This document shows, piece after piece, positions 1 through 64,000 of a stretch of DNA of 64,000 bases. Origin of the DNA: Camelus ferus (taxonomy: Eukaryota); the NCBI RefSeq assembly GCF_009834535.1, contig NC_045696.1:37326001-37390000 (forward strand), given 5' to 3'. The notes under the pieces were generated by a model that was given only the letters and a program-made list of their open reading frames with translations, did no database searches and was not told the origin of the DNA. The position numbers and the translations under genes were made by a program. Numbering within the stretch: the first letter of the stretch is position 1; each line of letters starts with the position of its first letter.

Positions 1-1149
1 TGAAGTTCAGCTCCCTTTGTATAAAATTGCTTTGTGAATTGGTTTGAAATAAAACCAATAAAAATATATGAATTAAAATAAAATAAAATATTTTGAAATA
101 AAAAATATATGAATTGTAGAAATGCATCATTGATTCCTAATCACAACTCATTATGTTTCCCCTGCTAGTAAAGAATTAGTATGTAGCTCTGGAAACTCCT
201 TGTCAAGCCAATATGGGGGAATTCATATGACAAGGCTGAGGGTAGAGGCAAATGGCACTTTCAAATAGGTGATGGCTCAGGTCCAGCTTGTGACATACTT
301 GCATTCTGGAAATTGTATGAATCCATGCCATTCTCTTTTGGTATCCTACCAGCTACCTGACTTTTAAATTACTGGAACCCTGACTTTTTTGCTTTACTAG
401 GAGCATCACTTTGGGCAGACCACTTGAAATTAAAATTTATCATTTTAGATTTGTGGATCATATCAGTTATGCAAATATGTCTGCAATATCTTTTTTTTAA
501 AGCAAGCCTCTGGCACAGATCTTCAGGAAATATTTTCTTCCCACACCTTTTGTTCTCAACAGCAAGGCTTTTCCTGCAGCCAAGGATGGCAGTTAGTAGC
601 AAGCTCATTTCTGGCTCACAGTGACTCTTTATGGTGTACCTTTTGCTTCGCCTGATTAATGGTCACCTAGCTGCTTAGCTGTCCACCTTGGGTATCAAGA
701 TTATTCATTATTAAAGTATATAATTGAAAACCTTCACTCAGGTGAGAAACTGAACTAATTTAATGCATAAATCTAATAAATAAAGGATGTTGTAGTACAT
801 ATTTTTTTTTATTCAGAAGGGCATTAATTTTTGTGTTCAGGCAGTTTTCACAGAGCACAACCCCTGACATTTCACCCTAAAATTCACCTTTTTAAAATCA
901 CGATGCACTAAATGGCTTTAAGGAACAGATGGTTTTAATAATGACTGAAGCTAATGAACACTCTTTATGCTAACCTATTGTCTGGGTATAAAAATAGCCT
1001 ATAAGCAGCTCTAAATCGTATAGACATCTAAACACTGGAAACAGCACACAGAAATCTACCTTTAGGCTACAAAATAAATAACATACTGGCCTGAGGAATT
1101 TTCATGAGGTTATTTCAGGCCAAAAGGAACATAATACCCCATGTTAAAA

Positions 1150-1600
1150 AAATAGAATAGAGAATAACCCCAGAGAGTCAGTTCAGGTAATGGTGGAGTA
1201 CCTTGTACCACACTAACATTCCAGCAGCAATTATAAGGTCAGAAGTACATATGTTCAAACAAAAAATATTTAAAGTCATGGTGGAGGGCCAAAACCAAGC
1301 AAATCTTGGAGGTTATTTAACCCTTGAAAAGGGAATCACACTCATTTAGTGAGATTTATGCTGACATATTTTTATTTTAATGCATTAAACTCACATAGAA
1401 AGCCACAGTTTTACTGACTAGAGAAATCATAGGATATAGTTAGGGGTCTCAACATAGCTGGAAATTGAGGAGCAAAAATCCCTGAAAGGAGAAAGCCATG
1501 TAGTAACGGAAGCCCCTGAAATATGCCTAAAAACACTCCTTAAGTTTCTTTTTGACACCAAAGACTCACTGTAGCTCAACAGAATACATCAGAAAAGAAC
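1150..1600 (+). mobile_element. Old, degraded L1M-type 5' region fragment
   Basis: A-rich degenerate sequence resembling ancient L1M 5'UTR segments (e.g. ctggaaattgaggagcaaaaatccctgaaaggagaaagccatg); boundaries approximate. Confidence 0.4.
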
Positions 1601-1611
1601 AAAAGGATGTT
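1601..1611 (+). repeat. Left copy of putative target-site duplication AAAAGGATGTT
   Basis: Directly abuts the L1 5' terminus at 1612; identical 11-mer at 6865-6875. Confidence 0.7.
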
Positions 1612-3508
1612 GATTTTCTGGTCAAGATGGCAGAGTGATAGGACCATGAGCTTGCCTCTTCTCGCGACTGCAGCAAAACCATAACTGAATGCTAAACAAC
1701 CACTGAAAAATGACGGAACCTAGCAATAAAGACCTTCTGCAACTGGAAACATAGAGAGGGAACCACAGTAGGATGGTAGGAGGGGTGTGCTCACGATGTA
1801 ATTGGGCCCCATACTCCTCGTGTGGGCGACCCACAAGCTGAAGATCTGTTAAGTCGCAGAGGCCCTACCACAGGAGTGAGAGCTCTAAGCCACACATCAG
1901 GCTCCCCGGCTCGGGTCTCAGCACTGGGAAGAGAAGGAGACCCCAGGACATCTGGTTTTGAAGGCCAGTGGGGGCTTGGCTCAGGGAGCCTCATGGGACT
2001 GGGGGAAATGGAGACTCCATTCTCTTGGGAAGCGTACATGGAAACTCACATGCACAAGGTCCAAGGGCAGAGGCAGTGATTTCATAGGAACCTGGGCCAG
2101 GCCTGCCTGCTGGATTTGGTCGGGTCTCCTGGGGATGTGGGGGATGGCTGGGACCCACTCAGGGGACATTAAAGCTGGTGGTGGACATTCCAGTAGTGTT
2201 AATCTACATGAGCTTTCCTAGAGGCTGACATCTTGACTGGATCATTAGAATCAAGACCCAGCCCCACCCAACAGCCTGTAGGGAAGCCTCAGGCCAAACA
2301 ACATACAGGGTGGGAACACAGCCCCCCCCTCCATCAGCAGACTCCCTAAGTCACAAAGGCCTCCAGATACAGCCCTACCCACCAGAGGTTCAGGACCAAG
2401 CTTCACCCAGCAGTGGGCAGGCACTGGCTCCTTCTGCCAGGAAACCTGCATAAGCCTCTAGTCCAACCTCATCCATCAGGGACAGATACTCGAAATAAGA
2501 AAACAATAATCCCTAAGCCCGTAGAAGGAATCCACAAACACACAGAAAGATAGACAATATGAGGTGACAACGGAACATCTCCCAGGCCAAGGCACAAGAT
2601 AAAATCCCAGAAGAAATAGGTGATGAGGAGATAGGTAATTTATCTAAGAGTTTAAAGTAATGACAGCCAAGATTTTCAGAGAACTCAAGAGGAGTATAGA
2701 TGCAGAATGAAGTTTTTAGCAAAGAGTTGGAAAATATAAAGAATACCCAGAGTTGAAGAATAAAATCACCGAAATGAACAATGCACTAGAAGAAACCAAG
2801 AATAGACTAAATAAGGCAGAAGAACGGATCAGTGAGCTAGAAGACAGATTAATGGAAATCACTACCACAGAACAGAAAAAAGAAAAAAATAAAAAGGAAT
2901 GAGGATAGTTTCAGAGAACTCTGAGACAACATGAAGTGCTCTAATATTCACATTATACAGGTCCCAGAAAGAGAAGAGAGAGAGAAAGGACCTGAGAAAA
3001 TTTTTGGAGCGATAATAACAGAAAACTTCCCCAACTTGGGAAAGGAAACAGTTATCCAACTCCTGGAAGCGCAAAGTACCACACAGGATCAGCCCAAAGA
3101 GGAACGCACCAAGGCACATAGTCATCAAGTTGACAACAATTAAGGACAAGGAGAAAATATTAAAATTAGCAAGAGAAAAGCAACAAACAGCATACAAGGG
3201 AACTCCCATAAAGTTATCAGCTGATTTCTCAGCAGAAACTCTACAGGCCAGAAGGGAGTAGCATGATATATTTAAAGTGATGTAAGAGGGAAACTTACAA
3301 CCAAGAACACTGTCCAGCAAGGGTCTCATTCAGACTTGACAGAAAAATCAAAAGCTTCACAGATAAACAAAAGCTAAAAGATTTCAGCACCACCAAACCA
3401 GCTTTACAACAAATGTTAAAGGACCTTCTCTAGTCATCAAACCGTAAGAAAAGAGAGCAAAAAGAAAAAAGAGGAAAAAAAAAAAAAGAGAGAGAGAGAC
3501 CTACAAAA
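1612..3508 (+). mobile_element. L1 5'UTR + disabled ORF1 + inter-ORF spacer, broken just before ORF2
   Basis: Begins gattttctggtcaagatggcagag (L1 5' end with YY1 core caagatgg); GC-rich 5'UTR; ORF1 ATG at 2559 followed by TGA at codon 3; ORF1 peptides in ORF 2931-3143 (NIHIIQVPEREEREKGPEKIF...ENFPNLGKE); ORF1 stop TAG 3431-3433; A-rich spacer ending gacctacaaaa. Confidence 0.93.
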
Positions 3509-3790
3509 GATTGCTTTGGCTGTTTGGGGTCTTTTGGGTTCCTTATAAATTGTGGAATTGTTTGTTCTAGTTCTATGAGGAATGTTGCAAGTATTTTGAT
3601 GGAGGTTGCACTGGATCTGTGGATTGCTTTGGGTAATGTGGCCATTTTGATAGTGTTGACTTCCAATCCAAGAGCACAAGAAATCTTTCCATTTCTTTGT
3701 GTCATTTCGGTTTTCAGAGTATAGGTAACTTCCTTGGTTAAGTTTATTTCTAGGTATTTTGTTGTTTTTGATGTAATTGAAATGTCTTTG
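3509..3790 (-). mobile_element. Inverted L1 ORF2 fragment (region downstream of RT)
   Basis: Minus-strand peptides KYLEINLTKEV, CSWIG, IKMATLPKAIHR, FLIELEQTI match L1 ORF2 (KYLGINLTKEV...[22 protein letters not shown]). Confidence 0.9.
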
Positions 3791-3837
3791 CCAGTTATAA
3801 AATTTTGGTTTTTGAAGTGAAAAAAAAGTGAATGAAG

Positions 3838-4020
3838 GGCTGCAAAAGGCAAGATACCCTTTTTTATGGGTGAGTTATATTCCATTGCATATATGTGTGT
3901 GTGTGTGTGTGTACATCTCCATTATCTATTCAAATTAGATGTGCACTTAGGATGCTTCCATAGCTTGGCAATTATAAATAATGTTGCTGTTAATAGCAGG
4001 GTGTATGTATCCTTTTGAGT
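3838..4020 (-). mobile_element. Inverted L1 ORF2 C-terminal end fragment
   Basis: Minus strand MEYNSPIKKGILPFAA resembles ORF2 MEYYSAIKKNEILPFAA; includes (GT)n near 3894-3912. Confidence 0.85.
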
Positions 4021-4149
4021 TAATTCTTATTTTGTGGTTGGCTTTATTCCTTTGATAACTACGTAAGTTTAAAAAGCTAAATATCTAAATGTTCTTTGAA
4101 ACAATGAACAGTACCTATATGTAAATTAAGAGATATATGTGCAGCAAAA

Positions 4150-4485
4150 AAAAATCTATCTAGCCATGAAAGACATAGAAGAAAGTTAAAAGACATTACT
4201 AAATGAAAGAAGCCAATCTGAAAAGGCTACAAACTGTACGATTCCAACCAAATGACATTCTAGAAAAGGCACAGCTACAGAAACAATAAAAAAAATTGTG
4301 TTTTTCAGGAGTTTGGGGAGGTGGGGTGAGGAATGAGTAGATGGAGCACAAGGGATTTTTAGGACAATGAAATTATTCTGTATGATACTGTAGTGGCTAC
4401 ATGTCATTATGCATTTGTCAAAACCCATAGAATGTACAACATCAAGAGTAAACCCTAATGTAAACTATGAAAAAAAAAAAAAAAG
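4150..4485 (+). mobile_element. L1MC1-like 3'UTR fragment ending in an A-run
   Basis: gaagccaatctgaaaaggctac...ctgtatgatact...caaaacccatagaatgtacaac...aaaccctaatgtaaactatg, followed by A15. Confidence 0.8.
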
Positions 4486-4869
4486 AACTAATTCCTAAGT
4501 CAAACTAACGCTCAAGGGTTTGGAAGAAAAGTAGAAACTATCAGCGGAGTCACAGAAGGAAAGGCCAGTCAGTTCATAAAAAACAGAAACCAACAACAAA
4601 AACAATTATAAAAACGGTAGGATGTATTGAACTGGAATCTATATCATGGAAGCATTTCAAAGAGAGAGACTGACTATCAAATGAAGCTGGTAAGAAAAGT
4701 GTGGATTGAGAAATATTTTTTTCCTGTGATAGAACTGTTCTAAAACAGGATTGTGAGGGAAACAACTCTGCACATTTACACACAAACCAAAGAATTTTGT
4801 ATTTAAATGAGTGAATTTTATGGCATGTAAATTATATCTCAAGAAATCTCTTTCAAAATGAAGGAGTAT

Positions 4870-5340
4870 TTAGCACATATCCACACAATATAGCTGCTTC
4901 CAGGTATTTATCTCACAGGATAAATGAAAACAGGTATTTAGAAAAAAGATGCATATACACACACACACACACACACACACAAATATTTATTCGTAATAAC
5001 CCACACCTGAACTAACCCAAATGTCCATTATTAAGAGAATGAAGTAATATTTTGTGATATAATCTTACAAGGTCAAATTATTCAGCCCTACATACAGAAT
5101 GAATGGCATATTCAAATAAAAACATGTAGCTCTAAAACCATTGCTTAGAGCAAAATTGACAGACATCAAAGTATACATTGTTATTTTTTTCATTTTTATC
5201 AAGTTCAGCCACCATCAGATTGATGGATGCATGTCATGAGAGTATGTGTGACAGGGTATATATTATGTGAAATCATAAACTTTCCACTGACACATTTCAC
5301 TATATTTTTATTGTATACAGATATAAACACAAAAAGAAAG
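4870..5340 (+). mobile_element. Ancient L1ME-like 3' fragment with (CA)n
   Basis: Degenerate L1 3' motifs (aacccaaatgtccatt; ttttgtgatataatc); (CA)n at ~4957-4981. Confidence 0.5.
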
Positions 5341-5463
5341 AGGTAAGAAAAAATTACCATTAGACAATAATGGAGAAAATGACATTTGAGTTACAACCCT
5401 CTCCTCTGACAACCCACTCCCCTCCTCCCCACTGACACTGACCAGATAACCGACCAATCCAGG

Positions 5464-6198
5464 ATGTCAGCTGCTGGCTGGGTTCCAGGTGGAATGTTGG
5501 GGTGTCCCCTGGGGCTTCTTGTGGCTGGTGGCTCCACAGTAACTGGGCAGAGCCCTGTGGTGGATCAGTGCCATGAGGGACTGCTATCCTCTGTGGAGCC
5601 TGGCTTTGGGCTGATCCTTAAGAAGCTGAGTGTGGTCCTAGTTTTGCTGCTGCCCAATGGCCTGTGTTCTCAGTTCATGTTCCAGAGCCTCCACTGGGAT
5701 ACAGTGTTGAGTCCGCCTGTCCTCACCTTATTGCTGGGTGTTTTATTTACTTCCAGACTTATTCAGCCTGTTAGAAGTCGACTTAATGGAAGACATGAAA
5801 AGCAACTGGCAAAAACACTGGCTGCACAGATTGAGGAGGAATGCCACCTCATCAGCAAGCTTTGTGTGGCTAAAAAGGAGTGTGCCAAGATGGAGACAAC
5901 GTTAAAGAATGCCAGGCTAGAGAAGGAGCCAGTAAATATACCCAGCCTCGCTAACACTTACAGAAAGTTGACGACAGTCAGCCTGAGTCCGAGGAAGGAA
6001 ATCAATTTTCTCGTCCAGGAACTGAAGAAAGAGAGACCCCTGCAGTCTATACAAAGGAGGGCGGAGATGCTAAAAGTGCTCAAGTTCCTGGAAGAGGTCA
6101 TGAGAATCAGCACATCACAAGGGGCTTTTACAAACCAGCCAGGGGACCAAGCACCAAATCCTGATGGCCCCTTTCCCAGGAACAGACCCTCATCTTAA
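5464..6198 (+). CDS. cTAGE5/MIA2-like (cTAGE family) intronless retrogene or processed pseudogene, truncated: hydrophobic/TM segments + first coiled coil, 244 aa
   Basis: Longest ORF in the window. Colinear with the cTAGE5 N-terminus: VRSRLNGRHEKQLAKTLAAQIEE vs VRSRLYVGREKKLALMLSGLIEE; METTLKNARLEKE vs VESSLKDASFEKE; EINFLVQELKKER vs EILCLEKELKEEK; GLILKKL..LPNG vs GLLLEEL..LPEG. No introns. Family assignment is strong; coding status uncertain. Confidence 0.85.
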   Translation: MSAAGWVPGGMLGCPLGLLVAGGSTVTGQSPVVDQCHEGLLSSVEPGFGLILKKLSVVLVLLLPNGLCSQFMFQSLHWDTVLSPPVLTLLLGVLFTSRLIQPVRSRLNGRHEKQLAKTLAAQIEEECHLISKLCVAKKECAKMETTLKNARLEKEPVNIPSLANTYRKLTTVSLSPRKEINFLVQELKKERPLQSIQRRAEMLKVLKFLEEVMRISTSQGAFTNQPGDQAPNPDGPFPRNRPSS

Positions 6199-6868
6199 AA
6201 CTCTGCTGTTCCCTCCCCTCCACTCAGGCCTCCCAAGCTGCTGGGCTGCATTCACTCACTCAGTCAGATCTCCATCCACCTGAGCTGCACTGAGGCCAGT
6301 GGAGGGAGGGCAGTCACCTCCCTTGGACCAGAGTTCCTCCAACTTTACAAGTGAGCACAGCAGTGAACTCCTTCATGGAGTATACTGAAATCCCAGAACA
6401 CACTATGAAGCATGGGACTTTTTTTTTATATTCGGCAAATGTTTGGATTATCTCTTATTAGTTATGAAAGAAGTGTTGTAATTGAGACTGATGTACTTAG
6501 TTTGAATCTATATTAAGCCTCGTTTTTTAAGACAGTTTGGGTAAGTATTATATATCAGCAATGTAAGTAAAGTGTATATATAGTTATTCTGTGTACAAAT
6601 ATTGCATTATAATTTAAAATTGTATGCAATTTGTCTATATAAACTTCTAGATGGCCATAGCATTTATTTCTAGAGTTTAATTCTGAAGTCATAAGTTTAA
6701 GTCAAAGAACTTTTTTGCCTGAGTATGTATAGTTTAAAAAAAAATTACATGAATGTTTTTAAGATGAAGTTAAATTGTACTCTTATAAGAAATTTTTATC
6801 ATTTAATTTTTATATTCTGCTATAACAATATCCATAATAAAAAGCAAATTTGATAAATTTTTAAAAAA
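6199..6868 (+). other. 3'UTR of the cTAGE-like retrocopy with residual A-run
   Basis: C-rich stretch then AT-rich UTR; tttaattctgaagtc...aagaact resembles the MIA2/CTAGE5 3'UTR (from memory); A6 run at 6863-6868. Confidence 0.65.
6836..6841 (+). terminator. Polyadenylation signal AATAAA
   Basis: Canonical hexamer 21 nt upstream of the A-run and putative right TSD. Confidence 0.7.
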
Positions 6869-6875
6869 GGATGTT
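6865..6875 (+). repeat. Right copy of putative TSD AAAAGGATGTT
   Basis: Identical to 1601-1611; overlaps the end of the A-run. Confidence 0.7.
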
Positions 6876-9800
6876 TCGGTATAAACACCCTGTGATAAGT
6901 CAAAGTGATAAATATATTACTAAATTTGTAGAGTGGAAGAAAGGTAAAATTATTGAAGTATCTGGAAGGCTCTCTAGCTGGCATGTAAGTTACCATCTTT
7001 AGCAGCTTGTCAGGAGGAGAAAAGCGGAAGAGTGGAACAGAGCTCTGCAGTCACACTGCAAGCATCTTCCTCAAAGCATTAACATCCCAGTGTGGGGAGA
7101 CGGAATGCCCACTGTTCAAGCACATGTAAACAGCTTCAGCACATGGTGCTGTGTGATCAGACTTTTGGGTTTGCTTTTCTTGAAAGTCATTTATAAAATC
7201 CATGGGATGATTTTACTAATTGGAACATTCCAAAATCCCTAATGGCCCAGATACTGTTCTAATGTTAGTATCAAAAACCTGACACCTCTTCAGTGTTGAT
7301 TCCCATCCCTCTTTTGCTAGGACTTAGTTATCTAATCAGAAAATGCTTTTTAAGGCTTGGATATTTGGATTGCTCATATAGTTAAAGGTAATTAATATAA
7401 TGAAATAATGTTTTCTTAAAATTATTATGTTTAGAAAATGCAAAGCAAAACCCATAGCAAAGTGCAAAGAAAAAAAACCACCTGAATATTTTTCAAGGAC
7501 TCCTAACTTTGACTATCTGCATTTTTTGAATTTCAAGTAAGCCTTATATTGAGATTCTCTTCCTACTACTTTGACTTTAATAGGAAAAGAGGTATAACTC
7601 AACTAATTAATAATATATTTCTAGAAAAATGGTCATAACTTGATGTTCCTTTGATTAGAATTTTCAACAACCTTACATACAAACATACACATACATTTAT
7701 ATACACACACACAAACTGAGACTTTAAGAGAATTTTTAAGGTTTTTTATGAACTTGAATTTATAGTTTATAGTTTAGAAATTTTAGTTGATTCATTCTAC
7801 CATACTGCTCTACATGTGTAGAGACAACTCAAGTATTATTAAAATGATAATGGAAAAGACAAAGCAAAAAGGACAAAATACATGAAACAACTTTCAAGAA
7901 ACTTTATCAGATAATGAAAAAGTGATTCCAGAGATATGAGAAACAATCAATTAAGCCCAACAATTACATCTGCTTATTGACCTTGAGGGTGATTTCAAGA
8001 AGCAGAACAAAAAGAGATGCCACGAGGAGACTGAGGGGATCCTCAAATTTAGGAAATAAATCTGAAGAATACAGAGAGGTCAAGGCATTGACATACATAG
8101 AGACCTCAGAAGATCTGTAGAGACGTTCCCTCTGGAGCAGCCAACTGAGTACTGATCAGTGCATTCCTGAGGGAAACTCACCTTAGTCTGAGGATAGAAC
8201 CACCCAAAATAATTAGTGGTTACTATGTTTATTTCTAATGCAGAGTTGGGAATAATGCCCATCACCGTCAGACTGGAAAATCCTAAGATTCAGGAGGCAT
8301 TAGGCTCAAAGGTAGGAAATAATAAGCCCTAGACTGAGCACTGCTTTATTAATATCTAGCAAATCTTAAAAGCAAGACCCAAAATATCAGACTTGTTCTA
8401 TACAACTTCACTGAATCACAGACAAAAAATAATGCAAGAATATACAGAAATAAAAAATATTTACAAGGCAAAATTAATGACATCTACCACCCAACCAAAA
8501 TTATCTAAAATGTAAAAATGTGACCTATAATATGATGATAAACCAATTGATGGAAACTGACATACACTTGGTATAACTGTTAGAAATACCAAAGATACTA
8601 AAAAAAATAATAATTAAAACTGATTTTCCAAATGTCTAACAAAATAAGACACAGAAGGCATAATATTACCCAAATTGAAAGTCTGGGTATTGAATGTCTG
8701 GAAAAATATAACGTGTGAGTGGAAAAATATACTAGTTAAGATCAAAGATAGTTTTAAACTTTGCAGAAAAATAAAATTAGTGAACTTTAAGATGTAGCAG
8801 TAGAAATTTTCTATTATCAATACATAAGAGACAATTTGAAAAAAAAATCACAGAATCAGTGAATTGTGGAACTACATCCAGTGCCTTAATATACATACAA
8901 TTAATGAATTATACAATTAATGAATTGCACAATAGGAAAATATTTGAAGATATCTGGACATTTTACAAATTTGGTGAAAATTATAACTCATTCTAAGAAG
9001 ATAAAACACATACACATAAAAACTACACCAAGATAAATTCTAATGAATTTAGCAAAAAAACAGTGGTAAATAGAATATCTTACTGTACTCAGGAAAAAAC
9101 AACATGTACAGAGGAATAGAAATATAGATAACTAAATATTTATCAGAAGTAAGAAGAAAATGGTGTAAAATCTTTAAAAGATTGAAAAAAAAAAACAAAA
9201 GTGAAAGAAAAAATCTGTTACCTATCAATTCTAAATGCAGCAAAAATATCTTTCAAACACAAAAGCAAAATGAATAATTTTTCAGGATTAGTTACCAGTG
9301 GACCACACTGCAAGAGAACTTACAGGATGTCTTCCAGACAAATTAAAAAAAAAAAAATACTAGATGGAAATACAGATCCTTACAAAGATATAAAGACAAC
9401 TGGATATGGAAACTGCATCAGTAAATATAAAAGTTATTTTGCTAATGTTTCATCTCTTCAAAATATAATGTATTGTTTAAACAAAAATAATACTGTAGTG
9501 TGCAGCTTACAAAAATGTAAAAATAAAATGTATGACAATAGCTCAAAAGGTAGGGAGGGTAGAAAAGGAACTAATAAATTGTAAATTTAACCTGTATGTG
9601 AATTTCTGTAATATTACTTTAAAGTAGACTATGATATATTAAAGATGCACACTGTAAGTCATGAACACTACTAAACTAGCAAAGAGTTATATACCTACTA
9701 TATAAATAAAATAAAGTTAAATCATAGAAAATAATCAATACAAATAATAGCAGAAAAAGAGGACACAGAAAACAAAACAGTTTGGACATATAGAACTAAA

Positions 9801-11374
9801 TAGCAAGATGAAAGATTTAAACTAAATCATACCAATATTATTAACAGTAACAACATTAAAATAAAATGGTAAATTACCCCAAATAAAAAGTTGATATTTT
9901 AAGGTTGTATATAAAACAACAACCAACTACTTACATGCTGCCAGCAAGAAACACACTTCAAATATAAAGACAAAAATAAGTTAAAAAGATGAAAAAGAAT
10001 ATACAATGCTTACACTAATCAAGTGAAGCCAAAGTGTGGTTCTATTACCTTCAGACAAAGTAGTTACAGAAAAAGGAATATTACTAGGGTAAAGAAGATA
10101 ATTTCACAATGACAAAGCATTCAATTTATTAGTAATACACCACAATCCTAAACCTACCTAACATTAAGGGTTAAAAATTCATGAAGAAAAACTGAAAGAA
10201 CTGCAAAGAGAGACTGAAAAAAAATCACAGCTATAATCAGATAATTCAATATTCCTCCCTTAATAACTGACAAAGCCATTAGATAGAAAAGCAGGGAGGA
10301 TACAGAAGATTTGAACCACTCTTAACAAATATAACCTAATTGGCATTATAGGATACTCCACCACACTACAACAGAAAACAAATTCTGTTAAAGTGGACGT
10401 AGAAAAATTTTCAAAGATAATTCATATTATAGCCATAAAACAAACCACAATATGTTTAAGTAGGTTCAAATGATAAAATGTCTGTTCTCTGAATACAAGG
10501 TAAACCAGAAATCACTAACAGAAGATATCTGGAAAATTTTCAAATACTTAGAAATTAAATAATCCATTTCTACATACCTATGAGTCAAAGAAAAATATCA
10601 AGAAATAGTAAATGTCCTTTGAACTGAATTAAAATGAAATAACAATATCAAACTTTGTGGCATGCCACTAAAGCAACAGTTAGGAAGAAATCTGTAACAC
10701 TGGATCCCTATATTAGAATCCATTTTCTAAAGAACTCAGATTTCAGTGGAAGAAACAAGAGGAAGGAGAGAAAATAAAAATTGGGTAGGAGAAATATAAT
10801 AAAAAAGATCAGAGTATAAATCAATGAAATAGAAAACAAAAACAATAGAGGAAATCAGTGAAACCTAAAGGTGTTTATTTGAGAAGAACAATAAAATTAC
10901 TGTACTTCTAGCTAGAAAATTCAGGAAAAAAATAGAGGAAAAAAACTATCAATATGAGAGAATGAGAGAAGTGCCATAACTACAGATTCTAAAGATAATA
11001 AAATAGTAAAGAATATTATGAACAACTTTATGCCAATAAATTAAACATTTCAGAAAAAATTTATGTTCTTTGAAAATCAAAATGTTCAAAGATCACTCAA
11101 AAAGAAATTGATAAAATGATAGCCTATATCAATTAAAGAGAACAAAAGTTTAGTTAAAAGCCTTCATTGAAAGAAAATTCCAGGCTCAGATGCCTTCAAT
11201 GATGATTTCTACCAAGTATTTCATTAAGAAAATAATGTAATAACTACAAAAACAATTCTCAAAACTGAAGAATATGTAATGCATTCTAACATATTCCATA
11301 AGGACATTATTCTAATACCAAAATGAAAGATATTATAATAGAAGTAAACTACAGAACAATCAAATGCACAGCAT

Positions 11375-12025
11375 AGAAATTTTACATATGTAATTAAGTT
11401 TCCAAATAAGTTGATTTTAAGATAATAAAAAAGATGATGAGTCTGGGTGGGCCTAACTAAATCAGATAAAAATGCTTATGTACTCAATTCTATTTTTTAA
11501 AAATTTATCTTGTTATGGTCTTAATATGAGATTTATCATCTTAAATGTTCAAGTGTATCATAAATATTATTAACTATAAGCACAGAGTTGTACAGCAGAT
11601 CTCTACAGCTTATTTATTTGGCATACTTAATACATTATGCTTGACTTTTCTTGAAGAGTGATTTTCATTCTGACTTTGAAGAAGTAAGCTGATGTGTTCT
11701 AAGAGGGCCTGTGAGTAAGCCACACTGCAGAGTACTGAGACTTTCAGGAGCTGAGGGTCACTCTCAGATAGCAAGGAAGTGAAGATCTCAGTCCTACAAC
11801 CACAGAAGCTGAATTCTACCAATAGCCAGGTGAGCATGGAAGAGAAATCTAAGCTACAGAAAGGGATACAACCTGATTGCTACCTGGATTACAATCCCCT
11901 CAGACACTTAGCAAAATATATAGTTAAGCTGTGTCAAGACTCCTAACCTAGAAAAACACTGATAGTAAAAACCTGTGTTGCTTTAAGTTGATAAGTTTGT
12001 GATTATTTAGCAATAGAAAATACAA
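11375..12025 (+). mobile_element. MLT1 (MaLR) LTR, MLT1E/F-like, inserted in the old L1
   Basis: ctcagtcctacaaccacagaagctgaattctaccaa...tgtgttgctttaag...gcaatagaaaataca are typical MLT1 motifs. Confidence 0.8.
11495..11645 (-). mobile_element. Short L1MA-type 3' end nested in the MLT1
   Basis: ttattaactataagcacagagttgtacagcagatctct is an antisense L1MA 3'UTR motif. Confidence 0.7.
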
Positions 12026-12836
12026 CAAAATTGAACAATATAGAAAAAAAGATAATAATTAAGACCAAAGGGGTTTATTATAGGAATGCAAGGATGGTTT
12101 AACATTCTAAAATCAATCCACCTAAATAATAGTTACAAGAAAATTACAAATACCTAACACATGCAGGAAAAAAAAAATTGAAAAAATTCAAGATATTTCC
12201 TGATTTTAAAAAATCTCATCAAAACAGAGAAAGGAACTGTGTCAAACAAGAAAAGTCATCTATGAAAAATAATTAGCTCTTTATGCTTAATTTGCAAAAT
12301 ACGGAATGATAGTTTCATGAAATCAGAACCAATACTAGGGTGTCTGATCTTGTCGCTTCTATTTAACACTATACCAAAGTTTCTAGCCAGTGCAATAAGA
12401 AGAAAAATTCTCTAATTTTGAAACAAAATAAGTAAAACTATCATTATTTGCAGATGACATAATTACCTATATAGAAAATCTGAAGGAATTATAAAAGAGC
12501 TACTAAAACTGAAAAATGAATTTAGCAAGTTTGCAGATATAAAACCAATATAGGCAACTTGTTTGTGTTTCTATGTTCTAGCAGAAATAATGGAAAGCTG
12601 AAAGTAAAAATAATATCATTTTCAGTAGAATTGAAAATATTAAATATTTGTTGGTAAGATCTTGCCAAAGGTCACTAGTTCTGCCAAGAACCTCCTCTCT
12701 GTATGATGCTCAGGAAAACCAACTGCTATTTGGTGAGGTGACCACAACATTTTAACAGGACACATATAATCTGTTCCAGTCTCCATAATCAATGCAGTTA
12801 CATCACATATCTGGAATTTTTAAGAAAATGCCTCTT

Positions 12837-14676
12837 GGGAGTGGGGCCAAGATGGTAAAATAGGAAGACCTTGAGCTTACCTCCTCCAATGGGCCCAGCA
12901 AAATTACAACTATTTAAGAGCAACTATCAATGAGAATAACCTGAAGACTAGTAGGAAAGATCTTCTGTAACTAAAGATATAAAGAAGAAACCAAAAGACA
13001 GGTAGGAGGGGAGTCAAGACTAATACCCCTGGGTAAGCAACCAACAAGTCAGAGGACAATTACAATTGTAGAGGTTTTCCCCAAAGAGTGAGGGATGCAA
13101 GCCCCACATCAGGCTCCTCAGTCTGGGGGTCCTGCATCAGGAAGATGAGTCCCCCAGCACATTTGGTTTTGAAAGCTAGCAGGGCATGTATCTGGGAGAG
13201 CCAGAGGGCTGTAGAAAAACTATTTTTAAGGGTGCACCCAAAAACTTGCACACTCTAAGATCCAGGGAAAAAGCAATAGGTTGAAAGGAGCCTGGGTCAG
13301 AACCAACCGAGATCAGACCCATTTGCTGATCTTTAAGAGCCTCCTGGAGAGGCAGGAGACAACTGGGGGACAAAGATACACACAGCAACAATTTTGGAGA
13401 ACTCATTCTACCATGAGGACAGTGGTGCAGGCTAGCCTCCTTTTAGAATTCTCCCTCCAGCTTATTAGCACTGGGACCTGGCTCCACCAGCAAGAAGCTA
13501 AGATAAGACCCCCTGAGCCTCCAGCTGCCTCAGCAAGAAGTCTTGATCACCAGAGGGTCCAAGACCTGGCACAACACACTAGTGAGCAGGCACCAGCTCT
13601 GAGAACACTGGGCCTCACAGCCAGAGATCCCAGGACCTGGCTCTGCCCACCAGTGGTCCAGTACTAGGCTCAGGACTCCACATCACCCACGAGTGGATGA
13701 CCACGAGCCCTGCAACCCTGTGGGCACTTGTCCTGTCCACCAGTGGGCCAAGACCAGCTCTGGGACACCAAGGACTCCACAGCCAGCCTTATCAGGATCT
13801 GGCCCTACCCAACAGCTGCAGGAAATACCCTAGGTGATGGCCCTGCCCACAAGCAGGCCAACATTAGTTCCAAGACCTTGGGCCCAAAGCCAGCTACCCT
13901 AGTGCCCAGCTTTATCCACCAGTGGGCTAGAACTAGCCCTGGGAAACCCAGGGGCTCCACAGCCAGCAAAGCTGTAACCCAGTCCTGCTAACCAGTGGGC
14001 AGGTACCAGGACTGGCACTTTCTGGGCCTTGCAGCCCGCTATGTCATAACCTAGCCCTGACCACCAGTGGCTGGAAGGATCCAAAATAGGCAGGACCTGG
14101 CAACCAACTGTACAAGTGCCAGCTATACCTACCAGCATACCTAGAGAAGTAACCTGCCACAACAGAAGGGTTCACACAGCCCACATAAAGGGCAGACCTA
14201 GAGCATATAGCTCTGATGACTAAAGGGGAATTTGTTGCTGGGCCCACAGAATACCTTCTACATGTGGTTACTTCTCTGATATAGGGAAATGCAATCAATC
14301 TACCAAATATGAATATATTTGAAGACATAACAGCTGAAAACTTCCATAACCTAGGAAAGAAAATAGGCATCCAGGTCCAGGAATCACAGAGAGTCCCAAA
14401 CAAGATGAATCCAAGGGGATCAGAACATGACACATTGTAATTAAAATTGCAAAAATTAAACATAGAGAATATTAAAACCAGGAAGGGAAACACAAGTTAA
14501 ATACAAAGAAATTCCTATAAGGATATCAATTGACTTTTCATCAGAAACTGTTCAGGCCAGGAGGGACTGGCATGATACGTATTTAAAGTGATGAAAGGAA
14601 AAAAAAAAACATCTACTATCAAGAATACTCTACCTGGCAAGGCTATCATTCAAATTTGAAGGAGAGACCAAGAGTT

Positions 14677-14727
<51 letters not shown>

Positions 14728-15580
14728 CAGAATGGAATAATCCTCAGCCATAAAGCAAGAATGAAATCTTGTCATTTGAGACATAATACCCAAAGGGTAT
14801 TATGCTAAGTGCAATAAGTCAGACATAGTAAGACAAATGCTGTATGATTTCACTTATATGTGGTAATCTAAAAAACAAAACAAATGAACAAACATAATAG
14901 AAAAGAAACTGAGTCATAGATGCAGAGAACAAACAGGCAGTTGCCCAAAGGAAGGCTGGGGGAAGGGACAATAAATGAGGGAGATTAAGAGGTACAAACC
15001 TCCCACTACAAAATAAATAAGTCAAAGGTATAAAATATACAGTGCAGGGAATGTAGTCAATAATTTTGTAATATCTTTGTATAGTGACAAATGGTACCTA
15101 GACTATCATGGTGATCATTTTGAAATATACAGAAATATTGAATTACTACATGGTGTACTATGAACTAACATAGTGTTGTAGGTCAATTCTTCAAAAACCA
15201 ACAAACTTACAGAAAAAGAGACCAGATTTGCAATTACCAGAGGTGAGGGGATGGGTTGGAAGGGGAATTTGTTGAAAGTATGCAAAAGGTAAAAGTTTCC
15301 ACTTATAAGATAAATAAGTACTAGAGGTGTGATGTACAACATAAGAAATATAATTAATTAACACTGCTGGATATTATATATGAAAACCGTTAAAACAGTA
15401 AATCCTAAGAATTCTCATGATGAAAAAATGTTATTAATTCTATAATTTTGTATCTATATGAGATGATGCATATTCACTAAACTTATTGTGATAATCATTT
15501 CATGTATGTAAGTCAAATCAGAATGCTGTATACTATATATAGTGCTATATGTCAATTATGTCTCAATAAAACTAGAGAAA
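12837..15580 (+). mobile_element. Internally deleted L1: long 5'UTR, partial ORF1, (CT)n(CA)n, ORF2 tail end + 3'UTR; EN and RT absent
   Basis: 5' gggagtggggccaagatgg; repeated ccaccagtgggc units; ORF1 middle/C-terminal sequence ~14310-14676; microsatellite 14677-14729; 3' end aatggaata...tgtcaattatgtctcaataaaact. Confidence 0.88.
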
Positions 15581-15609
15581 ATGGGAAATATAAAAAATTT
15601 TAAAAAGAA

Positions 15610-16195
15610 TGATCTATATATTAAAGAAATCAATACTAAATAATTAATATCCTTCTGAAAGAAAAACTTGAGGCCAAAGGATTTTACTATTAAATTTGAC
15701 CAAATATTTAGGGAAGAATGATATGATTCTTTACGATCTCTTCCAGAAAACAGAAGGAGAGGGAACATTTTCTCACTAATTTTGAGTCTAGCATTCCTAT
15801 CATACCAAAAAAAAACCAAAAAACAAAAAACCAAAAAACTGGTGAAGTATTACAGAAAAGGAAAACTAAGACAACTCTTTCTAGATGAACATAGGTATAA
15901 GAAAACCAAACCAAAAATTAGCAAAATTGAATTCAGGAATGTATAAACTAAATATACAACATTACCAAGTGGGATTTAACCCAAGTATGGAAGGACTGTG
16001 GAAGGCTGGTCTGTCATTAGAAAATCAATTAATGTGACTCAACAAAGCCACAGGCTAAAGAAAAAAAAAATCATATAATTATAAAATTTGATACAGGAGC
16101 ATCTGACAAAATCCAACATCCAAAAAAAAAATCATATAATTATAAAATTTGATACAGGAGCATCTGACAAAATCCAATCATCCATTTATGATTAA
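15610..16195 (+). mobile_element. L1 ORF2 (RT N-terminal) fragment
   Basis: ctcttccagaaaacagaaggagagggaac...cataccaaaa...accaagtgggattta...gcatctgacaaaatccaacatcc (AFDKIQHP-like). Confidence 0.85.
16061..16183 (+). repeat. Near-perfect 61-bp tandem duplication
   Basis: aaaaaaaaaatcatataattataaaatttgatacaggagcatctgacaaaatccaa(t)catcc x2 (16061-16121; 16122-16183). Confidence 0.95.
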
Positions 16196-19100
16196 ATGTA
16201 TCAGCTCCTTTTCTCCAGAAAAAAGAACCTATGTTCAAACTCAACTAATCAAAATAATGGTAAAACCCTTTATACCCAATCACAATGTAGTACCAGATAA
16301 TTAGAATCTAGTTGTGCATATCCCAAGAAAGCTCTCTAAAGAGAAAGAACAAAGCTTAGAGCTTGTTGCTGAACTTTGTAATCAAGTTGCAAAAGCATTT
16401 TCATATTTCCTCTGAAAGATTTAGAAAAAAAGGGAGAGGCTCATGTTCTGAAGCATATACATATGGTCTTCCCAGTGGAGCACTGATCTAGTAATGGTTC
16501 TTTGCAGGGCGGTAAGGTGAAAGATATCCCAAACATTCTGCCTCAGAGATCCAATCTGCATCAAGTGACACTCTGCAAGTCTGCCCAAACTCGCAATTTG
16601 ACATATTTTCTTTTTTTTTTTTCCTGGAAAACAAATGTTCCAATAAGTCTTTGTAAGTAAAGACTCTGTCTACTCAATATTCCATCCCAAGCACTAAGAA
16701 CAATGCCTGAAACTCATTAAGATCTCAATAAATAAAATTGTTCAGACTTCTACTTCTGGTTACTATGTAGAATAATTTAACAATAAATAATTTGGATATA
16801 CTATAAAAATCACAGATTTTTAAACTCATCAGAGAGTTGGGGATGGAACAAAACCTAAATAAAATTAAATCCTCAACAAAGTATGTGACTACTTTCAAAT
16901 CTGGAAGAATGGAAGGAAGAGAAGAGGAATCCATCAATGACAAAAGAAAGTATTTGAATTTTTACATTACGTACAAATTATATATACATGTACTGGCCAT
17001 GTGAGGGCTTGCCTGCAGATTAGAATCCTGAAAAGCCACAGGCACAAAATTAGTTTATACCAACTCATGAATTCTTTCCCAAGAAATCTCACTGAGTACA
17101 CAAAGGGGAAAAAAACATCTGAGGAATTTTGGACCTATGTGTAGTTATGTAGATGGGGAGGAGAAGAGCTGAGAAGAAACACTATGAGGCACTTCAATTA
17201 CTTATTATTTAATTACTGTATTTCTGGACCTTCTAAAATATGGGGTGGGAAGAAGAGATCAGAAACCTCCTTCCAACCAATCTAGCTTTTACCAAGTTCG
17301 AGGAAGGCAATTACGGTGTGAAGTAAGGCAGGAAAGCTGAGAAAACTTACATGTTACCACAGTCCTTCACCTAGCGATGTTGTGCTCTAATGACTAGGCA
17401 CAGAACAGCAAAAATAAATCATTTGAGATGTCAAGAATCAAGGACAGGACAAAAGAACAAAGAGAATAGCCCAGTGACTCAGAGTTGCTATGAAGAGCAA
17501 GATGATCCACAATTTTAAAAGCTTGTGGTTTAACTAAAAGAAGTATAAAAGAACCTCTGGAATCTAACCTCTATTCAAATTTTAATCCTGTCATCTTATC
17601 TTCAGATAGTTGATTCAAGAAAAATGTTTCCTTTAATAGCACTGAAAGCTTATTTTATCAGGGTTATGTTGGCTTCGTAGAATGAGTAGGAAAATATATC
17701 CTGGCTAAAGTTTTGATTTTTTCACACCAAAATATTTAAAGTCAATGGTGAATTCTAAGAAAATAGCAGTAAAGATTAGACCTAACTCTACTACATATTT
17801 AAATGAACTAATTGACCCTCATTACTGGCTCAGCATTAAAAGAGATTAGCTTTTTTGTCTTTGGATAACTGCTGTAAACAGTGTTAAACTGATTTATCTT
17901 CCTTTATGTCTCTAAAGAACAAAGAGAAATATTCTACTAAGGACAAAGAAATGCTGTATTTATAAATGTTATATTTGTACTCTGTATCTCTTAACAAAAC
18001 TGAGATTTTAATTCACTACTCATTTTTGATTTTTTATTTGTAATAATTTATCCTATAAATATTTTTAATTAATATTACTTAATTGTGAAGTGTCTATTTG
18101 ATTATGTTTTTTTAATTTGTGATAGAATATATTTTTCTCCCTTTCTATATGATAGTTTTTAATGACTATATGGCATTATGTTTTAAGAAAACACATAGTT
18201 TATTCATTCCCCTATCAATGGACATTAAACAGTATATCATTCTCTAATCAGCCATTCAAAATTTCTTGTGCACTACTTGTACACTTGAATTTATTTGGAG
18301 TTCTGTTCCCTCATATGAATCTATGTCCTTGAAAATTACAGTCTCATTTTGTTTTACTAATGGTAGATTTATAGAACATTTACTACCTGTTAAGTCAAAT
18401 CTCCACCTTTAATTTTTTTCATGAATATCTGTCATATATATTATTCAGATAATCTTCAGAATTAAATTGTCAAATTCCAAAAATAAAATGTATTTAGTTG
18501 GGCTTACACTCATTTTTATATACATTGTTGTAAAGTACAAATATTTTAAATTATATTTTTCTGTCATGTTAGAGTTAACAATTCTCTTCTGTTATCTATA
18601 TATTAAGTATAATTCTCTCAATATACATAATATCCCATTATGCTTATTGATGAATTTGTCTGCCTCTCTAGTAGAATACATGTAGGTTTACAATGAAGGC
18701 TTTATTCATATTTATTTAGTAATTTCAGAAATGGCTCAATACTTGGAATATTACAAGTTCTCAAAAACTGGTTTTAAGCATAAATTAATGTGTAAATAAA
18801 TAAAATACTTTTTCATATTAAAATTTCCCTGAGTAAATTAAGTCATGACAAGGATTATATTATAAATTTATGAATAGCTTAATATAGCTTGTGGTGAGTA
18901 AAATATCTTTTATAATTTATATACATATTTAAAGTCATTTAATTTAATATCAGTATCATTAAGAAATAAAATTTGCAAGGGCATTTCCAGCAGAAATACC
19001 CTCCAATCAGTTTTAGATATTAGTTACTAATTAACAATCATAATTAACTTTTCACAAAAACATATAATTTTTCATATTATTCAAATTGAGGTCAAGTTTT

Positions 19101-21429
19101 AATGATCATATCACAGGAGGTTTCTTGGTTTTCTAAAGCAAAACAGTCTTCTCTATAAAACAGAATAATAGTCTTAAATTTTTTTATGAATGTTGATGAA
19201 ATAAAAATGAACCAATAGTAATTTAAAATAAGAGATATAATCAATATTTCACAGAAAGGAATATCATGGGAATTATAATAAACTTTTTAGTCACATGTCA
19301 AAATAAATTCCATATTTTAGTTCAAATAATTTCCACACACAATAAATAAAAGTTATACTTTGCCTGATATTTTAAAGCTTAATATATTGGTTTGTATGTC
19401 TAAGGGATTTTCATATATTCTGAGTATATTCCTTTTTCACTGAAAAAGATGAACTGCATTTTGAACTGTAGAATTTTAGATTAGAAAGACTCTTTGGATA
19501 GAATATATACATTCTCTCTCATTTTAAAATGAATGAACTGGTAAGTAAGTAATCTAGCAAAGTTTACCAGACCAGTGGGATGGGGCTTTGACTAGAACAA
19601 TGATTTTATGATAAGTCTTTTTCGCTCAGCCCAGTTGCCACTTTCAGTTCAAACACTGGAAATGTTTAAATTATTTCTATACTCTAAATAGTTTGAGGTA
19701 ATGAATGATTTTAAGTTAGATACAAAATAATTTTAAATAATTTATATATTAAATAATGGCAATGTAAATGTCAAAAGTATTTCCTTTAGGTGAAATATTC
19801 TAAATTACTCTTCAAGTGTAGAATAAATATTTCCCTTTAGGGTTGCTTTTGCCCACATTTTCCCTTGTATTTATGATTTTAAACATTCATAGATTTCTGT
19901 TAACTTATACATTCTGTTATATTTGCAAGTGAAAAAAAATAAAAGGGAGGTAATTCTCTATAGTGAGACTGATTTTACTTCTCTGAGTATATGAGTGTAT
20001 ACAAATTATTGTTTATAGGCATCAATCTTTTAAACAAAACTAGATTATGGAATTCTTGAGGATTAAAGTATCTTTCACTTCAGTGAAATAAGCATTTCTT
20101 ACATCCAATATTAACTAGATTTAATTTTACACTTGTTTTTCTCATCATCCAGGAAAATCATAAGCATGTTTGTAAAATATGCATGAGATGAATATGCTAA
20201 ATTTCCCCAATAACTAAAACTTACTTATAAAAATCAGCATATGGCAATTAAATTTCTTCTAACTACAATGGATTTCAAAGGATCTTTTTTTCATAAGGTT
20301 GAAAAGGATATAAACTTCCAATGACAAACATTTAAAAAATAGCTGTCTTCCTCATTTACTGCCCTCCTGTTGTTCCTAGATAATACTGAATAATACTGTC
20401 TAATTAAAACCAAGCTGGGAAAAGACTGATTTTTTTAAAGACCTAGTAATTTTGTATCATGTTCTAGGCTAAGCAAATTGTTGGCAATTTTAAAGGGAAT
20501 CTGGGTTGCTTAAAATTTAAAACACTGTCTAAAAAAAATATGTACACATATTTATGCAGAAGATAGAACAGATTTTTTATTATATACTCCATTGCATTTC
20601 AAGATTTGAACAATAATTGAGGAATTATTTTTATTCTAACCTACTCATGTTCATTTCCAGAGAAATTTCAGTCTTCACATGGAATCTTAAAATTAAAATG
20701 TTATTCTAGATTTTATTTAATGTATAATTTTGGAATAATTGACATACTCTAATAAAATAATTTGAAATTTAATTTTAGGCAATTAACTACACAAAATTGC
20801 GTATGTTTACTGCTGCTTGTACTTATTTTTGTAACTTATGCTTTCAAACAAAATTTGTAGATGATAAACTCCATATGAAAAGTTAACTATACAGCTGTTA
20901 GCAACTCAATTTTAAAAATCATAAAACATTTTAATTTAGTTATCTCACAATATAATTTCATGTTATTTTATAAAAGATGAAAATATTTTAAAAATTGACT
21001 AAAACTTTATTTTAAATAGTACTAAATCCTTTTCTTTACTTTTGAAAATATTGACTGTTGTCAAAAATATTAACATTTATCTGTATATACACATACACAC
21101 ACACACAAATTGGGCAGAATTCAAAAGGACAATTATAAACAGTTCAAACTTACTAACTTATTTATCTAACCCCTTAACATCTGGTATGCTGATCTCAACT
21201 TTATCACTGTGACTCCTTTACTAAAGTATGTTTGGTGTTGTTTAGTTGATAATTAGTATAACCTATCAATATTAATATAGCTACAATTTAGTATGGTTTA
21301 AAAAATAATTGTTTAGTGGACAGGGCAATCCTAGCAATGTACTGATATTATCTTGTTTAAATTTGAAAAACTAAAATATTTGAATATCAATTAATTAAAA
21401 CTAATGTCACTTTCTTATACTTTCCATGG

Positions 21430-22430
21430 TCAATGTCATCAGGTTATTGAAAGCTATTTGAGATATGAGTTTAGATTCCAGTAAGGCCAAGGCACAGTTC
21501 ACATGACAGAGTAAACACAGAGAAAGTATCTGTGATCTACAAAAGGTCTAAGCAATGTTCAGCCGATTACTGAACAATGCATATGTGTGAAAAAGCTATC
21601 CGAGGCTGGGGATATAACCACCAAAAAAGCTTAGAGATAATAGTTACCAGAACTCACACACATATCTATGCCCGTCAGCTAGAATTAAAATGTCATGATT
21701 CATAAGGCATTGCTGAATATATAAGCTTCCTGCCTTGGTATTCAGGAATAATTAGCCTTAAACTGAGTATGTGTCCAAACGCACACAATATATCTTAAAA
21801 GAAGGATCTGAAAGGTTCATACTATTTCTAAATAACTTAACTGCCTCTTAGAACAAAGATTTAAGTTTCTATAGAATTATAAAAATATCCAACAATTAAT
21901 AATTAAGCTCATAATGTCTAACATTTAATCCACAATTACCAAAAAGGCACAGAAGTAAGAAATACAATCCCTATTGAGGAGGAAATTAAAAAGAAACACA
22001 ATCAAATTTAACCCAGAACATTTACAAATAGTAGAAATAACAGATAAACACATTAAAAGAGTTATAAACACATAAAAAGAGTATCTACTGCATGTTTTCA
22101 AAAAGTTAATATAAACATGGTGTTTATGGACTGAATTGTTTTTTGGAGATAAGATGTACTTGGGCACAGTACACAAGAAAAGACCATACGAAGACACAGT
22201 GAGAAGGCAGCTGGCAGCTGTTGCAAGTCAAGGAGGGAAACCTCAAGAGAAATTAAATGGGCGGACACCTAGATCTTGAATTTTAAGCCTCCAGAACTGT
22301 AAGAATATAAAATTCTGATGTTTAAGCCACCCAGACTGTGATATTTTGTTATGGCAGCCCAAGCAAACTAATACACATGAGGTTAAAAAAAAAAATCAAA
22401 GTCCTAGAGATGAAAACTATATTACACAAA
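21430..22430 (+). mobile_element. Old L1M (L1MC/MD-like) 5'UTR/ORF1-start fragment
   Basis: Similar to 8100-8600 of this window (ataattagccttaaactgag vs ataataagccctagactgag; tcttaaaagaagga vs tcttaaaagcaaga). Confidence 0.7.
22121..22375 (+). mobile_element. MLT1A/B-like MaLR solo LTR, internally shortened
   Basis: TG...CA ends; agcctccagaactgtaag...tttaagccaccca...tttgttatggcagcccaagcaaactaataca; 5-bp TSD catgg/catga. Confidence 0.9.
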
Positions 22431-25400
22431 TAAAACACTTGAGGGAGTGGACAAGATGAAAGAGGAGAAAGATGTTGAGTTCACTTCTTCCTATTGGCAC
22501 AAATATTGAGAAAGACAAGAAGACTAATAGAAAAAAATTTTTTCTACAACTAAAGATATAAAGAAGGAACTACAATGATATGGGTAAGAGGGTCAGGTGA
22601 AAATGTGGTAAAATGAAGACCCGTATCCCCAGGCAGGTGACACACCAACAGCAGGACACTTACAACTCCACAGGTTCTTCCCAGGGAGTGAGGACCCTGA
22701 GCCCCACATCAGGCTTCCCAGCCTGAGCGTCCTCCCCTGCGAAGACGAGCCTCCAGAATATTTGATTTTGAAGGTCAGTGAGGCTTACTTTTGGGAAATC
22801 CAGAGGGCTATGAGAATTACAGACTCCTCTCTTAAATGGTGCACACAAAATCTCACACGTTTGGGGGACAAGTACCTGTTGATCTTGGACAGCCTCCCGG
22901 AGAGGCAGGAGGCAACTGCAGCTCACCCTGAGGACACTGACACTGGTGGCAGACAGTCTGGGGAGCTCATTCTACCACAAGGATGCTGGTCCTGGCAAGT
23001 GCCATTGTAGAATCCTCCTTCTAGCTTATCAGCACCAGGATGTGGCCCTGCACACCAGCACGTGAGCATTAGTACTGGGACATCTCAGGCCAAGCAACCA
23101 GCCTGGCAGAGAAAGAGCCCCACTCACAAGCAGGACTGCTGCCTTAAGACCACTAAGCACAAAGCCACCCCAAGACCTGGCCTGGTATACCAAAGGGATA
23201 AGGGTCAAGCCCCATACATCAGTGGGCCAGCACTCTCCTAGGAACCAGTATTACCCAAAAGTGGACAGGCACCAGGCTAGGACTCCCTGGGCCCTAACCC
23301 TACCCACCAGCCAATGACACATAGTTGAGGACCCCCAAGGTGCTGCAACCAGAAACCCTGGGACCTGGATCCACATACCAGTGGGCTGGCACAAGCCCCT
23401 GGACAAGACTTATCCACAAGTGGGCAACCAGTAGCCTTAGAACACCATGGGTCCCCACTCCACTCATCAGCAAGCCTTCACACCACCTGGGGGTGAGCCC
23501 CAAGGCCCACCAATGAGCCGACACTAGTTCTGGGATCCTGTGCCTCAGCCTCAGACAATAGCAATTCAAGACTAGGTCTAATGTGTTCTAGTAAACAAGT
23601 GGGCAACCACCAGCCCCAAGGTCCAATGGACACTACCCCCACCCACAAGCAGGTGGACAGTAGCCCCAGGATGACCACAGCCCTGCATCTTACTATGTTA
23701 GGACCCAGACCACTCACCAGCAGGCTGGAACCAACCCCAGCACTGCTTGGGGTCAAGCTCTGCAGGCCAGCACCAGCTCTGGAACACCTTGTATTCCCTG
23801 TTGGGGGATATGATCCCACAGACCAGCAGGCCAACACATGGCCCAGGACCCCCTAGATGACACAGCCAGCAGTGTCAAGAATCTATCCCATTGACCAACA
23901 GGCTGACACTAGATCCAGAAATCCCCACCCTGCAAGCACCCACCCCAGAACCTGGCTCAGTCCACCAGTGGGCCAGAACTAGCCCTGTGGCCCTTAAGGC
24001 TCTGTAGCCAGCCACTCTGTGAGCCAGTCCCACCCACCAACAGCCAGAAGCCTCTGCATGAGGCAGGGCAAGGTAGCCAGCTGGACTTGGGCCATCTACA
24101 TCTACCAGACCACCCACAGTAGCCAACACACCATAAAGAAAGATCCACAAAACCCACACAGAGGGAACCACTAGATGATCTCTCACCAGAGATGAATGAG
24201 CTACAGGGATGCACAGGACAACGCCTACAAAAGGCCACTTCTTCAAAGTAAGGAAATGTAACCAATTTACAAATACATAGAAATAAAAACAGCAAATAAG
24301 GCAAAATAGACGAATATGTTCCAAATGAATAAACAAGATAAAACCCCAGAAATGAAGTGGAGATAAGCAATCTACACGATAAAGTTCAAGGTAATAAAGA
24401 TGTTCAAAGAATATGGGAGAAGACTGGATGAACACAGTGAAAAGTTACTAGTTTTTAACAAAGAGTTAGTTAAATAAAGAAGAAGCAGAGATGAAGAATA
24501 CAATAACTGAAATAAAAAAAATACACTAGAAAGAATAAACATTAGATTAGATGATACAGAGAAACAGATTAGTCAGTAAGAAGTAGTAGAAATCACTGAA
24601 GCTGAACAGGAAAAATAAAAAGAAATGAGTACAGTTTAAGAGAACTCTGGGACAACATTAAGCGCATGTAACATTCACATTACAGGGGTCCCAGAAAGAG
24701 AAGAGAGAGAGGGCCAGAGAACATATTTGAAGACATACTAGCTGAAAAGTTTCCTGAACTGGAATGAAAACTGACATCTATGTCCAAGAAGTACAGAGTT
24801 CAAAATAAGATTGACACCAAAAGAATCAAACCACGACATAGTGTAAATAAATTGGGAAAAATTATAGATAAAGAGAGGATACTGAAAGCAACAAGGGAAA
24901 AGCAAAAAGTCATATCCAAGAGAACACCCCTAAGGCTATAAGCGGACTTTTCAGAAGAAACTCTACAGGGCAAAAGTGAGTGGCATGATATATTTAAAGT
25001 GATAAAAAGGAAAAACCTACAACCAGGAATACTTTATATGGCAAGGCTCTCATTCATATTTGATGGAGATATCAAAAGCTTTAGAGATAAGTAATAACTG
25101 AAAAAGTTCAGCAACACAAAAACCAACTTTAAAAGAAATGTTAAAGGGACTTCTCTAAGTGAAAAAGAAAAAGACACAAATATAAACATAAAAATTATAA
25201 AAGAAAAATCTCATTGGCTAAGGCAAATATACAGTAAAAGTAGTAAATCAAACAAATACAAAGATATTAGGAAGGTTAAAAGACAAAAGTATTAAAATCA
25301 TTTATAGTCACAATAAGTAGTCAAGGCATACACACACAGAAAAGGTAAAATATGGTGTAAAAAAACAATGAATGTGAAGGGAAAATAAAAATACGAGATT

Positions 25401-25989
25401 GTTGAAATGTCAACATAAGAGATCAACTTAAAATTATACATACAGATAATTCATATAATTATATATAGATCTCCATATATAATTACATATAGAGATTGCT
25501 ATATATTAAACTCATGGTAACTACAAACCAAAAAATCACATATACAAAATGATTAAGAAACCCAAATATAACAGTAAAGTTAGTTACCAATCACAAAACA
25601 ACAGAACAGGAGAAGAAAGGAACAAAAATGATCTATAAAACACAAAAGCAATTAACAAAATGGCAGTAAGCACATACCTATCAATAATTATTATTTTAAA
25701 TATAAACAGACTTAATGCTCCAATCAAAAGACACTGAGTGGCTTAATCTATTAAAAAAAAAAAAAGACCTATACGTAAGTTGTGTACAAGAGACCTACTT
25801 CAGATCTAAAGACACACACATATGCAAAGGAAGGGGATAGTAAGAGGTATTTCATGCAAATAGAAATCAAAAGAAAGCCAGAGTAGTGATACTTACATCA
25901 GACAAAATTGACTTTAAAATAGACTGTTATAAGAGACGAAGAAGGACATTACATAATGATCAAGGGAATCAATTCAAGAAGATACAATA

Positions 25990-25996
<7 letters not shown>

Positions 25997-26026
<30 letters not shown>
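25997..26026. repeat. (TA)n microsatellite within L1 ORF2
   Basis: Perfect TA run. Confidence 0.95.
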
Positions 26027-26031
<5 letters not shown>

Positions 26032-28487
26032 CAAACATAGAAGAACCTAAATACATAAAGCAAATATTAACAGACATAAAAGGGAAAGATGACAGTAACA
26101 CAGTAGTAGAGGACATTAACACCCCACTATACCTCAGTAAGCAGATCATCCAGAAATAAAAATCAGTAAGTAAGCACTGCCCTTAAATGATTAGATCAGA
26201 TGGACTTAATAGATATATACATAGAACATTTCCATCCAAAAGAGTAGAATGAATTTTCTTTTCCATTGCACATGGAGTATTCTCCAGGATGAATCACATG
26301 GTAGGCCACAAAATACGCCCCAGTAAATGTAAGAAAATTGAAATCATATCAAGTATCTTTTCTGACCACAATGCTATGAGACTAGAAATCAACTGGAGGA
26401 AAAACATGCAAAAACATGTGGAGGCTAAACAATATGCTACTAAACAACCAATGGTTCATTGAAGTCAAAAGGAAATTAAAAAAAAATACCTGGAGACAAA
26501 TGAAAATGAAAACACAGTGATACAAAAACCTATGGGATGCAGCAAAAGCAGTTCTAAGAGCGAAGTGTATCAGGATACAAGTCTTCCTCAGAAAAAAAGG
26601 AAAATCTCAAACAACCTAACCTTACACTTAAGGAAACAGAAGAAGTTGGTAATCAAGTTGTTATCAGCTTAACATAGACTGTATAATTATAAGATGTTTT
26701 ATATAAACCTCATGGTACCACAAAGCAAAAACATACAAAACAACACAAAACAAAAAAATAGAATGTCTTAATGAATTAAAAAACAACAACAAAAATAAAA
26801 CAAAACAAAAAAACAAGAACCCACTCTATGGTGCCTACAAGAAACTCACCTCAGATTCAAGGACACATATGCTCAAAGTGAAGAAATGGGAAAAAATATT
26901 TCCATGTGATAATACCACTAGAAATTCGTTACATCTAATGAATGAATTCAGTAGAGTTATAGGATACAAAGTCAATATAAAATGTCAGTTTTGTTTCTAT
27001 ACTAAAACAAAGTATCAAAAAGAAAAATTAAGAACATAATTTCATTAATAATAGTACCACAAAGAATAAATAAAAATAAATTTAACCAAGGAGGTAAAAG
27101 ATATGTATACCAAAAATTATAAAACCCTGATGAAAGAAATTAAAGGCACAAATAAACAAAAGGATATTCCATGCTCATGGATTTGAATAATTAATAGTGT
27201 TAAAGTTTTCATACTACTCAAAGCAATCTACAGATTCAATGCAATTATTAAAATTATATGACATTTTCCACAAAATTAGAAAAAATAATCCTAAAATTCA
27301 TATGGTTAAAAAAATGACCCCAAATAGCCAAAGCAGTCTTGAGCAAGTAGAACAAAGCTGAAACACTTTCTGATTTCAAACTATATTTCAAAGCATAAAA
27401 ACAGACAGATTAATGGAACAGAACAGAGAACTCAGAATTATACACATATATAATCAATTAATTTACAAGTAAGACAACAATATACAATGAGGAAGAATAT
27501 CTCTTCATAAATACCACTATGAAAACTAGATATCCACGTTGAAAATAAAACTGGACTATTATTTATACCATACATAAAAATCTACATAAATGAATTAAAA
27601 ACTTGAACACGTGATCTGAATCAATACAAGTCCCAGAATAAAACAGAGGAAGTAAGTCCTTGATATTGGACTTGTCAATGATTTTTTGGATTAAATGACA
27701 CCAAAAGCAAAGGTAACAAAGGCAAAAATGAACCAGTGGGACTACATCAGACTAAAACATTCTGCACAGAAAAGGAAACAATTACAAAATGAAAAGGCAA
27801 CCTATGGAATGGAAAAAAATATTTGCAAACAATATAGCCAATAAAAATCCAAAACATGTAAGAAATGCATACAACTCAATGCAGAAAAACAAATAATTAA
27901 AAATTGGGCCAACAATCTAAACTGACATTTTTCCAAAGATACACAAACAGGTACATGAAAAGGTGCTCAGTACCACTAATCACCAGGGAAATGCAAATCA
28001 AAACCACAATGATATAAAACCTCATATTTGACAGAATGGCTATTATCAAAAAGACAAGTGATAACAAATGCTGGTGAGAAGGTGGAGAAATGAAAACCTT
28101 GTACACTGTTGATGAGAATGTAAACTTGCACAGCCACTATGGAAAACGCTATGGATGCTCCTCAAGAAATTAAAAATAGAACTACCATATGATCCATCAA
28201 TCCCATTTCTTCATACATATTCAAAGGTAATAAAATTACTATCTTGAAGAGATATCTGTATTCTCATTTTCATTGCTGTATTATTCACAACAGCCAAGGT
28301 ATGAAAATAACCTAAGTACCAATGAATGAATAGATAAAGCTGATATATATATATATATATATTATCCATTATATAGTCACAATAAAATATTCATCCTTAA
28401 AAAGAGAAGAAAATTCTCCCATTTGTGACATGGATGAAACTTGAGTGCATTATTCTAAGTGAAATAGGTCAGACAGAGAAAGAAATA

Positions 28488-28701
28488 CTGTTAACCCTTG
28501 AACAACATGGGTGTGAGCTATGCCGGTTCACTTATACGTGGATTTTTTTTTTCCAGTAAATACCATAGTACCATACAATCCTTCTAGACTGTATCTGCCA
28601 ATGTGGAACCACTGATACAAAGCAGTTACTGTAATGTTAACCTTGAATTTTTGACTGCGTGGGGTTAGCACCCTAACCCCTACATTGCTCAAGGTCAACC
28701 A
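28488..28701 (+). mobile_element. Tigger2-derived MITE (TcMar) inserted in an L1 3'UTR
   Basis: TIRs ctgttaacccttgaacaac / ttgctcaaggtcaacca; TA TSD at 28486-87 and 28702-03; the L1 sequence gaaata|ctgcat rejoins across it. Confidence 0.88.
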
Positions 28702-30007
28702 TACTGCATTGAATGACTCAGATGTCGAATCTTTAAAAAAAAAAAAAAGTCTAATTTATAGGAAAAGAGAGAATAATGGTGGCTTTTAGAGTGGGGGTTG
28801 AGGATGTTGGACAAAGAGTGAAGCTAGTTAAAAGCATAAGCTTTCAATTATAAAGGAATAAGATCTAACATATAAGATAGGGAATATCCTTGATAGTACT
28901 ATATTATAAAATTGAAATTTTCTAAGAAAGTAGAACTTAAGTGTTCTCACAACAAACATGAAAGAATAAAACAAAAATAAAATAAGTATGTGAACTGAAG
29001 GATGTGTAAATTAACTCAATGGAGGGAATTCTTTCACAACTGTATATATCTGTATATCAAATTATCTCATACACTTTAAATATATTACAATTTCATGTGT
29101 CAGGTACACCTCAAAGAAGTAGAATTAATTTAAAAAAAGTTAAAAAATAAAAGAAACCTATGTGGGGACTAATATAGGAATATATTTATCTATGGGTTGT
29201 GTATATATATTATATATAACAGTAATATGTATATTATTATGCATAACATATACATATATGTACTACTATATATAGTATGTATACACATATGTATAATATT
29301 AATGTGAATGTGTACATGTAACATGCGACCAGGCTGTTGAATCACAGGCAAACAAATCAGTTATTTTCAATTTGTATGATGTGTAAGCATAATAAGCAAA
29401 ACATTTGACAGCATTAAAATTGGAATAAAATCAATTTGATATTAGAGAAGAGAAGTAAATAAAGGAATCTCTCTTGCAAAACACATAGAAACTTAGGCCA
29501 GGAAATAAATAATTTAATGTTATTTGTGGATGCAATGAAAATAATCACAAAATTCTGATTAATTTTCGTTAAAATTAAATTTCAATTCATACTTTAACTG
29601 AAATAAAGTGGATTTAGTAAATTTAAGAAATGAAGCTTATGTTGCCTTTCCAATGTAGTGTCATTTGTAATGTAACTACTTGTGAGACTACATATTTGCA
29701 AAAGGGTAGAGCACACAAGAGAACCATACTGAGACGCATTCCTTTGAAAGGACACGCCATATTAAAAAAAAAATGGGAGAGGACTTCATTTTGCTTCAAA
29801 TATATAGAGCATAAAGAAAATATGTTACAGTATATTAACATTCAGGGAACCAAGTATATGATGAAAAATACTAAATAACTTATGTTACTATTTGGGTACT
29901 TGCTTAACTGTTGTTTACTATTCATAAAGGAAAATAAGACATGATAAGCACACATGGAAAACTATGCTTGTGATAGACCACTTTTTTGGGTAACTTGTCC
30001 TGAAAAT

Positions 30008-30181
30008 TAGTACTTTCCAGATTTGACTTGACATTGAAATCACTTGAGAAGCTTTAGAAAATACTCATACTTTGGTTCTATTTCCAGAATATTACATAAT
30101 TTGTCTGGGATGTAGTTTGGCCACTGGATCTTATAAGTTCTCCAAATTGTTCCAGTGTGCAATCAGGATTGAGAACTATTG
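30008..30181. mobile_element. MER5A-like hAT-Charlie MITE
   Basis: aatcacttgagaagctttagaaa...tctgggatgtag...tgtgcaatcaggattgagaactattg. Confidence 0.7.
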
Positions 30182-30739
30182 CTATAATTTTTTTTTTTAA
30201 ATCAGCTACTGTAATAATGAATGAGTTCACTTATTTGGCTAAAAGCATCAGACTGCTTAGTTAGAACTTTCTCCTGCAGCTTCCTCAAAATTAGCGTGCT
30301 TGTAGCAAGTTATGATTTACACATTGTCTTATCCTCTTTTTTATGATAATGAAAAAAGAATACAAGAAAAGTGTGTTATCACAGTAACATCTCAGAATTT
30401 ATTTAATCTTCAGTTCTTATTGATATTTTTAACTATTCTTCTTGATAATTTAGTTCTTTTTGATATTGCAAATTAAAAATCAGTTTCTTACCCCAGGAGA
30501 AAGTGCATACAGTAGTTCTGGAAAATATACAATGACGTTAAAAGTCTGTATTTGTACTATATATACTACAAATATGTTAATGTCATATATAGACTAAAAT
30601 CTGTATATACACTGTAAAGTAATCTGTATTTGCACTGACAAATGATATACAAATCCTCTTAGATCAGTACTTAAGACCATTCAAAATCTGAACACCTTTA
30701 AGCTATTCATCTTATTACTTAACTTCAGAAGCTATAGCC

Positions 30740-31160
30740 CAATTCCTACGTGATATAATCATCATTTTCCAAAATGTGCTACATTTTCACTGCCTTTGTG
30801 TAATGATCCAGAGTATTTCCTCTGCCTGATTTGAGTTTATTATCTCATACTTTGATAGTCCATCCATATTTTAAAAACAAGTTCCAAAGCCTTTCCTTTA
30901 AGAAGTCTCCCTGAGTCTCATTCATATAAATCATCTTACTTTGGAAATCATTAACATTAAAAAAAGAAAACCTTTCTAATAGGTACTTACTGTTTTCTAC
31001 CTTGTGTTATAATTTCTCTGGCCATGTAATACATGTACTCTCTCATAAACTTTCTGAAAAAAACAAAAACATAACTAGCTTCTTTTTTCCCTAGTATTTC
31101 AAAGCACATTTTACCTTCACTCAATAGGTACTTAGTTCATGATTTTTAAATAATGAATAA
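30740..31160 (+). mobile_element. L2 3' fragment
   Basis: Pyrimidine-rich degenerate body (tttcctctgcctga...aagtctccctga) ending ataggtactta...aatgaataa. Confidence 0.5.
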
Positions 31161-32659
31161 CACTAATTTATCTAGCATAGAAAAATGACTACTTAGGTCT
31201 TTTTTCAAAAACAAAAGCCCCTATCGAAGCATATTAAATAAATATTTAAGGTCCCATACAGAATTATATCAATTTGCCTTTAAATATTAAGGGAATAATA
31301 AGAGATTCTACTGCCACTGAATAACCCTTAACCTAATAACTTTATTATAAAACATGCATTTTAAATAGTGTAACAAGAATAATGCACACAGTTTCCTCAG
31401 TAAGCACTTATTTTCCAAAGGACTAAAAACATTTCATCACAGTATTGAAGTACAATGATAGAAACATATAATAAATTTATTTAAAATCTCCAAACCTTTA
31501 TATTAATTCTGTGGGTCATTCAGACTCTCAACATTTTTCAGTGCTTACTTTGAGCTATTTTTCATAATTATCTTAGACTGTTTTCATTGACTAGAATCAT
31601 TGTTATTGCCATTCCTTTCTCCTTTCTGCAGCATTGAAGTTCAAAGAGGATTTTTTTTAATAAGCCAGTTTAAGTGTCCCAAGTGATTCCTTTTGAGTAA
31701 ATCCCCTAACTTTTTGCCTTGCTTACAGTCATTACTCTGGGCTTCAGTAATTCCACATGCACTTCAGTCTCCATAGTAACTTTAGTAGCTTCAGTTCTTT
31801 CATATTTTTATTGTCACCTTTTTCCCTCTGCTTTTCATTATTCATTTTCTCTGAATCTTTTTTAAAGTATTTAGATGATGTTATCATCTTCTACTTTCCT
31901 ATTTCATCTTCCTAGAGTCTTTTTAGCATTGCAGACATAGCTAAGTTTAAACACCTAAGACCTATATATAAATTTACTATAATTATTCCTTGACATGATA
32001 CATAAAAATGTCAACTTATCATGGTAATTTTGTAACAGTTGTTGAATATTTGCAGCCTTATGACATTTTACATGGAATAATTTAATGATATCAAATTCTT
32101 ATAAAATCATAGACAAATTTTATTGTCTTCTATAAAAAGTAGCATATGGTACAGTTTTCCTTGATGGGGATATTTTTGTTGTTAGTCTTGAAGATACTAC
32201 TCATATCAAAACTACATAGTAATGACAGAGCAGATTGAAAAAATGATCTTTGTGAGAAAGCAACAATTCTTTGTATATAAAAAATGCCATTCTTCCTGGT
32301 GGAATAAGCAATGGGAATCAGGGACTCAGCAGGGACCATGTATAAAAGCAACACAAATTATGAGGTTGAGGCATTAAAAATACAAAATATAAGAAAATTT
32401 TGCCAATAAATTGATTCTATCTGAGAAATCAGTATGAGAAATCAGATTCTCACACTGATTCTGCTACATGGACACCATCTTAGCATTAAATACTATGGCA
32501 AAACTAGCCAGAATCTTGTCAAGACAAGAAAAAAAAATTCAATCCAAAATAAGCAGAACCCAGGTCCATAACTATTTAAATAAGGACTTTATAAATATTG
32601 CTGAGAATATGGAGCCCTCAAAAAATTACAGGCAATGTTCTGTGAGGTGGTATTTTCCT

Positions 32660-33140
32660 TAAACAGAAAGGAATGTTTCTAGCTGGGTTTATTTAACTTG
32701 AGAATTGATATTTTTCCAATTGCAACTGGAGAATTTTAAGTCAACATACTTTAAGTGAAAGTTGAAATTTATTCTCTCACATAATTAAAACATCCAATGC
32801 AAAACTAATTTTAAACACAGGTGGATACATAGATTCAAGCAACATCATCTGGGGGTCCCTCTCTCCATCTCTCAGATAAACTCAGTGTAGCAAGCATCAT
32901 AGCCATTGTCAGCCCAACTTAACATTTGTTTCAAATAGCAACTTTATAATGTAGGGCTTCTCTTCCCTGAAATTGTAGAACTCCTCAGAAACAACTCCGG
33001 TTTGATTAACTTACAATCTCTGTGGTCAAAAGGAAAGGGTACTTTGATTATACATGACCCATGTGGTGGAAGTGATTCTTATCAGAAGGAAGGATCAGAG
33101 GTTCCAGGTAAACACCAAAATAAAACAAGTAGATGTCCGT
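32660..33140 (-). mobile_element. Old MLT1 (J/K/L-like) LTR
   Basis: aatctctgtggtcaaaaggaaagggtactttgatta...gtagatgtcc typical of antisense old MLT1. Confidence 0.55.
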
Positions 33141-33680
33141 TTTAGACTTGGCCTTCATATGCTATGAATATTAGCATCTTTGACTAAATAAACATTGCTT
33201 TTTTAAAAAAAATACAAACACTACATAAATGGCATTTTTCCTCTCTTTTTGACACAAATCAAAGCATCAATTCCTCTAGTCACATTTCAAGTCAGTAACT
33301 GTACATAAATCTTAACAGAAATATTGATAATTTTAAAAGCATGCTACAGCTTTTATCTTTATCACTTCTTTAATATATTCTTCTGTTTATAAACCAATGT
33401 TTTATTTTCACTTGAGGCCAATTTTAATACCATCATAAACTATTTCTAGCATTTTCTCTCCTGGTTTGATCTTAAAAGTTATAAATTGTTCTTCAATGTT
33501 CTGCAGAATGTCCTACTTTCACTATGCAGACTTCTGACTTTTATTTTTCCAGAGATGTAGAAAGAAATGACAATATGAGGATGTGGAGCAGTTTTGTCTT
33601 CCCCATTATCCAACTCCTATACTTGACTGGTGCAGTTGTCAAAAGAATGTTTGGGTTAAAAATAAAGATAACTTCAGCTG

Positions 33681-33972
33681 CAGTTGACTCTTGAACAACA
33701 TGGATTTAAACTGCCCTGGTCCACTTAGGATTATTTCTTGTTTCCAATAATTTTAGTACTACAGGATCTGTGGTTGGTTGAATTCATGGATGTGGAATCT
33801 TGGATACGGAGGGCTAACCATGAGACTTGAACATTTATAGATTTGGTGTCCACAGCAGGTTCTGAAATCAATAACCTCATGGATACTGATGGAGTACTGT
33901 ACTTTACTCAGAGTTTTGATTGGGGCGGGGGTGTTGGCCCCTAAACCTCCACGTTATTTCAATGGTCAACTG
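33681..33972 (+). mobile_element. Tigger2-derived MITE, longer variant
   Basis: TIRs cagttgactcttgaacaac / ttatttcaatggtcaactg followed by TA. Confidence 0.88.
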
Positions 33973-34489
33973 TAATTTCAAATAAAATTGATAGCTTGAC
34001 AAATATTTTAATAACTAAATAATATCAAAATTCACCTAAAATGCTTTTTTTTTTTTGTCTTCAAGAGTTTTAAAAATGTATTTAGGGATCTCATGAAAGT
34101 CTAGAAAGATTATATACATTTTTAACAGAAGGTAATTGTTTTCCCAAGAAATACTGCAAAGACCTTGAACCACAGCTATTATTTCTAAACAAATAATATT
34201 CTATCATTGTTTAAAATGCTATTTTGATGGTCTCAATATAAAACTATAAAATGTAAAATGACATTTATTGAAACATTTTACATTCAAATGGACCTAAATG
34301 GTTAACTGCACATACATTAGCACACTGCTTTCTTACATTCTATATTTAAATAAATCTAATGCATTCCAAAATATGTATATACATGAATATACACACTGAT
34401 GTGTGTGCGTGTATATGTGTATGTACAAAATATTATCAGTGCTCAGAACAGTTTCTAAATAAACTCTCTTCTTATGAAATCTTTCAACC

Positions 34490-35115
34490 TAAGGCAATCA
34501 ATCTGGGTATATACCGAAGGAAATGAAATCACTACCTTGAAGAGATATCTGCACTCCCATGTTCATTGCAGCATTATTCACAATAGCCAAGAAATAAAAC
34601 AATCTAAATGTCCATTTGTGCACATACACGCAGACACAGACACATGTAGGAATATTATTCAGACTTTAAACATAAGAAATTCTGCAATTTGTGACAACAT
34701 GGGTGAAACTTCAGGACATTATGCTAAGTGAAATAAGCCTGATACAGAAAGACAAATATTGCGTATTCTCACTTACATATGGCATCAATTTAAAAAAAAA
34801 TGAGTCACACTCATCGTAACAGAGTAGAGAGTAAAATAGTGTTTACCTAGAGGTTGGAGTGTGGGGGTAAAGGGAAGACTGAAAAAAAGGAAAAGGAAAA
34901 CGGTGGTTGATTTAGATGAGGGGAGGGAAAGGGATGGAGGAGAGTTACTGTTCAGTGGATACAGCATTTTAGTTTTTGCAAGAGGAAAAGAGTTTTGGAG
35001 AAGAAGGGTGGTGATGGTTGCACAACAATATGAATGTACCTAACAGCAGTGAACTGTACACTTTAAAATTGTTAAGATAGGAAATTTTATGTTTTGTGTA
35101 TTTTAACACCAAAAA
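34490..35115 (+). mobile_element. 5'-truncated L1MA/MB 3' end
   Basis: gatatctgcactcccatgttcattgcagcattattcacaatagccaag...gacattatgctaagtgaaataag...gaactgtacactttaaa. Confidence 0.9.
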
Positions 35116-36884
35116 ATGGAAAGATATTTATAGTCTGATTTAAAAGAAATGAGCAACTTCCTAAACTCTTCATAATATTGTAAATAAAAACAACTTCACA
35201 GGAAAAGAAATTCTTTAAAAGAAATAGTCCTGTTTCTAAGAGAAGTGCTCTGTATATCTGTTAGATTCCCCACCCACCATGAATTTAAAAAAAAAAAAAA
35301 GTTGACTACATTTCAGAGTTCAATAAAGTAGTTTTTCTGTCAGTGAAAGTAATCGTTAAACAAGAATAGAACTGACATTTGAGAAATTATGATTGTCTTT
35401 CTTCTTCAGAGTGCAGTCTTTCTTTTAGAGTGCAGTCATTACTGAAAATGTATGTTTCAAAGCATAAAGTCAGAGTAACATTTTACAACGCAGATTTATT
35501 TATTAATTTATTCATTTTTACTCAGAAACCATGGTATGGATTAATGGCTGTGTTGATAGAAATTGTTGCCATGTGGCATAAATTTAGGGATTTAGAAAAA
35601 AAAAGATACTTAGACAACAAAGATTGAAAATTGGTAACGGTAGAAAATAGCTTCTGATTTTGCCTTTTCACCTTTTCTGCCATGGCAACACTGAATTACT
35701 AAACGCAAATAAGAAAAACATCTTAATTAAGTTTAAGGCTAACTCCTGGTGCACAGAAGCATGCAAGTGTCCAGTATGTTCTGACATCTTAGAAAATGCA
35801 TAAACAGTGACAAATAATATTACATGATATTTGGCTTTATCTAATTAAACAGCAAAACAACAACTACTATGGAAAATGGTTATCAAATATTGTTATATGA
35901 GAAGTTCCACAGTACCAGCAAATGAGAGAAAAGTTTCTAGCCCCACTCTAAGCAGATACTGATGCTTCTACCTTAAAAAATTTCTGAATCAATTTTCTGT
36001 CCTACAGCTTCCCGATACACTCTGATCTTATGGTGGCGACACAAGAAACAGATGAACAAACAAAAAGATCAATCCATACAAAGTGAGTTTAGAGTGGGTA
36101 TACAAAGCTCTGCAATAGACAGAAATCATTGAGGATGCTGAAAGGAAGCAGGCATTTTCCTAGAAACTGAGCTTTAAATATTGGTTACTTAAAGCTTTCG
36201 AACAGCTGTATGTGCTAAGAAGAGACATTAGAAGACAAACTAAATCAATGAAGATAAGAACTTATTCAACATGATCATTATCCTGATTGGTGAAGAAAAG
36301 GTTCTCAGTGACATGATTAATATTTATCATCAGTGTTTTAGTAAGAAGAAACTAGAAATTGTCAAAGGTTATTTAATATTATTTAATTGTTACTGATTTT
36401 ATTTACACATATATTTAACAATGGATAGTATTTTCATTATAGAGCATGGGTCTATTAATTTATCCTATTCCTCTCATTACACTAGAGTCTATTTTGATTG
36501 GTAGAGGTGTGAACTTAACATAAGGTTGTATAAAGTTGTTTGAATTTTAATGTTTGATTGTGTTGACAGGATTCTATCCTACCCATGGACCTTACTTGAA
36601 GGTGCAGTATATAAAAGCCATTTAATTAAAACATTTTGTGACTTAATATTTTTCTAAGAAGTAGGAGTAAAGGTCAAAAGAGCCATATATTATACATCTT
36701 TATATATTATAGTCAACACAAAGCACTATAGGTAACAGTGTTGCCTGTAACAATTGTATTCCCATACCAAAAATATTCTTAGTTCTTCATATGAAAAAAG
36801 GTATGCTCAAAATGATTATATTTAAATAGGAAAATAAATCTTAGCATCGAGTAAAATTAACGCAAGATGAAATTGAAAACATTA

Positions 36885-37070
36885 GTACTGAACACTGGAA
36901 ATATGCTGAGAGTAGATTTCAGGTACATTCATCACACACACACAAATGGTAACTATGTAAGGAGATGACAGATAAATTAGCTTGGCTGTAGTAATCATTG
37001 GACTATGAATATATACACATACCAAATCATACTGTATACCTTAAATATATATAATTCTCATTAAAATATG
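36885..37070 (+). mobile_element. Short L1MA-type 3' end
   Basis: gctgagagtagatttc...aaatggtaactatgt...gtagtaatcatt...tgtataccttaaatatata. Confidence 0.8.
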
Positions 37071-37211
37071 TAAAAAAAATACTACAAAAACAACATTACC
37101 TAATTTCAGAAATGGACTGAGTTACTATGTTTAAGTGGGTCCTTCAATATGATTTTACTACTTGAGAATAATAAACATTCCCTATTAACTCTAATGAAAA
37201 TTAGGATTCCA

Positions 37212-37606
37212 CTATACATAAAATAGATAAATGACAAGGTCCTACTGTATAGCACAGGGAACCATATTCAATATCCTGTAGAAAACCATAATGAAAAAAG
37301 AATATGAAAAAACAAATACATACATATGTATTACTGAATCACTTTGTTGTACACACCAGAAACAAACACATATTGTAAATTAATTATACTTCAAAAAAAT
37401 AACCTCAGAAAGATAGAGGGGAAAACAACTGTGCCTGCAGAAGTTACTCTCCCAGTCCCAACTCCACCTCAACCCATCAAAATCCAAATAGGTCATCGCA
37501 AAAAGACAACCAGCCCTTACACTGATGAGAAGAATGGGTTCCCCAAGCTCAAGAGACCATTAAGCAGAAACCAAATTAGGCTGTCCATCTCTTAAAAAAA
37601 TGAAAA
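37212..37606 (+). mobile_element. Cetartiodactyl-type L1 3' end (37212-~37400) plus ~190 bp extra sequence and A-rich tail, bounded by a TSD
   Basis: aaatagataaatgacaaggtcctactgtatagcacagggaac...ctgaatcactttgttgtacacaccagaaac; TSD gaaaattaggattcca (37196-37211) / gaaaattagaattcca (37607-37622). Confidence 0.85.
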
Positions 37607-38464
37607 GAAAATTAGAATTCCAGTATTTTTTTTGAAAAGAGAATCTTTAGATATATAGTAGCATTATAAACAGGAGTAACTAGATGGCAAAATATTTTTT
37701 CCCAGACAATAACTCACTTTGATTTTAATATATATTGCACATTATAATGGGAAACATTTCAATAGTAGTTGTAATGAACGATTAGTTTCAGTAGAATTTT
37801 TTTTAACATTATATTCATACTTTAGCCATAATACATAGTATTATAATAAGACGTTTTAGCGAGCACATTAACATTTAAAGCATAAGCAGTTTTTATATTT
37901 CACCTATTAAAGAGGACTTTAATTATTATGGTATCATTTCCTGTTAAAAACAACAAATCATCATTTAAGTCAAAGGGACAAATGTGCTACCATACTTTTC
38001 ATGTTTCTCAAGAAATGAATGAAAACTAAAAATATAAATTACTTGTACTTACTAACAATTTTCTATATAATATTTTTACATAACTGAAAATTATATCCCA
38101 TTTCTTAATTATGTCCTTCTATGTTAAACATTTTAGATGAAGTAGAGAGATAAAGGATATTAATTCTCATTCTTGGTAAATATTTCTGCGAACATTTCCA
38201 GCAACTCATTCATCACTTAAATATTCAAACCAGTTTCCCAAATTTATTTCATTGTTAAGATTTGCCCAGGCAGAGATGAGTGGGAAGGAGGCCAGCACAC
38301 ACTCAACATTGATTACTGTGCTGCACGCCAGAAATAAGGGGTGTAGTTTTATAAGAAACTCAGTGGGAAGTGAAGAAATAGGGAAGAAGGCACACATGTA
38401 AGTATGTTCATATTGAAGAATATAAACTGAAATAAATATATTTTATAACTTTTATAAAAATAGC

Positions 38465-38665
38465 CAGTATTTCTTGAACCATTTGCCAGACATGTGATTT
38501 ATATTTTGCAAACTTTCTTGTATTCCTAGCAAACACTCTTGTTAGCAACATTTTACTAATGACAAATATAGGCTTAAAGAAATTCAAAATTTTTTCCAAG
38601 GTCAAATTATAAGTGACCAAGCATAATCTTGTATCCAGTATTAAGTGATACAGAACCATTACTCT
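38465..38665 (-). mobile_element. MIR SINE, degraded
   Basis: cattttactaatgacaaatataggcttaaagaaattcaaaatttttt ccaaggtca resembles the MIR core. Confidence 0.6.
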
Positions 38666-39509
38666 TGACAACCATACAACTGGCCTCTACTGGAAAATTC
38701 TGAATCTAGACATGTATTTATTTAAGAATAAGGCTTTTGACTAGGTAGTAATTAGTGAGGAGAGGAAAGTGGGAGATGTGAAGAACTGAAGATCCCAGGC
38801 AAGAGAAACAACTTGAGCAAAGCAAAGGGGAAGAAAAGTAGGATCTGATGCCATTCAATCTACTCTTAAAAATATTAATTTTTTTATTCTAAAAGATATA
38901 TTAATCCTTATACATTAAGTAAATTCTGGAAAAATATTTTTGTCTAAATTATGGTTTTGGCCATTTGTGAAAAAATCAGTGTTTTTGGTATCTTCGGTTT
39001 GGGCAGATATATAAATACTACTATGATATTTTAGAAAGCCTACTTCGAATCCCTGCCAATTCCATGAATCTGATTAACTGGAGTGGACAGATATGATCAC
39101 TAGGATGCCTTTTTGTGCTCTGTTTGAATCTAACATAGCCAAATACATACTACTTTTTCTCAGTTTCTCAAACCCTTTGCCCATGTCATTTTCAATTTAT
39201 ATACAGAAGTTATTGATATGCATCAGGACTTCACACTGACTCAATATAGAATTAATCACCTTTTCTATTTTCGTGTCATGTTGAACAAGCCATGAGGTCA
39301 AATGGTTTGTCTGAACAAATTTACCTGAGAGACTTCACTATGTGAATCTTATAATTTTCAAAAGAAATATTAAATTTCAGATACAATACACTTTCTCCTT
39401 TTCTTTCTTGGAGAAAATACAGTCACAAATACATACAGAATCATCTTTCTTACAGCGATATCCTTGAGTTTTTTTTACAGTTTCATGCCAAATAGCTTAA
39501 TATGTCCTG

Positions 39510-39720
39510 TTAAGGTAATCTTGCACCAAGTAAGAGTAGCTCGGTTCTACTGTTCACTTATTGTGCTCAGTCATGGTTAGAAGTGGCCTTGGGGGGAGCA
39601 TGTCCTCAGGAACACCCAGTAAATACAATGTGCTAAGCTAGAGAATGTGAATTAGCTATGTTACCTATGTTAGCATCTCTTGAAGTCAGATCCGAGAGAT
39701 GAATCTCCGTGACTATTGTG
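39510..39720 (-). mobile_element. ERVL-class LTR fragment (LTR16/LTR33-like)
   Basis: tgtgctcagtcatggttagaagtggccttggggggagcatg is typical of old ERVL LTRs. Confidence 0.5.
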
Positions 39721-39849
39721 TAATCAAGAAAGCTCTCTCTAGAGAATTAACATCTGATCAGTGTCTAAAATAAGAAGGGATCAGTAATTGACTGACCTGA
39801 GCTGGTCATTTTCTCTCTTCAATGTATCAAAAGCACTTAACTGTGAACA

Positions 39850-41418
39850 TCAATTCCAACATCTTTATAATTATTATTTCCCCTCTGTACCTCAAATGCC
39901 AAAATACTGAGTCATGCAGGGCATCCCTTTCCATGTATATTCCTTCACAATTCACCACCTTTGCAAGGTATCATCTCCATGCTGGTGCCCCAGCAGCACC
40001 ATTAACTGGGCTATACCAGGAGAGCAGCATCTGCATAATACAGGATGTAGTAGAAGCAGTGGAACTCATGGTCATATGCTCTCCAGTTCTTTTGCCATTA
40101 AATGGTTCCAAGGGATTCAGGTGATGTTAGGCAGGATCCTAAAGGTCAGACATGACCTCTTGGCTCTGTTTTCCAAAAATGAAATCATGCCCACCTTGCC
40201 TCTAAAACTGAAATACTGCCACCTATCTCCTTCCACTCAGAAATCGTATTATCCCCAAATATAACTGGGAGCCCATTTCCACAACAGTATTGCCAGCATC
40301 ACTGTAGAGAGAACATCCATCATGAAGGCCCTTTATGATATCAGTTCCCCTCTTAACTAGGTTTTCATTGTAGCCATTGTAAATGCAGGTTTAACCAGTC
40401 TTGTCTAGGAACACACACAGCAGATGGTTTCCTGTGTCTCCAAGACTTTGTTCCCTTGCGCCACTCTCTGCCTCTGCTCTCTTCTGCAAGCATCATTTTG
40501 CTTAATGTGGGCCACTGCTACTTCCTTAGTTGCCAGAGTGAATTCCAGCAGTGTGTCAGAACTGGATCTAAGGATCCTTCTAGTGCATTAAATCCCAAGT
40601 CACAGGAAAGAGCTCAGATACTAACAAAAACCATTATCCAGTTTTAAAGTACACACACACACACACATCTCATTCAGCATGCTTAAATTTTTGACTCCCA
40701 GTTTGGTTACATAGCGACTTGACCGTAACTATTGGTCTGCTGGCAATGAAAGGAGGTAGGGAAGATCCTAAGAAGAGCAAGAACTGTTCTCCCAATAAAG
40801 CACATCAGGTAAGATCTCCTCATAATCTTTAAGCAAAGGATTGTAGGAATCCTCTAATAATGGGCACCTAGGCATTCGAGGATTCTGGTACATCTATCCA
40901 AATCTCATGTCTTCCTCCTTTCCTGTCATGGTGTTGACTGTGGCATAGCAGATGTGCCTAGGCTGAGAATTCAGACATCTCTAAATTTCTACCATTATAC
41001 AATTACGCCCTATGCCTGACATCCAGCCATCTTCACCCTCTAGCTGCAGGAGATAAGGGTCTCAAAAACCTGCCAAGAAAGAAGGCATTCTGATATTCAC
41101 AGATCGCTTTAAGTTGTTGATTAATGGATCTGAGACTATCACTTTCTCAGATTAATCATTGGTACTTAGCAATAGCCATACAATTCTACTGTTCTTATGA
41201 CTGCTGTTTCTCTCATATCTCAAAAATCTGACACTGCACTGCCAATGCATCCTCTTTTTATTGTATCCTATTCCAGGCGATCATAGATGAGATCTTGGCA
41301 ATTATACTCCTAGAGCATTCCAAGGTCAATCCTCCATTTGCAACCAGTTATGAGATCCTCATTACCATCCAGAATCACATTTTCAGGGGCTATTTCCTAT
41401 AATGGTTCCTGGCACACA
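39850..41418 (-). mobile_element. Ancient ERVL-type internal region (leader/gag-like), degraded
   Basis: Adjacent to the LTR; ccagaatcacattttcaggggctatttcct...tcctggcac resembles an antisense ERVL leader/PBS; no intact ORF. Confidence 0.55.
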
Positions 41419-41893
41419 GTGTCCTAGGACAAGTTTCCTAGAAGCAGAATCTAATATGGAGTTTTGTTTTGTTTTGTTTTGTTTTTCCCTTTTCCCAAGT
41501 AGCTTACTGGGGAAAAGCTCTCAGGAGCAGGGGAAAAAGTCATGCAACAAAGGTCTGGAGACAAATTTTAAGCAACAATGTCATCTCAGCCGAAGAGTAG
41601 TTTCAGTCTGATCCCAGGTGTTAGCTGTAGAGTATAAACTGCAGCAAAAAGTCAATGGCACCTTGCAACAGGTTATAGTGAACACACACCAGTAAGTCAC
41701 CGGCCAAGGTCTGCCCTCAAAACGGGAGGGGTCAGGTGGGATAGAACGACTGCTGAGGTGGCTGTTGCTTGTCTGAGAGCAATTTTTTGGAGAGGACAGA
41801 AGATCTGCTAAACATAAGCCTCAAAGAGCTAGAAGACAGATGCACTAGCTGGCTAAAGGGACCTGGAGGAACACACTCAGCATCCACTACTAT
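41419..41893 (-). mobile_element. LTR16-like ERVL LTR
   Basis: aagtttcctagaagcaga...gctctcaggag...tcagtctgatccca...ctaaagggacctgga...cagcatccactac; similar to 48371-48790. Confidence 0.7.
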
Positions 41894-42950
41894 GTGAATG
41901 TGACTGGTCACTAAATTGTAAGATCATTTTTGTGAGGAATGATACTCTTTCAATTATTTTAAGCCCTTGACACAATTAACGATACTGTGTCTTATATATG
42001 GCAGGTCAATTATATTTAAAAGGGGGAAAAAGAAGAAGAAGAAGAAAAAAGAAAAGTGTAGATTTTTTAACTATAGAAGTGTAGAATAAAGTTGAGTTGA
42101 GCTTAATAGAGTGCAAGAGTATGATGACTTATAGAGATTATGTGTAATCTTTTTACACTTTTATTCTCAAGACGTTTTTGGTGAGTTACCAATTTCCCCC
42201 TAAAAAAAATGTATGCCATGATTCATAGGAGATGCATGGTCTCAACCTAAAACTGTGTATTTTACACTAGGTATTTATTGAAATGACTCTTTTATGGAAA
42301 TCAATTAAAATGAAAAGTGCTCATTAATATTCATTTGCTACAGGGAATTTAAATGACGAGATGGAAGCATCATAGCAACTACTCTAACCACAGAGACAGT
42401 CTTGGATCAGCTACTTAGATCTAAAGTCTCAAAAGTCACAAGTCTGTCATCATCTCCAATACTATGTATATGGCCTGCAGCACCAAAATGGGAAGAAACT
42501 AAGAAAACACTGGTGGTGGTAATCTCAAACACCAACTACAGTGCAGCAAGGCTGCTAATAATTTGCTGTGGATAAAAGAGAAATGGCTTTCCTGAACTCA
42601 GCTCACTTTAATCAAATAAGTAATCTGCAGAATTATTCAGTGAGATATCCTACTACCAATCTATAATTTATTCAGCAAGATACCTTATTTTACCACACAT
42701 AGATTCAGGGGAAAACACATTTCTAAGATTATTGGGAAAACACATTTCCTGAAGTTTTAGATTATCTTGGATTTATTCTGATATTTCATAAGTTTTATGC
42801 ATACTATTTATTTCTCAGCAGTTAGTCTAATGAATAAGATTTGGGCCCTGTTTTAGTTACTGACCTTTAAGAAGGGAAGCCATATCAACAAAATATATGG
42901 GGTAGGGGTAAAGAGAAAGTGAAATTTGTGTGGCAGCTGTGTGGGAGTTG

Positions 42951-42965
42951 TTTTTTTTTTTATTC

Positions 42966-42988
<23 letters not shown>
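42951..42988. repeat. Poly-T tract
   Basis: ~38-bp T-run with a short interruption. Confidence 0.9.
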
Positions 42989-42997
<9 letters not shown>

Positions 42998-43299
42998 ACT
43001 ATAGTTTCACATACAGGTGATGGAAAACAAAACAGAACTATCTGATCCGGCCAAGTTCAATGATAGATCAAAAAAAGACAGAGAGAGAAAAATAACAGCT
43101 AATAAACATCAATTTCAAATATGTATCTGGAATAACAAAAAGAGATAACACTGTCAAAAGGAAAAACAGTAAACATAGTGTCCACACTCACAGAATATCA
43201 AAGTCTTAAATTTCCAATAAATAACATAGCAACCTAGTAACATGTTCTATATACTGTGAAGAATGATATTGGTACAAGAACGACAGCAAAAGTAAAATC

Positions 43300-44005
43300 A
43301 TCCTTAGCTGGACTATTTAAAAATGCCACATTATCATTTCCCACTATGTTGCACTGAGAACAGGAGACAATCAATTTTGAGAGATTTCTGCCAAACTGCA
43401 TAACCTGAATCTAATCTTGAGTGTATACCAGACAAAGCCAAATCAGGGGAAAAATTTTACAGAGCTGGCCTATAATTCTATCAAATAATTGGACTGTAAT
43501 TTTCAAAGAAGTCAAGGTTTTGAAAGGCTAAGAAAATTTGAGAAATTGTTCCATATTAAAACAAGCTAAAGAGACATGACAACTAAATTCAACATGTTCC
43601 ACTGAATTGGATTCTGGACTAAAAGTAAAAAAAAAAAAAAAAAAATGCAAGAAAGAGCGTTATTAGAATAATTTGTTACATATGAATAATGTCTTAATGA
43701 TTAGATAAAAGCATTGTATCAGAATTAATTTTCTGATTTTGATAACTGTATCATGGATATAGAAGAAAACATTCTTGTTTTTAGTAAATGCAAACTAATC
43801 TTTTTAGGGGAGTGAGGTATCAACCTATTCTCAAACAGCTGATCAAATAATAATATGTATGTATATACAGAGAGAAAATGACAAAGCAAATGTGGTAAAA
43901 TGCTAACATTGGGGGAACTTTTATTAAGATTTTATAAATTTTGGGGGTATTTTTCTCGCAGATTTTCTCAAAGTCTGAAATTATCTCAAAACAAAGGGTT
44001 TAAAT
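43300..44005 (+). mobile_element. L1MC4/L1MC5-like 3' region
   Basis: gcataacctgaatctaatc...ctaaagagacatgacaactaaattcaacatg...tgattttgataactgta...gcaaatgtggtaaaatgctaaca. Confidence 0.8.
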
Positions 44006-46153
44006 AGAAATTGATACCACAAAAAGTCTTAATAGGACAAACAAAACTTAATTTAAATGTAAAGAGGTTTTATGTATTTTCGCTGAAATACACTAATTAT
44101 ATAATAATCTTAACCAAATAGCTTTTTGAAACTTTTAATTGTATAAAGCACTTTGATACCAGTGGATGTAATAGCATAGGAATGTAAGAAATAAATGGTG
44201 GTAAACAGAAGAAAAATCTGCTTCAGAACACTAATATGATCACATGCCAAATCATAATCTTACTATTTCATTTCTCTCCTAGAGGACAGACTTCTTCAAG
44301 CTGATACTGGTATTTCATATGCGTGAATTATACAAGCAGAGTTGCAGGTGCAGTTATGTTTGTTGGGGTTAAAATTTCTCTGCACTTTTCCGTGATTAAC
44401 TAGTACTAATTTAATACAATTGGGGAATTTAGGCCTCATTTTTAACTAACACCAATTAAGATAATTGTACTGTGCAGATAAATTCACTTTTTGGTTATGA
44501 TATGATGAATCATCCATTTTATCTTCATTTCTACTCTTGCAATGTTTGAGTTGTGTCACTCTGCACTGTATAGATGTTTCTCCTTAGTTTCAGTTCAGTG
44601 GTGAGTACAGTGATTTAAGCATCTATCAAACATTGTGTGTCTGTCACACAGGGAAACTGCTCAACAGCCAATTCATGAATTACAGTTCTGAACCTTCAAC
44701 AGTCACAAACTATCAAAACTTCCAAACTGGTACAGGAAAACTTTTATTTTTTTAAACAGTCCTTTTCCTAAGGTTAGGTGAAGCACAGAAACACGATTTT
44801 TTTTTTATTACACTGAGTTATGATGATGACATATGCTATCAACTTTTGTTATTATTATTGTATCTTAGGAGTAAAGAAGTAAATGCTGGTATTGTTTAAA
44901 ATAAGCTAAATAAAGTAATTTTAAGAGGTTAAGATTTCACTGCCTTGAATAGTATCAGGTAAGTAAAATATACCATGAGCTGTTACTCAAAAAGCATCTT
45001 ACAAACATCATCTAAACTAACTGCAGTTTTAAAAGTCATCAATTGTATTCTATATATGACAAATAATTTTAGATAAAAAGTAAACCTGTAAAATTAGAAG
45101 TTGTTTGAAGAACTACTTCTGCAGATCTTTCTAAATGTCAAAGAATTAAGCTCATGTAGTTTACAATACAATTACACTGCTTAGAAACTTTATAAGGTAT
45201 ATTTTCCAATATGTTACAATATGTACCTACTATAAATAAGTCCTGTACCATACCAGTCATTCTGGATGCCTCACAACATCATTTAAATCTGGTTCCATAC
45301 GGTTCTTACTGATTTTATTTTTTCCGTGTTCAATGTTCACTACGTGGCATTTTTAAGATATTATAATACTAATATTATTCCAGGCTGATTAAAGGTAAAA
45401 ATAATGATTTAACTATTAACCATTTAATAGTTAATAACTATTTAAGAAGCATCAAACAGAAAACCATACACCTTGAAGTCCATCTCATACAAAAATTTCA
45501 GATTCTCACTATTCTCAGCTTGGTCTAATGAAAATATCACTGAGAAGGCTGAGAAGTCCTAAATCTACAATAAACAAACTATTCAAGCAAATAAGCACAG
45601 TATTTCAACCTTAGGATTTCTGCATCCTGATTTTTACAATAAAGGGGTTAGATTAGATGAAACAAAAAAGTCTCTTCCATATAAAAATATCCTCCATTTT
45701 TCTCTTTGTGAAAACAAAGAAACTTGATCTGTCTCTTCTTGCTAAAGAGTAGTTATACATTATTTTTGTTAAGTTCTTAATTAATATTAGTTTTACAATG
45801 TTTCTGGATTCATGTACATTTATGTCATTTTGGCCTATTGTAAGAACTCAAAATAACAATAACCTTAATTTTGAAAACCAAATTTTCCATAGTCTTGTAT
45901 CCAAAATAGCAAACTTTAAATCACAAAGGAAAACAAAATGTAATTAATCTCTAAGTTATTATAATCTCCTTTAGCATATTTTGACTAAATTTACTTGAGG
46001 AATGGTCATGCTACACTGTACAACTTTTCCAAGTGATTTAGCACTAACATGGAGCAATATGGCAAAACAGCAAGAATTGTACTAGTTTGGAAAGGACCAA
46101 TGGAGATTGAATATAAAAAGGCGCATTTAAGTGTAGGATTTGACAAGTGTAAG

Positions 46154-46326
46154 ATTTCATCTATAGGCTCTTTTATCTCACTAACAGCAGCAATATACAT
46201 AATTTTCATCCTGTAAGAAGCATTTGCATCCAAACAAGAGGTTTCGACAATGTCAACCTAGAATGATTACACGGATGCGCTCCACCATATCATACATTTC
46301 AGGAGCCCACTTATATTAATCTAAAA
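46154..46326 (+). pseudogene. COX1: Mitochondrial COX1 C-terminal pseudogene fragment
   Basis: Mitochondrial code: ISSMGSFISLTA...EAFASK...[24 protein letters not shown]; premature TAA and a short deletion. Confidence 0.95.
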
Positions 46327-46397
46327 GAAAGGACGGAATCGAAACCTCTCCAAATGGTTTTAAGCCAACCCCCCATAAGAACTATGCCTTTCTAAAT
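46325..46397 (-). pseudogene. trnS: Mitochondrial tRNA-Ser(UCN) pseudogene
   Basis: aagaaaggacggaatcgaaacc...tggttttaagccaa (canonical tggtttcaagccaa); anticodon altered. Confidence 0.9.
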
Positions 46398-46400
46398 AAA

Positions 46401-46468
46401 GAGATATTAGTAAAAATTTAGGTAACTTTGTAACAATTAAATCATAAGTGAAAATCCTGTGTATCTCT
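46401..46468 (+). pseudogene. trnD: Mitochondrial tRNA-Asp pseudogene
   Basis: gagatattagtaaaa...taactttgta(canonical gtc)...tatctct, directly before the COX2 ATG. Confidence 0.9.
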
Positions 46469-47098
46469 ATGGCATATCATTTTCAAGTAGGCTTACAAGA
46501 CACAACATCACCCATTATAGAATGATCGCTACATTTTCATGACCACACACTGGTAATTGTATTCTTAATTGGCTCCTTAGTTCTATATATTATTTTGCTT
46601 ATACTAACAACCAAGTTAACACATACAAGCACCATAAATGCACAAGAGGTTGAGACAATTTGAATAATCTGACAGCTATCATCCTCATTTTAATTGCCTT
46701 ACCATCACTATGAATCCTTTATATGATAGATGAAATTAATAACCCCTCCTTAACTATAAAAACAATAGGTCACCAGTGACATTTAAGCTATGAATATACG
46801 GACTCCAAGGATCTGAACTTCGACTCTTACATAATTCCAACATCAGATTTAAAACCAGGTGAGCTGCAACTATTAGAAGTAGGCAAGCAAGTAGTGCTAC
46901 CAATAGAAGTAACGATTCAAATGCTGGTTTCAGCTGAAGATGTGTTACATTCATGAGTAGTACCATCATTAGGATTAAAAACAGATGCAGTTCCTAGAAG
47001 CTTAAATCAAACAACACTGATCAACACAACCAGGCTTATATTATGGACAATGCTCAGACATTTGCAGATCAAACCACAGCTTCATGCCAATTGTCCTA
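46469..47098 (+). pseudogene. COX2: Mitochondrial COX2 pseudogene, 3'-truncated and frameshifted
   Basis: [62 protein letters not shown]...EDVLHSW...[19 protein letters not shown]. Confidence 0.97.
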
Positions 47099-48370
47099 CC
47101 ACTCAAGCCTTGCCCCTACACCTGAATTAGGTAGATGCTGGCCTCCACCTATATCAGATAACATGTATAATTCCCCTAGTCTCAGCTAAGTCCCAGCTGC
47201 TCAGCTAGAAAAAGTAAATAACTGCCTGATATTTCATCTATTGGATATAGTGATATTCAATCAGCTAATACTGAAAAAATACATTTTAAATAGCAAATCA
47301 CAACAAAAATGCAAAATATTAAAGTTTCCTCTTGAGAAAAAAATTCTTTATTCAGACTGTAATGTTTGCTTTCCAGAAATACAGCTATTTGATTGTTTAA
47401 CATATGTATATCTGAAAACATTTATTGTAAATAATGCTCAAAGTTTTCGATACCATTTGCTGTCACTTTTTTGTGTGTTTGCTATCACTCACCATTATCT
47501 GCCTCATAGTAATAAATGTTATCACCTTCTGTAGCTTGGTTCAATTTTATTTTCATTTAAACCTTCATCTGGTGTCTATTTACATAATAAACGAATTAGA
47601 ATATTAGAAAAATCTATCTGATTATGATAAACCTTTGAATAAAATAAAGGTTGGTTTAAAAATTAGTGAAAAGTAGGGAATTCTGTTTTTTTCCAGTTTC
47701 ATCTGAATTAAGGTATTTCAACAGACCAAGCTGTTTGTAAGGAGAGCAGGGCTGTGAGCATGATCCTCAGCTGTCATCAATTGGGCTGAACTCAACTACC
47801 TTTTCTGGTCTTTTGTTTTCATTTCACATAGATTACTTTAGTAAAGTTCTTTGTTCTCTTCTGTCAGGTCTTTCTGGGTCTAGTGGTTCTCTGTGTTATG
47901 TTTGGTTTACTCTTACATGCACAGAGAACAGTGATTCCTACTCCATGCTGTGATTGACAGAACTCTGAGGTTGCCTGGGATCAACACCCCTTACTTATTG
48001 CCCCTGGGTGCGAAAGAATCATTCTTTTAAAGGAGATGTACATACCTCAGAAACTCTGGAAGGCTACCCAACGTCCTGTACTGTTACCACAGAGCCACTT
48101 CTTACTGGAATCTTGCACCTTTCTAAACATACACACAAACCCCTCTGTTTTTGAAAGAGATTCTTCAGATCTCTTGGAGATTAGGTCTCTGTTTCTCCTT
48201 AGGGTTTAACACCTTGAAACAGCAGGCATAAGCCCCCTTCTCACAGAAAGACCAAATTCTAACTGCTCTTGCTTCCTTTCTGAGCCTTTTTCCTCCTTTT
48301 CACATGGGGAGTCTCTGTACAGTGTCTGGGGTTCCCACATACGTAAGGGCCCTACCCAGCTGAAATGTCA

Positions 48371-48790
48371 TGTATCTTAGGTCAGGTTCTCTAGGTGCAA
48401 AATATGTGACAGCGATTTTTTTTTTCATTTACTCAAGTGACTTTTTGAGGAGTGCTCTGAGAAGAGTGTGAGGGGTAAGGAAGGCAGGGCTGGCAGGGAA
48501 ACGCTAAGCAAGCGTGTGTCTCGTCTGTAGACCAGCTTCAGTCAGAAACCACAAAGAGGCTCTAGAACAAAAATTATGCATCAGTTTGTTCTACCTTGAG
48601 TCCAGCTCATTTGTTGAGTCCAGGGCGAGGGCGACGGCGACGGCGACAGCGCTCCCGTCCGTCTGCTGGAGGAGAAGAGCGGCAATGCTCCAGGCAGCAC
48701 AGCCATGAGTCGTCAGCAACCAACTTACAGAGCAGCTGGGGGAGTGGCCGCACCGACTCTTAAAGGGGCCCTGGGCGCCCACTACTGCAT
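48371..48790 (-). mobile_element. LTR16-like ERVL LTR
   Basis: tgtatcttaggtcaggttctctag...gagtgctct...cttcagtcaga...cagccatgagtcgtcagcaaccaac...taaaggggccctggg. Confidence 0.75.
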
Positions 48791-48811
48791 AGCTAATTAC
48801 GGTTAACCACC

Positions 48812-49170
48812 TCTTTGGCTGAGTTCCCCCTGAAAAAGACCCTGAGATACAGAGGTAGGTGCAGAAAATGTATTTTGAAGGTGACCCCAGAAAGCACCTA
48901 TGAGGCAATGAAGTGTGCGAGACAAGGAAAGGAAAGAAGACAACAGCCCACTCACGAGCAGATCAATAAATGGGCGGAGGGTTCCTTAACTCTCCTGGGG
49001 AGCTAACTCTCACTCTGGGTTAGTACCCACTTGCTGATGAACAAACTCTCAGTTCAAGAAAGTTCTCAGGAAAAGAGGAAACGGGATCTGTTTATGTGCT
49101 GGGGAAAACTCTATTAGTTTCCCATAAACTGCGGCGGGCTAGTTTACAGAAGCATCATTTGTACATGCTA
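48812..49170 (-). mobile_element. LTR33-like ERVL LTR
   Basis: gagttccccctgaaaaagaccctgagat...ggtgaccccagaaagcacc...gagacaaggaaagg. Confidence 0.6.
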
Positions 49171-50360
49171 CAGGACCCCTCGCAGGTCTGCTTCACACGT
49201 GTTACACATTGAGTCCTTGATGGAGAGCCTCGGTACTCATGCTCCCAGGTGATAGCTAGCAGCAACCTTTAAACAATTAGATAAAAAAGACGACCAAAAA
49301 AAAAAAAAACAAGCCTGTCCTATGACTATAGCTAGCTCCAAGACCATATTTTGCATCCATCATTTTCCTACTTTACTATTTTAAAGCCCCCTTTCCGTGG
49401 CCAGAATTCCACAGACTTAGGTACTTTCCCTGGTGAGGGGATTTAGGCCTCAATCCCTGAGGAATCTGACTTCCTGATTATACTGTTTTTATAACTCTAT
49501 GGTTACTTCAATTGCCCGTCCACTGTTATCACAAGGAATGGAATCACAATTAAGTGCCCCTAATAGTCCTTGAACTTCAGACAACATTTTCACTACCATG
49601 ATTATGCAGCAGCAACCTTAGCATATCAAATAAACAGTGTCCAATTAACTCTTCCCGGATAGGAAATCTGTCTTTGGGTTCTGACCCATTAGCATGAGGA
49701 GCCCACGGTGAAGAGGCGGGCGGTACAGTGTTTGGGGTACTGCAGTCCTTGCTGTGTTCTCTGGTCAAAGTATTCTGCCTCTGGGAATCAGGTTCTCTAA
49801 TTGCACAAACGAAAACTGTGCAAGTGAAAACCTCAAATTCCCCACGTGGATCAATGGAAATGATGAAGAGAAGGGGTATTCCTAGTTCCACTTTTTCGTT
49901 GCCAGGCTCATGCATTCTAGTTACTGGAAACAAAGCAGCTGCAACGTGAATAGGTGTTGGTTTAACATACATACCAGGGTATCCTATCTCCACATTGTAT
50001 ACTCATCAAGATGATGCTTTTTCTGAGTCTTTAAAAGGCCACCTCAAATCCAGCAGCTCAGCAGCTCTCAGGGGATATGCGCAGAAACAGCTGATCCCAT
50101 GATTATGCTCCCTTTGTTGTTTTCCCTTCACTATAAAGTGATTCCCTTGGTTTGAAGCCCTGTTATGTGTGATTCCACGACCTCAAGTCCTCAGAGAATG
50201 GTTGGCAAAGGCCTTGTGAACAACCAAGGCAAATTAACTTACAGAATGCTTGATAATCTTAGTAAATGAAAATTGTGGTTAATCATCCCCCTTATAAGAA
50301 AAAAGGAGTACAGTATATAATCAACTTGCCAGCATGTGACTGCTTGAGCCCCTTGAAAGA
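49170..50360 (-). mobile_element. ERVL internal remnant: integrase C-terminus, dUTPase and 3' region
   Basis: ORF 49577-49993(-): PVTRMHEPGNEKVELGIPLLFIISIDP resembles ERVL PIARIHGSRNQGVEMGVAPLTITPSDP; LRLLLHNHGSENVV resembles IGLLLHNGGKEEYV. Confidence 0.85.
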
Positions 50361-51319
50361 TACTAATATATTGATGGATAGGGGTTCAGGGAAATAACTT
50401 CAAGATGGGCCTGAGGATCACTGTATTCAAAGTAAAAGAATGTGGGCTGCAATAATATGTGTGACCTGGTCTCCAAATGGCTGTACTCCAAAAGGGCCAT
50501 GGTAGCATTTTTGGTCTTAAATCCTCAAAAGACCAAGGTATTCCCCTTCCTCAATGTTTGGTTACTCTGGTAAATAACTGTATGACCTTTTTTGGTAAAA
50601 ATTGGGAGAAATATAGATATGTATACACACACACATAAATACACATACTTGTTGTGGCACTGCAGATTCTTCCCCAGAGGGACAGATCTCTTCAATTGAT
50701 GACCTGTGGGTTTAAGAACAAGCTCAATATTTGAACTGAGTGAGCAACTGTGAGTTTTCCATATTCTTGTTTATTATAATATATTTCAGTTATTTCTTTT
50801 ATAATTTTTATGGAGACATTTCATCTACAAAAATAAATTTCTTATTTCTTATTTTCAATAGTTTGTAATTGGATTTGCCTGAAACTACAGAATAATACTT
50901 TCTCTCTTCAAAACTTTAATTATGTAGCTTGTTATAGTTGAATATTGACACATTATTATCATATAGAATGCACTGAATTGTGGCTGCATTCAGACTTAAT
51001 CAAAAATGGGTGTTGAGTAGAATAAAGTACTTCTTCATGATCTATCAAGATAATCATGTAATTTTCAGCTTAAAATTGAACAATTTATTTGGAATGTATT
51101 TGATTTGAGGTGGTTTCATTCTAGTGGGAGATTGTTTTGATTCATGCGATGAACACATTGCCCAATAACTTACTCAAAATTGATTAGAAATTAATTAATT
51201 TCATAATAACTGTAAAATCATACAAAATTTGCAAGACATAACAATAGTGTTCCAAAAATTACTACCACCACCACCATTACCCTCCCCCCAAAAGGAAGAA
51301 TATGAAAAAGAGAAATGTT

Positions 51320-51625
51320 TTTAAGGGTACAAACATCTGGTTATAAGATGAATAAATATTAGGGATGTCATGTACACCATGGTGATTACAGTTAACAACA
51401 TTGCATTACATATTTGAAAGTTATTAAGAGAGTAGATGTTAAAAGGCCTCACCACACACACACACACACACACACAATTTTAACTATGTAAGATGGTGAA
51501 TTCGTTAACTAACCATATTGTGGTAATCATTTAGCAATATATACATATATCAAATCATTATATTATATATCTTAAACTTATACAATGTTATATGTCAATT
51601 ATATCTCAATAAAATTGAAAAAAAG
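51320..51625 (+). mobile_element. L1MA9-like 3' end
   Basis: aagggtacaaac...ttataagatgaataa...(CA)n...tgtggtaatcatt...tgtcaattatatctcaataaaattg. Confidence 0.9.
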
Positions 51626-52769
51626 AAAACAAACAAGATAGCCTAAAATTTTATGTCAAATTGTATGAATCACAAGTTTCTGAATGAGTTAATGGAAAAT
51701 TTCCTTTTGTGGACAATTAATTTTATCTTCCAACCAGAACAGGTAGGAGATTCATGGACTGATAGGATGTTATTGGCTGCTGAATATGTGGCCAAGTGGA
51801 TTTAACTTCCTTTCCTTCTTTTCCTCATTGCCATTTGCAGCATATTTAGGGTAACAGCTGGATATGGGGCTGGTCAGCCCCATACGACTAAAATGAGTAA
51901 ATCCTGAAGCTGTCTGGAGAATAGGACAGACAGACATTTCTTTTACTACTTGAACAGTGTTTTCTTAACTATAACAGACTCATTTTTTCATTACATTTTC
52001 TCCAAGAAAGAACCACAGCTTAAAAAACAAAATTGATTTAACCAGTTGACACAAATCCACAAAACTTTTTTTTCTAATTTTTATCAAATCTATGTCAAGC
52101 TTGGAGATAAATCATTCCATTTTGAATATAGTTGTTTGAAAGTAGCAAGCAGATTATTAAAGTACAACCAGTAAATCCAGGGTTGTTTGTGTTGTTTGGC
52201 ACTCTGCTGTTGGTAGAGATGTGAAAAGAAGATAAGACGACCTAACATACGACAGGCAGCAAGGCCTAGTAGAGATCCAGGTGGTATCTGTTCAGTCTCT
52301 GGCTTACAGCAGGCTGGAGACTGGCAAGTTCAAAGAGAAGCATGTATGCATTTCACAGAATGTTGGCAAGGGCGAGCAACCAGGACTGAGCCTGGCCGTC
52401 TATCCCCAATTTGAAAACGGCATATGCTGATGTCCTTTGGCCAGCTCACACATGACAGATGTCTTTTAACCAGGTCAGACAAACAACATGAAAGACACAA
52501 TCCGTGCTGCTACTAGACTCTGGCCTGAGTTCTCAAACAGAAAGCCTGTTTGAGCAGCAGGCCATGTTCCTACCCTGACGCTGGTATCCACCCCTTTTCC
52601 TCATTTGTGCATGTTGTTACTGGTTATGTTATTGTCTTCAGAACCCTCTTTTACTTGATGGAATGTTTCCATGTAACTTCAAATCACTTATATAACTTTA
52701 GATATTAGTTGTGTTTATATTTAAATATATCTTCCCTTCTTTTCCTTTTTTTCTTCCATAATGGTATTT

Positions 52770-53140
52770 TCTGGATTGCCTGCTATGTAACAATATTAGT
52801 TTGGGGATCACAGGTGAATAAAAAAACAGGATCTTTATCTTTGTAAAGCTTAAAGCCTCAGAAAGGAAAGCAGTCATCATTAAAACCCACTCTATGGTAA
52901 GGCAATTCCAAATACTACAAAGATACGCAAGATGAGCACCGACTGTGTACAGAGGGAAGTTCCCCAGAGAGAGTGACATCTGTGATGTCTCAATGTGAAG
53001 TAAGCCTGGGCCAGACGGACGTGGGAAAGAAGGGGGAATTCCAGGAAGAAAGGGCAACAAACACAGAACATGAGGCAGGAGAAAGTACCCTCAACAAAGA
53101 TTTTCAGAAACAGGAAGAGAGGCAAAAGGCTGAGGTTGGA
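52770..53140 (-). mobile_element. L2 fragment
   Basis: ggaagttccccagagagagtgacatctgtgatg...gaattccaggaagaaagggcaac...catgaggcaggag. Confidence 0.65.
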
Positions 53141-53269
53141 ATACAAGCAAAGGCAATATTTGGAACTCCCAGTCAGTAAAGCCAAAATGTGAATCCTTTT
53201 TAACTTGTGGGATGACGTGAGCAGAATTAGAGTTTGACAGGCACAAAAATAATCAGTGGTATCTAGCCG

Positions 53270-53465
53270 TCTGGCGCTAGAGTCCTAAGTCCTAATCACT
53301 TTGCTCCACTACCCCCAAACTGAGTGTATGCAACTGAAATATTAATGCGAGTCTTAATGTTACAAAACTCAGCAGGACTGTTTTGAACATCACACTAGTA
53401 AATATCTGCAGAGAACCTAAAATAGTGTTTGGTAAACAGTAGACACTAAATAAATGATTGTCGTT
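53270..53465 (+). mobile_element. MIR fragment
   Basis: ctagagtcctaagtcctaatcactttgct...aaaatagtgtttggtaaacagtagacactaaataaatg. Confidence 0.55.
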
Positions 53466-54179
53466 TTTGTTGTTACTATTACTATTATGTTTTTAATTAC
53501 AGGGCCATTACTCTGATTGTATCATGAAAAATACATCAAGGATGTATGAATCGGTGGGGAAAAATATAAGGATTTATCATAGTGGTCCAGCAATAAATGA
53601 TTCTCAACTTAATTAACATAGAGGTATGGAGAGGTATGGATGGAAGAAAGTGATTTGAGATGTGGGGTGATACAAAGTGAACCGTCCTCAGTGGCTGACT
53701 GGACGTGAGGATGAGGTAAAGGATATGGTTATGGATAAGGTTAACAAACAGCACTTGAAGACAATTACAGTGTCTGAAAGTGACAATGTTGAACATTTAT
53801 AATATGAAGGAACTTCTGCTAACTAGCTGAAAAAGGACAAAAAAACCAATTGCAAAACTGACAAAGTTAGGGACAGGCAGTTTAAAAATGTGAGACGCCA
53901 CTTCACACTATTAAACTATTAAATTTCAGAAAGCTGGAAAAAGCCAACGGAGATGTGGGGAAGTAGAAACCTCGTGCCTTGTCATTTCGAATCTTGGTAT
54001 AAGATGACGTGACCAAAATCAGACTACAGTATTCTACCCCGGGGTCTAGAGCCCAGTAAAATTTGGAAACAAGCCCATGAAGAAACATATATTGTGATGT
54101 TCATTATAATATTAGCTGTTGGAGGGGGAAATGAGGCCTCGAGCAATCAACTCGGTATTTACACTGGTAGATTAATTAC

Positions 54180-54595
54180 ATTGTTATACTCCGTCATTGG
54201 CCTCACTGATAATGAACTGCCTGACCCTGCCTGTTCCATGTATATATTCCTCATTCTTGCCGTGTGAATTCATTTCCTTCTGTGGGAGGAGTGTATTGCT
54301 TTGCTACATTAACATCACAAACTGGGTTTATGACGTGTTGTTTTGGCCAAGGAAATGAGAGCAGAACTGATAGTCTGCCAATTCTGGGCAAAAACTTTCC
54401 CAGCCATTGGCAGTTTCACCAGGTCTCCGGGGTTGATCATTTTGATTTTATTCCAGAATGTAGAAGCTATATAGAGTAGAGCTGTGAGAAGCCCTGCAGA
54501 TTCTGGAGATCTCAAGCAACCACATGAGCAAGAAATGCACACGTTCTGTTTCAAGCCCCTGGTCTCATTGTGATGATCTGTTTACTGACTGACTG
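54180..54595 (+). mobile_element. MLT1I/J-like LTR
   Basis: tgttttggccaaggaaatgagagcagaa...catgagcaagaaat...ctgtttcaagcccctg. Confidence 0.75.
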
Positions 54596-54851
54596 TTTCT
54601 ACCACTTGTAATCTCCTGATTGTCAGAGAGCAAGTTACTCATCTTTGTGTGTCTAATGAGTGACAGTCTCTGGTAACTAGTAGTGTATTTTAAAAGACTT
54701 AATATTATCCCAGTATCAGTTTAGCTTTTCAGTAATCATCACCCCATGAAGGGGCAAAAAATGTTCAGTAACGTCACTCCTCAGCATCTCCTGTGTTACT
54801 GATTTTGTGTCTCTCGCCTCTCTTGGCTCTTCCATCAGGCTTTTGTTAATG

Positions 54852-55038
54852 CAGGAATGGCAAATAGATGGTGGGTCTAGAACCATTCCTGGCCCAAACC
54901 CATGGCAAAGCCTTCATCAATCACAGCACACTTTCCCTTAGATCACAGAGATCTGGAAATCTTTCAATTCAGCATACTTGGCAGAAAGTACCAGTGGATT
55001 AGAGTTGGCATTGATTTAAAATATATTTGTTATCCCTG
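54852..55038. mobile_element. hAT-Charlie MITE (MER102-like)
   Basis: TIRs caggaatggcaaata / tatttgttatccctg. Confidence 0.65.
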
Positions 55039-56179
55039 GTCTAGGGAAGAAAATTAACAGGCTTGGAATTTGAGGGTAGCATTGCTCTTACTTACCTTAC
55101 TTCAACTTCTTGGACTTTGCAAAATTAATTTGAAAATTTTCTTAGGATTCCAATTGATTTTAGCATATTTTAAAATACATAATTTCAAAGTAGCTTTCTT
55201 ATTTTCAATTAAACTTTGTGACCTTTTTAGTCCAAGTTTCATTTTATCTTTCAGCGACTGTTATTTTAATATTTGCATAAGTCATTTTTTTGTAGGGGAA
55301 ATGTTTAAAAGCCAATTTAAACTAGAGAAATGAAAAGTGTTGTTTTTAAATGAGTTTGTGATGACTATTCTAATAATACGTTTTAGTTTCTTGCCCGGCA
55401 TTTACATTAAAACAAATACCATTAACACTGGAGCTTGTAAACGTTCACGATAAATTTATTTAAAATACAGTTTTTAAAAATAGAAAAGAAAGCACACACA
55501 CACAGTTTCTGAATCACTAATTCAAACACTGTTGTCTTGATTAGATCTTTTAAGAGTATTTTACTATATTAGAAAACAGAAGGATACTTTATCATTTTAT
55601 CTGTAGGATTGTAATTGGAAATATATTTGAGCATTCAGGTAGAACTCTAATACTATTTCAATTTTAGTTAGTGAGGAAGCTCACTCTTCTCTGCCAACTT
55701 GGTGAATGGAAACCAAGAGGCATCCGGAAGGTAACAAGACTGAGTCTTGCAACCAAAACTCTAGTAATGGTTTACAATCAAAATATTTCCAGACTTTCGA
55801 AGACTTAGGAAGTTTTGTTTGTGCTAATTTCCTTAGGTTTCAGAATTCTTTAAAAACTCTTAAATGAATGTTCTGGAGAAAAAATTTTAAAAAATCTTTT
55901 AAAAAGGAAATGTGTTCATATCTTGTACATATACACCAATTATTCTTATCCTACAATTGTATTTTCCCACTCCAAACACAGTATTTTTTTGATGACTACT
56001 TATCTCATTTTTCAAGTGAATGTTATTTTTTGCTAATATAATCTAAATTCATGTAATAATACTGTAGACACAATTGGATAGGTGGCTATATTTAAATGGT
56101 CTTGTTACCACTGCTATTCATTAATCAAAAGAGTTTATCTTGAATGCCTGCCTCCCTGTGGCAGCTGACGAGGAAGGAA

Positions 56180-57170
56180 ATTTTTAAAAAACCTTTATTC
56201 TAAGAAAGCATATTTTGATTAAAAGATAAATTTAAGGAAGCCAAAGGACTCTCTTGGATGCATGTCTTTGACATGCAAACCAACCAATCCAGAGCACAAA
56301 CCAGCCAGTTACCTCTTTTCTGGAGTTCTCACAGGTTGAGCCATTATCTCTGTTACCTAGCCCAAGCTCATACGCTCACTGCACAACAGGCCAATAGAAC
56401 GAGAGATAAGTTGTTGGGGCAAGGAATAGTGACTTTATTCGGAAAGCCAGCACATTGAGAAGATGGAGAACTAAGGTCCTAGGGAACTATCTTGCCTGAG
56501 TTAGAATTCATGATTCTTTCATACTAAAAGGGGAGGGAGTAAAGTCAAACATTTCCTGGTTCTAGTCAGCCTCCTGAGGGGATGTGTTAGTTTCTTCCTG
56601 CAGTCGTTTACAGGTGGGCCTGGTCAGAATGTTTCCTGTGAGCTAAACAAAGGTATTTTAGCTTAATGCTCATTACTCAGGAGGCAGGGTTCCCACAGAT
56701 GGGCTGTTCTGTATAATTTAAGCTTATAAGCAACATCCCTTTAGTGATTAACTTGTAGCAAAAGCAATAGAATACAAAGGTTAAAGTAGAAGAAACATCC
56801 AAATGGAGTCAGATTTGTTTTTCCCTATTACATCTTTCGCTCTAACATGACCCCCAGTCAGGTACCAGATAACTCAAGACAGTCTCTAAACCTCAGAACC
56901 CACTGACATTATTCAAAAGCAGGCAGTCCTATGTCTGCCTCCCCTGCCTCCCCCTTGTCTTTCCAGTGGAAACCATAATAAAAGCTCTTGTCCATGGTTT
57001 CTACTTGCTCCCTCTGTCTCCTGCCCCGTCCTGGTGCTGCTCTCCATGTGGCCCTGCATGATGTGATGTCCCCCTCCTCTTGGAGACTGAGAGTAACAAA
57101 CTATCTTTCTAATAGCAATCATCATATCTGCTGGCCTTACCTGTCCCTGAATAATAATAAATTAATAAAC
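56180..57170 (+). mobile_element. MER74-like ERVL LTR, split by an ERV1 LTR
   Basis: ccaaccaatccagagc...|...caggtaccagataact...ggaaaccataataaaagctcttg...gagtaacaaactatcttt...ctgaataataataaa. Confidence 0.8.
56351..56832 (-). mobile_element. ERV1-class solo LTR (MER41-like)
   Basis: TGTTA...TTACA ends; gttggggcaaggaatagtgactttattcggaaagccagca (antisense AATAAA); 4-bp TSD tctc/tctt. Confidence 0.85.
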
Positions 57171-60100
57171 ATAGGTATGTATATATACCTGTGTTTGTCT
57201 GTATTGTATATGTGTGTATCTTATGCTGAGAGGATTTTTATGGTACAGTTCAACCACTGTATTATTCCTCTCTTCCATTATCCAATTACTTCTTGTATAT
57301 GTTTAAGAAACAACCTAGCCTTACCAAATAGCTTGATTTATTAATTTTGTGATTTTTGGCCTTCAAAAATACCAGTAAAAGCCATTGAAAATGATACCAA
57401 ATAGGTTTATAGATTTTTTTTGGCATTTGGCATCTTGCTGATGAGGGTTATCCCTTTTAAAATAAATGCAAATATGACTACAAACATAAATGTTTCTCAG
57501 TAAAAATAAAGATAGGTTTTTATGAAAATAACCTACTAATAAAAAGAAAATCAATTGTTTCACACTTATTTTTCAAATGATTACACTGTGCCACCAAGGG
57601 TTAAGAGGAGAATTGAGGTCAGTAGTCAAGTTTCCATTATGTATCTAAGTCTTTCCTAAGAGAGAAATAACTTTAGAAGCTTTTGTAATTCTTTCACGAT
57701 CTAGTTATATAAATTGATATCTCTACTTGAATGCCAGAGACATATGTGTCTTAATACGTATTCATTTCATCTTCACCCCAAATCAACTGACACTACCATT
57801 GGTTCATTGCTTAGGGCAAAAATATTGGAGCAATTCTTCTTTACTTTCCTTCCACCACGATAAACGTACAATTCCAAAATATGTCTTCTTTACCAAAATA
57901 CGTGTTAGAAAAATTACAACTTCCAATGACCTATAGTATTATCCAATTTGTCTAGTGTACTGTTTTCTTTTCATTGTGTTCTCTGAACTAAATTATTAAC
58001 ATAACCTCTGTCCAAACTCTATAGTATATTTCCCATATGGGAAGTGAGAACAAATTGGAACATTAACTAACTTGCTCAAAATTATGTAAAGTCGAAACTC
58101 CTTCCTAGAAAATACCAGGACTTGCACAAACATCTCCTCCTTACTGTGCAACTACACTTCTCTCTACTCCATATGCCTTGGCTGGTCTCAGTACTGGTAG
58201 TTACTTGAAGCAAGAAAACTTCAACCTCCTGTGAAGCTTCAATCTCTAAGAAATGCATCTGGCTGTACATGAACGGAAATGATATTTTGCCATGTTAAAG
58301 CTATTATGTTTAATCCTTTTTAATTCCTTATCCCTTGGGTCATTGGCTTCCATATCAAGTGTCAAATTTGAACAACTTAAATCCTAGCTTTTCTTCAATA
58401 AGGTAAAGATCAGCTATTACATAGGAATCATTAGTATCCAGTGGCTAGAGAGGATGAGAATAAGGAAAGCCTGTTTTTCCAGGCTAAGGACGTATGGGGA
58501 AAGTACAGAATACCAAAGGTAATCAGAAGTGTGTGTCAAGCCTTCCTTTTCCTACATTAAATTCCCAAAGATGCAAAGAGGAAATGTGAGTAGGAAGAGG
58601 AGGGAGTCCCAAGTTGAGGAATGTTTATTCCATGCTGCACTTTTGGGGACATCTAAAACCATGAGCTCCCAAGATATAGACCATAGTACCGTGTGCCAAA
58701 AACATGTTTCGTAATTGAGTGGACGAGATATCTGCAGACCAGAGGACTCAGAAGACAGTGCATGTTTCTTGATCCACCAATGCATTCCTCTCTCTCTTTT
58801 GGTTCCATGGGTCACATAATCTGTACTCCCCTTTCCCCCTACTCCTCATGCTTCTGTCACACAGAATAAAGTGATTAAATTTTCCATCTGTATTTTTCTA
58901 GTAGAAGACATTTTAGCTTTCCTCACACTGGTTTGATATGAACAATTTCTTTTGACATCTGATTCCTGCAGTAGCAATTTCACTTATTCTCAGGGAAGTG
59001 AAAGCTGTCTATCCACAATGTGAATATAACTATAGACTGAGAGCTCTATATCAAACCAAATATCAGTTCAGTATAGGACTGTGGTCACTAAGGGGAAGTG
59101 AGATAATCTACTCCAATTCTTCATCCACTTAATGATATTTTGTAACTATATAACAGTTTAAGAAACCTTGTAAAGAATGGAGGGCATGAAAAAAGACAAA
59201 GTCATAGGAAGAGAAAACAATGATACCACTGAAAATAACTGGATGCTTTGAAATTTAATAGAGGTCAAACTAGAAAAGATTTTCCTTGAAAACATAATGC
59301 AATATAATCAAACTCTAGAAAATAAGTTTATAAAATTGCTACATATTTATATAAATCTAATTTTCTGAGTTTTTTCAGTTAAAAAAAGACCTTTATGCCC
59401 ATCCTCCATTTTTCTAGTTTTTTTCTTTTCTAGCTTTGTTCTATGTTTACATTTTGTTTCAATAGATTTTATATATACTAGAAAATAATTTCATATGTTT
59501 ATGAAATTTAGAAAGTTAATAGAAATTTTATAAAATGTAAAATATTAATATTTGCATTATCAGCATTATATAAATCTAATATTGACTAATTTTCATTAGA
59601 CTTTAAAAATTAGCTTGCATTTTCAGAATATTCATGGCTAAGGTCAATAATGATAATAATAAAATTGCCAGTGTTAAGTTTGGGATCATTGAATCAGTGG
59701 GAACAAAAAAGTTGCCACTTTCACATGCCAATTTAGTTAATGAATCTGTGGTGAATCAACAAGAGAGACAACACCACCCTGAACTTTATTAAATCGATAA
59801 TGTTTTTCTTGCAGATTGATTAATATATATAGTTCTTACTATATACTGCACAATAGCAATAGAGTTATTAAATAGGAGGGCTTGGAAAAACTGCATTCTC
59901 CACACAATCTCCCAAATTATTGTGAATAAATTACTTACAAATATATATTAACAACTTAAAAATAAATAAGATATTATAGATAAAAATATGGGAAAACTAG
60001 GTAAATACGTGTGTGTGTGTGTGTAAAACTGAACTGCAATGGCAGGTGTAAAGGGAGAGAGAAATTCTCTTCTATACAAGCCTTCCTATAGGTTTGAATT

Positions 60101-62239
60101 CTGTATTAAATGTTACCAAAATGGTATGATCAATGGTCCAAGTCTCATTATCATCACAACAGTAGTGCTCATCAAAACACTGCTTTTTTTCATTGTTTTA
60201 CAATATGATGAGCTACTAGCCAAAAGTAGAGTTTTATCAATAGGTTATATGTTAAATGAAAAATGAAAACAATGTGAATTTTTAACCATTTGAAATTTAT
60301 TTGAATGATACTAATCTATAAAATATACTCTCTCAAATGACATTAAAATGTATTGAAATATTCAATGACTATTTAGAATATATATTAATATTCACCGTTA
60401 AAATTCAAAGCATTGATTTTCCTTTGGAGAGTTAGGTTAACAGTAATTCATTATTGTTGTTTTATCAGAGTTATAATTTGATTTTCTTTCATTTTCTACT
60501 CAAAAAATTGCATTTAAAAAGTTTATTATCAAATGGAATTATTAAGGTTTTTGAAGACATTGTTCTCTTTTTATTAACTTAACCCATATCATGTGATTGG
60601 AGGGAGAATGTGGCTTAAGATGTGAGAGCACAATTTCTCAAGACGGACTCCAGCTTCTTCAAATCCTTAATTCTACCATTTACTTTGTCTAACCCTGTGT
60701 GAATTCATTTCTCTGGAAAAAAAAAAAAAAGTTACTTCTCCTCTCATTTTAAAAGTGAATACGATTATAATGGTGAATTTCTATCTGAAAGCACATAGAC
60801 CATAAGTGGGCACAGGAAAAGCACTATGGAACAGTTAGATCTTGTTCTGTGCAATGTGGATAAAATTCTGTTTGCCCAGTACAGAGGTTTGGCATTCACC
60901 ATACTAGAGTAGGCCTTCAAAATTTCACTGAATTTCTCCACTATCTGTGTCATAGTCTCCTTTGTTTATTATTATGCCCTAGACTTCTGTTATAACTGTA
61001 GTGAACTCAATATCAAAACCATGGCTGAGAATGTGCATATAATACTTACTCAAAGACTAGAGTATTAGAAAACTATATAAAGCAAAAAGAAAAAGAAAAT
61101 CTATCCCTTGACAATAAATATTTCATGTTAGCACAAAACCATGCAATATTAGCTATGTTTACACCTTGACAAGTTTATCTACAAAACCTAATTTCTAATA
61201 ATCTCAGTTGTCATTACATCTGAAATTACGCTCCCACTTGCCACTTACGATACCTCTTTGAATTGATCTTTTAAACTTGATAGAAGAAATGAACAAGCTA
61301 ATCTTTTACAATGAGTTTGTTATAGGAATGATTAGCAGAAATAATCTGGATGTTTATTTTTGTTGATAGATAAAAGCGACTCTAAAATAAGTATGCTGTG
61401 AAACCAAGAGGCTTCATTCTGACCATAAGCATTTCAATTAATGGCTTGATTAACTTTAGTATGTTAAAAATTTGAACTTTTATTTATGAATCTGAGGGAG
61501 GACTCCCATACAGTATTAATATATGATTCCTGAATAATCTGAATAAAAGTACATCTTAACTTTTCTCTTCTTAACTGACAAAGCACTGGCGATCACTGGT
61601 AAAAATTCTTATTTTCATAAAAGATTGATGTTAAACTAATAGATAAGTAGAAATACTTTCTTAGGTAAGAGGTTAGCTGGCAAATGAGAAATTCAAAACT
61701 TTAGTAAGTATAGAAAACACATTCCAATACTAAATTGTAAATAGAGCTGATTAGGGGAAAATCATATTTAGCCATTTAGAAAATAGAAAATGTGATCTTT
61801 ATCAGTGAAAATATGATTTATGTTATTGGGTAATATTTTAAATCTTAAAAAAAAATGTGGTTGCTTTTCTTTAGTTTTAACAAGATGCATATAAAGCATT
61901 TGACAAGAGGAAGAAAATTCAAAGATATTCCAGGGAAGAAATATAAGATGATTAAATTTTAGGAAATTTATGCACCAAGATGAAAGATGTCTAGGCTGTT
62001 CTAATCAGTGAAGATAACTCATTAAGAATGATTTAATTATCCTTTTTGCTTTTCATCAAAAGTCATTCTCTATCTCTACAAAGAAAACCAAAAGTGGAGA
62101 CTGACCTAAAGTGAAGTTTCTGTGATTAATTTCTGTATGATTCAGTGTTTCTGAAATCAGTTGTTACTGAGATATTGTTATTATAACCTCCTGTGTTGAT
62201 ATTATTAAAATATATGCAATATTTCATTATTATGCCATG

Positions 62240-62790
62240 GCTCACTGAATAATTCAGTAATGTTTTAGCACACAGATTGTAAGACTCTAGGCACTGAAAC
62301 TATGATGACAACTAAAGTATAGCCTTAGTTTAAAGAGCTAACAGCCTAGCAAGGAGACATTTATGTGAAAAATTACAACATAATGTAATAACAAGCTTCG
62401 AAATGGATATGTGCCTGATATGTTAAAACTGCATAGAGAAGGCATCTCGTTAGGTTGAGAGAAAAGTCAAAGAATTCATCTTATAATGTCAGATTGACAT
62501 TATAGTTGTGCCATGAATCTTGAGAGAATTTAAGCCAGGCAAAGAGAAGGCAAAATTACAGCTCTGAAAGATGAGAAGCACAGTGATTTAAAAAATATAA
62601 ACACTTTAGTGCACTGTGACTAACATAGGATGGAGAGTTGCGACTGACAAAAGTTTAAGCTAACATGGAAGAAAACTCCTAAGATCTTTGTATGATGTAT
62701 TAATAAATTTTGTTATTACCATGGTGTAATAGAAAATTATATGTTTGTGATTTGGGAAATAAAAAAAATCATTTGAGAATGGATCAAGAT
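62240..62790 (-). mobile_element. L2 fragment
   Basis: tcagtaatgttttagcac...ctctaggcactg...aagagctaacagcctag...gaatttaagccaggcaaagagaagg. Confidence 0.6.
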
Positions 62791-64000
62791 AGAAAAATGG
62801 AAACAAATACCTTTTTTCGCCTCCCTTCCCTAATTTCATTGGCCAAAAAAAAAAAAAAAAAAAGCAAAAAATTTCAAAATGATTAAATCTACTGTACTAC
62901 TAGAAAAATGACAAAATATCACCAGGAAATTATTGTTTTGGGTCATTGCTAATAGAATGGACTGATGGGAAGAGTTTTACGTAGAACTAAATCTGGAAGA
63001 AGCTACACAGCAAGATGACTGCAAGTAACCATGAAGATGTGCCAACCTTAGAGTCAACCCTGTAGGAAAAGCTGGAGAGAGTCCATGATCACATTTAAGG
63101 ATTATTCATTGGGAAGAGCATCAAGACCAGGTAATCTTCCTTCCTGGCTACCAGGCATTAATATTATTGGTACTTCCATCCTGACCCTAAAGCAGTGACT
63201 TTGATATAACTCATGGAGAGGCAGGTTATTTCCACCACCCAAGTACTGACTCTCAGGAAATGAATACTGTTTCCCAACATTCAGCATACCACTTTTTCTG
63301 AACTGGTGGAGCAAGCTGTTTTAAACAAATAGTAATTACAACAAATAAAAAGCTTAGGGAAAACTTCAAGTACAAATGAACACAGAATCATTGATCCCCT
63401 AATACTTAGAAAGAAAGCAAGATAGTCAAAGAGAGGCACAGAACTCAGCTCACACATGTAGAAGGTTTTTGAAACATTGTCCACTGCTTTTTAAATTCAA
63501 AGTATTTGCTATTATTATTATTATTACTACTACTACTACTATTTCATGACCACTATTACTTTGCTCGGCGCTGCTCAAGCTATTAAGCCATTAAGATAAG
63601 GAACATATTACTTCAGCTGAGAAAAAAAATACACCATTGTTCAGTTTTTACTTATTGAATAAATAAATACAGAAATAAATAAATTTGAAAAAAATACAGG
63701 GAATTTTTGAAAGATGTCTTAGGTGTAAGCAGGGAAGGAAACACTAATATATTTCAACATGCCAAACAGTGGAGGATTCAGAAAGCTTATTTACTCATAG
63801 AGTAGTCATGGGTATGACATACAGAAAGCTCCTGCCATATGGAATACAGAAGTTCTTTTGCTTGGTGTGGGGATGGGAGACTCTGAAGCAACTTAGAAGC
63901 TTTAGGAATGCACTAAAAATATGTTAAATTCAGAGAAGGGACCAAGGAAACCAACCATCTAGAATCTTGCTCAAGGAAAGAGAAAGTCCTGTTGTGAAAA

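What the first reader, a model, noticed from the sequence alone, without database searches (positions are those of the whole stretch)
5464..6198. Highly diverged yet open cTAGE5-derived ORF retaining only TM + coiled coil 1
Seen: a 244-codon open frame, while neighbouring L1 ORFs are riddled with stops. Similarity to cTAGE5 is recognisable but low, and ends after the first coiled coil (...LEEVMRISTSQ vs LEDESKSLKSQ), followed by a short Pro-containing tail. Known: at ER exit sites cTAGE5 binds Sec12 via coiled coil 1, TANGO1 via coiled coil 2 and Sec23 via its proline-rich domain. Inference: heavy protein divergence without stops suggests descent from a long-lived, fast-evolving retrogene lineage. 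A product would be an ER-anchored fragment lacking TANGO1/Sec23-binding regions, possibly a modulator or decoy of COPII export.
Basis: partly seen in the sequence, partly recalled or inferred. Interest (0 to 1): 0.72.

Follow-up and report, generated by a model that had tools for sequence, protein, structure and literature searches.

The report
L1-carried cTAGE5 retrogene copy, decaying
The open frame is real and does derive from the ER-export gene cTAGE5/MIA2, but it is one of well over a hundred copies that a crippled LINE-1 element spread through this genome, and this particular copy appears to be drifting without selection.

Summary
Window 5464-6198 is a 244-codon ATG-to-TAA frame, the longest open frame in the window. 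It is homologous to residues 2-195 of the short MIA2 isoform (cTAGE5): 31% identity, BLASTP E=1e-18, hhalign probability 99.8%.

It is not a lone retrogene. It lies in a 5.25-kb retroposed unit (window ~1614-6868) flanked by an 11-bp target-site duplication. The unit consists of an L1 5'UTR plus ORF1, an inverted ORF2 scrap, an L1 3' end with an internal A16 tract, then 2.4 kb of non-L1 sequence holding the ORF, AATAAA and an A-tail. That is the layout of an L1 3' transduction by an ORF2-less, HAL1-like L1.

The genome holds at least 158 matches. I analysed 70 copies; 49 form a star-like burst.

Within the burst, dN equals the 3'UTR distance. Intact and broken copies have the same dN/dS (0.57). 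Fully intact copies number 11 of 49, against 8.0 expected under a Poisson model.

In the window copy the family's canonical start is out of frame; two compensating 1-bp indels keep the ORF open from an upstream ATG.

Short homologues in fox, deer and goat with the same start (and, in fox, the same stop) support an old, fast-evolving source lineage. A decoy function is untested.

The parts
1601..1611 (+). 5' copy of the target-site duplication (AAAAGGATGTT)
   Evidence: The same 11-mer sits at both junctions of the unit. Across the family, 11 of 29 copies with both flanks share an exact word of >=11 bp, against 2.6% of 2000 mismatched flank pairs.
1614..3432 (+). L1 5'UTR and ORF1 (ORF1 roughly 2495-3432), sense strand, broken in this copy
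   Evidence: Pfam Transposase_22 on 2925-3140 and 3019-3258, Tnp_22_dsRBD on 3281-3430. In paralogues, Tnp_22_trimer + Transposase_22 (L015, 264-aa piece) and Transposase_22 + Tnp_22_dsRBD (L013, 197-aa piece). Five copies including this one begin within 10 bp of this 5' end.
3433..3921 (-). Inverted fragment of L1 ORF2 (region just after the reverse transcriptase)
   Evidence: The minus-strand translation matches human LINE-1 ORF2 protein residues 758-856, E=1.5e-7. The plus frame gives nothing.
3950..4486 (+). 3' terminus of a young high-copy repeat (L1 3' end by recall), ending in an internal A16 tract (4471-4486)
   Evidence: 6683 and 3456 first-look candidates genome-wide. 13 of 40 scored hits match only up to window ~4469, at 93-98% identity. 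The A16 tract is read directly.
4487..5463 (+). Family-specific non-L1 leader (start of the transduced segment); this copy lacks ~100 bp at 5250-5266
   Evidence: An older C11 copy shares the unit only from window 4483 onward and has no L1 module in the 4.5 kb upstream. 27 of 40 scored hits span the L1/non-L1 junction. The deletion shows.
5464..6198 (+). The reported ORF: 36-codon non-canonical N-terminal extension + cTAGE5-type hydrophobic segments + partial coiled coil 1 + Pro-rich tail
   Evidence: Hydropathy (KD, 19-residue window) is 1.64 at residues 82-100, against 2.41 for the aligned MIA2 segment. The AF2 model is low-confidence (pLDDT 47) with helices at 85-152, 161-189 and 196-218.
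5558..5576 (+). Two compensating 1-bp indels (+T near 5558, -G just after the ATG at 5573-5575) that put the family's canonical start out of frame
   Evidence: In 19 paralogues displayed beside the window copy, the aligned sequence reads ATG GAG GGG CTG in most.
6199..6868 (+). 3'UTR of the unit, with AATAAA at 6836-6841 and an A-run at 6863-6868
   Evidence: Copies share this 3' end (6856-6875 in most). It is family-specific: 116 candidates, 42 matches. The first ~40 codons after the stop are weakly collinear with MIA2-short 516-555 (E 0.27-0.93).
6865..6875 (+). 3' copy of the target-site duplication

Best explanation
Window 5464-6198 is the coding remnant of a cTAGE5 (MIA2 short isoform)-derived retrogene. 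In this genome it was amplified as the 3'-transduced cargo of an ORF2-less L1.

Shown:
(1) The ORF is homologous to MIA2-short residues 2-195.
(2) It lies in a 5.25-kb unit built as L1 5'UTR + ORF1, an inverted ORF2 scrap, an L1 3' end with an internal A16 tract, 2.4 kb of non-L1 sequence containing the ORF, AATAAA, and an A-tail.
(3) Copies have different target-site duplications, a common 3' end and variable 5' ends, so they are independent LINE-type insertions.
(4) At least one older paralogue lacks the L1 module, and the older lineages branch below the burst in a midpoint-rooted tree.
(5) Burst copies, this one included, accumulate amino-acid changes at the same rate as their 3'UTRs.

Inferred:
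- An L1 landed about 1 kb upstream of one retrogene copy.
- Transcripts started at the L1 5'UTR promoter, ran through the weak L1 poly(A) site and ended at the retrogene's own signal.
- Autonomous L1s then copied this RNA in trans, perhaps helped by the cis-encoded ORF1 protein.
- Because the promoter travels with the copy, the unit could seed further rounds.

The window copy is a full-length insertion that has since drifted. Its open frame is a survivor by chance, not a maintained gene.
For: Homology:
- Profile search gives 250 hits at E<=1e-3. All 8 long hits (806-1915 aa) among the 10 representatives looked up are in clusters named MIA2 or cTAGE family member 5.
- BLASTP E=1e-18; hhalign probability 99.8%.

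Unit and mobility:
- Boundaries at 1614-1624 and 6868.
- 11-bp duplication in the window copy. Family-wide, 14 of 29 copies share a word of >=9 bp (control 10.2%) and 11 of 29 share >=11 bp (control 2.6%).
- AATAAA lies 21-27 nt before the end.
- L1 ORF1 domains; inverted ORF2 fragment.
- High-copy repeat terminus followed by A16 at 4470-4486.
- An older C11 copy starts at 4483 with no L1 module upstream. Tree.

Neutrality:
- Divergence from the column majority is ORF 8.7% vs 3'UTR 7.5% in intact copies, and 9.6% vs 8.1% in broken copies.
- The window copy has N=21, S=9, against a neutral N/S of 2.48.
- NG86 dN/dS is 0.57 for 78 intact/open pairs and 0.57 for 595 broken pairs; dN is 0.10-0.12 vs UTR distance 0.10.
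- Disabling events average 1.82 per copy; the zero class is 11 of 49 vs 8.0 expected under Poisson.
- The canonical start is out of frame in the window copy.
- Its membrane-anchor segment is weakened: hydropathy 1.64 vs 2.13-2.52 in two of the three other family members scanned (the third scores 1.58).
Against: - There are fewer frame-breaking lesions than a simple neutral model predicts. Nonsense codons are 36 of 2997 single-difference codons (1.2%) vs 3.3% expected at kappa=3.
- Frameshifting indels number 50 in the ORF (about 1.6/kb) vs 33 (about 3.3/kb) in the composition-matched post-stop segment. Indels of 3n length are 23 of 73 in the ORF vs 46 of 277 in non-coding sequence (Fisher p=0.0076). 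Shared events are counted more than once.
- Private substitutions in intact copies are half as dense in the ORF as in their 3'UTR (0.0051 vs 0.0099), though this measure saturates.
- The two indels in the window copy compensate each other within 18 nt. That is what selection for an open frame would also produce.
- RNA-seq contigs of four runs from one reproductive-tract study hold 41-56% of the sampled 31-mers of window 4483-6868.
- The sample of copies was ranked by protein similarity, which favours well-preserved copies.
- The source locus was not identified. Absence of the L1 module was checked in depth for only one older copy.
Confidence: 0.75

Rival explanations
1. The family as a whole, through its source copies and possibly some dispersed ones, encodes a working small ER-anchored coiled-coil protein kept open by selection while its sequence evolves fast, as many germline-expressed gene families do. 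The window copy is then a recently relaxed or marginal member. This is compatible with the best explanation for this particular copy.
For: - The same start in fox, reindeer, goat, deer and this genome, and the same stop in fox, despite only 52-66% identity.
- The majority ORF of the 70 copies is uninterrupted and 210 codons long, although the lineage has diverged to 31% identity from MIA2.
- Deficit of nonsense and frameshift lesions and excess of 3n indels.
- Reproductive-tract RNA runs hold about half the words of the window stretch.
Against: - dN equals the UTR rate, and dN/dS is identical in intact and broken copies.
- The number of intact copies fits Poisson.
- In long transcripts the ORF follows a 3.85-kb leader containing ORF1 and many ATGs (read from the sequence).
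- No protein-level evidence was available.
Confidence: 0.35
2. One reading: the window ORF itself makes an ER-anchored fragment that binds Sec12 through coiled coil 1 and acts as a decoy or modulator of COPII export.
For: - The frame is open, with A at -3 of the 5464 ATG.
- The region aligned to MIA2 includes the juxtamembrane block that is best conserved in both families.
- cTAGE5 coil1 binds Sec12 directly (PMC4164946, passages read).
Against: - The canonical start is out of frame, and six codons are frame-shifted.
- The substitution pattern is neutral: N=21, S=9.
- The anchor hydropathy is borderline at 1.64.
- The ORF covers only residues up to 195 of the 61-300 Sec12-binding construct.
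- At least 16 other open paralogues would make the same or a better product.
Confidence: 0.07
3. The copies arose by segmental (DNA-level) duplication of a locus that happened to contain an L1 next to a cTAGE-like pseudogene, not by retroposition.
For: - Some older copies are clustered on one contig (C11 at 67.3-67.7 and 72.8 Mb), and three of them share one boundary at window 4483.
- A related but distinct family forms tandem arrays.
Against: - Burst copies are scattered over more than 20 contigs.
- They end at one 3' position after AATAAA with A-tails, have variable 5' ends, and carry unrelated target-site duplications far above the control rate.
Confidence: 0.03

Closest known systems
MIA2 short isoform / cTAGE5 (ER-exit-site protein; PMC3128532 and PMC4164946, passages read)
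   Same: Homologous over residues 2-195: N-terminal hydrophobic segments, membrane anchor, juxtamembrane block and the first part of coiled coil 1. The same start codon position is used in the family.
   Different: Intronless and dispersed, whereas the multi-exon parent lies on C6 at ~43.91-43.96 Mb. It lacks residues ~196-515 (the rest of coil1 and coil2, the TANGO1-binding part) and the proline-rich domain 651-804 (the Sec23/24-binding part). Identity is only 31%.
Short 'cTAGE family member 9'-type predicted proteins of other Laurasiatheria (e.g. Vulpes lagopus 210 aa; Rangifer, Capra and Cervus hypothetical proteins)
   Same: Same truncated architecture and the same start (and, in the fox protein, the same stop), at 52-66% identity. 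These are members of the same family.
   Different: I could not examine their genomic context, copy number or linkage to L1. Their names are automatic annotations, not tested functions.
L1 3' transduction (definition in PMC9311842, passages read; Moran 1999 and Goodier 2000 cited there, not read)
   Same: L1 at the 5' side, an internal A-tract at the L1 end, downstream non-L1 sequence ending at another poly(A) signal 10-40 nt before the end, and the whole flanked by one target-site duplication.
   Different: The L1 has no endonuclease or reverse transcriptase, so every round needs help in trans. The 2.4-kb cargo is itself an old retrogene with an ORF. The transduction family is large: 49 burst copies in my sample and 116 first-look candidates for the 3'UTR.
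HAL1 ('half-L1'), non-autonomous L1 derivatives that encode only ORF1p and arose several times in mammals (PMC5753468, passages read; Bao & Jurka 2010 not held)
   Same: 5'UTR plus a domain-complete ORF1, no functional ORF2, a non-L1 3' part, and LINE-type insertions.
   Different: ORF1 is broken in 6 of 6 copies examined. The 3' part carries a host-derived ORF. I did not compare it with HAL1 reference sequences, as none was available.
Primate cTAGE retrogene family (CTAGE1/4/6/8/9/15; recalled, no paper read on this)
   Same: Repeated retroposition of cTAGE5 mRNA giving intronless paralogues.
   Different: As I recall, the primate copies keep most of the protein. This family is cut down to about 210 residues and rode on an L1. 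The literature searches found no description of a camelid or laurasiatherian counterpart.

Membership tests
MIA2/cTAGE5 (MIA/cTAGE family) | Sequence homology to the cTAGE5-type N-terminal region | tested here: met
   BLASTP E=1e-18, 31% identity over 195 columns. hhalign probability 99.8%, E=1.5e-28. The profile search recovers proteins named MIA2 or cTAGE5.
MIA2/cTAGE5 (MIA/cTAGE family) | Single membrane anchor before the coiled coils | tested here: inconclusive
   The aligned segment (residues 82-100) scores KD 1.64, at the usual threshold, against 2.41 in MIA2 and 2.13-2.52 in two of the three family members scanned. It is helical in a low-confidence AF2 model. No dedicated TM predictor was available.
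MIA2/cTAGE5 (MIA/cTAGE family) | Complete first coiled coil (construct 61-300, which binds Sec12; PMC4164946) | tested here: not met
   The alignment ends at MIA2-short residue 195.
MIA2/cTAGE5 (MIA/cTAGE family) | Second coiled coil (binds TANGO1; PMC3128532) | tested here: not met
   No similarity to residues 196-515 in the ORF or anywhere in the unit.
MIA2/cTAGE5 (MIA/cTAGE family) | C-terminal proline-rich domain (651-804; binds Sec23/24; PMC3128532) | tested here: not met
   There is only a 25-residue tail with 6 prolines. The tail is weakly collinear with residues 516-555, E 0.27-0.93, and is not recovered by hhalign.
LINE-mediated retroposed copy | Intronless; poly(A) signal and A-tail at a fixed 3' end; variable 5' truncation; target-site duplication | tested here: met
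   Word of >=11 bp shared in 11 of 29 copies vs 2.6% of control pairs.
L1 3' transduction | L1 upstream, internal A-tract at the L1 3' end, then flanking DNA ending at a second poly(A) site, all inside one pair of duplications | tested here: met
   The 'empty site' state is seen in an older paralogue that starts at 4483. The source locus itself was not found.
HAL1-type ORF1-only L1 derivative | Encodes ORF1p and no ORF2p | tested here: inconclusive
   All three ORF1 domains are present and ORF2 is reduced to an inverted ~100-residue scrap, but ORF1 is interrupted in 6 of 6 copies. The open pieces of L015 (264 aa) and L013 (197 aa) overlap and together span it, so the lesions look private.

The most novel reading that the evidence does not exclude
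An ORF1-only (HAL1-like) L1 captured a host ER-exit-site gene fragment by 3' transduction and became a two-ORF, self-promoting retroelement family. The captured cTAGE5-type ORF has been kept open over tens of millions of years because its product matters, either to the host germline (a small Sec12-binding modulator of COPII export) or to the element's own spread. That would be a mammalian case of a mobile element carrying and amplifying a host-derived coding gene.
Probability: 0.15. Interest if true: 0.75.

Novelty: new variant of a known kind. Interest (0 to 1): 0.45.

Why it matters
It turns an apparently unique 'surviving ORF' into a measurable family history. One gene, cTAGE5, has repeatedly given rise to intronless offspring in this lineage, and one of those offspring was multiplied by hitching to a crippled L1.

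Large transduction families built on an L1 that lacks its own enzymes are uncommon. This one offers a natural data set for several questions:
- How efficiently are such RNAs copied in trans?
- Does cis-encoded ORF1 protein help?
- How long do passenger ORFs stay open by chance?

For annotation, it warns that the many 'cTAGE family member'-like and 'uncharacterized LOC' models in camelid and other laurasiatherian genomes are mostly copies of a repeat.

If the residual 'keep-it-open' signal is real, the family would be a candidate germline modulator of ER export.

Tried and rejected
- Direct Pfam and PDB searches of the ORF found nothing. The word-indexed search for longer relatives found one weak hit. 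Homology only emerged with a profile.
- Counting mutations private to a single copy saturates with 70 copies, so I used it only for relative comparison.
- My first frame census was off by one base because of the window copy's indels. It was corrected.
- The tandem-array period on C36 (~5274 bp) resembles the 5.25-kb unit length, but this is a coincidence. The array unit shares only window 5078-6233 at 66-71% identity.
- I briefly read the plus frame of 3434-3721 as L1 ORF2. The PDB search rejected that and supported the minus strand. The plus frame of 3836-4015 gave no hit, so the sense orientation of 3950-4470 rests only on the shared A-tailed terminus.
- No other L1 in the window retains a segment matching 3440-4470.
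- The AF2 model is too poor (pLDDT 47, pTM 0.21) for a fold search, so none was run.
- Laying RNA reads was not possible (one search returned no result), so expression, strand and transcript ends remain open.
- The scan's earlier notes held nothing relevant.
- The C13 526-aa retrogene is not the ancestor of this family; best E to the window ORF is 1.6.
- Literature searches for a description of this family or mechanism in camelids or Laurasiatheria found none. Bao & Jurka 2010 on HAL1 is not held.
Full report
THE OBSERVATION. Window 5464-6198 (+) is an ATG-to-TAA frame of 244 codons, or 262 codons stop-to-stop from 5410. It is the longest stop-free frame in the 64-kb window; only five frames reach 150 aa and the next longest is 189 aa. 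Direct searches are blank: no Pfam family at E<=10 and no PDB chain better than E=0.15.

RELATIVES. A word-indexed search found 19 near-length relatives at E<=0.01 among 1071 candidates. They include an uncharacterized Camelus dromedarius protein, 'cTAGE family member 9 [Vulpes lagopus]' (210 aa), and hypothetical proteins of Rangifer, Capra and Cervus. Only one weak longer protein turned up. In the alignment the relatives share a start (MEGL...). The fox and camelid forms also share the stop, seven residues after a conserved 'PF'.

IS IT cTAGE5-DERIVED? Yes.
- A profile of 12 family members, searched against 1.84 billion representatives, gave 250 hits at E<=1e-3 (149 at <=1e-10, 26 at <=1e-30).
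- I looked up ten representatives. All eight long ones (806-1915 aa) fall in clusters named melanoma inhibitory activity protein 2 or cTAGE family member 5 (one of those representatives is itself labelled an uncharacterized protein). One other is a Camelus ferus hypothetical protein.
- BLASTP of the window ORF against the 806-aa MIA2 isoform X4 of Nyctereutes aligns residues 38-221 with 2-195: 61 of 195 identical, E=1e-18.
- hhalign of the family alignment against 12 named short isoforms gives probability 99.8%, E=1.5e-28, for residues 59-221 vs 22-195.
- The Pro-rich tail and the ~25 codons after the stop are weakly collinear with MIA2-short 516-555 in three copies (E 0.27-0.93). hhalign does not recover this. 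An internal deletion of ~320 codons is therefore a plausible but unproven origin of the tail.
- By the constructs of Saito et al. (PMC4164946 and PMC3128532, passages read), coil1 is 61-300 and binds Sec12, coil2 is 301-650 and contains the TANGO1-binding part, and the PRD is 651-804 and binds Sec23/24. The ORF therefore keeps only about 56% of coil1 and none of the rest.
- The putative anchor is borderline in this copy: KD 1.64 against 2.41 in MIA2 and 2.13-2.52 in two of the three other family members scanned. The AF2 model is low-confidence (pLDDT 47) and mainly shows long helices with a disordered tail.

IT IS NOT ALONE. The window's own assembly (2.09 Gb) holds at least 158 matches to the ORF (673 first-look candidates, 150 scored). 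They are spread over many contigs at 60-81% protein identity, and many have no stop. Homology between copies extends far beyond the ORF. In eight copies with long flanks it runs from a variable 5' end (window 1614-1624 in four; 2568, 2933, 4645 and 5406 in the others) to a fixed 3' end at about 6868, at 84-89% nucleotide identity throughout.

ANATOMY OF THE 5.25-KB UNIT.
- 1614-3432 is L1 5'UTR plus ORF1. Pfam Transposase_22 and Tnp_22_dsRBD match in the window. Tnp_22_trimer + Transposase_22 match in L015, and Transposase_22 + Tnp_22_dsRBD in L013.
- ORF1 is interrupted in 6 of 6 copies examined. The open pieces of L015 (264 aa) and L013 (197 aa) overlap and together span it, so the lesions look private.
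- 3433-3921 on the minus strand matches human L1 ORF2p residues 758-856 (E=1.5e-7). This is an inverted scrap; plus-strand frames give nothing.
- 3950-4470 is the terminus of a young high-copy repeat (6683 and 3456 first-look candidates). Of 40 scored hits, 13 match only up to window ~4469 at 93-98% identity. An A16 tract at 4471-4486 follows directly.
- From ~4487 the sequence is family-specific (27 of 40 scored hits span the junction) and contains the ORF.
- After the ORF come a 3'UTR specific to the family (116 candidates, 42 matches), AATAAA at 6836-6841, and an A-run at 6863-6868.

MOBILITY.
- The window copy is flanked by the 11-mer AAAAGGATGTT at 1601-1611 and 6865-6875.
- Among 29 copies for which I held both flanks, 14 share an exact word of >=9 bp between the two junctions (10.2% of 2000 mismatched flank pairs do). 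12 share >=10 bp (4.5%) and 11 share >=11 bp (2.6%). The words are unrelated between copies and reach 19-21 bp.
- These are therefore independent LINE-type insertions.
- An L1 head, an internal A-tract, downstream non-L1 DNA ending at a second poly(A) signal, all inside one duplication: this is the signature of L1 3' transduction as defined in PMC9311842 (passages read).
- Because the L1 lacks endonuclease and reverse transcriptase, copying must have been in trans. With its ORF1-only design it resembles HAL1, 'a non-autonomous derivative of L1 [that] encodes only ORF1p' and arose several times in mammals (PMC5753468, passages read).

ORDER OF EVENTS.
- In a FastTree of 67 copies (3 partial ones left out), 49 copies including the window form a star-like burst. 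Mean terminal branch length over the whole tree is 0.05.
- Older lineages branch below the burst, and many lie on C11 at 45.9, 67.3-67.7 and 72.8 Mb (midpoint root).
- One older intact copy shares the unit only from window 4483, just after the A-tract, with no L1 module in the 4.5 kb upstream. Two other C11 copies share that boundary.
- I infer that an L1 inserted upstream of one such copy and that L1-promoted read-through transcripts seeded the burst. The source locus was not identified.

A SECOND CLASS OF 5' ENDS. Of 68 copies mapped against a copy that keeps the ~100 bp missing in the window, 5 reach the L1 5' terminus (counting the reference copy and the window). Three end inside the L1 module and about 20 run off my fetched flank. 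The remaining 36 end 26-683 bp upstream of the ORF, at scattered positions. Twelve of those 36 are old, diverged copies where BLAST extension may stop early. Several of the short copies have long target-site duplications. I could not decide whether this zone reflects ordinary 5' truncation seen through a sample chosen for having the ORF, or a second, broad transcription start inside the unit.

IS THE ORF MAINTAINED? I aligned 70 copies over window 4470-6868.

Openness:
- Of 67 copies covering the whole ORF, 13 are intact from the canonical ATG to the shared stop.
- Four more (the window, L011, L019, L022) are open only from the upstream ATG. One further copy is open with an altered C-terminus.
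- In the window copy, a +T near 5558 and a -G just after the ATG at 5573-5575 compensate each other. They put the canonical start out of frame and shift six codons.

Evidence for neutrality:
- Divergence from the column majority is no lower in the ORF than in the 3'UTR: 8.7% vs 7.5% in intact copies, 9.6% vs 8.1% in broken ones.
- The window copy has 21 nonsynonymous and 9 synonymous single-step differences, against a neutral ratio of 2.48.
- NG86 dN/dS is 0.57 for 78 pairs of open burst copies and 0.57 for 595 pairs of broken ones. dN (0.10-0.12) equals the 3'UTR distance (0.10).
- Disabling events average 1.82 per burst copy (variance 2.27). 11 of 49 copies have none, against 8.0 expected under Poisson.

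Evidence against strict neutrality:
- Nonsense codons are 36 of 2997 single-difference codons (1.2%) vs 3.3% expected at kappa=3.
- Indel density is 2.39/kb in the ORF vs 3.87/kb in the GC-matched post-stop segment and 6.3-8.4/kb in the other non-coding parts.
- 3n indels are 23 of 73 in the ORF vs 46 of 277 in non-coding sequence (Fisher p=0.0076). Shared events are counted repeatedly.
- Private substitutions in intact copies are half as dense in the ORF as in their UTR (a saturating measure).

My reading: part of each copy's divergence was inherited from source copies whose frame was open, and decay since insertion has been neutral. The uninterrupted majority ORF, the shared start across orders and the shared stop in fox argue that the source lineage was kept open for a long time.

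EXPRESSION. RNA-seq contigs of four runs from one study labelled as reproductive-system samples hold 41-56% of the sampled 31-mers of window 4483-6868. Runs of other studies hold less. I could not lay them, so this shows only that near-identical sequence occurs in RNA-derived assemblies.

CONTEXT.
- The multi-exon parent MIA2 lies on C6 at ~43.91-43.96 Mb.
- cTAGE5 has produced other intronless lineages here. One is a fully open 526-aa frame on C13, collinear with MIA2-short 7-506 (28% identity, E=3e-36). It is not specially related to the window ORF. Similar open frames of 549-582 aa cluster on C1 at 6.04-6.61 Mb.
- A third group forms tandem arrays with a ~5.27-kb period on C36 and several small contigs, at ~40-44% protein identity and with in-frame TGA codons.

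VERDICT. The ORF is real and cTAGE5-derived. For this locus the best-supported account is a neutrally drifting, full-length copy of an L1-transduced retrogene family. The interesting object is the family and its mode of spread, a new variant of known mechanisms (3' transduction, HAL1-like trans-mobilisation, retrogene bursts). I found no description of it in the literature searches.

Noticed in passing
G000 C36 ~18.5-19.8 Mb; also C275, C578, C1251, C126, C61, C22, C8 (locus L079 = C36:19227000-19232600): Tandem arrays with a ~5274-bp period. Each unit carries a cTAGE-like frame at ~40-44% identity to the window ORF, usually with two in-frame TGA codons. The unit shares only window 5078-6233 at 66-71% nt identity. 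This is a macrosatellite-like older paralogue family.
   Followed up: partly
L081 = G000 C13:48368100-48370700 (ORF 421-1998 +); similar hits on C1 at 6.04-6.61 Mb (four with open frames of 549-582 aa), plus hits at C1:6.75 Mb, C1:17.47 Mb, C34:1.59 Mb and C19:6.91 Mb: An intronless, fully open 526-aa cTAGE5-type retrogene, collinear with MIA2-short residues 7-506 (TM + both coiled coils, no proline-rich domain), plus a cluster of similar open frames. This is a second, longer cTAGE5-derived lineage in the same genome.
   Followed up: partly
Family-wide; window equivalent ~4780-5440: 36 of 68 copies have their 5' end in a zone 26-683 bp upstream of the ORF, and few appear to be truncated inside the ORF. 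It may be a second, broad transcription start inside the unit, or a sampling effect.
   Followed up: partly
window 5250-5266: The window copy lacks about 100 bp that the other copies retain just upstream of the ORF.
   Followed up: no
window 13086-14678 and 22685-25157 (+): Two other, older L1 copies (5'UTR/ORF1 region at 70-72% identity to the unit's L1 module). Neither retains a segment matching window 3440-4470.
   Followed up: no
Proteins P0017 (Cervus, 354 aa) and P0030 (Callospermophilus, 1606 aa): P0017 is a gene model that fuses the family ORF to an EF-1-gamma C-terminal domain (PF00647), probably an annotation artefact. P0030 is a squirrel 'low quality' protein that matches the family profile far better (E=3e-52, three stretches) than true MIA2 orthologues do, which hints at similar expansions outside Laurasiatheria.
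   Followed up: no
G000 C6:43911423-43962441 (+): The multi-exon parental MIA2 locus; exons are 67-95% identical to the raccoon-dog short isoform.
   Followed up: no
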